DNA of 64,000 nt from Eledone cirrhosa (lineage: Eukaryota): NCBI GenBank assembly GCA_964016885.1, contig OZ024742.1, positions 331,886,001 through 331,950,000 of the forward strand. The letters run 5' to 3'. The notes beneath the pieces were generated by a model. The model made no database searches, was not told the DNA's origin, and saw nothing but the letters and a program-made list of their open reading frames with translations. The translations under genes and the position numbers were made by a program. Positions 1 to 64,000 of this stretch are shown here, piece by piece (position 1 is the stretch's first letter; each line of letters opens with the position of its first letter).

Positions 1-200
1 TACCGCCCCAAATGTGAATAGTTTATCTTTAAAATCAGCATTTTCTATTCTCACGAGCATCAAAGATAAGAGTCATATTTTTTCGCTAAACTTTGAATTT
101 CTCATTCTTTGAAATCGTTTCTGTCCAGATTACTGTTTACACATTTAAAGTTATCTTTTTATTTTTTTCTATTGTATTATCTCTTCATATATACTTATAC

Positions 201-260
<60 letters not shown>

Positions 261-459
261 TTAAGGATACTATTTATGGTTATGTATATACTAAAAACTT
301 TTATAGTTATATATATTTTAAACCCTAAACAGTGAAAGACAGTAATTTATTACTACCTTATTACCAGTAAGATAAATAGCTCAATGTAATAACATCACTT
401 GTTCTAGAGAGCAGTTATATAGAAATTACATGAATCAAAGTTCTATTCAAATCATTTAT

Positions 460-508
460 TCGCTTACAATTGTTTCTTCCAAACCGAGGTTTGGATTCTT
501 CGGAGCAA
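460..508 (-). ncRNA. Type I hammerhead ribozyme candidate, U4C core variant
   Basis: Minus strand: UUGCU-CCGAAGA-a UCCAAAC cucg GUUUGGA a-GAAA-CAAUUG-UA^-AGCGA; palindromic stem III (ACAAUUGU). Confidence 0.6.
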
Positions 509-776
509 TTTTTCAATGATTGTTTACATACTTGACCTCCTTTTCAACACAAGAGAAATACGGAAACATATGTATATCTTGAATATATACATATAAAACT
601 AAATATAGTTAGAGTTGCTCCTGCCAACATATCTCTACCATCTCTTCTCATATCCTTATCTAAACTCCCATGATCCCCACATACACAGTTGATATACATA
701 CATCAATATATACATATGTTTCCGTATGTCTCTTGTGTTGAAAAGGAGGTCAAGTATGTAAACAATCATTGAAAAA

Positions 777-825
777 TTGCTCCGAAGTGTCCAAACCTCG
801 GTTTGGAAGAAACATTTGTAAGCGA
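777..825 (+). ncRNA. Decayed inverted copy of the 460-508 hammerhead
   Basis: ttgct ccgaagt gtccaaac ctcg gtttgga a gaaa catttg ta agcga. Confidence 0.45.
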
Positions 826-877
826 ATAAATGATTTGAACAGAACTTTGATTCATGTAATTTCTATATCTATATATC

Positions 878-959
<82 letters not shown>

Positions 960-1457
960 GATATGTATATATATAAGTATATAAGTATGAGGCTCCTGGC
1001 TTAAGACAGACTTTAGACTTTAGATATATATATATATATATATATATAGTAGAATAATCAAGAATCGGAATATCAGCCCACGAAATCACGATAAACAATA
1101 TCCGATATGTGTGGCAGAGGGCTCAATAATTTGGATAAATCAGAGCTATAACTATCGTTAAAATACCAACACATAGAGACCATGCCTAAAATCACCCGTG
1201 CAGCCGAAAAAGAACGACCAGGACGATTCGGGTCACTCAAATAAAATATCAATAAATTAATAATTTAAATAATATATATATACATATTGATTCACCTCAA
1301 GGGGTAGGGCATTGATCAACATGCCTAGACTAGATTGATACAGCTCATTCTGTACCGATGTCATTTCCCACTGAAGCCAATTTTACATTGCAGCTTTAAA
1401 ATTCGTCAAATAATTCCATTCGTTTCGCCTCATTTGGAAGGCATTATTGCTTTCCTT

Positions 1458-1648
1458 GGGTGGTGAATTGGCAGTATCGGTAGAGCGTCAGACACCATTA
1501 TTTACAGCACGGAGTTATGGCCCTTTATGTTCTGATTTCAACGCCGAGGTCAACTTTGCCTTTCATCCTTACAGTTTCCATGAAATAAAGTAGCAGTAAT
1601 GCAGTGAAATATTTGCTGGCCTTGTGCAACAAGTAGAAACTATTATTA
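1458..1648 (+). mobile_element. tRNA-derived SINE (cephalopod-type family)
   Basis: gggtggtgaattggcag...cgccgaggtcaactttgcctttcatcct...gtagaaac plus (att)n tail; same family as 23289, 40403, 52328, 55838. Confidence 0.8.
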
Positions 1649-2193
1649 CTTTCTTTAGACTTTTAGAATTACTCATCGATACACTTTATGTTTTCTTTAT
1701 TTTTCAAATTCATACCCCAGAAGGCATTACTTTGTTTCATGCATTTTGAGTCTTTAAAGTACCTATTAATTATTTTAATCGATAAAATAAACTGTTCCGT
1801 TAAATCCAATCTTACCATTAGAGGGCAGAGAATTTGGGTTATTCATTGATATTAGTTAGCAGAAAATCATTATTTCATTATTAGTTAATGAGTTTCAGTA
1901 AATAAATATCATTCCCTATATAAGAACTTCTATATTTCTGCTAGAAATCATCATCTGAAACAGCAGTGTATATATATATATATATGTGTGTGTGTATTCA
2001 CTGAAGAGCAGATCGATTATGGATATCTATTCCGCGAAGAGCAGATCAATATGTAGCGATATACGGTATGTTTATGAATAAACATTCTGAAAGCGTTCAA
2101 CTATAAATATAGAAACTGATGACATAGCACCATCTAGCGGATTTTAGCAAAAGCAAAGGGTGGGTATGTATATATATGTGTAGTTATATATAT

Positions 2194-3127
<934 letters not shown>

Positions 3128-3197
3128 ATGCATGCATATATATATATATAGGTGTGTCTCTGAGTACGTGTGAGTCTGTGTGCGTGCATGCGCGCGC

Positions 3198-3235
<38 letters not shown>

Positions 3236-3255
3236 ATGTGTGTGTGTATGTATGC

Positions 3256-3306
<51 letters not shown>

Positions 3307-3407
3307 TATTGAAATTTCCGTAGAAAACAGAAAAGGTCATAGAAGTGAAGTGTGCTCTATGTAATTACCAGAGCAAAATTTAATGTATAAAAATCAATAG
3401 AATATAA

Positions 3408-3483
3408 TTACCTCATTACCAGAGGTTTCCCGAATGAGGCGAATACGAAAGAAACGTCTTCATTCGTTCGTGAGACGAGGCAA
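3408..3483 (-). ncRNA. PLE-A hammerhead, core mutated (CUCACGA)
   Basis: UUGCCUCGU-CUCACGA-a CGAAUGA..UCAUUCG g-GAAA-CC ucu GG-UA^-AUGAGGUAA; 9-bp stem I. Confidence 0.65.
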
Positions 3484-4821
3484 TATAAAACATGACTAAA
3501 TACTTGGAAAGTCTCATCAAGAAAAGCATTATATATAAACAAATGATCTTTCAAGAAATATAGTTAGGTGTGTGTATATGTATGTATATACTCTCACAGA
3601 TGTACATACGTGTGTATGTCACATGTGTACGTATAGTGAAAAAGTGTCGTAAATATATGTGTTAGGGCTAGTGTATCTATGTATCTGTAAACTACAGACA
3701 GCCATGATGTGATTCTCTGTCTGGCAGGTAAACATAAAAACAGGGTATTAGATACATTATAAGAATATGAAGGCGCGCGTATAAACACACCTACACGCAC
3801 GTACACTTATATGCGGAAGTAAATGAGGTAAGTGAGTGTAATAATTAAAAGAAACTATCATTCTCGATATATTTATAAAAATGGAACAATAATTTAGAAA
3901 GAAAAAAATTAAAGAAAAGAAGACAAACAAGGTACACGTGTACACACACACATATATCTACAAGAAACGTATATCTATAAGAAATATATATATATACACG
4001 CAAAAACGTGCAGACAAAAGCGTATGCAAGCACACATACGCACACAGGATGCACATATATACGCATATACGCCTCGCCCCATGAATATCTAAATACGCGC
4101 ACGCACGCGACTGTATACACACTCGCACACACACACTCACACAAATATGCATGCTTATATACATACGCAGACTTACACTTCCATACAATCGGTACGTACA
4201 CACACACACATACATACACTCACGCATATTGACCTGTTTACATGCACACACATAAAAATTAGGATGTAAAAAAAAGAAGAAAGCACAAAAACAAAAAACA
4301 TAGATGTAAAAACACAGAAATAAAGACACATATACATACACACATATATATTTACACGAACCCGCGCGCACATACGGAGACGTTCGTGTAAATATATAGA
4401 AAGTATACACACATTAAAGCACTCAGGCACATATATACAGGGTGGAAAGAGCCTTGTGGATAAGTAAGTACAAATATAAAATTATAAGATTGGTTGCGAA
4501 ATAACAAAAAAATATCTGGAGGGGAAAACGCAAGTGACTATGTAATAAGTTAGGGAAGAAAATAGTGGAAAGTGAAGATATTAGGTAAGTGAATCGGAGA
4601 ATAAAGGGGGGGGGGTTAAAAGGTGGATGTGAAGTAAAAATAAAAATATATAAAAATAAAAATAAAAATAAAAATAAAAATAAAAATAAAAATAAAAATA
4701 AAAATAAAAATAAAAATAAAAATAAAAATAAAAATAAAAATAAAAATAACAATGAAATTAATAATAAGGATAAAAATGAAAGTAAATCAGACAGGGTAGT
4801 CATAAAGAGAATAATAAGAGT

Positions 4822-6943
4822 TTATGGAGGATAAGTATCTGAAAGTGTGTTAAGTTTATATGAGCTGGAAAGCAGGGGTGATTTCATGTGTGGGCAACTG
4901 GTGAAAATTTCTGTCTTTGTGTTTAGGCAGGTCTTTGGTGATTTAAGATTTTGCAAGATCCAATATTTTTCATTTATGCAGAGCGTGCATTTTCTTGTTC
5001 CTCTTGCATATTCTTTAGATTGGTTCAACATTGACCAATCTCATTTATATTGGATACCTTGGTCTTTCAAAACCCATATTCTGCTAGCCAGAGCTGTTGT
5101 AAATCTTTTTTCTGGATGTCGAAATGATGCGACATGTGAGTAATAACGCGTTTTGAATTTGTCTTGCGTCATACCCACATATCGTTCACTGGTGGCTGGA
5201 TCGTTGTTGCTGATGGTTGTCACTTTAGCCGCATATACAATGGCTTTGGTGTTGCATTTACCTTGTAATGGGCATTCACTTTTGATTCTACAGAAGCAAT
5301 TTTGATGTTCTCTAGCTGATTTTTTGTTGATGATATAGGATTTAATAGGGGGACCGCAGGAGTAGCTAATTTTGACACAGTTTCTATTAAAGATCCTATA
5401 GTATCTATGTGTTCTAGGGAAATGTTTATCTAGGATTTCTAGGAATTTTTTGCCTACGTTAGTTTTAACTGCTAGAGAGTAGGGGGGGGGGGGGTGAACC
5501 AGATTATTTTTCTTTTTCTGTTTTTATGTTTAATAGAGTTAGTATAGTTGGGTATGTATTTAATCGGTTCGCTAAAACCGCTATTTTGGAGGGCTTTATT
5601 ATAGTAGGGGATGCCTTATTAAAAATAGCTTCTGAGGAAGAGAGGGTGGAGATCCTACGGCTAATATTAGGGATAAGGTTTTTAAAAACTATAGGAGGAT
5701 GGCAAGAGCCTTTATTTATATATTTTAAGTTTTCATTAGGTTTATGGTATGTTTTATAAGAAGCAGTAGGCAAATCTATGTTTATATCTAGGAAATCTAC
5801 ATTGGAAAGGTTAGTGTCAATAGTAATTTTAAGATTAAAACTAGCGAAGGTTTTTATTAAGTCTTTCCTTAATCTATCTAAGTTATGGCCTATGGTGGTA
5901 TGGGAAAGTATTAGACCATCGTCGCGATAAAGCCCCAAAATATGGTTAGTAATTTTTTCTTTAAGTGTGTGTAGGAGGAATAGGCCGACAAACATCAGCA
6001 CTGTCATAAGAGCCCATTGAGACATCGAATGGGCTCTCTGGGTTAGATATTTTTACCCAAGTGTCATTATCAGTAAAGAGTAGAGTGTTTCTAGCGTGCA
6101 AGATGAAATGCACTTCAATATCGGAGATATTAGTAAACCTTCTAGCGAAATTTAAGGCTTTCGCTAAAAGGGTCTGAGTGATAAATGGGTAGAAATCTAC
6201 AATGTCAAATTGGGTGAAACTAGAACTATTTTTGTTTTTAATATTATTAAACCAATGTTTTACGGAAGAGCTATTCATACATTGGTGTAAGTTAGACTTA
6301 CTTCTAATGTGTGTATTTATATTATTTAAACATTTTTTGCTGGCAAGACCAATATCAGTCTTAGCAGGGTTGATTAATCTACAACTAGGACGATTAATAA
6401 AGTCGGGTTTGTGATCTTTAAGGGTGATATAACCATTATGTTTAGCAAGTTTTTCTGTCCTATTATCTATTTTTAAAGAAACAGCTAATTCTTTAGCTTC
6501 CTTATTTATATTATGATACCTGTTTATATTAGCTATTTGGTATTTAGAGGTGATATTATCTATTAATAGTTGGTCGTGTAAATTATTGTTAACTTCATAT
6601 AGGTTTTTAGTTTTATCGGAGATGAACTTATTATTAGAAGATTTGAATGTTGAAATATCATTAGATAGTTTAAATTGAAAAGGGTTAGAGTACTTACGAA
6701 AATTGATATTGTTGATAAGGTTAACTAGGTCAAGTTCAAAAGCGGTCATATCTTTTACTCTTTGCTTATGAGTTTTGATGTCAAAATATTCCGTAGAATC
6801 CGTGTTAAAGTGTCCATCGAGAATCAAAGCTTTCCATCTCATTCTTTTAACAACCTTCTCTACTTTGTCTATCAGTATTTTCGTGTAGAGAGTGATGGTG
6901 TTGGGATATTATTTACAGAGTAATCCAAAGGGTATCTATCCAT
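4822..6943 (-). pseudogene. PLE-A polyprotein (RT + GIY-YIG endonuclease), frameshifted
   Basis: MDRYPLDYSVNNIP..KRMRWKA; FDIVDFYP; FDVSMGSYD; GLYRDDGL; RYVGMTQDKFKTRYYSH..CTLCINEK..LNTKTE..CPH across ORFs 5961-6842, 5504-6025, 5041-5223, 4822-5031. Confidence 0.9.
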
Positions 6944-7163
6944 GTTCAGTATTGGTTTAAAATTCTATGAGTGAAGAGTGCTCGACTTTATAAGGGCTGG
7001 AAGGTGCCAATCTCATAAAGATGTAGAATATGCTGCGATCATTCCGTTGGGAGCTATATAAGTATTGAAATTTCCGTAGAAAACAGAAGAGGTCATAGAA
7101 GTGAAGAGTGCTCTATGTAATTACCAGAGCAAAATTTAATGTATTAAAATCAATAGAATATAA

Positions 7164-7239
7164 TTACCTCATTACCAGAGGTTTCCCGAATGAGGCGAAT
7201 ACGAAAGAAACGTCTTCATTCGTTCGTCAGACGTGGCAA
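7164..7239 (-). ncRNA. PLE-A hammerhead, intact core
   Basis: UUGCCACGU-CUGACGA-a CGAAUGA..UCAUUCG g-GAAA-CCUCUGG-UA^-AUGAGGUAA. Confidence 0.8.
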
Positions 7240-8653
7240 TATAAAACATGGCTAAATATATGGAAAGTCTCATCAAGAAAAGCATTATATATAAATATAA
7301 ACAGAGGAATTACAATGGTCATATGAAATATATAAAAATATTTCAAGAAATATAGCTAGGTGTGTGTATATGTATGTATATACTCTCACAGATGTACATA
7401 CGTGTGTATGTACAAATGTGTACGTATAGTGAAAAAGTGTGCGTAAATATATGCGTTAGGGCTAGTGTATCTGTGTATCTGTAAACTACAGACAGCCATG
7501 ATGTGATTCTCTGTCTGGCAGGTACACATAAAAACAGGGTATTATAAGAATATGAAGGGCATTATAAGAATATGAAGGCACGCGTATAAACACACCCACA
7601 CGCACGTACACTTATATGCGGAAGTAAAAGAGGTAAGGGAGTGTAATAATTAAAAGAAACTATCATTCTCGATATATTTATAAAAATGGAACAATAATTT
7701 AGAAAGAAAAAAATTAAAGAAAAGAAGACAAACAAGGTACACGTGTACACACACACATATATCTACAAGAAACGTATATCTATAAGAAATATATATATAT
7801 ACACGCAAATCGTGCAGACAAAAGCGTATGCAAGCACACATACGCACACAAGATGCACATATATACGCATATACGCCTGGCCCCATGTATATCTAAATAC
7901 GCGTACGCACGCGACTGTATACACACTCGCACACACACACACACAAATATACATGCTTATATACATACGCAGACTTACACATCCATACAATCGGTAAGTA
8001 CACACACACACACACACACATACATACACTCACGCATATTGACCTGTTTACATGCACACACATAAAAATGAGGATGTAAAAAAAAAGAAGAAAGCACAAA
8101 AACAAAAAACATAGATGTAAAAACACAGAAATAAAGACACATATACATACACACATATATATATATATATATATACGCACGCGCGCGTACATACGGAGGC
8201 GTTCATGTACATATATAGAAAGTATACACACATTAAGGCACTCAGACACATAGATACAGGGTGTAAAAAGCCTTGTGGATAAGTTAGTATAAAATATAAA
8301 ATTATAAGATTGGCTGCGAAATAACAAAAAAATATCTAGAGTAGAAAACGCAAGTGACTATGTAATAAGTTAGTGAAGAAAATAGTGGAAACCGAAGATA
8401 TTAGATAAGTGAATCGGAGAATAAAGGGGATGGGGTTACAGGGGGATGTGATGTAAAAATAAAAAAAAATAAAAATAAAAATAAAAATAAAAATAAAAAT
8501 AAAAATAAAAATAAAAATAAAAATAAAAATAAAGATAAAAAATAAAAATAAAAATAAAAATAAAAATAAAAATAAAAATAACAATGAAATTAATAATAAG
8601 GATAAAAATGAAAGTAAATCAGAAAGGGTAGTCATAAAGAGAATAATAAGAGT

Positions 8654-9425
8654 TTATGGAGGATAAGTATCTGAAAGTGTGTTAAGTTTATATGAGCTGG
8701 AAAGCAGGTGTGATTTCATGTGTGGGCAACTGGTGAACATTTCTGTCTTTGTGTTTAGGCAGGTCTTTGGTGATTTAAGATTTTGCAAGATCCAATATTT
8801 TTCATTTATGCAGAGCGTGCATTTTCTTGTTCCTCTTGCATATTCTTTAGATTGGTTCAAAATTGACCAATCTAATTTATATTGGATACCTTGGTCTTTC
8901 AAATCCCATATTCTGCTAGCCAGAGCTGTTGTAAATCTTTTTTCTGGATGTCGAAATGATGCGACATGTGAGTAATAACGCGTTTTGAATTTGTCTTGCG
9001 TCATACCCACATATCGTTCACTGGTGGCTGGATCGTTGTTGCTGATGGTTGTCACTTTAGCCGCATATACAATGGCTTTGGTGTTGCATTTACCTTGTAA
9101 TGGGCATTCACTTTTGATTCTACAGAAGCAATTTTGATGTTCTCTAGCTGATTTTTTGTTGATGATATAGGATTTAAAAGGGGGACCGCAGGAGTAGCTA
9201 ATTTTGACACAGTTTCTATTAAAGATCTTATAGTATCCATGTGTTCTAGGGAAATGTTTATCTAGGATTTCTAGGAATTTTTTGCCTACGTTAGTTTTAA
9301 CTGCTAGAGAGTAGGGGCGGGGGTGAACCAGATTATTTTTCTTTTTCTGTTTTTATGTTTAATAGAGTTAGTATAGTTGGGTATGTATTTAATCGGTTCG
9401 CTAAAACCGCTATTTTGGAAGGCTT
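8654..9425 (-). pseudogene. PLE-A linker and GIY-YIG domain (5'-truncated tandem copy)
   Basis: ORF 8654-9055 is nearly identical to 4822-5223 but lacks the internal stop. Confidence 0.85.
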
Positions 9426-9611
9426 TTGGGGCAGCCCTCATTTGATTCTAGCAAGGTCGCAGTAAATACCGAGCATGGGGAGGGATGAGGTGAATATATA
9501 AATATTGCGGTAAGAGATATCAACTGTGTATGTGGGGATCATGGGAGTGTAGATAATGACATGAGAAGTTCCCAGTGTCCCCGCATTGCCTGGAAATTTA
9601 GCTGAGAATAG

Positions 9612-9690
9612 ATTCCCTGATGACGTAAGGCTTCTCCATAGTTATTACGTAACTATATTTATCCCCTCACAGAAACTAATTAGTTGGAGT
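9612..9690 (+). ncRNA. Type I hammerhead with expanded stem II
   Basis: AUUCC-CUGAUGA-cGUAAGG..CCUCACa-GAAA-CUAAUUAG-UU^-GGAGU. Confidence 0.75.
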
Positions 9691-10136
9691 GAAATGTTAG
9701 TAAGTAAGTCAATTTTCATAACTTTCTTATTTACGTCTTTCATATAATTGTTCTGCACCCCCCTGCATAGAACCATAAAGTTACTAAAACAAAACACATA
9801 TATATTTGCTAGCATAGGTATGCATATGTATACATATGTCGGTAGATATATTAATTCTTTATAATTATCTCCAAATTATTTGTTGAGCAAAATTTGCCGA
9901 AATTACTACTGTGACTGATAGTAGTGGCTAGGCTCTGTCTTAATTGCACCCCCTCTCCTAGCTGATTAACCTCAGTGTCACGTGATTGATTCTTTTGAAT
10001 TTGCCACTTGACCAAGTAGGCATTGAATTTTTCAATGTCTTGGAATCTAGCCCCGCTCGCTTTTTTCCATCCACTGAATTATTTTTATATAAGTTCCCAG
10101 TGTCCACGCATTGCCTGGAAGCTTAGCTGAGAATAG

Positions 10137-10215
10137 ACTCCCTGATGACGTAAGGCTTCTCTATAATTATTACGTAACTATATTTATCCCCTTACAGAAA
10201 CTAATTAGTTGGAGT
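10137..10215 (+). ncRNA. Type I hammerhead with expanded stem II
   Basis: ACUCC-CUGAUGA-cGUAAGG..CCUUACa-GAAA-CUAAUUAG-UU^-GGAGU; 12-nt palindrome AACUAAUUAGUU. Confidence 0.82.
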
Positions 10216-10258
10216 GAAGTTTTAGTAAATCAATTTTCATAACTTTCTTATTTACGTC

Positions 10259-10310
<52 letters not shown>

Positions 10311-10319
<9 letters not shown>

Positions 10320-10575
10320 GATATTAAATAAATGTAAACTATATTTATAGAATCATATTTATTCTATTATATATATTTGAAGGGTACCAACACTTTTCTA
10401 CGGTCTCATCAGATAATATACAAAGTTTGTTTTATAAATATTGACATATCCAGGAAGGAGATCTTAACTGTTCAAGTTTTTCCCGGATATGTCAACATTT
10501 ATGAAACAAATAGGTATTTTATCTGATGAGAGTGTTACATAGTTTTGGTACCATTGAAATACATATAAATAGCAG
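10311..10575. mobile_element. Fold-back fragment with two decayed HHRs (family of 34987 and 45705)
   Basis: Starts attcaatgatattaaataaatg after (TA)n; tcatcagataa near 10406 and ttatctgatga near 10519 in inverted orientation. Confidence 0.55.
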
Positions 10576-13062
10576 ATTTACCCGGCGTTGCCGGGGGTTT
10601 GAAATTATGCTAGGAAGTAAATTGAATGGAAAATACCATAAGGATTTAGTTTTTGTGGGTTTGCTGACACAGGCATGTGACTTAGAAGAAAATCGATGCT
10701 CGCTTAAGAGCCTTGTAGTGCAGAGAATAAACACCTACACTTTTGTCGCGAGTGACAAAGAAATGAGCAAGCTACAACTGAAAAGTTTTAGGTCCCAACA
10801 GTTTGAATGGAAAGTCTCATAAGTTTTGATTGATTTCTACTTTACATCATGCAATTTAGAAAAAATAAATTTGCTATCGATTTTTTATTGCTCAACGTGG
10901 ATCGATTTGAAATGTTTTTGTGATGTGACCATCTTAGCGACAGGTGCAACGTGCACAGAAAATTAGGTGATTGAAATAAGAATGGAATGTGATTCACCAT
11001 CGTTGATTTCGACAATGTGCGTTCCTGTCGTTTGATATACGGCACAAACTACTCTTGAATTTAAATTAATCTCCAAATATTTGAGCATTCCATTAATATC
11101 TTCATCTTATAGAGATTCCGAGAGACACGGTGTGACAAAGCTATCTCGTTCAGTTTACAGGTTCACTCTATTCGATGGGCTTTTTCATCTCGTTTGTCAA
11201 GCAGAGTGTATGTCAAATAACATTTGTTCACGATAACATACAACGAAATACACCCTGAAATTTTAGATGTATTATGAAGAAGCTTTGTAAACATTTGAGC
11301 ATGGTAAGTCCACAGAAACAGCAATATTATATAACTGAAAGTCATTTCTTGGCTCCATTGATCGAAGGTAAATTCTGAAGGGTGGGATTTGAAATGATAT
11401 ATTAAAATATAGTTAAAAATCACTAAGATGTAATTTAATATATTATCGTTTTAGCCACTGCTATTTTATATGTTTGATATATTCTCATTTCATTTCGGTA
11501 GTTCACATTTACATTTTAGATCAATTGGTCGTCCAACACATGAATTAAGTCTTCCACAAGTATCCCACAGACAGGTGTACTTCAGTGTACAACAACAAAC
11601 CGTATAACTGTGTCACAATGTGTCATGACTGTACCATTTAGTTACAAGTACAATACATTTGATGGGAGGTTCTCAAAGTGGGCGGTACCGCCTCTCGTGG
11701 GGGTTTTAAGAAGATCTAGGGGAGTTGGAGTCTAAGGTGGCGGTACAGATGATATAATAGTATATTAGATATCAAATGAAACATTATATATAAATATAGT
11801 AAAATGTATTATATATAATATGTATTTATACATAGTATATATGATATTATCTATTATATATAAATTACCGATTTTATTTAGATATTATATACAATTGGGG
11901 TGTAGGCAGATATGTCGGAAATAAGTGTAGGACGCTGAGGGGTCACAAATTTTTCAGAACATCTGGTCTAAACAATTTCATTCAAGGCTTGGCTCGATCC
12001 TAGATTGTGGTAAATACACTAACCAAAGATGCCACGCAGTGCAGGCTGAATCAGGACCTCGTGAATTTATTCGGCTATGGTTGAGATCTCGATAAATTAT
12101 TATATATTGATAAAATATATATTTTGCATCATTTAATAAGTATTTAGACATAATTTCATTAACAACATTCTATAACAATGTTTGGCATTACCTTATCTCA
12201 CCAAATTGTCAATCGCTTAGAAATGTTGGCTTTCGCTTTTGCTCCAGACGGCGAACACAAACGGGTTCGAAAAGATGAGTCACCAAGTTGTACATCGTAA
12301 TAAGTTGGACATTATTTATATTGTTTAGAGTTATATCGGCAATGATTAAGTGTGAATGTGTAAGTGTGTAGTGTATTTGCTTTCTGTCAGATCCGAAAAC
12401 GCAAGTTTCACTTTTAACAGCGAAACAGCCTGCGCGTGAAATTAACTTGCAGTTGATTGAGTATTGCTCTACACAGGGTATCAGAAACATTCAGCATGAC
12501 ACAGTGCGTGACAAGGGTAGATCTTTGAATTGCAGGTAAAATTCATTTTGCTACCTGAATGGAACTAGCTCACCGTATACTTAAATATTAATTCTGGAGG
12601 AAATTTAAATTATAACACTATTGTCTTCAGTAGAACACACTAAACAATCAAACGCTTTCACTAATGGATTAATCATATTAAAAAGAAAATCGTGATTCCA
12701 TGTTTATTCTGATTTGAGTATTCTGAAGTATTCCGATTTGAGTATTCTACAGTTTATGATTCTACAAATAATAACGCGTTTGTGGTGATTACTGAAATGT
12801 TATGTATATATAAACATTCGGTCCTAATTTTGTGCGATAGGTCCGTGCATATATAAGCGTCTGGGTGCGTAGGCATGTCTACTTGTGCGTGTATGTATAT
12901 ATGTATATGAGTGTGTATGTGTGTTCTGTTGTGAGTGTATATATTTGTATCACCAATATACATATATTGGTATCCCCAAGAGTAATTCACTGCATCACAT
13001 GGGTTTATACAAAATTGCGCATATACATACATATATATACATACTCATATTTATATATACTC

Positions 13063-13119
<57 letters not shown>

Positions 13120-15225
13120 AACACGCATATATACACGCATATATAACAAACACATATATATTCATTTATATGTATATATCCTCATCATATTCCTAAATGT
13201 TCAATAACCAGCCGGGGAAACAGATACAGATCACACTCATACATATTAAAGTTTCATTAAAATAAATTCAGGTATTTAATGCAAATAAGATTCGCCTTGT
13301 AGTTTCTACAAATAGTGTTCACGAAGTGCAGCAACAATAGTTACAACAATAATAGGAACATAAACAACAGCCATACCAACTACAGCCATAGAAAACATCA
13401 TAAACAAAAACAGGAAACAACAGGAGGAGCCACAGTCACTCCTCAATATTAGCACAATAGAAGACTCATTCCATTTATTTCAAGAAGTGAATTAGGGAAG
13501 TCTTATGTATCTTTTCTGACAATTCTTCGTTTTGTCCTGATCTACTTAATGATGATTAGAATTTTACAATATTTCTTGGTCGTTAGATTTTAAGAAAGCG
13601 ATCACGTTTCATGTAATCTATGGAAAAAAACAAGTCTTTTGAAGCGACACTGGTGGGGTAGCAGCCTTAAGGAGAGCCTGAACTTATACCAACTAGTGCT
13701 CATTTCCTCAACAATTTTACAGTTTATTTGTTTCAGAAGATACTTTATTAAATACATTTATACGAAATCATAATATCCAACATAATTGCTTTACTATTAC
13801 AAATTTATATTTAAAATTGAAGACAGTATCTTAATGTATAATTTCTTATTTTATAGCACCGCGTTTCACACATACACAGATACAATAATATATTGATGTA
13901 CTTAATATATTCACTTCCATAGAAACCGTGCCCAAGTGCGTTACTAAATGAAATTAATATAGATTCACATATGGTCATTTGCCTTTAATTTCATTTTCAA
14001 ATATATTTTCTTCAGCTTATATATCAATAACGGGATATTTAATTTTATACTACTATAGTTGTAGAAACTTTGATTCCAAATTCAGAGACATACGTTGCTG
14101 TATTGCTGCCTTACTTCCTTAACGGCAATATTGCGATAAAAATAATATAAAAATGGTAACTTCGTAAACTTCTGGAAATAGAAATATTTCCAATAAGATT
14201 TTACAAATATATAAAAGACATAAGAGGAACATAAATGTTCACAGTTTATAAAAGGTTACAAATATTTCGGACTGAGAATTGAGCCAAACAATACGCTTTA
14301 TTGTTTTATTATTAAAGTTTTACAAAACTGTCAATATTTGACGCCAAGTCTGAATTAGTGTGTGGTGATGGAAGAGTATTGTTTCTGTTGTTCTTGTTGG
14401 TGGTGGTGGTGGTTGTATTAAAGGAGTGGTATTTGTGAGGGGGGTATGATGTTTATGAGCTGAGTAAGAGCGATAGTTTTGGTTAGAGAGAGAGCGTGTG
14501 GTGTTGTAGGAGTGCTGTGTGTGATGATTTGGACAGTGGAGGATATGGTGTTATAGCTGAATCGGAGTGGTGGTGTTGGAGATTTTGATTGTTGTAAAAT
14601 TTGTGTTTATTTTACAGACGGAGGTCGTAGTGGTGGTTGTAGCAGTGGGTGTATTGTTGTTGGTGATGATGATTATGGCGATGTTCAGGATGTACGGGGT
14701 GGAAAGGTTTAAAAACTTAAGATAAGTGAAGGGGAAAAGTAAGATATCTAGTTAGAAATATATGAAATAAAAAAGATGTATATACAAATAAAATCGCAAA
14801 TAAAACCCGCAAATATTGTAATATTAATATCATATATACATCAGAATTTTATTGTTTCTTCTGGACAAGTTATAAAATAAACACAGCAGTGTACAAGATT
14901 CAGGTACTAAAATGGAAAAAGATAAACTATGCACACACGCACGCACACTCTCATATATATTATACATGGAGTGGGGTAAAGACATTGAGTAAGAGAGAGA
15001 GATAGACATACACAGACACATTCAAATGTAAGTGTATGAATGCATACAAGACAGGCAACAATATATTAAATACACATATATACACGCACACACATCTATC
15101 TAAATATATATCTTACTATCTCTTCACTCTCTCTTTCTCCCCTTTTTGTATGTTTGTATACATATATATACATATCTTACTACGTCTTCACTCTCTCTTT
15201 CTCTCTTTATGTATTTATGTCTTTG

Positions 15226-15332
<107 letters not shown>

Positions 15333-16777
15333 GCACAACCTCAACGATGAGTGTAGATATAACTAAAAATTTAATATGTACTGATATATCTCTATCTGAG
15401 AATATACGGTTGTTGTTATTACTATTATTTTATTATTATCGTTATTTAGATATATTCGAATATGGTTTTGTTTCATACTAGGAATTTATTTGTCTGTGTT
15501 TCTATGTGTGAGAATTTGTGTGGTAGCCGTATATATGTCTGTAGAATGTGTGTTATTGAAAAGAGGAATGACAATAAAATAGAGCTAATGTTTTTAATGC
15601 AAAAATATCATGAATTATGTATGAGAAAATTTCGAACGGAGACATAAAGTGAATTAAACTTGATACAAGCTTTGATATTGTTGCGTTACACTTGTACAAG
15701 AAATGAAGACAATCGGTTTGTTGTTAGTGAACATTGCAGCGCATTAACCTTGAATACATTAAATAGAATACGTTGTAACTTAGATTAGTCATCCAGTTCA
15801 AACCCGTATTTGAATTACATAGCTGGATAGGGTGTTTATCCAACAACTAGAATAATTATATATTGTATACCTTTTGCCCCATATTTTGTTATTTTACATA
15901 AAATCGTCATACACAGTCACCTCCCACAAGGTATGTCCATACATCTCCAGTGTAGCTAGATCCCATTAATGAAGTCAAAAGGTATATTGTTTGACGAATA
16001 TGTTAAATTGAAGTTGTCAGTTAATGTGTTGATGACATAAGTAGCATTGATGTCAAGTTACTTATTTATAATCCCTCCATTGGGCTTTAAATCTGGGTGA
16101 AGTCATATGTGTGCCGTCGAAAAAGTTGATTTCCTTCGGAGAAAAAGAGAGCGCAGGTAAGAGAAAGACATTAAGAAACATACAGAAAGAAGCGACTTCA
16201 ATATTGGACTGATAACCTATTCAAGCGTAGAAAGCCCGACCAGATACCGCTGAACATTCTGTCGGACACTGCAACAAATGTGTAAATTTGCTGTCCTTTC
16301 TTCTTTTATGAAAAAGAAACATAAACACACTGGATGGTCGTCGCTTGATAAACATAAGTTCAAAGTTTACACAAATGGGACAATCATGGTTATCTCCTAA
16401 CGACTCACAGAACGCCGATGATATTTCCCGCGTATGTTTTACAGTTTTGAATCCATATGGGCGTAGAGGTAATATATTGATATAAAGCACATAAACATAC
16501 TACCTAAAATAAGCCCAGTATGCTTGTGAATACACAGTGATTCATGTGCCCTTTGTCACTTAGCTATTCTTATAAGCGCAGATGTTTTTAAAATAGTAGC
16601 AATCAGAAAATTTAGATTTCAGACTAGACGAACTTGAGAATGTTTCGTGTACAACCTGTAGTGTATCAAATAATACCATTTACACAATATAAATGTGTTC
16701 AACATGCATTTATCTCGAAGGTAGATTTAAATTACAAAAACACGCGTGCACTCACGCACATTGACACACACACACAC

Positions 16778-16821
<44 letters not shown>

Positions 16822-17902
16822 AAGTATGTATGTATGTATATGTGTGTGTGTATATGTATGTATGTGTGTGTGGGGGGGGGGGTGTACAGTAATAAATAAT
16901 AAAGGATTCATGGCTGGGGTTTATGGTTTTAACATTTTTTAGCAAACCATTTTTAACAAATTTGATAAACACGCTCTTCCTCTTTCTCATTCTGTCTCAT
17001 CGTAAATCCTGTTGAAAACCAAGAGGGGTTATTCCAGTTTTCTATAAGTCATATTGCAGGACAAGAAACATTCCTGTCGGCTCTTGACCTCCTGTTGTGG
17101 AACCTGGGGAGATAACTCATTTTTCTCAAGAAATGAAAGAATAACAGCTTTAATGCTCTGTACTCTGCATTTTAAGGACATAAGCGAAGGTATATTTCTG
17201 CATCCCACTGCAAAAATTACGAAGTATAGAATCTTATTCTGTTTTTTCTTTTATTGAAAGTCAAAATGAATTCGACAAATGCGTTACATTTTCATTTTCT
17301 ACTGCAACATATATTTTATATTTCCATAATGTTATATTAGAATATAGCAGAGGAAAACAGAGAACTTTGAAACATAGTTGTTACTATTGAAATTTCTCTT
17401 CTTTTTATAATCATTGATTCTGATTTTATTCATAACGATGTCTTAGTTTATTGCAAAGTGCTGTATTGTATGTTCAGACAAGAATTAGATATTGAGAATT
17501 TTACATCTGGTTTGTATTTTTAAAAGTATCCAAAACCTTCGCATTAATTTATCTATGTACAATTGTATCAAATTTTGTGAATGTATTATATACATAATTT
17601 GATTTTCCTTGCGAATCGGTCAAGAAATATTGCACATTTCGATATTTTTCATGAGTGATTTCATTTTTCCTGTAATATATACTATCCTTTTAAATTTATG
17701 TATATTTCAATTTACAGTATTCTGTTGCAAGGAATTTTGATTTATGTATGTGACTGATTTAATTTGATAGGCTACATTGGGACTCATGTAAAGATAGAGA
17801 AATAAAGCACGTTAACAACCTACCGCAGAATATACACGATGTAAAACACGCATACGTAAGCACTCATACAGTCAGTACATATATTTGCAATATATGTCAA
17901 AG

Positions 17903-17936
<34 letters not shown>

Positions 17937-18410
17937 AAACATATCACATGGGGAATTGAAATCATAAAATATTTCAATGATCAGACTAAAACCAGACAAA
18001 GAGACAATTATATTGACAAATTTATACATGCTTACATATATATGTAAGTAGTAGATATGTCTCTCTCAATCTCTCTTTCACTCTCTCCCTCACTCTCTCT
18101 CTTTCTTTGTATATATATATATATATATATATATACACGCGCCCAAAAGCACACGCGCGCGTGTGTTTATTCGAAAATGTATGAAATATTTGGTACAGTT
18201 ATATATATATATATATATAACTGTACCAAATATTTCATACATTTTCCAATAAACACACGCGCGCGCGCACACACACATATACATATTTTTCAAATATGTA
18301 TTTAAATATATATAGCTAACTATCTAGGTCGGGTAAAATTCCCGAGATCGATGGACGAGTTCTCCCAGAGACACACATGCATATATATATGTATGTAATA
18401 AATATATGTC

Positions 18411-18540
<130 letters not shown>

Positions 18541-19032
18541 TATGATCGTTTAATGTTTACTTGTTCCACTCATATTTACTGTTCTGGTATCTCAAATTAT
18601 TACCAGGGAAAAAACACTATTATAGACACCATATATATTTCCGTGGGTACTTATTACCTACTTGAATATCTATATCATTTATCTGAATTTTCCTTAATGT
18701 TGAGAAAAAAATGTTGTATCATGCTGCTATTTCTAGTAACATGAAATATCAACTAGTCTATTATTCCCGCTCTTTCTAACGCCTCATTAGTGTGGTGGTC
18801 ATTTTAACGGCTTCATTCATTCACCGAGTAGAAAGCGACGCATCCACATCTACGTGGATTTATATCTAGTAGGTTTGGAAAAGCTTTCTGAAGAGCAATG
18901 TCTTTCTATTGGAAATTCTCTGAATTTCTAATCTTTTGATTAGCTAAACATTCGGTCATGGCACTAAAAGCGGTAAATATTTAAATCGTATTTTAATTTA
19001 TTTCAAAGATTGTTTAATGTTTACTTGTTCCG

Positions 19033-19137
<105 letters not shown>

Positions 19138-19292
19138 AGAAATGTAAGCTATATATATATATATATATATTTTACGTCAATACTCATCTATTTCCATTTC
19201 TCCGAGGGTTCTTAACCCCACTATCAGGCTAAATAATTTCTTTAATTTCTTTAGTCAAAATACGGCGATAGCTTACATTTCTAATAATATAT

Positions 19293-19340
<48 letters not shown>

Positions 19341-19349
19341 TGTATATAT

Positions 19350-19421
<72 letters not shown>

Positions 19422-19423
19422 CC

Positions 19424-19477
<54 letters not shown>

Positions 19478-19663
19478 ATATATATATGTATATATATATA
19501 TTGTTATACTTTGGGAGGGTCAAGTTGCCAATAAGAAACACACGCACCAGTTGCTTTCACTTCAATTTATTATATATTTATATATTTATAAATTTACAAA
19601 TCTACAAATCTATAAATTTCTGGTTGGTTGGTTGGTTCCACAACCAGATAGTTGTTTATATAT

Positions 19664-19708
19664 AGTCATAGTCCTTTCGTCACACACTCTGTGACCTCTT
19701 CAGTGACT
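19664..19708 (-). ncRNA. PLE-B minimal hammerhead
   Basis: AGUCA-CUGAAGA-g GUCACA gagug UGUGAC-GAAA-GgaC-UA^-UGACU. Confidence 0.75.
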
Positions 19709-19721
19709 GGGGATTCCTTTC

Positions 19722-19766
19722 AGTCACTGAAGAGGTCACAGAGTGTGTGACGAAAGGACTATGACT
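19722..19766 (+). ncRNA. PLE-B minimal hammerhead
   Basis: agtca ctgaaga g gtcaca gagtg tgtgac gaaa ggac ta tgact. Confidence 0.75.
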
Positions 19767-20018
19767 ATATATAAACAACTATCTGGTTGTGGAACCAACC
19801 AACCAACCAGAAATTTATAGATTTGTAGATTTGTAAATTTATAAATTTATAAATATATAATAAATTGAAGTGAAGCAACTGGTGCGTGTGTTTCTTATTG
19901 GCAACATGACCCTCCCAAAGTATAACAATATCGGTTTCAACACACGGTTTCAGATAAAGAATCTTGCTAAACAAATTCAGAAACGAAATATATATATATA
20001 TATATACATATATATATG

Positions 20019-20071
<53 letters not shown>

Positions 20072-20461
20072 TCATCATCATCATGAACGTTTAACGTCCG
20101 TGTTCCACGCTTGCATGGGTTTGGACGGGGGTTTCACACTTGAGGCAAGAATGATTGTCTTGCTCGCATAGGACTGCCTGGCGGGTTTTCTACAGCTGGA
20201 TGCCCTTCCTAACACCAACAACATTTACAGTGTGGGGCTGGGAGGTTTTTACCGTGTTGCCTACACGGCCACATTACAGCGTGGACTGTGTGTTTTTTTG
20301 TCGTGACACCTACACGATCTCATTTGTTTCGACCTGGGTGATGTGGCACCAACATAACTTTACATTGAAGGGGCGGTGTGGATGTGGTGGTGTGGTGGTG
20401 GGGGATGGGGGGTGTATTTTGTTTGAGATGCCTACTGGCTGTAGTAGGTTTTACTTTGTAT

Positions 20462-23400
20462 TTAGGTAAGGCGGGTCTTCTCTATTACTGAGTACCGCCA
20501 AAGGTCTCGGTCCAGTGACATTGTCTTGGAGAGGTGTAAATGTGTGAGGTCAGAATTTATCAGCTCGTCCCAGGTTTTTCTGGGTCTGCCTACTCCATAG
20601 CTACCGTCTATCTTTATTGCCCTGCACTTTGTTATACAGCTGTCGTCTTCCATGCGCATCACGTGACCATACCAACGTAGCCTTCTCCCGAGTAAACAAC
20701 ATCTGATCCCTCTTATTTCTAATTTTTTCCTTAGTTCGCTTATGCTTTGCCGTTCACGTATGTTACTATTACACATCCAGCGGAGCATGCAAGCTTCGTT
20801 ATTCTCTAGTCTGCGTATATCCTCTGCACACAATGCCCAGGTCTCACTGCCATGCTACATTGTTGTTCGTATGCAGGCATCATACAACCTGCCTTTCATT
20901 CTTTGGGAGAACCCTTTAGCGGCTAACAGTGGTATAAGGTCTCGGAACTATTTCCAACCAGTTCTGACTCTAGCTACTGTACTTTCAGAGGACCCTCCCC
21001 CACTGCTGATTTTGTCGCCCAGGCAACGGAAGCTGTCCACTATTTCTATAGAACCCTCTTCGCAATTGAAAGAGCTAGTATTTTTTGGGGCACTTGCTGC
21101 TACTTATTGCACCAGAGCACCGGCCACATGTAACATCTATGTTCCTAGTTAGCTTACCTGTGACCCCACTACATATTTTATGCACCCATACTTTGCATTT
21201 GGGACATAAAATAGAGTTTCTACCTACGCCTTTCCTACACACTGAGCATGGCCATTTCCCGGAAGGGACCGGCGCCTTATTTTCTTTCCTACAAACTAGA
21301 ACTTTAGTCTTAGCCAGGTTAATTTTAAGGCCTTTTGATTCTAGGCCGTGCTTCCATGTTTGGAATTTCTTCTCTAGCACGGCCATTGATTCAGCTATGA
21401 GCGTTAGATCATCTGCGTATAGGAGTTCCCATGGGCAGCCGGTCTTGAACTCCTCTGTTATAGCCTGAAGGGCAATAATAAATAGTAGGGGGCTAAGAAC
21501 GGAGCCCTGATGGACACCAACTTTTACGCTAATCTCTTCACTATATTCGTTGTTAATTCTAACCTTGCTGACTGTTTCTTTATACATGGCTTGTATAGCT
21601 CTGACAAGCCATTCGTCAAAACCTAGTTTCCTAAGAGCCCACAAAAAAATGGAACGGGGGACTCTGTCGAAGGCTTTCTCCAAGTCAACAAAAGCTAAGT
21701 ATAGGGGTTTACTTTTAGCTAGGTACTTCTCCTGTAGTTGTCTGTGGTACTTTTGCGTGACACAAACCCGAACTGCATTTCATCTAGATCAAAGAGCGTC
21801 TGTGGTACTTTTGCCTGACACAAACCCGAACTGCATTTCATCTAGATCAATTTTCTCTCTAATTAGTTGCGCTATTACTTTTTCCGTGACCTTCATGACA
21901 TGGTCGATTAATTTAATGCCTCTATAGTTACACCTATCTAGGGCATCTCCTTTACCCTTGTAACAGTTAATGATGATGCTGCTACGCCAGTCCTTCGGAA
22001 CAACCCCATTCTATATGACTTGGTTTACTATCCGGGAGACCATGGTGTGTCCAACCGTTCCAGAGGCTTTCAGCAAAATCAGCAACTATTTCCGAAGGCC
22101 CAGCCGCCTTACCCGCCTTCATATCTTTGATTGCCTTACTTATTATACTACCTTCGACTAACACTGCTGGTCCCTCTATTGGGTCGATGTGGGGGAGACT
22201 GTCTTTCTCCCATTTATTCTCCTCATTTAGAAGCCGTTCGTAGTGACTCTTCCAAGCTACCTTCTTATCAGCGTCAGTGATGGCAAGTACGCCTTCATCA
22301 TTAAGTACACACTTCTCCCCGACAATATCACGGTTTTCCTTGACACATTGCCTAGCAATCCTGAACACCTCACGTTTTTGGTCCTCGCGTTGTACAACAT
22401 GCTTGAACTTTCTTTCCTCTGCTTACCTTCTTGCGAAGTACACTTGTCTCCTAGCTTCCCTTCTGGCCACTTGATAGTCTTCTCTACTTCCTCCATCCCG
22501 CCATACTTTCGAAGCCTGCTTTTTGGCCTTAATTGTCTCCTCCACCTTACTGTTCCACCACCATGTTACTCTCCTCCTAACTACAGGCCTGCTCCAGCCA
22601 CAGACTTCGTCTACCGCCGTCAGCAGGTTTGCTTTCAGGAATTCCCACTGTTCCTCTATATTATACGACTCTAATTGCTCTTCCTTACTGTCGAAAGCAT
22701 CAAGTAATATGCTTTGAAATTTATTTCTGGCTGTGGGGTCCTTTAGCTTCCATAATTTTCTCCTGAGGATAGTCCTCTTCTGCTGTCTAATACGTCTCGT
22801 CCTGACTATGAGGTCGCTAATTATCAGTCTATGTTGGGAGGTGCATTCTTCATGGGGGAGGGATTCAGTGTTAACAACAGACACTCTGTCACGTCTTCTG
22901 GTAAGGATATAATCTACCTGGCTTGTGTGTTCCCCCGATCTATAGGTGATCAAGTGATTGTCTCGTTTTTTGAAGTTAGTGTTACAGATAGTTAGGTTAT
23001 TTGCGTCACAGAATTCCAGGATTCTGGAGCCTTCCTCATTTCTAGTACCGAGCCCATAACCTCCATGGATTCCGTCATAGCCGTCACATTGTTGTCCAAC
23101 GTGACCGTTTAGGTCGCCTGCAATAATTATATAGTCACTGTCTGTTATTTGGGCGGTAGCGAGCATCAGTGTCTCATAGAATCTGTCTTTTATAGCGCCG
23201 GGCAGTCCGGATTGGGGTGCGTACGCAGATATTACTGTCACCGTAGTTGTATTGAGGACAAGTCTTATTTTCATTATTCTGTCGTTCAGGGCAGTGGATT
23301 GGCAGTATCGGTAGAGGGTCGGACGCCATGCTTTCCAGCATAGTTACGTCCCTTTATGATCTGAGTTCGAATCCCGCCGAGGTTGACTTTGCCTTTCATC

Positions 23401-23730
23401 CTTACGGGGTTGATAAAATAAAGTACCAGTAATGCACTGAGTAATTGCTGGCCTTGTGCCTAAAGTAGAAACAATTATTCTGTCGTTCACTCTATTTACG
23501 TCTATTATCTTATCTGCCCACTTTTCTGCTACCATGATTCCTACTCCAACCAGCCCATTGTCATTTCCCACCCAGAAAAGCTTATACACACGATGAATCT
23601 AGTAGACCCTCCCCTCCACCTGGTCTCTTGAATACAACAAACATCGACCTCCTTACGTTCAAGCATTTCTACAACCTCGTTAGAGCGACCCTTTAAGGTG
23701 CCTACATTCATGGTACCAACTCTGAAGTTT
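20462..23730 (-). pseudogene. RTE ORF: APE endonuclease + RT with PHD-like finger
   Basis: VGTMNVGT..CCIQETRW; ISAYAPQ; GDLNGHVG; SQVDYIL; EKAFDRVPR; GVHQGSVLSPLLF; LLYADDL; RRLRWYGHVMR; GRPRKTW; frameshifts and a SINE insertion. Confidence 0.9.
23289..23473 (+). mobile_element. SINE inserted in the RTE ORF with a 16-bp TSD
   Basis: TSD attattctgtcgttca at 23273-23288 and 23474-23489; B-box gttcgaatcc. Confidence 0.92.
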
Positions 23731-23786
23731 CGGATTGCGTTTGGAGGGTGGGAGCGGTGGAGAGCAGGGGATAGCGAAGTTGGAGT

Positions 23787-23869
<83 letters not shown>

Positions 23870-24017
23870 ATACTTTGGGAAGGTCATGTTGCCAATAAGA
23901 AACACACGCACCACTTGCTTTCACTTCAATTTATTATAATAAATTTATAATAAATTTATAAATTTATAAATTTCTGGTTGGTTGGTTGGTTTCGCAACCA
24001 GATAGTTGTTTATAAAT

Positions 24018-24062
24018 AGTCATAGTTCTTTCGTGACACACTCTGTGACCTCTTCAGTGACT
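24018..24062 (-). ncRNA. PLE-B hammerhead (inverted arm)
   Basis: AGUCA-CUGAAGA-gGUCACA..-GAAA-GaaC-UA^-UGACU, one stem II mismatch. Confidence 0.65.
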
Positions 24063-24263
24063 GGGGATTCTTTTCTTTGTTTTTGTGCCTCTCCTTTGTT
24101 CTGTCCTACTTAATTTTGTTTCTGTGTGTGTGTTGTGTGCTCAGTCGGCGCATGCGCCACATCCGGGTGTCTGTGTGTGTTTATGTTCATTTATTTATTT
24201 GTTTATTTACATGTTACTGGTTGGTTGTTTGTTCTATGTGTGTGTGTGTGTTTCATGTTGTCC

Positions 24264-24696
24264 TTAATTGTAAGTTGTGATGTTGCTGTTCCACTCAAAT
24301 TTTCTATTTAATTTTGGTTGTAATTCTTTTATGTTTATTGCCTCTGTAATTTGTCTAAACATTGCGTCTTTTCTGTGTGTAGATTCTATTTTTATTTCTA
24401 TGTTCTCTAATTTACCCTTGTGTTCTATTTTAGCATGTTGGTAGAGTACAGATGATTCTTTATTATCTTGAAGGTCTCGCCAGTGTTCATTTATCCGTTC
24501 CCCTACACTACGAGCTGTCTCACCTATGTACACTATATTTTTGTCTCTACATTGTCCTTCAGTACATCTTATGCTATACACTACATTTCTAATTTTACAG
24601 TTAATATGGCGGCTTATTTTACAGGTTATACATGTCTTATCTATACATGAGGGTCTTTGAAAAGGGTATTTCTTGCTAATAAGTGTTTTTACGGAG
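24264..24696 (-). pseudogene. Inverted copy of the PLE-B GIY-YIG domain
   Basis: YSIRC..YIGETARSVGERINEH..RQITEAINI..LNRKFEW, nearly identical to the C-terminal part of ORF 27303-27932. Confidence 0.85.
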
Positions 24697-27600
24697 TTAT
24701 AACAAGAAACTAAAGTGGCTTAAGCAGATAAAGCTAAATCAGGATACTATAGAGAATACCAATAGATATCCCGACAAAATTGACGGTATAAATATAGCCG
24801 ACACCTCATTAACAGAGGAGTTCAACAACAACAAAAACACAAATATATACGGTAACACAAGATTAGATGACGATGAGATGTCTGTGTTATGTTTACCCCC
24901 AAAATTTGCGACATTCAAGAAGGTAAATATGATTAATTTTCTGTCAGAAATAGAAAAATAATTTACAAAACTACGCTGGAGCCTCAAAAACAAAAACAAA
25001 AACAAAAGCAACAATATACGCACACACATATACAATACACATCCCAACAACAACAGACACACAGACACAAACAACAATAACAACAACACACACACCAACA
25101 ACAACAACAATAACAACATACCCAGAAACAACAACAACAGACACGCAGACACAAACAACAATAACAACACACACAGCAACAATAACACACACGGAGACAA
25201 CAACAACACACATCAACAACAACAACACACACACATTCAATGCCTCTCACCACCAACACAATCTTAACAAACACACAGACACAGAAAACAAGTAATGACA
25301 GTAGCACAGAAATCCCAGAAATAAGGGAAAGTAATAGGATTAAAAAGAGAAGGGGGACTAAGGACAAAGAGAATAACCAAGACGAACACACAGACACACA
25401 AAATAGGGTAGATAACAACAATGAGCCAGTGGAAAGAGACAGGAGTAATTGTGAGAGACATAGAAACAACCATGAGGCTGTTGGTGGAAATAGAAATAGA
25501 AACAAGACAACTAACAATAACAATAGCACTAGTACACATAAAGCAGCAGCCTGGAACTCTACGTTTTATAATCCCTCCGATAAATCATTCGACCTGCGAC
25601 GAGTCCACGCCACGACTTTACCATTTAACAAACGCACGCAATTGCCGTCGCACGTCGTTGAACAAACAGAAGCACAATTTAGTATAGCTAGATCCGAACT
25701 TAGAAATATTATAGAACAGTATAGCAAGAAGCATAATTGAATGGAGGCCCAGCAACTGGGAGAAAAATCTGCAAATGGCTTGCGTAAGCTCATGCAGCGC
25801 TCACGTAATGGAGAGATAGCATGCTTTCCAACAGACAAGTATGGCAGAATGTCGGTTGACAGCCTGCCAAACTACATCCAGGCAATGCAACCCCACATCA
25901 CTAACACAAGAGAGGTAACACTACAGGAGCATGAGGATAGAGAAAAAGCCCTCAATGCCCATATGGTGATGTGGACGAATATAATGCAGCCCAACAAAAG
26001 GACTGCCAACAACTTCCAGGCCTGGAACAATGACGTGCCGGCGTTGTATGGGCTTCGAAAAGACCATAAAATGGGCTGTGACCCTGTCGCGGGACCACCA
26101 ACACGGCCAGTCTGTGGAGCTAACATTGCTAGTAACTACAGACTGTCCTACTTCCTCTCCCTGATCATACGCCCCATCATTGAAATGTCCCCAGATGTAT
26201 GTGACAGCACGGAGGACCTCCTCAGCAGAATCGGCGTGAGTAACCGATCTGGGGACCTAACAAACTCCATAATAGGCAGTATGGATGTTGTGTCTGTATC
26301 CATCTATTGACGTGGATTTTGCTGTGGAGAAATGCGTAGAAATGATCAGTGAGAGCAAGGTTGAGTTCCGTGGGATTGATAACAGTGAGCTGGGACTCCT
26401 ACTTAAGCTTACCTATAGTAATAATTACCTAGACACATATGACCTTAGCAACCTGTGCCTACAAGACCAGCAAGAGGCAGACCACCTACCATTACCTCAA
26501 TGGCCAAGAAAACCCACACAGATAGATGGAACGGGTGGACCAGAGCCATACGGACACCCGAAAACCACGATGAACTGAAGAAAATGATTGCACATGCGGT
26601 AGGGGCCAGCATAAAACTAACCCTTAAGGAACATATGTTCAAATTTAATGGAAAAACATATGCCCAAGAGGAAGGAGCAGCCATTGGTGTTAGCATTGCA
26701 GGCGACATAGCTAACTTATTCATGGTATGGTGGGACAGTAGACTTAAACTTAAACTTAAAGAACAATTAGAAGACCCCTTAAACCTGATAATGTACTCCC
26801 GCTACGTACATGATATAAATATCGTAGTTAAGACACCCCCACTAGAGAACTGTCAGGAACTAGAGAAAAAAACAATGGAAAGCATCCAGCAAATAGCAAA
26901 CTCCATCCACCAGAGCATTAGAGTTACTATAGACTACCCAAGTAAACACCCAAACCATCGATTACCTGTACTAGACACAGAGCTCTGGTTAGATACCATT
27001 AACAACAAAAAACAAATCCTCCATTCCCATTATGCCAAACCCATGACTTCCAGACATCTGATACACCGAAACTCGGCCGTTTCGGACCATACCAAAATCA
27101 ACATACTGATTGCGGATTTGGTACGGGTGATGAGAAATGTGTCCCGCATGTGCAACCCCGAAGAACTAGAGAGACACATACAACACTTCATCCACCGTAT
27201 GCAGTTCTCAGGCTACAATCAGAGAGATAAAATCAGAGTGTATAGAGGAGCCAGAACCAAATGGGAAAAAATGGTAAATAATGACATAAATGGGACTGCC
27301 CCTTGTATAGGAGAAAATTTTGGAATAGAATAGAAAGAACTAGGAACAAGGCTAATAGAATAAACTCATGGTATGATAGCAATAAATACCAGACTGTAAT
27401 TTTCATCGATACAACCCCTAGAGTTGAATTAGCCTATAAATTTAGAAGGGCCCTAAATAAAAATAAACTCAATATTAAGATAGTAGAAAGACCAGGTACC
27501 TCCGTAAAAACACTTATTAGCAAGACATACTCTTTTCAAAGACCCTCATGTATAGATAAGAAATGTATAACCTGTAAAATAAGCCCCCATATTAACTGTA

Positions 27601-27932
27601 AAACTAGAAATGTAGTGTATAGCATAAGATGTACTGAAGGACAATGTAGAGACAAAAATATAGTGTACATAGGCGAGACAGCTCGTAGTGTAGGGGAACG
27701 GATAAATGAACACTGGCGAGACCTTCAAGTTAATAAAGAATCATCTGTACTCTACCACCATGCTAAAATAGAACACAAGGGTAAATTAGAGAACATAGAA
27801 ATAAAAATAGAATCTACACACAGAAAAGACGCAATGTTTAGACAAATTACAGAGGCAATAAACATAAAAGAATTACAACCAAAATTAAATAGAAAATATG
27901 AGTGGAACAGCAACATCACAGCTTACAATTAA
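24697..27932 (+). pseudogene. PLE-B polyprotein (RT + GIY-YIG), 5'-truncated, with stops and frameshifts
   Basis: LPPKFA; EIEK*FTKLRW; PTDKYGR; GPPTRPVCGA; SMDV..LYPSID; GAAIGVSIAG; YSRYVHDI; LPVLD; VVYSIRC..YIGET. Confidence 0.9.
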
Positions 27933-28132
27933 GGACAAAATGAAAACACACACACACATAGAACAAACAACCAACCAGTAACATGTAAATAAACAAATAA
28001 ATAAATGAACATAAACACACACAGACACCCGGATGTGGCGCATGCGCAGACTGAGCACACAACACACACACATAAACAAAATGGCGTAGGACAGAACAAA
28101 GGAGAGGCACAGAAACAAAGAAAGGAATCCCC

Positions 28133-28177
28133 TATCTCTTAAGAGGTCACATAGTGTTTGACGAAAGAACTATGACT
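28133..28177 (+). ncRNA. PLE-B hammerhead, decayed core
   Basis: cttaaga g gtcac..tgac gaaa gaac ta tgact. Confidence 0.5.
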
Positions 28178-28389
28178 ATATATAAACAACTATCTGCTTG
28201 TGGAACCTACCAACCATCCAGAAATTTATAAATTTATAAATTTATTATAAATTTATTATAATAAATTGAAGTTAAAGCAAGTGGTGCGTGTGTTTCTTAT
28301 TGGCAACATGACCCTCCCAAAGTATAACAATATCGGTTTCAACACACGATTTCAGATAAAGAATCTTGCTAAACAAATTCAGAAACGAA

Positions 28390-28421
<32 letters not shown>

Positions 28422-28426
28422 GTATA

Positions 28427-28566
<140 letters not shown>

Positions 28567-28630
28567 TAAAAGACGTACAATAAGAAAATTTAAAATAAAA
28601 TTAAAAATTAACTTACTTACTACAATTTTC

Positions 28631-28712
28631 ACTCCAACTAATTAGTTTCTGTAATGGGATAAAGATAGTTACGTAATATAACCATCGAGAATTCATTACG
28701 TCATCAGGGAGT
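28631..28712 (-). ncRNA. Type I hammerhead with expanded stem II
   Basis: ACUCC-CUGAUGA-cGUAAUG..CAUUACa-GAAA-CUAAUUAG-UU^-GGAGU. Confidence 0.82.
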
Positions 28713-29175
28713 CTATTCTCAGCTAAGTCTCCAGGCAATGCGCGGACACTGGGGTCTCATACAAAAATAATAATAATTCGGTGGATGGAATAGCTAGCGG
28801 GGACTGGATTCCATGCACTGAAAAAGTTCGCTGTCTCTTGTCAAATGGCAGATTCTAAAGAATCAATCACGTGACACTGAGGCTAGTCGGAAGGAGTGGG
28901 TTTGTAAGATGACAAAAGCCTACTACCACACCAATGAATTAGTAGTGGATTTGGCAGGCTTGCTCAACAAATAAATAATTTGGAGATAGATATAGAGAAT
29001 TTAGTATATCTACCAACATATGCGTACAGATGCACACTAATGCTAGCAAATACATAAGTTATGTCATAGCACCTAGGTGGTTCAATGCAGGAGGATGCAG
29101 AACAATAAAATGAAAGACGTAAAATAAGAAAATAAAAAAAAACAATTAAAATTTAACTTACTTACTAAAATGTTC

Positions 29176-29257
29176 ACTCCAACTAATTAGTTTCTGTAAT
29201 GGGATAAAGGTAGTTACGTAAAATAACCATCGAGAATTCATTACGTCATCAGGGAGT
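29176..29257 (-). ncRNA. Type I hammerhead with expanded stem II
   Basis: Same fold as 28631-28712; predicted cleavage sites 545 nt apart. Confidence 0.82.
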
Positions 29258-29508
29258 CTATTCTCAGCTAAGTCTCCAGGCAATGCGCGGACACTGGGGA
29301 CTCATATAAAAATAATAATATTTCGGTGGATGGAACAGCTAGCGGGGACTGGATTCCATGCACTGAAAAAGTTCGCTGTCTCTGGTCAAATGGCAGATTC
29401 TAAAGAATCAATCACGTGACACTGAGGCTAGTCGGAAGGAGTGGGTTGGTAAGATGACAAAAGCCTACTACCACACCAATGAATTAGTAGTGGATTTGGC
29501 AGTAGTGG

Positions 29509-30462
29509 ATTTCATCAGTAATCTTCCAACCTTCATTGGTATTTCATCGCTTTAAAGAGCATATTTGATGGTCTTTATTCTCTCACGTCCACGATTTCAC
29601 AGAACTTATATTCATCGATTTCTGTGACTTGACTCCTTCATCCTCACTTTTCGTTGCATTACCTTCTTTGATTGTTTACAGTCTCGCTCGTTCCCCTTAT
29701 TTACGTGTCCCAGCGACTTTCTTTAGCCGTTGCTCACACCAACCGGAGGTATATGGTCTTTAAAGCGATGAAATACCAATGAAGGTTGGAAGATCACTGA
29801 TGAAAGACTAAATTTATTCATATGTAACACATTTGCAACCTCGCAGCACGTCTTGTTTTCATATTCACATATATATATTTTCCTCCGATGTGACCCGTCT
29901 TTTTCTTTCTTACTGGTTCCTCTTCCTCTGTATATCTCACTTCCCTTTCCCCCTCTAACAGTCACTCTCTCTGTTAGCCACTTCTTCACCCTTCACTCAC
30001 TCACTCTCTGCTACTCCCTCTGCTACTTCGTCCGGTTTGACCTGTGCGAGATTCTTTCTTCACGCACACTTTGACCAGGTTGATTGTTCCTTTTTTTCTC
30101 TCTTGTCTACTATTTCACAGAACTTATGTTCACCGAATTCAGGGACTAGACTCCTTCTTCCTCCCGCTTGACCTGTGCGAAATTCTTTCCTTGCTCACAT
30201 TTCGACTAGGTTTGATGGTCTTTATTCTCTCTCGTCAAAGATTTCACAGAACTTATATTCATCGATTTCTGGGACTTGACTCCTTCTTCCTCACTTATCG
30301 TTGCATTACCATCTTTGATTGTTTACAGTCTCGCTCGTTCCCCTTATTTACGTGACCCACGACTTTCTTTAGCCGTAGCTCGCACCAACCGGAGGTATAT
30401 AGTCTTTAAAGCGATGAAATACCAATGAAGGTTGGAAGATCACAGATGAAGGACTAAATGTA

Positions 30463-30466
<4 letters not shown>
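29509..30466. repeat. Non-coding element with direct (29565-29822 / 30211-30466) and inverted (29509-29555 / ~29755-29803) repeats
   Basis: Visible sequence identity; ends at (TA)n. Confidence 0.6.
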
Positions 30467-30508
<42 letters not shown>

Positions 30509-30633
30509 TATGAATGAAAAGTATAAAAATTATTGTAGCAAGAAGCCAACAGTATTCCATAATATATAAGTGACTATAGCGTCAAAATGCGTTTAATTAA
30601 GCATACAGTGTATTGCAAAATTCACTATATACA

Positions 30634-30716
<83 letters not shown>

Positions 30717-30719
<3 letters not shown>

Positions 30720-31340
30720 ATTAACCTCTCATTCTCTACCACCCCTAATATTAGTTCTCATTTAGCTAGCACTAATAATAGGAAAATTAGGGATGGATTC
30801 TCCTCTCTACATACTACTAGTCTGAACAGATCTGACAATGCTTTACCACCAGAACAGTCCTTATCTAATAGAAATCCTACGTGTAATACATCACCACTCG
30901 AGCAAACCAATAACACCCGGAAGTGCAATTGTAGAGTGAGTGCTAACTGCCCTTTAAACGGTAACTGCCTTTCTAAGAACATTGTCTACGCTTGCGAAGT
31001 TATAACTAATTCCTCTAATAGAACTTATATAGGATCTACTTCAAACACTTTTAAGACTAGGTTTAACTCTCATATCTCTAACTTCAAACATGTTAAGTTT
31101 CAGAATTCTACTTCTTTAGCACAATATATCTGGGATCTTAAGGGAGCTTATATATCATATAGCCTTAACTGGCGTTTAGTAGCACGCTCTAACCACCTTT
31201 CTACACATACTAAGTTTTGTAATCTCTGTATCCTTGAGACACACTCTATAATTTTCTCTAGCGTATCCTTACTTAATAGAAAGTCTGAGATATTCTCTTC
31301 TTGCCCCCACGCTATTTCTAATTCTTACTTTTATTATTAA
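30717..31340 (+). pseudogene. PLE-C GIY-YIG endonuclease domain
   Basis: ORF 30936-31340 plus upstream in-frame linker; homologous to the PLE-A endonuclease. Confidence 0.85.
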
Positions 31341-33203
31341 CCCAAACGTTCTAGTAGTACAAATTGTACCCATTAGCAGATATATTCCATTACTTATTTT
31401 TTAGTTTAGGTTCTTTTGTTTGCCAACATTATTATTATCATCATTATTATCATTGGTTTTTGATGACTCTTTATTCTAGCTCTCATAATCATTTGGCTAC
31501 TGTACCATATCTGTCTTCTTACGCATTGAATTTTCACTATTACACCTTGTGAATATATATAAGATTACATACTTTACGCCATTTACTTTATTTTATTATT
31601 ATCTTCATTTTTATTTTTAATTTTATTTTTAATTTTATTTTTAATTTTATTTTTATTTTTATTTTTATTCAGATTCATCTTTGGATACCCCCCTCCCCTC
31701 CCCCCTCCCCCTCCACCCATGCGCACATAAACTTATTGTCAACCCCTCCAAATTGACTATGATTATAATTAACCCCCCCCCCCCTTTTACGCTCCGTTCT
31801 ATTATTTATTATAGTATATCGACTATATTTTATGCCCCTTTGCATCCTCCATATATTTCTTCAATTCTGTCCCCATTAGCCTACCTTAATTCTACTTAAG
31901 TCAGTTTTTTAGATATCGTTATGTATATGATAGTAACAAATTTCATTCCTTTTTGTAAACATTTGTAACGAAACATTAAAGTTTATAAACTTTAATGACT
32001 TAAACTATAGCTAATATTATACTACCTTATTGGATAGCTTAAATATTTTTTAATATTAATTTATCAAATAGGGTTTTGAGTCATTTACAGGGATTGTTTT
32101 CCTTAGTTTTTACCTAACTACTTAACCGCATGTGAGACCTAAATATATATATTTGTTTTTGTTTTGTAATTTCCGGTTGATTATATTTATTTATTTTATT
32201 CTATATTTTATATTCTATATTTTATTTGAAATACTACTCGGCATCATATTTACTATTTACTATTCACTGTCTGGCACTTACTTACACATCCACATATGTC
32301 TGTCTACTAACCTTGTAATTATAAGTATTTATATATTATTTTATGTCAATTTATTTTATATAATATATTATATTATATTGTATTGTAATATTGATCCTTA
32401 TTACTTACTGTTCATTATATGTAACATTATGATATTTAAACTTTATATATCATGTATGATGTCCGTATTTATTTCTGTACCATCATAATGTTTTTGGAGT
32501 ATTGTATAATTTATTTTTCCTCATTTACTCTGTAACCCAGTATGAATTGATTTGTATATATTGTTTATTGTAAATGTTAGTACATTGTTAATATATATTA
32601 TTATTATATTATTATTGTGACATCTATATTGTTTGTGTAAATTAACCGGGGATTATCTATTATATTGAATTATATAATTTTATTGTTTATTATTTATTAT
32701 ATGTGTTTCTTGTAATTATATCATATTATTACCTCATGTATATTGGGTAGATGTATTGGTATTATTATTATTATTATTTTCACTCTTATGCTTATTTTTA
32801 TATTCAAACTCCTAATAAGGTTTAATTTGTGTAGTTGAAGATAGATGTGCGTATTGTTGTATGTGTGTGTGTGTGTGCGTGTGCGCACATATATACATGT
32901 GCATATTGTACCTTTTGATTTTTATTGTAATTTTATGTTGGTAAAGGTATATTATTATATTATATTACATTGTGTTATATATAATTCCTGCTCTATATAA
33001 CCACCTTTGTTTAGATCTAGGTTATTTGCTTTGGACTATATTTGTAATATGGTTCTTAATGTTATATACATCCTTATTTATGCTTATTATATATTTTTAT
33101 TATTTTTATTATATATTTTTGCAAGACTTTAGTGTATGTACACTCCATATTCTTCGGAGCTTCCGGCTTGTATCTGCCGATATTACTTCTTGTTGTTTAA
33201 ATT

Positions 33204-33243
33204 GCCCTGATGAGTCCTTAATAGGACGAAACATTGTCGGCTC
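33204..33243 (+). ncRNA. Canonical minimal type I hammerhead (PLE-C 3' end)
   Basis: GCC-CUGAUGA-GUCCU uaau AGGAC-GAAA-C auu G-UC^-GGC. Confidence 0.9.
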
Positions 33244-33290
33244 ATAAAAACTTCTTTGTTTTACTCTCTTAATATATATATATATATACA

Positions 33291-33344
<54 letters not shown>

Positions 33345-33351
<7 letters not shown>

Positions 33352-33763
33352 TTAAGTCGTTTGGAAGCCTCGACAATGCAAATGGGTAAATCTCCGGGTA
33401 ACAAGATCCGGTGGTGGAGAGAGAGATGTAAGTGGGTGTATGTTGAGATGCGTGGTGTGTATAAGACGTGTAGAGGAATGAAAGAAAGAGTATAAAGGAT
33501 AAAATTAAAATAACACGTGTTGTTATTTTCATTTTATCCTTTATACTCTTTGTTCCATTCCTCTACACGTCTTATACACACCACTCATGTTGTTATTTTA
33601 ATTTTATCCTTTATACTCTTTCTTTCATTCATCTACACGTCTTATACACACCACGCATCTCAACATACACCCACTTACATCTCTCTCTCTCCACCACCGG
33701 ATCTTGTTACCCGGAGATTTACCTATTTGCATTGTCGAGGCTTCCAAATGACTTAAAGATATT
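33345..33763. repeat. Fold-back repeat (~175-bp arms plus internal partial copy)
   Basis: 33345-33516 is inverted against ~33588-33763. Confidence 0.75.
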
Positions 33764-33938
33764 TACCTATTATTCCACAATGCTTCAAGCAAACTTCAAT
33801 ACTCTCATATATATGAATGTATATAGTGAATTTTTCAATACAGTGTATGCTTAATTAAAAGCTTTTTGAAGAACATACACTACTGTTTTAAAGTAGTGAC
33901 TATGTCGCTTACTTCTATTTTCTCAAACGAGGGGAGAT

Positions 33939-33984
33939 AAGCTGACAGAACTCTGTTTTGTACTGTTGGTACTTATCAAAGCCT
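33939..33984 (-). ncRNA. U3-A8 hammerhead, G12 mutated
   Basis: AGGCU-UUGAUAA-GUAC caaca GUAC-AAAA-CAGAGUUCUG-UC^-AGCUU. Confidence 0.55.
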
Positions 33985-34132
33985 AGTATTCCTCCCGTTT
34001 GCTGAAAATTATGAATGTTATATTTTCAATTTTTATTGGACCGGCTACGGCTCTGTATAATCAGTTCCTGATTATTACTAGAATTCTATAAGAAACCAAC
34101 ATTCATAATTTTCAGCAAACGGGAGGAGTACT

Positions 34133-34178
34133 AGGCTTTGATAAGTACCAACAGTTCGAAACAGAGATCTGTCAGCTT
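34133..34178 (+). ncRNA. U3-A8 hammerhead
   Basis: aggct ttgataa gtac caaca gttc gaaa cagagatctg tc agctt. Confidence 0.7.
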
Positions 34179-34334
34179 ATCTCCCCTTGTTTGCTGAAAA
34201 TAGAAATAAGTGGCATGGTCACTACTTTAAAACAGTAGCGTAAGGTCGTCAAAATGCTTTTAATTAAGCATACAGTGTATTGTCAAATACAGTATATATA
34301 TATTCATATATATATCGCTATTTCAGAGCATTAA

Positions 34335-34430
<96 letters not shown>

Positions 34431-34437
34431 TATATAT

Positions 34438-34572
34438 ATTTATTAAAATAACAGATTGAAGTTAAAGCAAAGAATCGCTGCTTTCACACTTAACGGGATC
34501 TTCTGAAGATCCCGTTAAGGGTGAAAGCAGCAATTATTTTCTTAAACTTTAATCTGTTATCCTAATAAATAT
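34438..34572. repeat. Short fold-back centred on a truncated hammerhead core
   Basis: Symmetry axis ~34503; ctgaaga t ccc gttaa ggg t gaaa gca..; stem I 5' arm missing. Confidence 0.55.
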
Positions 34573-34732
34573 TTGCACTACGAGCTCTCTTTGGATTTTA
34601 GTCTTCAAATTTATTATTATTACTATATGTATATATATATATATATATATGTATATATAAAGAAAAAAAGATGAAAACGAAAATGCAACTGGAGTCTTAC
34701 TTTTAAAAAATATATATATATTTATTTGGATC

Positions 34733-34768
34733 CTTTTCCGGTTTCGCAGTTCTTCTGCTTTTCAAAAG
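34733..34768 (-). ncRNA. Possible decayed U3-A8 hammerhead (second family)
   Basis: CUU-UUGAAAA-GCAG aagaa CUGC-GAAA-CCGG-aa-AAG; U16.1 replaced; inside the IR element 34660-34850. Confidence 0.4.
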
Positions 34769-35029
34769 TACAGTTGAGATGGAGAGTCTGTGGTTTTTCC
34801 CACATCTTAAAAATAAGACTCCAGTTGTATTTTCGAATTCATCTTCTTTATACTTTCACTGGTGTAGGACACCTCGCTTATTTTTCATTTTGTAGAAAAA
34901 ACTCACTTTCTAATATATATATATATATATAGATATAGATATGTGTGTGTGTCTGATGGTAGCTATGTAAATATATATATATATATAATATATTAACAAT
35001 TGGAAACTGTATTTATAAAACGATATTTA

Positions 35030-35090
35030 TTTCATTATACATATTTCAAGGACACCAAAGCAAATTATGGTGCGCTTTCATCAGATAAAA
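35030..35090 (-). ncRNA. Type I hammerhead (family of the 10311 and 45705 elements)
   Basis: UUUUAU-CUGAUGA-AAGcGCACCA..UGGUGUcCUU-GAAA-UAUGUA-UA^-AUGAAA; within fold-back ~34987-35320. Confidence 0.65.
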
Positions 35091-35400
35091 TATAATATAG
35101 ATCAGTTTTATAAACAAATATTGATATACTCTTAAAGAATGCGACCATGTCGGTTGGAAGCTCCTGGATAGTGCGGTTGCTAATTTTATTATTCGTCTAT
35201 TATGCAAATTAGTGTCGGAGAGGTTTAAATCCCGTACATTTAAATTAAGCCGTTGGAATAGGGTTATATAAATATGGTTTTATAAATATAGTTTCCATTT
35301 ATCAATATATTGTATTTTTACTCCAATAATTTGTTAAGTGCTTTATATCAGTTATAAAAATATTTGCTTGTTGTATCCCAACAAATTAAATATAACTTCT

Positions 35401-35514
<114 letters not shown>

Positions 35515-36210
35515 ATGTATATAATACGTATGTATTTTGTATATGTATATATGTGTATATGATAATCTTTTTGTTATTTTTATTTTCTCCTTTTTCTTCT
35601 TCGCACACTTATCCTGCACCAGCTTCTGTTATTTATTCACTCAATTCAGCCTTCTGTCTTCCATCATATGTGAATACAACCACGAGATAGTTGAAATTAT
35701 CCACATTATGCAGAGGAATACCAGTCACATATAGATTGCACTGTGCAGGCTTCGTTGAGAAGACGAGTGTCTCAGTCCTGGCGCACTATTTTTGTTATTG
35801 TCTTGCAGCAAACCGCAATCTCCATACATCAGTTTGCCACACTAGCTTAACAAGGAAATGCATTTATTATGTGGGCAATCTCACTTGTCTACTTCTTTTG
35901 AAAATTGGCATTATCACTCACAATTGACATGGCAAGCATGCCTTTACAATTGATCCAGACTGCTTGTACACACGTTTCAGCCAGATAATACGTTCAATAT
36001 TTTACGCTTTAAACCATCGGGCGAACTTCGGGCTGAACTTCATCCTCTCGGGTTTGGATGATCAGTAAGATATTTTTTATTAAATATATATATATGGGGT
36101 GGGGGCTTGGGGGATGTAGGTGTGTGTGGGCGTGTGTGTGTATGTGTGTGTGTGTATGTGTGTGTGTCTGTGAGTGTATGTGTGTTTGTGTGTGTTTGTA
36201 TAATTTACAT

Positions 36211-36450
36211 GGGGCTCAACTTGAAAAATTCAAACTCTACTCTCTCCAAAGCAGTCGTGAGCGCTACACCATCTGTATGTTGGGAGAAATATTTTATCAA
36301 TATCGCCAAATGATATTGGCATCACCTGTAAAATCCATCAAACTGTTGGTCTTCGTGTTGTCGGCCCACTAAAAAACAAAACAATCTCGTATCTCATAGC
36401 AACGAAAATACACAACTACTTCCCTTCAACATGCCCCTCTCACTTTAAAA
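36211..36450 (+). mobile_element. 3' fragment of a CR1/L2/Jockey-group LINE
   Basis: EKFKLYSLQSSRERYTICMLGEIF resembles the conserved LKLYSLQRRRERY C-terminal motif. Confidence 0.55.
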
Positions 36451-36814
36451 TCATACCGAAATACATTAAAACAGAGAGATATATCATAATATTTAATCGT
36501 TTCCTTGGCAAATTTCTCCAAGAAATGACAGATAAAAACCAACACTATGATATGTCTCATTACACAACAACTCTTTACTAGAATGGGCCATGGCATCCGG
36601 AACCTGACTATGTTGTGAGCTCGTTATTTGGAAGACATTTCTAGGTGGTGCTATTAGGTTAGACATGGCCTATTCAACACTGGCTGAAAGCTATCAATGT
36701 TATAGATACATCTGTTATGTGTGTATATATATATATTTATATTTTGAGTATATGTTGGTTGTTTACATACACGCATATGATCTCTATGCTAAAATGGGAA
36801 CTGTAGTCCTCTTC

Positions 36815-37260
36815 ATTTCCGGATTTTAACACTCGGGTTCTGGGGTATTACACTCCACCCTTGTCTCATTTGCTCTTGAAACGCACCACACAATGATAGT
36901 GTAAAGATTGATTCTGACACAACTTTTCTACTTCGGTCAATATCTTCCAAATCCTTCAAACTTTGAGATTGGTTATAACACACACGCATTTTATTTTATT
37001 ATTTTTACTTTATTTTATTTTATTTTACTCTTTTATTTCTTTATTTTATTCTTTTATTTCCGGATTTTAACACTCAGGCTATGGTGTCTTAAACTCCACC
37101 CTTGTCTCATTTGCTCTTAAAACACACCACACCATGATAGTGTAAAATTGTGATCCTTTGCACTTCTTGATTCTGACACAGCCTTTCTACTTCGGTCAAT
37201 ATCTTCCAATTCTTTCAAACTTTGAGATTGGTTATAACACACACGCATTTTATTTGATTA
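36815..37260. repeat. Two-copy direct repeat (~240-260 bp) with T-rich spacers
   Basis: tttcccggattttaacactc..ggttataacacacacgcatttta repeated. Confidence 0.75.
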
Positions 37261-37922
37261 TCTTATTTTATTCTTTTATTATCTTATTCCTTTTAATATT
37301 TTATCATTTTTTGTTTATTTAATTTCTTATTTTCTTATTTTATTTTATTTTATTTTATTTTATTCTATTTTACTTTTTTACTTCCTCATTTTACTTTATC
37401 TTATTTCTTCATCTGCTTTGCACCACCACCCCTACCCCCACCACCACCACGAGAAATGGCGCAGGATAGATGCCAACACACACTCACAAATTCTTCTAAA
37501 AATAGCAGCAGCCGGACTTAAGCAGAGCCCAACACCAACACAACTACCAACATAAGGGAGGAAGTCAGCTGTACTTAACAAAAACAACCACTACAGATTG
37601 CCTTGCCTCAGAAAGAATTTCTATAGACTTTTGACTGAGGAATGTTCTCACAACTGACCAATGGGAGGAGAGTGTGTCCTTCGACGCTGAAATTCGTTTG
37701 TTCGAATTCATATGATTCCAGTTCCTCAGAGAAATAACAACCCAACCAGGAACTGGGCATATCGGAGTATTGACGGAGTTAAACAGCTCAACAACATGTG
37801 TACCCGTCTCTACCACACCAATTCGGAGTGCCTAAAGAGGCCACAGCCAAAGATGGCTGTCACCTAAATATATATAGTAGTAATAAACGAAGCCAAATTT
37901 TAAATATTTGACTTATTTATTT

Positions 37923-37973
<51 letters not shown>

Positions 37974-38009
37974 TCATTTGGTCACATTCCGTGACAGTAT
38001 CTTGGTCAG

Positions 38010-38042
<33 letters not shown>

Positions 38043-38044
<2 letters not shown>

Positions 38045-38240
38045 GCTGACCAAGATACTGTCATGGAATGTGACCAAATGAGGTTTACTTTTCAACATAG
38101 TTCCCCTCGCGGTTCACATAATTGTTCCATCGGGATTGCAATGGTTGGATCCCATTGGTGAACAACCTTTCATCCTGTTGGTATAAACGTCACCAGCAGA
38201 AGATACGATATCATCATGACAGCGATACTGTTTCCCAACC
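38043..38240 (+). mobile_element. Probable Tc1/mariner-derived MITE fragment
   Basis: caaatgaggtttacttttcaacatag..gttccatcgg..ggatcccattggt resembles mariner subterminal sequence (recollection, not searched). Confidence 0.4.
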
Positions 38241-40402
38241 TTGTTTTTCATGTGTTTGTAGAGGAGAGTGTCAGTATACTTTCTTTTGTGTGGCTTTCGT
38301 AATTTGTCTTTTCCGGTTTTTCGGCTCTAATTGTGGATTAGATCATTACATAAATGTTATATATTGTGCTCCGATGTTCTAGTTTCTATTATTAGTATAC
38401 CACTGACTAGCTTTTTTGCTGTTTAGATTTCACCAGTCTTCCTTCAGTCTCTCTCCTCTGCTACCGGCTGTCTCACATGAATATGACGATGTCGTTTTGC
38501 TGCACCGTATCTTTATACACCTAATACAAAACAATTAATTCCTAGTTTTGCCATTTGCATTGCACATACAGTTGGTATTCTTAAAATGTTATGTTCTAGT
38601 GATCAGGGATTTTATGGGAGTTCCTAGATATTCCACTACTCTATTTCTATATCTAAGGCTCTCTTAAATTCTAGGGGTAGCGGCAAGGAAAATCATTCTC
38701 TAGTATTTTTGGCTGACAAATCATGATTGGGAATACTATTTTCCTCTTATTCTTTTCAAAGCTATTTCATGATTTGCTCCAGTATAGCGGGTAAATCCCA
38801 TACGAGTGATATTTCTGAGTTTTAGCCATAACATTTTTGTACATCCTGATCTTGTATTCACAGAACTGCATGTGTTGGATGAGGTGCTGTATGTGTCTCA
38901 CTAACTCCCTACCTCTGTTTAATGGTACATGCAGCACATATATTTCGTTACACTTTGTAGGTCCGCTATCAAGATATTGAACTTAGTAACATCTGAGGTT
39001 GCAGAGATCCGGTGGATCAGCTATTTAGAGATAATTATGTTTGACAACTAAGCAACCTAACCACAGACTACATGTGTTACAGACAAAACTCTAGCGGAAA
39101 ACTAAGAATACCGAAGCTCAAATCCCCCATTCGCATTATGGTAAACACGTGGCCTCCCTTACTTTGAAATCCATCAATAAATATTTTTTTTTTATATATG
39201 TAAATCTCATTAGAGTATTTATTAATCAATCTGTCTATATAACCGTTATGCAATCGCAAGTGCAATTTCGCCTTTATTGTATTAAAAAAACAATTTTAAA
39301 TATAACATACAAAAATATATGAAAAATACATTTTCACTTTTTGATATTTCAGAAATGTACTAATATTGCTCATTAAATTTGTTTTTCGCTTTCACCCATT
39401 ATATTGTTATGAGAAGAGTCACTGCTAGTGTGATACGTGATAAAGAATGAAGATTGTTGTAATCAGCTAACTATAGACCGACAAGAACAGATTAGATTTC
39501 CTGAAAGTCTCCATACGGATTATACAGTCAATAGCAAGTATATTTCCCAACATTACTCCGACGCGATCAAGTCAGTACTTGAATATTCCCGATAGAATTA
39601 TCAACAGAATAATCATTATTCATTATCAATGAATTTAAATTTTTATTTCACATTTCAAAAGAAGGATTAACATCGTCTATAACTACCAGGCGCCACGTTT
39701 CCTTTAAACTTGTGAGTTCCTTGTTAAGTTAATATCTCGTTTTCAAATTCTAAGATTTCTACCGCATAAATGTGTCTGGTTTGTTCTATAACAGGCGAGG
39801 TGGAGTGGGTGGTGTGAGTGGGTGTGGGGGTGCGGGTATGTGTGTGTGTGTATTTGGGTAATAAGTGTAAGATGATAAAATGTCTGCTTCTAGTGTCACC
39901 CAACGACTTGCAAGCATACCTACTAATTCCTTATGAAATGATTCCTGAAAAATAATTTTATAATCGTATTTACAAATCTTTCTCTAGTTGAAAAGCTAAA
40001 ACCACAACAGATTTTAAGAGATTGGTTGTCTGTTCCTGTAAGATTATACAATTAAATCTCAGATATTTAGAAGCCGCGAATAAAAACTTCAAAGCATTTT
40101 GTCTGAAACATTACTGAATCCTCCGTATTTTAAAGCTCATCCTTTTTCTCGACATAAGATAGAACTAGAGTTCCATGGAGAATAGTGTTTGAAAAAAAGC
40201 GAGCAAAGAGTTACAAGAATTCGGGTCAGACTTTCGACGACATGATAACTTCCTCTCCTCCTACCAGTCTTGGAAGAACGAAAGGCTCGTTGTTGTAACC
40301 CTTCATACTCGACTGAGCAGTAAAAGCATAATAGCAATAATAACAGTATTGATTTCTGATATATATCTGAAACAGCATAGAGTAACGGCTCTTTACGATA
40401 TG

Positions 40403-40520
40403 GGTTCAAATCCCGCCGAGGTTAACTTTGCCTTTCATCCTTACGGGGTCGATAAAATAAACTACCAGTAATGCACTGGGATAATTGCTGATCTTCTGTC
40501 AAAAGTAGAAACAATTATTA
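40403..40520 (+). mobile_element. SINE, 5' part decayed
   Basis: ggttcaaatcccgccgaggttaactttgcctttcatcc..gtagaaacaattatta. Confidence 0.8.
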
Positions 40521-40962
40521 CAATCATATTAATTTCCATGTGTAAATCTATAACTCCTCTATATCTATATTTATAACCATGTATTCTCCAACTGTGTTAT
40601 CTATTGTTTATTTGCTACACCTTGATCTGTATTTTATTTCTTCTGTATTTTGATTTATTCGATATGTTTTTATTTACTTCCATCTTTACTCCCATAATTA
40701 CCACCCTGGGTATGACTGCATTTTATTTATGTATTTATTCACATTATTCTCCTTATACACTTAGCCTTGTACTCATCTGTTACCTAAAATTAGCACACGA
40801 CCCTAGAATATTACTCTCTGTACCTTTTATATCTGTTTATCTTGAATCACTCCCCCTATCCACTTAGGAATCACACTACATATAACCCGGGCTAACGTGG
40901 GACTCAATATAGTCTCCTTACCCATTTTATCAGATTTTGCCACATTTAAACTTCACTTCACG

Positions 40963-41490
40963 GGTGTGAATAACTAATAATCGTTTGGTACACGCGATGA
41001 TCCGAAGAGTGTGGCGGCTTTCCCGCTTGCACGCCAGGCGCTCGAGTCGATCAGCCTTCTTAGAGTGCTTTGAAAAATAAATTTCCCCTTCTTTCGGTAA
41101 ACGAAAATACTCGTAACGGCTGTTACGCCCTTGGACCCTGGGCGGGCTTAGAATCCACCGTGCCACAGGTGTATTGATCGCCAAACAGTACTCTTAAATT
41201 CTAAGCTTAATCATAACTTTAAAATGTATCATGCCTGCTTCTACTAGCTCTTTAACTATATCCCCCACCAGTGTGAATAAGTAATAATCGTTTGGCATAC
41301 GCGACGAACAGCCGACAGCGGCAGGCTTCCCGCTAGCACCCCCGGCCGTTGAGACAGTTAACATTCCTGTAGTGCACGGAAAAATAAATGTCCCTTTCTT
41401 TCGATAGACGACAATACTCAGAACGGTTGACACGCCATTGGGCCCTGGGTGGGCTGGGAGTTCGCAACGTCGCTGGTTATTGAACGCCAA
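40963..41490. repeat. Diverged GC-rich two-copy tandem repeat (~307 bp)
   Basis: gtgtgaataa.taataatcgtttgg..cgcga at ~40964 and ~41271 with collinear downstream blocks. Confidence 0.7.
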
Positions 41491-42060
41491 AAATGAGCTT
41501 AATCTTACTTTTTAATCTTAATCTTAACTTTATATTCTACCCTGAAACGCTATTGTGACTATCAATAATGCACTTAACCTTTTCATAAACGCCTCCTTGT
41601 GTAAATTTTTTAACTAAATCTCCCAACTTTAAACCTAAATCTTACTTTTCTAATCTTATCTTAAAGGACATCTATTAATTCTAAACATAAATCTTACATT
41701 TATAATCCTTAATTGTAATTTCTGACCCTACAATAAAAGATAGACTGTACAGGCGCGCACTATATATAGTTTTGTTAATGATACATGTTTTTTGAAAACA
41801 TATATTTCTTAGAACTTTTTATCATTTCTGACCAACTTCTATGTAACCTGATCCCACCGCTAGACTCTGTCCATGACGGGGTGGTAGTAGTAAACTATAA
41901 GATTACGCCCCTTCACCAGAAAGACATAACAAGACTTAGTAGTCCTCACTTGAAGGAGGTCAACCGGACTGGAAACTGCTAAATGTTTGGCCGCTTTCTC
42001 GTCTTTCAGCCTTTTGAGCCCCATGGATTGTGTCTATTATATTCCTTTGTTAAATTTCGA

Positions 42061-42118
42061 ATACCTGATGATGTCACCGGATTCCTACTGAACCCGGTCA
42101 TTGAAAAGTTCATAGTAT
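42061..42118 (+). ncRNA. Hammerhead candidate
   Basis: AUAC-CUGAUGA-..ACCGG..CCGGU..-GAAA-agttca-UA^-GUAU; weak stem III. Confidence 0.5.
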
Positions 42119-42290
42119 AAGAAACCTGTAAGGAATTACACCAGTCCAGCCTCCTGTTATTTTATAATAATTAACTCCATACTCGCACCAACAACACAAA
42201 CAAAGACGGGTGAGTTGCATTGCGTCGAGTGCTCTCCCTAATATTACATCAATATTACACCAACATCAATATTACACCAACAAACCTAAA

Positions 42291-42369
<79 letters not shown>

Positions 42370-42449
42370 ATATATAACACATATAAATAGAGTAACGCCG
42401 TCGGTTACGAACACGAATATTCAACGGAACAACCTACCCCAGAAATTAA

Positions 42450-42685
42450 CGTGCATGTGGTTGAGCATTCCACAGACACGCATATCCTTTACGTAGTTGT
42501 CAGGGAGATTCAGTGTGACATAGTGTTTTCAACTCTGGTCCTTCCAATTAAAGGTACAACTCATTTTTTCCAGCTGAGTGAACTGGAGCAACCTGAAATA
42601 ATGTCCCTTGCTCAAGGGCACAATGCACCGCCGGAAATCAAACTCATGACCTTACGATTGTGAGCCGAATACCCTAACCACGCAC
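42450..42685 (-). mobile_element. Second SINE family (tRNA-like head on minus strand)
   Basis: gagtgaactggagcaacctgaaataatgtcccttgctcaagggcacaa..tgagccgaataccctaaccac; related fragments near 11540-11650 and 12490-12570. Confidence 0.65.
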
Positions 42686-42843
42686 TTTCACACAGACAAC
42701 TACCTATATAAACACACACACACACACACACACATACACATGTACATATATACATATAAACAAACACAAACACGCACATATACATATACAAACAAACACA
42801 TGAATATGCACACGCACACACATATACAAACACACATAAACAG

Positions 42844-42967
<124 letters not shown>

Positions 42968-43002
42968 ACGCAAACACACACACATATATATATATATATA
43001 TA

Positions 43003-43965
43003 ACGATAAATTAACGGAGGCATAGGCCCTCGCTATTCCCTGTAAATAATGTGCTCAAAGGAGAAGAAATCCTGAGCTCTTTAAAATACAATATGTTGAA
43101 AAGGTAACACACCAGAGAGGGATATACAGTGCGCTATCAATAAAACAGGTTTCGCTCCTAATAACAGTGTTTCCTATCTCTGTTTGGTTGAGCACACTTC
43201 TCTGAGTGGCTTTGGGCTGCCCTTTCTAGCAGTTCGTCCCTCAGAGACCACTGGTTCACTGCCCTTAAACACGCTGTGACTTCTCTCTCTCACGTGTAGC
43301 TGCACAGTCACTTTTAAAATTATCTGTGTTGTCTGAAATGTATAGCCTTACACACGCTGATGAACCGAGGCTAACCCATTTCTTTCAACAAATTACTGGT
43401 GAAACATATCTTTGGATTAGTATCTTTGGATTTATACGTGTGTTATATAATTATAAAGGTATTTATTTACGCTTTCATTTATATTTTTAATTATCGTGTC
43501 TATAGTCTGCCTTTCATAGGTTATAGATTCCATACACTGGTGGGTTTTTTCACTGTTTTATTGATAGCGCACTGTATATCTCTCTCTGGTGTGTTACCTT
43601 TTCAACATATTGTATTTTCAAGAACTCAGGATTTCTCCTCTTTTGAGCACATTATTTACAGGGAATAGCGAGGGTCTATGCCACAGTTAATTTATCGTGA
43701 TATTTCGCTCCTAATAACAGTCTTTCTTATCCCTGTTTGGTTGAGCAAACTTCTCTGAGTGGCTTTTGGCTGCCCTTTCTAGCAGTTCGTCCCTCAGAGG
43801 CCACTGCTACACTGCCCTTAAACACGCTGTGACTTCTCTCTCCCACGTGTTTATAGTCTCCCTTTCCTAGGTTATAGATACAATACACTGGTGGGTTTTT
43901 TTCCCTGTTTTATTGATAGCGCACTGTATATCTCTCTCTGGTGTGTTACCTTTTCAACATATTGT
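43003..43965. mobile_element. Tandem plus inverted non-coding element with a decayed HHR near 43351-43416
   Basis: 43003-43148 inverted against ~43554-43698; 43150-43298 repeated at 43702-43850; ctgatga acc..ggt gaaa cata tc. Confidence 0.6.
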
Positions 43966-44229
43966 ATATATATATATATATATATATAAACACACACACA
44001 TAAACAAAAACACGCACATGTATATATAAACACCCACACATACGTATTTATATATACACACACACATAAATATATAAACATACACACTCATATACACAGC
44101 CACTTAACTGTGAAACCCAATATTAAAACATTTTTCCTCCCTACTGCAATTATTGTCTCTCTCACACAAAATATTACCCCTATAACTAAAACATTATAGC
44201 TTTCTCACTATATGCCTCACTATATGCAT

Positions 44230-45395
44230 CACTCATTCTAACTAGAGCATCATTCTCCCTCTATCACTAAACCACCAAACTCTCTCCCCTCTCTGTATCC
44301 AACTACATACCACACTCTCTCTCACAATTCCCCCTTCTCACTAAACCACCTAATTAAATCCCCCTCTCTATATTTCAATACATACCTCACCCCTCTCACA
44401 CTTTCCTTCCCCATTAAACCACAAACATCTCCCTCTCTCTATATACCACTACATACCTTACTCTTTATCGTTCTCACAATTCCCCCTCTCTCAATAAACC
44501 ACCACATTATCTGCCACCCCTTTGTATTCCACTACACACTCTCATTTCCCCCTCTCACACTAGATTACCAAATTATTTCCCCTCCTTATTTACCAGTACA
44601 TACCTCACTCTCAATCACTCTCGTAATTCCCACTCGCTCACTAGCCAACCAAACTCTCTCCCTCTCACTATAGCCCACTACATGCTTCACTCTCTATCAC
44701 TTTCACAATTACTCCTCTCTCACCACACCACCAAACTATCTGCCCCTCTTTATATCCCACTACATACCTCACTCTCTCTCACAAGTCCCTCTCTGTCACT
44801 AGACAACCAAATTTTATCCTCCCCTCTCTTGATTCCACTACATAAACCATGCTTTTTTTATTCCCTCAGCTCCCCCACTCTTACTAAACCAACAAATACT
44901 CTACCGCTATCTATATCCCACTATATACCTCACTCTCGCTCACAATTCCCTCTCTCTCACTAGACTACTAAATCTCTTTATATTCCATTATATATCTCAC
45001 TCTCTCTCACTCTCACAACACACCCTCTCTCACCTGGCCAATAAACTCTCATCCCTCCCTATCACACACTACATAACTCACTCTCTCTCGCAATCCCCCC
45101 TCTATCACAATCCCCCCTCTCTCACTACGTTACTAAATTCTCGCTCCATCTCTATATTTCACTACATACCTCACTCACATTCACTTTCTTGGTGCCCCCT
45201 CTCTCACTAGAATAACAAATTATCTCCCGCTCTCTATATTCCACTACATACCTCACTCTCTCACAATTCCCCATGTGTCACGAGAGCAACAAATAGCCCC
45301 CCCCCCCTCTATATTCCAGTAGTACTCCTCTCTCTCTCTCCCAATTCCTGCTCTCTCATTGGACCACCAAATTCTCTCTACATCTCTGCTTCCCA
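44230..45395. repeat. CT-rich minisatellite, ~70-80-bp unit
   Basis: Recurring cactaaaccaccaaa..tcccctctctatatcccactacatacctcactctctctcacaattcccc. Confidence 0.85.
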
Positions 45396-45704
45396 CTACA
45401 ATATTTTGTACTTTGAAACAACAAATGTTAACATCTTTTGTAAAGAAAGTCAAAGTGTTCCATTCACTTCCCCATCTGTTGAACGCCTGGGATATGGGTG
45501 AGATCTTTATTTTTTTGGTGGTGTGCTTTTTTTGAATTATTTGACAGAATGTTAAAATATGTGGTGGTGTCGGTGGTGTTTGTTTATTTTGAATCTATAT
45601 ATCTATATATCTATAAGAAAAAAGGATATTCAATGTGTTGGTAATTCAACAAATATAAATGTTTCTAACTGATTCAGAGCACTCGACAAGTTTTCTAGAG
45701 TATA

Positions 45705-47358
45705 ATATTCAATGATATTAAATAAATGGAAACTATATTTATAAAACGTTGGTACGCTTTCATCAGATAAAATTCACAGTTTGTATAAATTTTGACATAA
45801 CCAAGAAAAGATACTTTCACGGCTCAAGTTTTTCTTGGATGTGAATGAAAAGAGAAGAAAAGTCAGATATTTCAAATTATTAAGATGAGTATGCAAATGA
45901 GGTTGAGGTATAGGGCTGAAAAAACGTTATTTTAGACGCTATGCAGAATTTAAATAATTATGATATATGTATGTATGAGTAGGAAGAAGAAAAATAAAAG
46001 AAAGAAGAGCTTGTATTTACGTTAATTTAAAAGGAAATAACAATTTACGGGAATGGTGGAATATGATTCCAGAATTTAAATTTATTTAGCTATATTATGA
46101 GTTATAATATTGTATATATAATCAATTAGATTATATGAAGAACTATGGTTGTAAGTAGATTTTATCTTATTATATTACAATAGGTTGTAAGTATATAAGT
46201 ATCTATATAGATTAATAATTGTGCATGTATAAGTATTATAGAAATAGAAATAATTTACAATTATTAGTTGTTTACATTTCTAATATGAGTTACGAAGGAA
46301 GTTGATTATGCATTTTACATAAAAAAAACACATAGTTCAAGTTGTAAGAGGAGAAAAATTTGTAGATTCAAATATTTTGTTCCAACATTGAAAATCTTTT
46401 CAGAATATTGTTAATTTAACGAAGTTATATAGTTTGTCATACATATTATATTATAATATAATGTCTATGTTTGCACGATTGAAAATGGAAAGAAAACCCC
46501 AAACTTGTTTGTTAACCGTTAAATTTGATGAATGATTTACTTAGAAAATATATAGAGAACATAATATATATTATTTTGTATGAGATTAATTTAAATTATT
46601 TATTATTTTAGTCGAAAGATGTGTGAAAGTTTGAAGATCAAAAGAAGAGGAAAAAAGTAACGTGCATTTCGAAGAACTATCGTAAAGAGGATAAACTTTC
46701 AGAATGTCAAAGTTGGAACAAAATATTTGAATCTACAAATGTTTCTCCTCTTACAACTTGAACTACGTGTTTTTTTATGTAAAATGCAAAATCAACTTCC
46801 TTCGTAACTCATATTAGAAATGTAAGCAAGTAATTGTAAATTTCTATTTCCATAATACTTATACATGCACAATTATTAATCTATATAGATATGTATATAC
46901 TTACAACCTATTGTAATGTAATAAGATAAAATCTACTTACAACCATAGTTCTTCATATAATCTAATTGATTACATATATAATATTAAAATTCATAATATA
47001 GCTAAATAAATTTGAATTCTGGAATCATATTGCACCATTCCCGCAAATTGTTAATTCCGTTTAAATTAACGTACATACAAACTCTTCTTTCTTTTACATA
47101 TATCATAATTACTTAAATTCTGCATAGCGTCTAAAATAACGTTTTTTCAGCCCTATACCTCAACCTCATTTGCATACTCATCTTAATAATTTGAAATATC
47201 TGACTTTTCTTCTCTTTTCATTCACACCCAAGAAAAACTTGAACCGTGAAGGTATCTTTTCTTGGTTATGTCAAAATTTATACAAACTGAATTTTATCTG
47301 ATGAAAGCGTACCAACGGTTTATAAATATAGTTTCCATTTATTTAATATCATTGAATA
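45705..47358. mobile_element. Large inverted repeat (~650-690-bp arms, ~310-bp spacer), PLE-terminus-like
   Basis: 45705-46392 is inverted against 46706-47358; termini match 10311 and 34987; both arms carry the same internally deleted HHR (ttttatctgatgaaagcgtacc). Confidence 0.8.
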
Positions 47359-47437
47359 TCTATGTATCTATATATACTGCCAATTCTCTGTTATATATAT
47401 TGGTATGTGTATGCATGAGTGTATGTGTGTATATACA

Positions 47438-47503
<66 letters not shown>

Positions 47504-47694
47504 TTGTGTGTGCGTGTCTATATATATATGTTTTCATGCATGCTTGAATGAATACATTAAGCTTTAGATTTAGTAGAATGTACAACCACTGATTGCAGTT
47601 ATTTGCACTATTATATATTTTGGTTTCTATTAATTCCCTGTGGAATTGGTTGACCAAATGATTTGCTTAATTATTTTATTTATTTCTCTTAGAG

Positions 47695-47849
47695 TTCATG
47701 TTGCCAATAAGAAACACACGCACCAGATGTTTCACTGAAAGCAAATGGTGTGTGTGTTTCTTATTGTCAACATGACCCTCCCAAAGTATAACAATATCGG
47801 TTTCAACACACGTTTTCAGATAAGGAATCTTGCTAAACAAATTCAGAAA

Positions 47850-47918
<69 letters not shown>

Positions 47919-48626
47919 CTGAAAACGTGTGTTGAAACCGATATTGTTATACTTTGGGAGGGTCATGTTATATACATATAGATATATATATATATATATA
48001 TTGTTATGCTTTGGGAGGGTCATGTTGCCAATAAGAAACACACGCACCAGTTTCCGCATGTGATACATCAGGGTGTTTTTGTTTTCTCTTTGATATTTTT
48101 CTTTAATTTTGTTTTTTTTAATTTAACTCCAACCAAAATTAAAATTAAAGAGAAAACATGAATGCAATAGCAACATCACAACTTACAATTAAGGACAAAA
48201 TGAAAACACACACACACATAGAATAAACAACCAACCAGTAACATGTAAATAAACAAATAAATAAACAAATATAAACGCAGACAGACACCACGATGTAACA
48301 CATGCGCAAACTAAGCACACAACACACACAATAACAAGATGGCGTAGGACAGAAAAAGGAGAGGCACAAAAACAAAGAAAAGAATCCCAGTCACTGAAGA
48401 GGTCACATAATGTATGACGAAAGAACTTTGACAATATATGAACAAAGGTCCGATTATGGAACCAACCAACCGGGAATTTATAAATTTGCTATCACAAAAT
48501 AAATTGGAGTGATAGCAACTGGTGCGTGTGTTTCTTATTGGCATCGTGACCCTCCCAAAACATAACAATATCGTTTTCAACACACGTTTTCAGATAAAGA
48601 ATCTTGCTAAACAAATTCAGACACGA

Positions 48627-48630
<4 letters not shown>
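47695..48630. mobile_element. Cluster of PLE-B 3' terminal fragments in both orientations
   Basis: 48130-48630 matches ~27875-28390; several inverted tail fragments around (TA)n. Confidence 0.85.
48389..48433 (+). ncRNA. PLE-B hammerhead, diverged subfamily
   Basis: agtca ctgaaga g gtca..tgac gaaa gaac tt tgac. Confidence 0.6.
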
Positions 48631-48657
<27 letters not shown>

Positions 48658-48790
48658 TTATATGAATGTATATATAGTGTATTTTGCAATACACTGTATG
48701 TTTATTAAAAGCATTTCGAAGACCTTACGCTATTGTTTTAGAGCAGTGACACTCTCGCTTACTTTAAATGTTCAGCAAACAGGGGAGATA

Positions 48791-48837
48791 AAGCTAACAG
48801 AGCTCTGTTTCGTACTGATTGGTACTTATCAAAGCCA
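48791..48837 (-). ncRNA. U3-A8 hammerhead, intact
   Basis: GGCU-UUGAUAA-GUAC caauca GUAC-GAAA-CAGAGCUCUG-UU^-AGCU; palindrome ACAGAGCUCUGU. Confidence 0.78.
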
Positions 48838-49151
48838 AGCATTCCACATGTTTGCTGAAAATCATGAATGTTTGATTCTTATAGAATTCTAGTAATAATC
48901 AGGAACAGATTATACAGAGCGGTTGCCGGTCAAGCAGAAATTGAAAATTAGAATTGGTGCTCTGCAATAGCCATATATATATGAATGTATATATAGTGTA
49001 TTTTGCAATACACTGTATGCTTAATTAAAAGCTTTTCGAAGACCTTACGCTATTGTTTTAGAGTAGTGACACTCTCACTTACTTTAAATTTTCAGCAAAC
49101 AGGGGAGATAAAACCGACAGAGCTCTGTTTTCAGCAAACAGGTGGAGTACT

Positions 49152-49198
49152 TGGTTTTGATAAGTACCAATCAGTACGAAACAGAGCTATGTCAGCTT
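49152..49198 (+). ncRNA. U3-A8 hammerhead
   Basis: tggtt ttgataa gtac caatca gtac gaaa cagagctatg tc agctt. Confidence 0.68.
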
Positions 49199-49365
49199 TA
49201 TCTCCTCTATTTGCTGACAATTTAAAGTAAATGAGACTGTCATTACTCTAAAATAATAGCGTAAGGTCTTCGAAATGCTTTTAATTAAGCATACAGTGTA
49301 TTGCAAAATACACTATATATACATTCATATATATATCGCTATTTCAGAGCACCAATTCTAATATG

Positions 49366-49497
<132 letters not shown>

Positions 49498-49551
49498 TGT
49501 GTTTAACTGTTGAATTAATTTAAGTTGATTATCTTAACAAACATAATATAT

Positions 49552-49638
<87 letters not shown>

Positions 49639-49839
49639 TGTTAAAGTAATCAACTTAAATTAATTCAACAGTTAAACACACATAGGAATAATAGGTTGTT
49701 ACCAAGGAGCCAGAAGATTGACAAGTCGACCCTAAATATGACTAATAGCTCTAGGAAAGCCATGTATGACACCACATCTTTTTAAATTTGATTTTGAATG
49801 TAGGTTTATAATCATTAATTTTCTTTATACGTTCGTATC

Positions 49840-50045
49840 TGTCACGGCGGCCTAGTTGGAGAATCATAGGTAGTGGTGTTCCTTGACTGAAGTTCGATCC
49901 TGGTCGGGAGTAGGGTTCCCGGCCAAAACTTTCATTTTTTTTCTACGGGATGTAAAATAAAAACTGAAAAAGGTTGCATCAACCAGGATTGAACCGAAGT
50001 ACAGTATCTCCAACGTCTCTAGTACCTACTGAGATAGCTACGTAA
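49840..50045. other. Convergent pair of tRNA-derived, Pol III-like units
   Basis: Plus strand: cggcctagttgg..gttcgatcc..T8. Minus strand: tatctcagtagg..ggttcaatcc..T5. No convincing cloverleaf. Confidence 0.45.
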
Positions 50046-52327
50046 GTCTACTGAAAACTCCCACATATAAACGTATGTTCAAAATTTTCAAAACAAAATG
50101 ACGTAGTGGCGTTTATATCTTTCTTAATGTTATTGCTCCTACTTAAGGTCGGCTTCTAAATCATTTGGTTGTTTCATTAACTACATCCTCGTATTGTTTC
50201 TCATCTATCAAGATTATATTTTAACCTGTAATCCATGTTTCTTTTCTGTTGCATCACATCCCCCTCTCTCTCTTTCTCTCTCTGTTATTTGAATTTTCTA
50301 TGATTTGGGCTTACCTTAATCATATATATATGTTTTTGCATGGATTCAAAGATAGAATGGTTGGCATTGAGGCACCTGTTGTAAAAAATATCGTTCAATG
50401 AATTCAGCTAGTCTAAAATATGCATTGATGTCGTTGTTGTTATTATTTGATAGCCCTCATGCTAGTATTTATAAGGAATATAAATTAATATGGTTGTTCC
50501 AATATTTTCACCACCATCTTATATTCCATTAGCAGATATAAGATTACAAATATGCAACACATACTCAACACATACTATGCAACACATATTAAAATTTTTA
50601 AGATGGTGTGTTACATTTTAATACCAGTTTGAGCCGCTATTTTCAGCAGAGTGAACACACGAATAATAACTTCTTTGTCATACAATGATATATTAACACC
50701 TAGTCCTGAATTTAACAGGAAGCGAGCGTGTAGCATTGCGTGATGAATAAACAAAGTCATACACATTCTGTTGGTTTTAAAATATATATTTTCTAAAGCA
50801 AAGAATATTTCTATTCATAACGGCTCAGCGTCATTCCATGGTGTGCTGACTTTGAAGGATATGTTGTGATAAAATCTTTCAAAAATAGTCAGATTTGATA
50901 TAAACGTATGGATGGATTTTTCAACTGTTATGTATCGTGTCAATCTCCCCCTCTCTCCCCTCCCCCTCTCTCTATTTATATATATATACATATATATATA
51001 AAACAATGTTGTCTCTGATCGAGATATATATACTTATAAAAAGGAAGTTGATTGTACGTTGACTGCTAATAACACTAAATAAAATTGATAATGATTAAGG
51101 TTCCTCGCGTGTATTCAACTAATCTGATCTCCATCAACTTACCCAATGACTTACTTTTTGAAAATGGGGTTGGGTGAGTTGGAGGATAATTTACTGCTAT
51201 TTCTAGCACACAACTAGTTTTATCGTCAGTCATGCTATCAATGTAGAGAGAGGGAAACACTACTCATCTCACTAAAACTACCTCCTCCTCTCTCTAACTA
51301 AAACGTTTGTTGTCGGCCGACTGCATTTGACACACCCTCTATTCTTCTCCCTCTCTCCTACCCCTGCTCTATCTCTCGCCTTTTCCCTCTCACTAACGCC
51401 CTTTCTATCTGTATCTTTATATCTATCTGTATCTTTATAAAAAGGAAGTTTGTTTTACGTTGACCGCTAATAACACTGAATAAAATTGATAATATTTAAG
51501 GTTTTTCTTGTTTTCAACTAATCTGACTTCTAGTTTTGCTTCTGTCTCTGACTATAAGTGTACCCGTGTTTGTCAGTGAATCTCTTATATTGTTTGTGTG
51601 TGTTTGTATGTGTCTGTGAATTATTTTGTTTGTTTATGCATATAACGGAAACAACATAGATTCTGATACAGCAGTTGGGAGTTCGGTTACTGCTACTGAT
51701 TTTACGCCGTTATTATATTCCTTAAAATGTGTCTATGTGTTTATTATTGGCGATATACCGAATAATATTACTTTCATTCCATTACCATTATTGCTTTCAC
51801 GATTAATTCTAAAAAAATCTTTTACACTTGTTTTACGAAGCTTCAATAAATAATTTGTATACGTTACTTTGAAATTACTTATAGTATTGCATACATTTCT
51901 CATCTTCTCTCGGTGTTACATTGACATAAAATGCTAAAAAGTCTATATGCCCATTATTATATCTTTTATTCATAGACTTTGAGAAATAGATATATCTCAG
52001 TCTCAAATGTTCCCTCTTTGTTTATGGAGTATTATATGATTCTTCCACAGTGTAATTGCTATATCATTCACATCCCACTTACTGTTCACTCCTCTACTTA
52101 CGTGAATAATATTTTTCAAAATATCGAGAGCAGGACAACACACTGGTAGAACATCGGATATAATGTCCTGTGTTATTGTTACTTTAGATTTTGACTTCAA
52201 ATTCCATATATGGTGTCGAATATACAATACAAACCACTGAAAAACGATTGTCAATGTTATCAATTATACCATTCGAAAACATTGCGTAAGTACGAGTCAA
52301 TAAAATATTTTAATATTCTAGCCACAG

Positions 52328-52550
52328 AGGGCGCTGGATTGGCAGTACTAGTAGAGAGTCGGACAATATGTTTGATGACATAGGGATACACCCCTTTACG
52401 ATCTGTGTTCAATTTCTACCGAGGTTAACTTTGCCTTTCATCCTTACGAGGTTGATAAAATAAAGTACTAGTAATGCACTTGGGTCGATTTAATTGATAT
52501 TACCCTCCACAGAAATTGTTGGCCATGTGCTTAAATCAGAAACCAGTATT
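52328..52550 (+). mobile_element. SINE
   Basis: gggcgctggattggcag..gaggttaactttgcctttcatcc..; flanked by tattctagcca at ~52314 and ~52547 (probable TSD). Confidence 0.8.
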
Positions 52551-53495
52551 CTAGCCAAATGATCCCCGTCGAGTCGCAGAATCGACCGCAGGATAGGTCA
52601 AGTCTCTTACCGTCTGAAACGTATGATTCACATTTCTATACATTTTTAACTTTCACATTTAATCCCTCTTCTACTTCTTCTATAAAAAAAATACTTCCAA
52701 TATTTTAATTTTCAGAATCCTCTCTCATACAACGAATCATCCTCGATACAGTTCAGAGTGAGGAAGCTTAGTGTCACATTGCGTTAAATCACGACCGTGA
52801 AAAGCATAACTACCAGTGGAGGAGGAGATTATTTTCGTTATTATTTATCTGCAATTCTGTTACAGCATGATAATATTGTTCTGTGTTTCACTGCCTTCTC
52901 ATTCTTACACTAACATTGCGATGGCTTTCCCAGCCGGTCCAAGTTCCATATCATCGCAAGATGATATGGAGACACTACAGAACGTAAAAAATGCATGAAA
53001 CACGACCGTCGACTACTGCTTTTGGGATATGAACCTTTTGTGTTGTGGTTTGTTTAATATATATAGATTTGCATTCCCTTCATTTAAATTTAGGTTGATG
53101 TTTTGGTTATCCATGTGTGCACCACGTGCATTTATGTACACTGATAGGAAAGAAAAAAAAATTGTCTCAAAGTGGACATATTTTTTTCTTTATCGTCAAA
53201 ATACCGCGGCTCGTGAGGTCTTTCAGTAATTATCTTAAGAGAATAAATTCAAATAAAATATTCCTTTCATTCAGTTTCAAGTGGTTATATTCAGAATGTG
53301 TAAGACAATTTGGCCACAGGTTTGAAAAATTCAACACTCAATATGAACTCTTTCATTGGCCTAAATATAAAATATAACATGCAATACAAAAGAACGTGGA
53401 CAGTGGGAATTTATATATTTTTAATCATCGTCACTTCGTGATTGTAAAGATGTTGTGATTGTATGGGTGTGTTTGTGGGTATGTTTGGTTGGAGA

Positions 53496-53539
<44 letters not shown>

Positions 53540-53599
53540 TGAGAGAGAGAGAGAGAAACAAAGAGAGAGAGCGAACGCAAGAAAGAAAGAGTAGGGTTG

Positions 53600-54310
53600 T
53601 GTAAACTTGGCATTTGTTTATTCTGCTGTTTCTTTTGTTTTTTTTCTGTTGATGTCCCTGGCTGTGGTGCTGATGTGGCCGTTGGTTGTTTTGTAGATGG
53701 TGTTGCTGGTGTTGGTACTGCTATTGCTGCAGGTGTTTTTGTTACTCCATCTTCCATTGGTCTTGCTGCTACTGCCGGAGTTGTTGCTTTCGGTGTTGTT
53801 TTAGGTCGTTGGCTTTGTTGTTGCGGCTGCTGGGTTCCTGGTTTTTGCATCAGGGCAGGAGGGGCTAGTTTCCCTGTATGAGGTTTAGAGCAGAACATTC
53901 TCAATTGGTTGGTCTGACCACACAGATGATTACGAGGCTTTTAAACTTCAACACCGACATGGCCTTCTATCTACACCACCGAGCAAGCTAATATCAACTG
54001 GGATCTTGTCAATTCTATTTGGTTTGATATGAAGGAGCATTTCCACCCTGGTCCCAAACCAGTTTTCTACCGGCTTTCTCTCATTTCGAGAAGAGTGTCA
54101 CTGACTTCGAGGAATACGCAGACACAAGACATCCAGCTTGGCTGGGACGGTCAAGGCCCTATTTTTATCTAATTTCACACGTTTGGCCACTCGTGGCAAC
54201 CGAGTATCTTTGTCCAGTATATTCATATTAAACTGTCGTGTGGACTTCGCAGCTGCTCATGCGAATGTCTAATTGTTGTACTTGTTGATATTTTTGAAGT
54301 TGTTGCCATT
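53600..54310 (-). pseudogene. Decayed Tx1-type ORF1 fragment
   Basis: HLCGQTNQLRMFC decayed zinc knuckle followed by a P/T/Q-rich tail, paralleling CFRCVSKTHLRAFC at ~63750. Confidence 0.55.
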
Positions 54311-54360
54311 TGTTTTGTCGTTGTAGTCCGTATGACTTTTCTTTTGGTTGCTTGTTTCTG

Positions 54361-54393
<33 letters not shown>

Positions 54394-55837
54394 TATTTTT
54401 TTTTATACCGTGGATAGTTTTGGTAGTAGTAGTGGTATTAGTGTTAGTTTTAGTGGTTTTGTTGTTTTTTCTTTTATCGGTTTTCTCTTTCTACTCCGCT
54501 GATGGCGGTGGCAGTGTCACATCTTTTAATTTCGGGAAATTAATTTGGTATTTTTCATTTATTTCCTATGACATGTTGTTGTTGCTGTTGTTATTTATGC
54601 TGCTGTTTTCACTGATTTATGAAATGATTAAACTTCGGCTGTTCCATTTTGGGGACAGCCGGCTGTTCTGTTTTGCGGACGAAACATCATCGTTCGCCAT
54701 TCTTCATTCCACAAAAAATTGATTTGAAAAAATAACATGGGTTAAGTTCTTAAGGGATACATGTAAAGATAAAACAACCAGCTCACGAAAGATTTTGTTT
54801 TGTTTAACTATGGAGCTATAACAAATGTCCAATAAAATGTTGTATGTCAATGAGGATATCAATAAGCATACGAGACATACTGGTAATACGTGTTGATAGA
54901 CCAACAAACATAATAATAGTAATAATGATCATATGCGGAGGGGGAGAAGGAAGAAGAAGTTGGAAAGGAAAACGGAGAATAAAAGAAGAAAACCAATAAG
55001 AAAACAAGTTAAATGTAGGAATTAATGTTTACGTTAGAATGAATTAATGTTGATTCGTATTAATTACATCTAATTAATGATGTGCCATGATTCTATAGAA
55101 CTGGGAATTTTTTGGAACCAACGAATTCAAGAATTTGAAGTCTGTTAATCATGTTGAAGAGACACGCAACACGATAGAAGAAGAAAAAAAGAAATGAGTG
55201 TTGCACGAAGGTCTATGTTTCTTTTCTTAATTGAATTCAAATTGGGGATCAAATCATTTTCATTTATTTCTTTTTTAATTAAGAATTCGATAAAGTAAAG
55301 AAAAAGTTTACCAATCAGCCACAAGAATGGTTATGTGCTTAATGAGTCCCCTTCGCAAACACATGATTCTGGCTTCTGACCTGCTGATTGGTACATTGGT
55401 AATTTACTTTACCTACGTAGTTTCCAGTGCCTTGTGAGTGAGATTGCATAGACGGAAACTGCGGGAGCCCGTCGTGTATAATATGTGAGACTAGTTAATA
55501 AAATAACAGACCACATCACATGCATGTGGTATGAAGCCTTTTTCAACAAGTACCAGCATGGCAGCTCACTGAACAGGCATGAGTGATTACATTCCATGAA
55601 TTCCCATAAAAAATTCCTGAACTTGGACTTCGAATTAAACCTACTGAACACATTCGCAAGGATCAAATTTCCTAAGTCTCATAAGAACTTTCAGAATAAG
55701 TTGTAAAATGGCATTCAGAATATAAAATCACTAAAGTTTGACATTTTCAGACAAAATTAAATTGTTTACCTAGTATATAGAAACACATACGCCCACGCAT
55801 TATTAACTTTATTACAGCTGAACCAAACGCCTATAAT

Positions 55838-56016
55838 AATTGTTTCTACTTTTGGCACAAGGCCAGCAATTACCCAATGAATTACTGGTACTTAATGTTA
55901 TCGACCACGTAAGGATGAAAAGCAAAGTTAACCTGAGCGGGATTTGAAGTCAGACCATAAAGAGCCGTAACTATTTGCTGCAAAGCATGGCGTCCCACCC
56001 TTTACCGATACTGCCA
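55838..56016 (-). mobile_element. SINE
   Basis: Reverse complement of the 23289 family, with aataattgtttctact tail. Confidence 0.8.
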
Positions 56017-56029
56017 ATAATACTAGTAG

Positions 56030-57130
56030 AGGAGTGAAGCAAATAACGACCAAGTTAATGTTAGAAGGATAGATTAAAAACACTACCAGAACATAATGGA
56101 TTTATTAGCACAAAGGATGATAAAACTATGTGTAGACTAAGAAACTTAGCCACATCTGGAATTGATATATATCACAAAAATATCTGATGGAATACTAATA
56201 TCAATATTAGGAGGGCCATTGACCTAGCATAATAGAGGAATAGTGGGGAAGCTATGTGTCGGTGTAGCAGTATAATGATAGGGGAAATCCAGGTTTATTC
56301 AATGTTGACAGATCTTTAAACTTCAATCTCCAGAAACATTTTAGATGTAGCCCTAGATTCCGCACATACAATCCAACCCATAGAGGGGTGAGAACTGTAA
56401 AATAATGCATATAAGAAGAACGTTTCTCTGGGGTACTGAATGGGAAAACCACGGAGCTCTGTTGAAGTTCGTGGGCTTGTTTTAGGGCAGGCATGTAAAA
56501 TATGGTTTGGTTACATTCACTGGACACACGAGGAGTTTCTCTTACGTACACTTCAGTCAATAAATAGACGACACCCCTGCGATAGCCAATAATACAGCAA
56601 AACATCTTAAAATATATTATAATACCATTAACCACTTCGGTTTAAAATACCTATAGACACCCTTATAACCACTGCGAACCACTTAGATATCACCGTATAC
56701 CCAAAGAATAACGCATACAAACTATTCAGAAAACCGAATAGTAGGTTATACTATATTAGTATTGAATGCAACCAGTCCTCGCTAGTGTCAACATATTTAG
56801 TCAAAAATATAGGTAGAATAATTTACAACCTCTATTCACGCAGATTTATCTATAATAAAACAGCCCACTCTTTCAACCATATATTAAATGTGGATTATAG
56901 GGGAAAATTAGCTACATCGTTTGATTAACGCCACGAAAGAGAAATAAACAGCAAATCATTACTTGATTCAATATAGATTTCTCAATGACCGTTAAAACTA
57001 ATATCAACAATGATCTAGCTTTAATAGACAAACCGCGACAAAACCATAATTCTTTAGAAAAGGTATTTCACAGGCGTAGACTTATTATTAGTTTTATTTC
57101 AACGCCTAATTTTGAAAACTTAATCACTAA
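56030..57130 (+). pseudogene. Highly decayed PLE reverse transcriptase fragment
   Basis: IDDT; KPNSRLYYISIECNQS and IIT*FNIDFSMTVKTNI align by eye with PLE-A KPNENLKYINKGSCHP and IIWF..YSLAVKTNV. Confidence 0.6.
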
Positions 57131-58174
57131 TTAATTACCACTAGCTAATGCAGCCATATAATCATTTAGGAAGAGATATACTGGCCTGAAACGAGAAGCT
57201 GTAATCTACGATTTCGATCTCAGAGAACGGCAAATCAAACAGCATTAAAATAGTCATACAGCGTCGTTCTGTGACCGGAATAATAAAGGAACAAAACAAA
57301 AGCAAAATATGCAAATCCTTACAGAGCAGGAACAGACACCTCCTTCAGGTATGGTCACCAGGTGACGAAATGTTTACAGTGTGCTAAAAGCATCCCATTT
57401 CATATATCCGACATCTGATAGCTGTACCAATGCATGTCATATGAACGAAAAACTTATTCTATAAGTACCTGCAGACATGCAGGAAAATTTTCTGACTTTA
57501 AGATCAGATATACCCAATGCTGTATTTAAAGATGATGCTACGTTTTTACATCTCAGATAACAAGCAATCGCGAATATATATGTGCACATCTGCACATCAT
57601 GTCTGCATGTGTGTGTACATATGTAGCTATATACACAATATATCACCCACGTTTTCCACTAACGTGGCTTCACATAATATATTAAGTTAGTACACACCCA
57701 ACTATCTGACCTTATATATGAGTGTGTATGTCTATATGTGTGTGCATATGAGTGAGCATTTTTATATGTTTATACAACTGTTAGCAATAAAGAGACAGTC
57801 AGTACCTAAATATCTCCCACACACACCTGATACCAACACACTTGTATATCGACCAGTGCATACACAGACAAATCCCTAGCATCAGATTAAAAACAAGAAG
57901 AAAAATTGATAATTGATCATATGGACCATGAACAAATTCCAATCCGACAATATGCACATTCAAAAACTGTTGATTCGTATATTCTGTATGAGAGAGGAAT
58001 TTCAAATAATGGAAGTCGCGCTGTCAAAGATTAAAGCCTATTGAACATGAATATGTTTAAAGCCATTATCTAAACACCATGTAGAAAATGCTATATATAA
58101 TTGGTGTGGGATGCTTAAAGCGTCCGTAATCGGTAGGCCGTTTGAGCACCCAATGTTCTTACAGAGCAGAGTAT

Positions 58175-58861
58175 AATATCACATAAGAAACGGAGAATCA
58201 GTGGTGCGACGAATAAAATGTATTAGACATATTACAATCATTTCTCTGGCGACCAGCTCGAGGCACGTTCGATGCAATGATCGAACCTGACTCTGAAATC
58301 GAAAGATCCTCAGATACGTCTCGATTTCTACGAAGCGGAGTTTCCATATGTCCAGTTACACCCACGGCCTTCACTCGGTAGCTTAAATCCTGTTGTTGAC
58401 TTTTGATAAGTGGTCAAGAATTGTACACGTCATCGGTATTTTTAGCCACTCATTGCCGTCTTATATTTGTTTCCTTTCATTTGCCACCTGTCAAACAAAG
58501 TTGTTTCTTATATCGGAATTGCTACCGTAGGAGGTAAGGGGCTGTATGATTGAACCGCTCGTGCCGTGTCGCAGCCTTCCCGGCCTGTAGTCGCCCACAC
58601 CGATGCCCATATGTATCACGCAGGCGTGATACATATGGGCACTTATACACCCACAGCAATCACATACACACCCGCAACTGTAACTGGACATTTGGAATCT
58701 CTGCTTCGTAGAATCGAGACGTAGCTGAGGATCTTGCGATTTCATAGTCAGGTTCGATCATTGCATCGATTATGCCTCGAGCTGGTCGCCAGAGAAACGA
58801 TTGTAATATGTCTAATAAATGTTATTCGTTGCACCACTGATTCTCCGTTTATTATGTGATA

Positions 58862-58862
<1 letters not shown>
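58175..58862. repeat. Inverted repeat, ~190-bp arms, ~310-bp spacer
   Basis: 58175-58362 is inverted against 58673-58862; right end abuts (TA)n. Confidence 0.8.
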
Positions 58863-58941
<79 letters not shown>

Positions 58942-59188
58942 TATATATGTATCGTATGTAGAAAAGTAACACACGAGTTGATATATATATAAACAAATAA
59001 TAGAAATGAAAAAGGTTATTTTTAGTAGAAAATGATGAAGAGATTTTTTCAGTGAAATATCAAAACATTAATTTATTTACAATACCGGTTTCAACATTAT
59101 ATGCATTGTCAATTGCGGATAAAAAGAAAAATGGTAAGTTGCATATTTGTACAAATAGTGATGATAATAATAATAATAATAATAATAA

Positions 59189-59232
<44 letters not shown>

Positions 59233-59480
59233 CTTTCTTTATTAACCACAAGGGTTTACATAAAGTAGACATTAAGGACAGTACAGGACTATACAGGAAG
59301 GTACAAATGGGCATATCTGCGTGTAAAAAAAAAAACAGAAGATGTAATAAAAAATAACAATGAAAAATTCCCCAATAGGGGGGAGACTTCCGAGGGACAT
59401 TTGTGGAGAAAGCCCATTAAAAGGCCACAGTGACCCTGACCACCAGGGCAAGTGCCCTCTCGCAGTTTTCCACCTTTAAT

Positions 59481-62400
59481 TTACAGACACATACTCAGAG
59501 TAGGCCCATTCACTCGGGCCATACTTGCTTCTCTCACCCATCTTTCAACAAAATGCTGGGAAGCGAGCACTTTCCTCTCTACCCTGATTTTCCTTTTCAA
59601 ATGAAATTTGAAAAAGTTAATCAGGGCGTCACCGAAGAGGTAAGTGCTCGTCTTCAGCCCTTTCAAACGTGTCCACCATACAATCTCTTTCGCCATGGCC
59701 ACCAGACAGATAAAAACTGCCTGCCCTTTGCCGGCTAAAGGAAGAGGGCGGGGTAATCATCACGATGGACTCAGCTGATAGATGGATCCGTCCTACAAGT
59801 GACAGCAGGTGTTCGACAAAAACCCACAAGTCAGCAATGCTCGGACACTGGACGAGTGCGTGCAGGACGGTTTCGTCGCCCTGCGCGCATCTCGGACATG
59901 CACGGCTGACGGCACCTCCATGGCTGTAGAGTTTATCCAGAACTGGCAAAGATCCTCGGTAGCACTGCCAGGCCAGGGATTGTTGGAAGTTGTCCATAGG
60001 CCCCGGCCCGAAAATCCTTCCGAAGAGATTGGCTAGTTGATTTTCATCGACGCCTAGAGTTTCTCTAAGTACGTCGTCGCTCTTCCTCTCCATTAATCAT
60101 CTATAGAACACCAAGGTGGAGGTTCCACCGATCACATTGCCCGATTGGTCGAGGGCTGTGAGCGCCTGAAGACATTCAAGTCTCCAAGCAATCCCTCTCG
60201 GTCTTCGCTTGACCCAGGACTGCAGCTCCGTCAAGGAGACGAGCTGGGGAAAGACGTGTCTAACAAACGGCGACCACACCTGATCACCGTCGAGGAAGAG
60301 GTGGAGTTGTCGTAGCCTGGGCGCGTGTCTGCGCATCATCAGCCACGGCACGCACAGCCCTCCATGTAGCGGGTGTTGACAGCAGATGGACCGCCTGACC
60401 ATCGGAGTGCGTCCCTTCCACAAAAAGCGAAAGAGCAGACGCTCCAGTGCAGTCAGGCGAAGATTAGGACAAGGTATGACGGTCAGGCGGTAGTAGATGA
60501 CGGACGCGATGTCCGCGTTAGCCACCTACGCTAGCCCTTTCAGGGATAGCTTCCTCCCGCCCATTTCTGGGTGAGAGAAGCCACTCTGCTCGTCACCTCG
60601 TCCCAGTTTTTGTCCGTCTGGAGGTCCGGACCGAACCAGTCCCCTAGCAATTTAACCGGTCCGACCATCCAGCGCCCCACGACGCTGTTGGACGGCATGG
60701 ACCTGCTTCTCCAGGTGCCGAGCTGCAGCTCCACTAACTTTTGCTGGTTGATCATTGCTGCTGTCACCGCTTCGTATTCTCTTAGTGTAGTGCCGATTGC
60801 CTCAATGTGTTTGGCGTTCGACACCACTACGGTGACATCGTCCGCATATGCTGACACGGATCTTCCGCATCCTAGTTCGCGCGGGACCAACCTCAACGTC
60901 TCCAGTTTATGCACTAATGGCTCGAGAGTCAATACGTACAAGAGGGACGAGAGGGGTCTTCATTGGCTGACCGAGCGCATGATGTTGAACGGTTCCGAAA
61001 AGTGACCGTTCACTCTCACCACAGAGCAGATGTCGCTGTGCATGGAACGATCCAGCCTCTGAAGACGGGCCCAAAGCCAGCCGCCCTCAGGACTGCCGCT
61101 AGGTAACGATGGTTGACCCTATCGAAAGTTTTCGACTGATCTAAATTGATCAAGGACCCACCCGTGCCAGGTTACCTAGCTACCCTCGCTACGATGTATC
61201 GCATGAGGTGGAGGTTGTCGTGGATGGATCTGTAAGAATGGCGCATGTCTGCGCCTCTCTCACCAGACCACCAACGACAAGCGCCAGCCTCTTTGCTAGC
61301 ACCTTGACCAAAATCTTGAACTCTGTGTTTAGCAGAGTTATGGGCCTGAAATTATCTATGTTATCCTCCTTGTTCGGATCCTTTCTCAGCAGCGCCACCG
61401 CTCCTCAGCTCACAAAGCTGGGAATTCTCCCGTTCTGTTGCCAGTTGCAGTAGACGTCCGCCAAGAGGCCTCCGAATAAGCCTGGCATTTGTAGTTCATA
61501 GGGCAGACCATCCAAACCAGACGATTTCCCCCTTGTGCAGCCAGTCATTGCCGCCCGTACTCCAGCGGCTGTTATCGGCTTTTTGCAACACTCCACCTCA
61601 GTGGCCGAGAGCCGCGGCGGTTCTTCGAGGTAGACGCTAAAGTCCCTCCCTCGATCCGGCCCGCAGCTGCCACCGAACATTTGAGCGAAGTGTCGCTGAA
61701 AATCTTCACACATTTGCCCGGGATCGAGTAGCATGCGCCCGTCGTGTTCCACCAAAGACCGGATCGTGGCTTTCTTGCGACGACGCGCCTCCGCCACTCG
61801 GGCCCATTGAACGGCTTTCGTCCCGTCGTGTCTGAGAGCACGCACCCTAGCTCTGACAACACAGCGTTCGTGCTTTGCATTGAAGAATTGGTCAAGGGCC
61901 AATTTCGCCGCAATTACGTCGGTCGCGATACTTTGCTAAGCGCCTCGTCTAATTTTCTAACTAGTTCTCCCTCTGCTCTATTTTTCTCTATAGCTAAAGC
62001 CTTACTAAACTTAATGGACTCTATTCTAATCGCTCTTTTCAGAGCAAACCACCATTTGTTGTTGACGATGGCCCCCATCAACGCTCGCTTAACTAGTTCG
62101 CTAATCCGGTCTCTGTAGGCCTTGCGCGCTGGTAAGGACGCGTTTAGCTTCCAGTAGCCGGGTCCTCGTCAAGCACACAGATTACGAATTTGTGGTCCGT
62201 GTAGTTGACTATCTTGAATTGTGGACAGCCTATGCTAGACCTATCTATTTCTCTACAAAATACTCTATCTAGATATGATCTGGATGACCCTATGCCATTT
62301 GGCCAAGTCCACATTGGCACATTTGGGAAATCCATCGGTACCTGTCAGACAGTTCAAAACGCCTGAGCACCCTCCTCCCCTATCCGCTAATCCCACTCAC

Positions 62401-62757
62401 TCCTAGCATGCATCTAAGATCCCGTTCCAGTCGCCCACTAACACAAAAGAGCGGGACGTTCCTAGAAAGGTCTCCAGACGCCGGAAGAAATCAGGCCGCC
62501 CTGCTCTTGCCTTTCTCCGCTGGTCACGTCCAGCACCACCAACTTACCTTCTGGGTACAGGAAGATGGCCCGTATGGCGAGATCCAAACCTCTCCGAAAA
62601 AGCACAACAACTCCTTCCCCCGATCCCGGACGATTCTGGTCTCGCTGATGGCCACTACATCTATGTTTAGTGACCTGAGGTCGTTGAGCAGGTGGCCCTG
62701 CTTCCATGACGACCCCAAGCTACGCGCATTTATGCTGCCTATTCTGAGTGAGGTCAT
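59481..62757 (-). pseudogene. Tx1 ORF2 (APE + RT + C-terminal Zn finger), frameshifted
   Basis: MTSLRIGSINARSL..ISET; SYLDRVF; TDHK; GKSSGLDGLPYE; NFRPITLLN; SAYADDV; CPRC..ETVLHALVQC. Confidence 0.9.
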
Positions 62758-62790
62758 GTTGAAACGTGTGAAAAAGATGGGAAAGACCAC

Positions 62791-64000
62791 TTACCTTACT
62801 TCTTCTCGCAGAGAAAGGATGGTTTCACCATCCCTTTTCAGTTGATCGTCTGGTGAAGGGACCGTTGAATTGCCCCTTCGGCTGGTCGTCGGCTCTTCAG
62901 TGAGTATATCCGAATATACGCTCCGGTTGAGTGTCTCTCCTAGGTCTCTGAAATCACCAACTGCGTTGGGGAATTTCGTTTTAATGTTTCTGTATTGTTT
63001 CTATGATATTTTTACCAGCCTTATGTTCGTTGGTGGTTTGATTGGTGCTGGTATTATGTAGTGGTGCTGTGAAATGTCTGTGTGTTCAATTATGTAAGTA
63101 ATTAATTTCTTGTTGTGTGTATTTATTGCTGTGCATTTGTTTTTTCTGGGGGCGGTGTGTGGTTCTGCTATTTTCTTGTCGTTGTTGCTGGGTGTGTGTG
63201 TTTTGTTGTGTTTGCGATGTCGGTGCTTGTGGTGGTGGTGTTGAAGGTGTTGTTGTTGTTGGCGGTGGGGTTGCCTCCGGTGGTGATGGTGGTGCTAGTG
63301 TGGGTGGTGATGGTGTTGGTGGTCTTGCTGCTGTAAGTCTTTTTGCAGAAGCCTTTACTCTTTTCTTCGTTTCTTTCCTCACTTTTTGAAGGCGACGATG
63401 CGCTGCTTCTGCGTTTGTGCCTTCTTGCGCCTTTTGCCATCCCTCTTCCACCTCACACTCCATGTCCGATTCTGTGAGGTCGGCGAGGGTTACCAGCTTC
63501 ACTCTTTCAATTGTTGTTGTTGGTGATGTTTGCAGTGGAGTCTCTGTTGCAGCTGCAGTTGGTATGCTGTTGTTGTTGTTAATACTTCCACTGTTGCTGC
63601 TGTTCTTGATTTCCGTGGCGTGGGTTTGGGTGCCACGGACCTATCCTTCCTGGTTGCCGCCTGTACTGTTGCTGGTAGCAGTGGAGCCGGTTTCGGAAGG
63701 AGGGTTTTTTTTCTCCTTTCTCAGGGTGTTCTCCTTGCAGAAGGCCCTGAGGTGAGTCTTCGATACACAACGAAAGCATTTCGGGTGTTTGCTCTCAACA
63801 CTTATGGGCAGTTGAGTGCCGTTATCGAAGTCTATCACATCCGGGATAGCTTCGATGCACTCCTGGTTGGTTTGGATTAACATCTCAATGGAGGTGCCGA
63901 CCCAATCTTCTCGTACTTTTTTCTGTACTTGCAGTACCGTTGTTTTGTCCTCGATTCCAACAAGGACAGACGCGGCCAACCAAGAAGGGGCCATCCCGGG
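62791..64000 (-). pseudogene. Tx1 ORF1 (gag-like CCHC), frameshifted, partial
   Basis: PKCFRCVSKTHLRAFC; low-complexity P/T/Q tail. Confidence 0.75.

Follow-up and report, generated by a model that had tools for sequence, protein, structure and literature searches.

Two hammerhead ribozyme (HHR) motifs in direct repeat beside a (TA)n tract in the genome of Eledone cirrhosa raise the question of what kind of element they belong to and how it reached its site. The stretch of DNA that was analysed comprised 64,000 nt and is called the window below. The original prediction placed two direct-repeat HHRs here with cuts after 9685 and 10210, no open reading frame between them and an end at (TA)n, and all of this was reproduced. 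The two type I motifs, each with a GUU triplet at the predicted cut, were situated within a direct repeat of about 176 nt (9566-9741 and 10091-10262; start to start 525 nt), whose copies were identical at 163 of 172 aligned letters, plus 4 gap letters. In the tandem unit, ATG ORFs reached at most 31 aa in sense and 56 aa in antisense, so that it had no coding capacity, and the repeat was followed by the target microsatellite (TA)26 at 10263-10314. Both motifs had the same layout from 5' to 3': stem I 5' strand, CTGATGA, C, a 6-bp stem II, A, GAAA, stem III, GTT with the cut directly after it, and stem I 3' strand. Stem I contained 5 bp, stem II carried a branched insert of 34 nt and stem III was palindromic. 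HHR1 (9612-9690, plus strand) contained one A.C mismatch in stem II, and HHR2 (10137-10215, plus strand) had intact stems I-III. The unit from cut to cut (9686-10210, plus strand) folded better than its shuffles (z -3.6).

The whole retrozyme arm (9566-10262, plus strand) consisted of 1.33 tandem units, was truncated at the 5' side and terminated at a fixed "short" (S) 3' end. Internal copies of the end sites were found at 9730-9746 (plus strand, +56 to +61 after the cut) for the S end, a predicted start of reverse transcription, and at 9841-9863 (plus strand, +178 after the cut) for the "long" (L) end, a second predicted start. A second copy of the family, 78% identical and with a period of 545, two HHRs and an S end at (TA)n, was located at 28568-29560 on the minus strand. 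The window locus is an ordinary aged copy with a single S-end arm, and it contains two HHRs because of where copying stopped. The two direct-repeat HHRs seen earlier as flanks of a monomer were thus confirmed, and a designed terminal redundancy was not, as the 5' end at 9566 was one of many scattered truncation points and the 3' end was a fixed site.

Rfam gave no hammerhead match in the window, either at the gathering score or at E<=10. Comparison of 49 distinct HHR copies showed that 96.3% of the stem cells were paired, with five pairs changed on both sides, while slid controls gave 29-49%. The motif was non-canonical throughout the family: its triplet is GUU, and one additional A separates C11.1 from G12. 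In the youngest subfamily, both strands of stems I and II were altered, and the core, the C/A mismatch and the GUU were kept; since these features persisted while the stems co-varied, the GUU and the extra core base are traits of the family and not decay of the window copy. GUU hammerhead sites are usually weak. From the GUU site and the extra core base, weak self-cleavage would be predicted for this family. A working GUU site was shown in one study (PMC9217987).

In folding calculations, the free fold of either window copy was more stable than its hammerhead fold by 2.5 kcal/mol, and the window HHRs taken alone did not surpass their shuffles (z 0.01 and -0.17). Whole units, with a GC content of 0.34-0.37 in the family, folded much better than shuffles in both linear and circular form, the circular z ranging from -3.6 to -9.0 (5 units, 20 shuffles each). 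In the alignment fold, a conserved six-base strand in the middle of the unit paired with the 3' strand of stem I. Of 47 circular folds, 30 showed this pairing with P>0.5 and three formed stem I; both partners were changed in the young subfamily. In the window the putative blocker (9953-9958, plus strand) was complementary to the stem I 3' strand apart from one broken pair, the complementarity being kept in most relatives. The mid-unit strand could hold the ribozyme off; we treat this as a lead, because common descent makes the pairing nearly one event and an exact six-base match is expected by chance at a frequency of about 0.08 per unit.

A search of the 3.0-Gb genome gave 2,461 exact matches to the 23-nt HHR core and none to its reversed control, so the abundance of the core is beyond chance. 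Exact S-end and L-end patterns numbered 1,867 and 1,871 genome-wide, and the family was present in contigs of three sequencing runs from one sample (kind of run unrecorded). The loci sampled were the first 69 of contig C1 in the list of core matches, together with loci found by their 3' ends. Their units were 506-554 nt long, with one of 478. Counted from the predicted cut, the 3' ends of the family fell at two fixed positions, +61 for the S end and +178 for the L end, and (TA)n or (TC)n followed in 104 of 107 S and L ends, while the 5' ends were scattered. An inverted arm of the same family was joined head-to-head at the 5' end in 162 of 203 end-ascertained arms. Among the 69 loci, all 35 classifiable inverted pairs consisted of one S and one L end, and 12 more pairs had an unclassified end; the larger set of arms gave 83 LS, one LL, no SS and 84 unclassified. 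The cut site was crossed seamlessly at least once in 138 of 186 arms and two cut sites in 30, up to a maximum of three, which describes tandem units and not LTRs around a unique interior. A complete cut-to-cut unit ran upstream into the next unit at 68 loci. Some loci were segmental duplicates, and a young subfamily at 99% identity comprised 23 loci. The retrozyme-like, non-coding character first assigned to the window locus was thus borne out by the copy structure across the genome.

Two further features of the family were observed. In one subfamily (e.g. L067, L071, L072 and L119), a (TC)n run of variable length separated the L end from the (TA)n, which suggests slippage of the reverse transcriptase on a TCTC motif at priming. 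One long array, at L391-L395 (C5:11.373-11.380 Mb), comprised at least nine young-subfamily units and an inverted arm, with one private allele in nearly all units and a three-unit sub-period; this sub-periodicity is DNA-level duplication.

A coding Penelope-like element (PLE) lies directly upstream of the retrozyme arm in the window. It occupies 3305-9426 on the minus strand as a partial tandem, with a frameshifted element (3305-7054, minus strand; reverse transcriptase and GIY-YIG) having an L-type end at (TA)n and an unrelated HHR of its own at about 3411-3480, followed by a 5'-truncated tandem copy (7055-9426, minus strand; endonuclease and 3' UTR) that lies back-to-back with the retrozyme arm. 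The element contained the Hydra motifs RWK, DKT, a CxCx5C linker, CxxC and CxH, a C-terminal GIY-YIG, an HHR and a (TA)n insertion, and its assignment to the Hydra clade was made by comparison of these motifs with those described in PMC8557442, not by a tree. Pfam gave no relevant match for the ORF pieces. The 3' UTR was about 1.5 kb and rich in microsatellites, and the HHR of this element had a long stem II with an A/G mismatch at its base; a 1x1 mismatch at the base of stem II was similar in the HHRs of the Hydra PLE family and of the retrozyme.

Relatives of this PLE were abundant, with 68,669 first-look candidates in the genome and several open, apparently intact frames of about 720 codons. 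Their ends lay at (TA)n, in either of two fixed positions separated by 73 nt. Thirty end rows were divided into 14 S-type, 10 L-type and six cut by the locus edge, and L plus S was found in all three loci with both ends in view. The Hydra PLE and the retrozyme arm of the window, with an L end and an S end back-to-back, may represent one insertion. This reading is complicated by the junction filler between them (9427-9568, minus strand), of which the first 75 nt were 87% like window positions 644-717, the sole further match found in the genome. Back-to-back joins resembling that of the window occurred at both L225 and L280, while the join at L269 was in sense; all three involved other PLE families.

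The relationship between the units of one insertion was examined through shared variants. In the young subfamily (23 loci, hypervariable recurrent columns removed), units of the same insertion shared non-majority alleles at 2.42/kb when in tandem and at 2.22/kb when in inverted arms, compared with 0.05/kb for units of different loci, an enrichment of about 45-fold. A locus-private allele was common to units in 11 loci; 23 of 135 testable private alleles were shared within a locus, 14 by all units and nine by some. The older set of 207 loci agreed, with 59 shared rare alleles against four in the nearest-neighbour control for tandem units (40 loci; p about 1e-4) and 51 against 10 for inverted arms (40 loci; p about 5e-4). 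Plain divergence within a locus was not below that to the nearest neighbour (median 3.0-3.3% against 2.3-2.4%), the control here being the minimum over many loci. No difference between first and second units was recurrent, with at most three of about 45 arms per column. Copying of arrays from ageing linear arrays would leave private mutations in one unit, and the sharing seen therefore makes it likely, as judged from these sequences, that the lineage of the family passes through a single-unit template, either a circle or a monomer on which the enzyme jumps repeatedly. A circle would account for the sharing most simply, which lends indirect support to the original proposal of a monomer able to circularise. 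The data would also agree with gene conversion, with a linear unit on which the enzyme jumps again and again, or with circles that existed one generation before. The nine alleles found in only some units fit multimer templates or gene conversion; together with the divergence result and the 5' ends described below, they speak against a purely circular template. A circular template had been proposed earlier (PMC4209133, PMC7229834).

The 5' ends were analysed in 186 of 204 arms, after 18 had been dropped as duplicates or misaligned. They were in excess at 0 to +12 after the cut (24 observed, 6.5 expected), which suggests that some templates end there or that the reverse transcriptase stalls at the ribozyme. 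Fifteen of the 24 were fold-backs at a short AT palindrome, and the remaining nine did not differ significantly from the expected 5.4 (p=0.09). A stronger palindrome of 12 nt just upstream showed no excess (six against eight). As proof of cleavage in vivo these ends were rejected, being mostly fold-backs with a non-significant remainder; a cut RNA end and a stop of the reverse transcriptase at a ribozyme stem both fit.

Taken together, we consider it likely that the family is a non-coding tandem HHR repeat, an animal non-LTR retrozyme, which is inserted in trans by the reverse transcriptase-endonuclease of a PLE, most likely of the Hydra clade, the template probably being one RNA unit that is read repeatedly. 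In such a mechanism, an array would be transcribed, and the weak palindromic HHR would cut some of the junctions, probably as a dimer or with the help of protein, so that the released unit could be ligated into a circle or re-used end-to-end. The PLE enzyme would then nick both strands of a (TA)n tract and start copying at +61 and +178, one start per strand; the two ends and their pairing were observed, and the acting enzyme would be that of a PLE. From there, each copy would extend backwards across the unit junction over a distance that varies, after which microhomology would join the two copies head-to-head, or one of them would be lost. The resulting structure, arms of variable length that are head-to-head or single, is the one seen in the genome. 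A bolder version, which we put forward tentatively and with somewhat less than even confidence, is that a dimer of the Hydra-type enzyme binds one circular RNA of about 525 nt, primes at the two fixed sites, one for each nicked strand, and circles up to about three times while the complementary strand keeps the hammerhead off. The arms would then be a genome-scale fossil record of rolling-circle retrotransposition and, if this is true, would give direct evidence from a genome for the step with a circular template that has been suggested for animal retrozymes and PLEs.

A somewhat unlikely alternative dispenses with the circle: the family would derive from PLEs as a non-autonomous element, with linear multimer transcripts, most of them uncut, as its template. 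The HHR would then be carried along with little or no activity, or would serve to bind protein, and the sharing of alleles would arise by gene conversion or from homogeneous parent arrays. HHR cleavage was dispensable for a PLE in vitro, and RNA-seq ends at the cut site were absent for the anole PLE, according to PMC11167929. The mosaic sharing of nine of the 23 private alleles, the DNA-level duplication in the array of at least nine units, and the excess of 5' ends just after the cut, which a circle does not lead one to expect, point in the same direction. Against it, differences between first and second units did not recur at particular positions, private alleles were common to inverted arms as often as to tandem units, and stems I and II co-varied across subfamilies around an unchanged catalytic core. 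Spread of a minisatellite by duplication and recombination of DNA could explain the segmental duplicates and the sub-periodicity of the one long array; for the bulk of the copies it is contradicted by their dispersal, their fixed 3' ends at (TA)n, their scattered 5' ends and their head-to-head inversions, and as a general account it can hardly be held.

The unit might also belong to a coding PLE as its 3' pseudo-LTR, the copies found being truncated ones, or might have arisen from a PLE parent as a rare gutted by-product. Every structural mark of a PLE end was indeed present, and at L269 the arm had sense endonuclease-coding DNA directly upstream. This was the only such case among 203 arms, the other 202 having no sense PLE-coding DNA within 1.5 kb upstream; the queries were the window Hydra proteins only, and a PLE of another clade could have been missed. 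None of the 24 other copies of the L269 coding family continued into the unit, and L269 is a chimera. The unit had no homology to the window Hydra PLE, to two other coding PLE families or, beyond self-overlap, to 166 PLE-motif ORFs. The complete units that continue upstream into another unit, as well as the abundance of the family and its own young subfamily, also speak against this reading, which we regard as improbable; the genome-wide check of whether the copies are simply 3' pseudo-LTRs was answered in the negative with the window Hydra proteins as queries. Chimeric insertions that join a retrozyme arm to a coding PLE of other families were located at L269:2000-3030 (sense), L225:300-1900 and L280 (both back-to-back). 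These few chimeras hint at machinery common to the retrozyme and PLEs. Because they involve different families, and because the unit lacks homology to the three coding PLE families examined, a helper PLE can be proposed and not named.

Compared with published animal non-LTR retrozymes, the family had in common non-coding tandem units (at least two consecutive) with one type I HHR each, a GC content below 45% (here 34-37%), a highly self-paired monomer, mostly short arrays and co-existence with PLEs. Its unit had been thought larger than those of animal retrozymes. The size lies within the reported range of 51-972 bp, for which a mean of 650 bp is given in ray-finned fish (Li, Clavereau & Pollet 2026, bioRxiv 10.64898/2026.07.22.740005), and exceeds only the invertebrate circles of about 170-400 nt (Cervera & de la Pena 2020, PMC7229834). 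The family differed in its minimal-style HHR of the PLE type, with a long stem II, a GUU site and the extra core base, and in the conserved strand predicted to block stem I, whereas most animal retrozymes are predicted to leave the HHR free (PMC7229834). Expression as linear and circular monomer RNA characterizes animal retrozymes and is putative for the present family. In Xenopus, one of nine predicted retrozyme dimers was cleaved in vitro, and animal retrozymes have already been argued to be non-autonomous PLE derivatives (both in Li et al. 2026, bioRxiv 10.64898/2026.07.22.740005). Measured by the sequence-level definition, this is an abundant animal non-LTR retrozyme family, new as a family and of a known kind; the supplementary tables of Li et al. 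may list comparable families. The literature searched, with most subscription journals outside its coverage, gave no match for the family or for allele sharing within arrays.

The marks of mobilization by a PLE were found as well, namely two fixed 3' ends that define a tail, 5' truncation, head-to-head inversion and an AT-rich target. Truncation, inversion and an optional tail are described for PLEs (PMC8557442, PMC3846280), and in vitro work traced the tail to two start sites of reverse transcription, showed nicking and extension on either DNA strand and found that insertion did not require HHR cleavage (Frangieh et al. 2024, PMC11167929). The endonuclease-containing (EN+) PLEs of the Hydra clade (Craig et al. 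2021, PMC8557442) and the in vitro mechanism of PAc (PMC11167929) share with the family (TA)n targeting, 5' truncation, partial tandems, head-to-head inversion and a tail between two fixed ends downstream of the HHR. The family differs from them in the lack of an ORF and in a tail of about 117 nt instead of 30-40 bp. The minimal HHRs of metazoan PLEs (Cervera & de la Pena 2014, PMC4209133) resemble that of the family in the short stem I, the long stem II, the unpaired base between A9 and G10.1, the G10.1-C11.1 pair and the palindromic stem III, for which activity as a dimer is predicted; the extra A between C11.1 and G12, the U at position 17 and the 34-nt branched insert of stem II are differences. 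Plant LTR retrozymes (PMC6765202, PMC7229834) likewise have two HHRs flanking a non-coding unit and an HHR predicted to be blocked in the circle. Their HHR is type III, whereas that of the family is type I, and the family consists of tandem units, not LTRs, with ends of the PLE type, not the Ty3 type.

PLE machinery and a circular template have been proposed, from co-occurrence and phylogeny, as the means by which animal retrozymes reach new genomic sites (PMC4209133, PMC7229834, Li et al. 2026). The family supplies footprints that can be counted, namely the pairing of one S with one L end, a pattern also seen in a coding PLE of this genome, and the probable descent of the units of an insertion from a single one. 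The value lies in these footprints, which make the hypotheses of a PLE helper and a circular template testable, and not in the single locus. Because the genome contains both a young subfamily and Hydra relatives that still have open coding frames (about 720 codons), an in vitro comparison of circular and linear templates is practical.

Several other elements were observed in the window. A different family of compact, canonical-looking type I HHRs was found at 19669-19761, 24023-24057 (minus strand) and 48394-48428 (plus strand), with a head-to-head inverted pair at 19570-19860. An inverted-repeat element between (TA)n tracts at 260-870 contained an HHR-like motif in which U4 of the core was changed to C, and part of it resembled the filler at 9427-9568. 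Directly after the (TA)n tract of the retrozyme arm, a small inverted-repeat element at 10367-10568 carried a CTGATGA core-like motif near 10524. A further tandem-duplicated non-coding element at 29560-30460 (minus strand) abutted the second retrozyme copy, and its short end motif recurred near many loci (e.g. L085, L101 and L115).

What the first reader, a model, noticed from the sequence alone, without database searches (positions are those of the whole stretch)
28631..29257. Expanded stem II hammerhead with compensatory change and a conserved decoy (possible switch)
Seen: the stem II base is GUAAGG/CCUUAC at 10137 but GUAAUG/CAUUAC here, a compensatory G-C to U-A change. The ~50-nt stem II domain holds an apical hairpin (AUAGUUA/UAACUAU; GAUGGUUA/UAACUAUC). 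Its loop carries UUACG in all four copies, complementary to the CGUAA right after the core. Inference: two mutually exclusive folds (active versus kinetically trapped) could delay or regulate cleavage. The monomer here is 545 nt.
Basis: partly seen in the sequence, partly recalled or inferred. Interest (0 to 1): 0.8.

Follow-up and report, generated by a model that had tools for sequence, protein, structure and literature searches.

The report
Pseudoknotted hammerhead in Penelope-type retrozyme
This is one copy of a roughly 9,000-copy jumping repeat whose predicted self-cutting RNA (a hammerhead ribozyme) has an unusually long second arm that likely docks onto the first arm by a short base-paired contact and likely cuts only as a pair, while the proposed "decoy switch" is not conserved across the family.

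Summary
The decoy switch is not supported. Genome-wide there are about 8,900 pattern matches. 3,064 keep UUACG but have CGCAA, which breaks the pairing; at most 16 restore it. Other subfamilies have a UUCG loop or no loop. UUACG is the opened tip of a hairpin whose 3' arm is CGUAAC. The decoy is only a predicted ~7-nt cotranscriptional transient in the window's subfamilies. What is kept instead is a GAGAA/UUCUC helix between the stem I flank and the stem II internal loop (150 of 150 cells paired; one clade-wide G-C to A-U switch), likely the pseudoknot contact, and a palindromic stem III, implying dimer-dependent cleavage. The family is a non-coding Penelope-type retrozyme: (AT)n targets, inverted 5' truncations, two fixed 3' ends (one of each in 29 of 29 inverted insertions). 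5' ends are about 3-5-fold enriched at the predicted cut. Cleavage, RNA and the autonomous partner are not shown. The scan's earlier notes held nothing on it.

The parts
28563..29502 (-). Whole insertion: about 1.7 tandem units of the retrozyme family, 5'-truncated at 29502, 3' end running into (AT)n
28636..29180 (-). One unit, cut site to cut site, 545 nt, 36.9% GC, no ORF of 150 aa or more
28715..28720 (-). GAGAAU, 5' flank of stem I; predicted pseudoknot 5' strand
28708..28712 (-). Stem I 5' strand ACUCC
28700..28707 (-). Core CUGAUGA plus one extra C between A9 and G10.1
28694..28699 (-). Stem II 5' strand GUAAUG
28687..28692 (-). AUUCUC, 5' side of the stem II internal loop; predicted pseudoknot 3' strand
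28664..28686 (-). Apical hairpin GAUGGUUA...UAACUAUC; conserved as a structure, variable in sequence and length; contains UUACG at 28672-28676
28651..28663 (-). 3' side of the internal loop (UUUAUCC) and stem II 3' strand CAUUAC
28636..28650 (-). Extra A, core GAAA, palindromic stem III ACUAAUUAGU and U17; predicted cut after GUU at 28636
28631..28635 (-). Stem I 3' strand GGAGU, the predicted 5' end of the cleaved RNA
29176..29265 (-). Second (upstream) hammerhead of the tandem, same subfamily
28390..28568 (.). (AT)n target microsatellite at the 3' end
9566..10267 (+). Sister insertion (GUAAGG subfamily, 525-nt unit) with hammerheads at 9604-9690 and 10129-10215, ending in (AT)n at 10263-10314

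Best explanation
This is a Penelope-type type I hammerhead motif inside a non-coding tandem repeat of 511-572-nt units with about 9,000 copies, which is likely mobilised by a Penelope-like element (PLE); its long stem II domain likely serves to present UUCUC for a pseudoknot with GAGAA beside stem I, and it is predicted to cut mainly as a dimer. Steps: (1) shown: core, three stems, covarying stem II and apical hairpin. (2) Inferred from conservation and one compensatory switch: GAGAA/UUCUC forms the stem I-stem II contact that holds the active shape. (3) Predicted: a single copy misfolds, with core CUGAU pairing with stem III AUUAG; two copies form a 10-bp palindromic stem III and cut each other, so cleavage needs a tandem transcript or a partner. 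(4) Inferred from insertion ends: a PLE reverse transcriptase nicks (AT)n, starts at two fixed internal sites about 55-75 and 170-200 nt past the cut, one per target strand, and usually copies through an uncut or re-ligated ribozyme; a minority of templates end at the cut. UUACG is a by-product of drift at the hairpin tip and has no conserved role.
For: Family size: 6,911 + 1,965 + 39 pattern matches, controls 0. Pseudoknot: the five core pairs are paired in 150 of 150 cells of 30 representatives, with G-C 25 / A-U 5 at one pair; slid controls for the whole structure are 29-50% paired. A helix of 5 bp or more is possible in 211 of 237 copies with an intact upstream flank; upstream/interior states are G/C 179, A/U 19, A/C 5, G/U 2. 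The A/U state marks one clade on a tree built from sequence outside the ribozyme (17 rows, support 100/99). Monomer misfold has P>0.5 in 160 of 237; stem III duplex -9.0 versus hairpin +1.5 kcal/mol. 3' ends: 106 short and 78 long-tail of 268 copies; 29 of 29 loci with two AT-ended inverted arms have one of each. 5' junctions at the cut: 41 of 44 matches versus 12-13 of 17 at a control site 14 nt away (binomial p about 2e-4). Literature: PLE hammerheads have a nucleotide between 9 and 10.1, a 6-8-bp helix II and a palindromic helix III (PMC4209133, passages); pseudoknot contacts are common and were tested by mutation (PMC3088659, passages and section 8); PLE reverse transcription starts internally at two sites that define the tail (PMC11167929).
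Against: No cleavage or RNA was shown. The pseudoknot rests on one evolutionary switch, so the 2x2 table is not independent counts; the sixth pair is formed in only 10 of 30. GAGAA has a rival partner, the U-run 3' of stem I, which the nested minimum-energy folds prefer in several copies. The misfold is weaker in GGAAUG and GGGAUG subfamilies (median P 0.1 and 0.0). Core and stem III were imposed by my search patterns, so their invariance is not measured. No autonomous partner was linked in 177 loci. The cut-site excess has a single control position, several junctions are ambiguous by 1-3 nt of microhomology, and fold-backs could come from snap-back at the palindrome followed by deletion (no palindrome-centred fold-back was seen in held loci). 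The extra A before G12 may slow the core.
Confidence: 0.7

Rival explanations
1. One reading: UUACG is a family-wide conserved decoy that pairs with CGUAA and switches the ribozyme between an active and a trapped fold.
For: Perfect complementarity in the window (8 bp in 28707). Predicted occupancy 0.7-0.99 for the first 0-6 nt after the loop is made. On alignment A1 the decoy columns beat shuffles (1 of 500), but only 70.8% of cells pair and the columns are out of register between loop types.
Against: 3,064 broken versus at most 16 compensated. UUCG loops, non-pairing loops and deleted hairpins occur in amplified subfamilies. Pairing of the post-core C inside the domain has P>0.1 in 10 of 237 full-length copies. 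The CGCAA group nests within the UUACG group, so complementarity was lost on the way to the largest counted group. In sister subfamilies CG-UAAC is the paired 3' arm of the hairpin.
Confidence: 0.04
2. The decoy is an accidental, subfamily-limited kinetic trap. In GUAAUG and some GUAAGG copies it delays folding by seconds to minutes and lowers cleavage, with no selection to keep it.
For: 14 of 14 GUAAUG and 11 of 14 GUAAGG copies tested exceed P 0.5 at some prefix; exit barriers 9.5-11.5 kcal/mol, 12.8 in the full context. The full-length decoy fold lies only 1.4-3.1 kcal/mol above the pseudoknot-free native fold in three window copies and is the minimum-energy fold in the decayed 9617 copy.
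Against: Prefix equilibria and findpath barriers are upper-bound estimates, not kinetics; the native energy omits the pseudoknot; the decoy is out-competed 8 nt later (P 0.02).
Confidence: 0.2
3. GAGAA is the real switch: it alternates between the stem II internal loop (active contact) and the U-run 3' of stem I (relaxed extension of stem I), so the contact forms early in transcription and may be lost later or in the circle.
For: Both pairings are available in all major subfamilies. GAGAA/UUCUC is the dominant helix in nascent prefixes (P 0.85-0.97 in GUAAUG, GCAAUG and GGAAUG examples, but 0.02 or less in the two GUAAGG window copies), and the U-run pairing appears in full-length nested folds.
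Against: The U-run pairing is G-U rich and shows no compensatory change of its own; nested folding cannot score the pseudoknot, so the competition is not computed fairly.
Confidence: 0.15
4. TTACGTAA is kept at the DNA level as a bZIP (D-box-like) transcription-factor site in the repeat's promoter.
For: ATTACGTAAC fits the recalled consensus RTTAYGTAAY and survives in the 3,064 CGCAA copies.
Against: Absent from the UUCG-loop subfamilies and toggling among TTGCG, TTATG, TTGTG, CTCCG in close relatives; simple inheritance explains it. The consensus is recalled, not from a call.
Confidence: 0.05

Closest known systems
PLE-type type I hammerheads (Cervera and De la Pena 2014, PMC4209133; passages seen)
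   Same: [quoted passage not shown]
   Different: Here helix II is capped by an internal loop plus a 20-25-nt hairpin (domain mostly 46-50 nt), there is a second extra nucleotide before G12, and a base-paired stem I-stem II contact is evident; PLE motifs were described as lacking tertiary contacts (PMC7761336, passages).
Metazoan non-LTR retrozymes (PMC7229834, passages; bioRxiv 10.64898/2026.07.22.740005, parts 1-3 of 5)
   Same: Non-coding, low-GC tandem units each with a type I hammerhead, thousands of copies, PLEs present in the same genome.
   Different: Units of 511-572 nt (150-450 in PMC7229834; 51-972 in the preprint), mostly 1-4 units dispersed, PLE-style inversions and tails, non-canonical hammerhead missed by Rfam; circular RNA not shown.
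[quoted passage not shown]
   Same: A short stem, an internal loop whose 5' side base-pairs with the other arm, and an extra ~20-nt cap hairpin; 5-bp and 6-bp stems.
   Different: Mirror image: there the extension is on helix I and pairs with loop II in a type III fold; here it is on helix II and pairs with the open stem I flank in a type I fold.
Poseidon PLE of Anolis, PAc (PMC11167929; passages and section 3 part 2)
   Same: Internal reverse-transcription starts downstream of the hammerhead, two starts defining a tail, AT-rich targets, mostly uncut template.
   Different: Here the element is non-coding, the tail is about 120 nt rather than 30-40, each inverted arm uses a different start, the short end overlaps the target in sequence (CAUAU with (AT)n), and some 5' ends fall at the cut, where that paper found no RNA-seq reads ending.

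Membership tests
Type I hammerhead ribozyme | Core CUGANGA, GAAA and NUH around three stems, stem I open | tested here: met
   CUGAUGA, GAAA, GUU; stems ACUCC/GGAGU, 6-bp II, 3-bp III; one extra nucleotide on each side of the stem II base
Type I hammerhead ribozyme | Covarying stems | tested here: met
   stem II 100% paired over 4 aligned pairs with four pair types at one position; apical hairpin 4 of 4 pairs with double changes
Type I hammerhead ribozyme | Match to Rfam hammerhead models | tested here: not met
   No hit at these copies at E<=1 in the window or at gathering score in 6 loci; the long stem II domain exceeds the models, so this lowers only 'canonical'
Type I hammerhead ribozyme | Self-cleavage at the NUH site | not testable with these tools
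   Only an indirect genomic trace: excess of 5' junctions at the site
Type I hammerhead ribozyme | Stem I-stem II tertiary contact | tested here: inconclusive
   GAGAA/UUCUC conserved with one clade-wide compensatory change; not probed
PLE-type hammerhead | Nucleotide between 9 and 10.1, G10.1-C11.1, long helix II, short helix I, palindromic helix III | tested here: met
   features as in PMC4209133
Non-LTR retrozyme | Non-coding low-GC tandem units, each with a type I hammerhead | tested here: met
Non-LTR retrozyme | Expressed as linear and circular RNA | not testable with these tools
   No RNA holder was listed
Non-autonomous Penelope-like element | (TA)n targets, inverted 5'-truncated arms, optional tail | tested here: met
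   features as in PMC8557442 (passages)
Non-autonomous Penelope-like element | Homology to the pLTR of an autonomous PLE | tested here: inconclusive
   No consistent link to a PLE ORF in 177 loci; four junctions read were nested insertions or inversions; the whole genome could not be searched for it

The most novel reading that the evidence does not exclude
A new hammerhead architecture: a type I, PLE-type ribozyme that regained a base-paired tertiary contact by growing an internal-loop-plus-hairpin module on stem II, the mirror image of the HDV-like toad and termite ribozymes. It is locked off as a monomer and released as a dimer. The thousands of insertions record the PLE mechanism in vivo: both strands of an (AT)n target are primed at two different internal starts of the RNA, and cleavage sets the stop point of a minority of cDNAs, which are then joined head to head.
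Probability: 0.4. Interest if true: 0.68.

Novelty: new variant of a known kind. Interest (0 to 1): 0.48.

Why it matters
What hammerheads do in Penelope-like elements is open: PMC8557442 calls it unclear and PMC11167929 found cleavage dispensable in vitro. This family gives natural compensatory variants for a simple kinetic test of a new stem I-stem II contact. Its thousands of insertion ends can measure how often the template was cut and how the two start sites are used. It also shows a class of abundant animal hammerheads that Rfam did not detect here. The decoy switch that gave the finding its 0.8 is not there as a conserved feature.

Tried and rejected
Rfam found no hammerhead at these copies. 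Pfam named none of 7 neighbouring ORFs (two sub-threshold hits); their PLE label rests on recalled motifs. A pattern for sister families with another stem III gave 13 unrelated matches, controls 2. A pattern with both sides of stem II pair 3 changed gave 1 match. No autonomous partner was found. Sequencing runs: no RNA holder listed; contigs of X1 and X4 were laid but cannot show ends or expression, and X4 is a second organism at low depth. The pseudoknot table was mis-parsed and replaced. Within-array versus between-locus identity did not separate circular from multimeric templates. The unit folds better than shuffles as a circle (z -3.4, 40 shuffles), which does not show a circle exists. Pairing of the 3' side of the internal loop with GAGUGAA was considered and dropped: no compensatory change. 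The tree (108 of 180 usable rows, at most 3 per label) has one long-branch group of 14 and a basal group of 4 that I attribute to partial homology and did not use. Lunse et al. 2017 was not held; it is known to me only from a reference list and recall. Scan look-ups gave one unrelated note and two blanks. Not in print, as far as searched: searches listed no paper on this architecture or on such a decoy; supplements of PMC4209133, PMC3088659, PMC8557442 and the preprint were not seen and may show similar motifs (PMC8557442 mentions eight Naiad half-cores 35-50 nt apart).

Full report
What is there. The window comes from a 3.0-Gb, AT-rich genome, G000. At 28563-29502 on the minus strand lie about 1.7 tandem units of a repeat, 95% alike, and a sister insertion lies at 9566-10267 on the plus strand, 78-83% alike to the first. 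Each unit holds a type I hammerhead motif: stem I ACUCC/GGAGU, core CUGAUGA, one extra C, a 6-bp stem II base, an internal loop, an apical hairpin, one extra A, GAAA, a palindromic stem III and a GUU triplet. The unit is 545 nt, 36.9% GC and non-coding. Rfam does not see these motifs.

The family. Exact patterns anchored on the core and stem III give 6,911 matches with G-not-U at the start of stem II, 1,965 with GU, and 39 with another base before GAAA; backwards controls give 0. These are matches, not exact copy numbers: strand counts are uneven, and further subfamilies with a CUGACGA core are outside those counts. Unit lengths are mostly 511-572 nt. The stem II base takes the forms GUAAUG/CAUUAC, GUAAGG/CCUUAC, GCAAUG/CAUUGC, GAAAGG/CCUUUC, GGAAUG/CAUUCC and others. 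On 30 hand-picked representatives one pair occurs as A-U 12, U-A 9, G-C 6, C-G 3, and all four counted apical pairs show double changes. The long stem II domain is therefore real and selected as a structure.

The decoy fails. 3,064 matches combine CGCAA with UUACG, a central mismatch, and at most 16 carry the compensating UUGCG, two of them only because the word sits in the hairpin arm. On a tree built from sequence upstream of the ribozyme the CGCAA group nests inside the window's own group, so complementarity was lost. Among the first 100 listed GU-type copies I counted by eye 41 UUACG, 34 wobble-compatible (UUGCG, UUAUG, UUGUG) and 25 non-pairing loops. That puts intact CGUAA plus UUACG at roughly 800 of 8,900. 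Other subfamilies have a UUCG loop, a shortened hairpin, or none. In sister subfamilies CGUAAC is the paired 3' arm under a 3-nt loop, so UUACG is that loop plus the first two bases of an arm whose partners drifted away.

What remains of it. Folding of growing transcripts puts the decoy helix at P 0.7-0.99 for about 7 nt in the 28707 copy and 0.02 once the hairpin arm is complete; in a CGCAA copy it is 0 throughout. 14 of 14 GUAAUG, 11 of 14 GUAAGG and 3 of 14 GCAAUG copies tested show some transient mispairing above 0.5, and the exit barrier is 9.5-11.5 kcal/mol. At full length the post-core C pairs inside the domain with P>0.1 in 10 of 237 copies. An accidental local delay is possible; a conserved switch is not.

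The likely role of the long stem II. UUCUC on the 5' side of the internal loop is complementary to GAGAA just upstream of stem I. A helix of 5 bp or more is possible in 211 of 237 copies with an intact flank. The five core pairs are paired in 150 of 150 cells, with G-C in 25 and A-U in 5 at the third pair, while a sixth pair forms in only 10 of 30. A search for copies with a changed upstream strand returned mostly copies with UUUUC inside; the states are G/C 179, A/U 19, A/C 5, G/U 2. This is one clade (17 rows, 100/99), hence one event. Base-paired contacts between stems I and II are predicted for about 40% of hammerheads and were confirmed by mutation in one (PMC3088659, passages). Toad and termite HDV-like ribozymes use the mirror-image module on helix I (PMC7936874, passages). 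The contact is inferred, not probed; the U-run 3' of stem I is a weaker rival partner.

Monomer off, dimer on. In 160 of 237 copies the single-copy fold pairs core CUGAU with AUUAG of stem III at P>0.5; the 3-bp stem III hairpin costs +1.5 kcal/mol while the palindromic duplex gains -9.0. This matches the known double-hammerhead arrangement of PLE and repeat hammerheads (PMC4209133; PMC3088659 figure S8 legend). It is a prediction, and it is weaker in the GGAAUG and GGGAUG subfamilies.

How it moves. Insertions end in (AT)n at two fixed places past the predicted cut: under 110 nt in 106 of 268 copies (mostly 52-77) and 150-230 nt in 78; 67 continue into the next unit, 12 are other and 5 too near a locus end. 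All 29 loci with two AT-ended inverted arms have one short and one long end. Inverted 5' truncations are common. These are PLE hallmarks (PMC8557442), and the two ends fit the two internal starts shown in vitro for a Poseidon element (PMC11167929). Because copying starts downstream of the cut and usually runs through it, most templates were uncut or re-ligated. A search for 5' ends at the cut gave 44 matches, of which 41 are true junctions in 37 insertions, about 10 of them near-perfect head-to-head fold-backs. The control site gave 17 matches with 12-13 junctions. That is about 3-fold raw and 4-5-fold after a rough correction for the copies each pattern can see. With one control site this is a hint of cleavage in vivo, in a small minority of events. 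No autonomous partner was tied to the family, though PLE-like ORFs lie in the window (label from recalled motifs, Pfam silent).

Verdict. A new variant of a known kind: a PLE-type hammerhead with an added internal-loop and hairpin module and a probable pseudoknot, in a large non-LTR retrozyme family (kind described in PMC7229834, and tied to PLEs in bioRxiv 10.64898/2026.07.22.740005). My searches listed no report of this architecture, but Lunse et al. 2017 and several supplements were not seen. Interest 0.48.

Noticed in passing
window 19659-19771, 24057(-), 48394(+), remnant near 28150: A second hammerhead-like family (CUGAAGA core, GGUCAC stem II, stem III AGGACU that could dimerise through tandem G-A pairs); 19703 and 19727 form a head-to-head inverted pair that Rfam mis-scores as a microRNA.
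   Followed up: no
window 33205-33240 (+): Canonical type I hammerhead, Rfam RF00163 26.4 bits (below gathering), about 40 nt before an (AT)n run.
   Followed up: no
window 5041-6908(-), 8654-9352(-), 24264-24719(-), 25186-27932(+), 30597-31340(+): Broken ORFs with RT-like and GIY-YIG-like motifs, read as PLEs from recalled motifs; the finding's insertion sits in the (AT)n just 3' of the 25186-27932 element.
   Followed up: partly
window 21075-23343 (-): Broken LINE-like ORF pieces (endonuclease and RT motifs by recall), also seen beside several loci.
   Followed up: no
L027:481-1554 and L111 (minus, 950 and 1501): Tandem arrays whose adjacent units belong to different subfamilies, which suggests template switching or joining of unlike RNAs.
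   Followed up: partly
L232, L239, L115, L165, L167, L191: An extra G right at the predicted cut/ligation site (GGGAGUG) in several copies and subfamilies.
   Followed up: no
L011 about 1770-1830 (-): A neighbouring PLE-like element carries its own hammerhead with another palindromic stem III and also ends in (AT)n; a candidate type of mobiliser.
   Followed up: no
window 28657-28663 (-): The 3' side of the internal loop (UUUAUCC, UUUAUUC, UUUACUC) is conserved without an evident partner; it may pack on the pseudoknot.
   Followed up: partly
window 29510-30472 and core-like CUGAUGA at 10412, 10523, 29518, 29797, 35084, 45766, 47298: Other repeats with CUGAUGA followed by A-rich sequence, some as inverted pairs; possibly minimal PLE hammerheads.
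   Followed up: no
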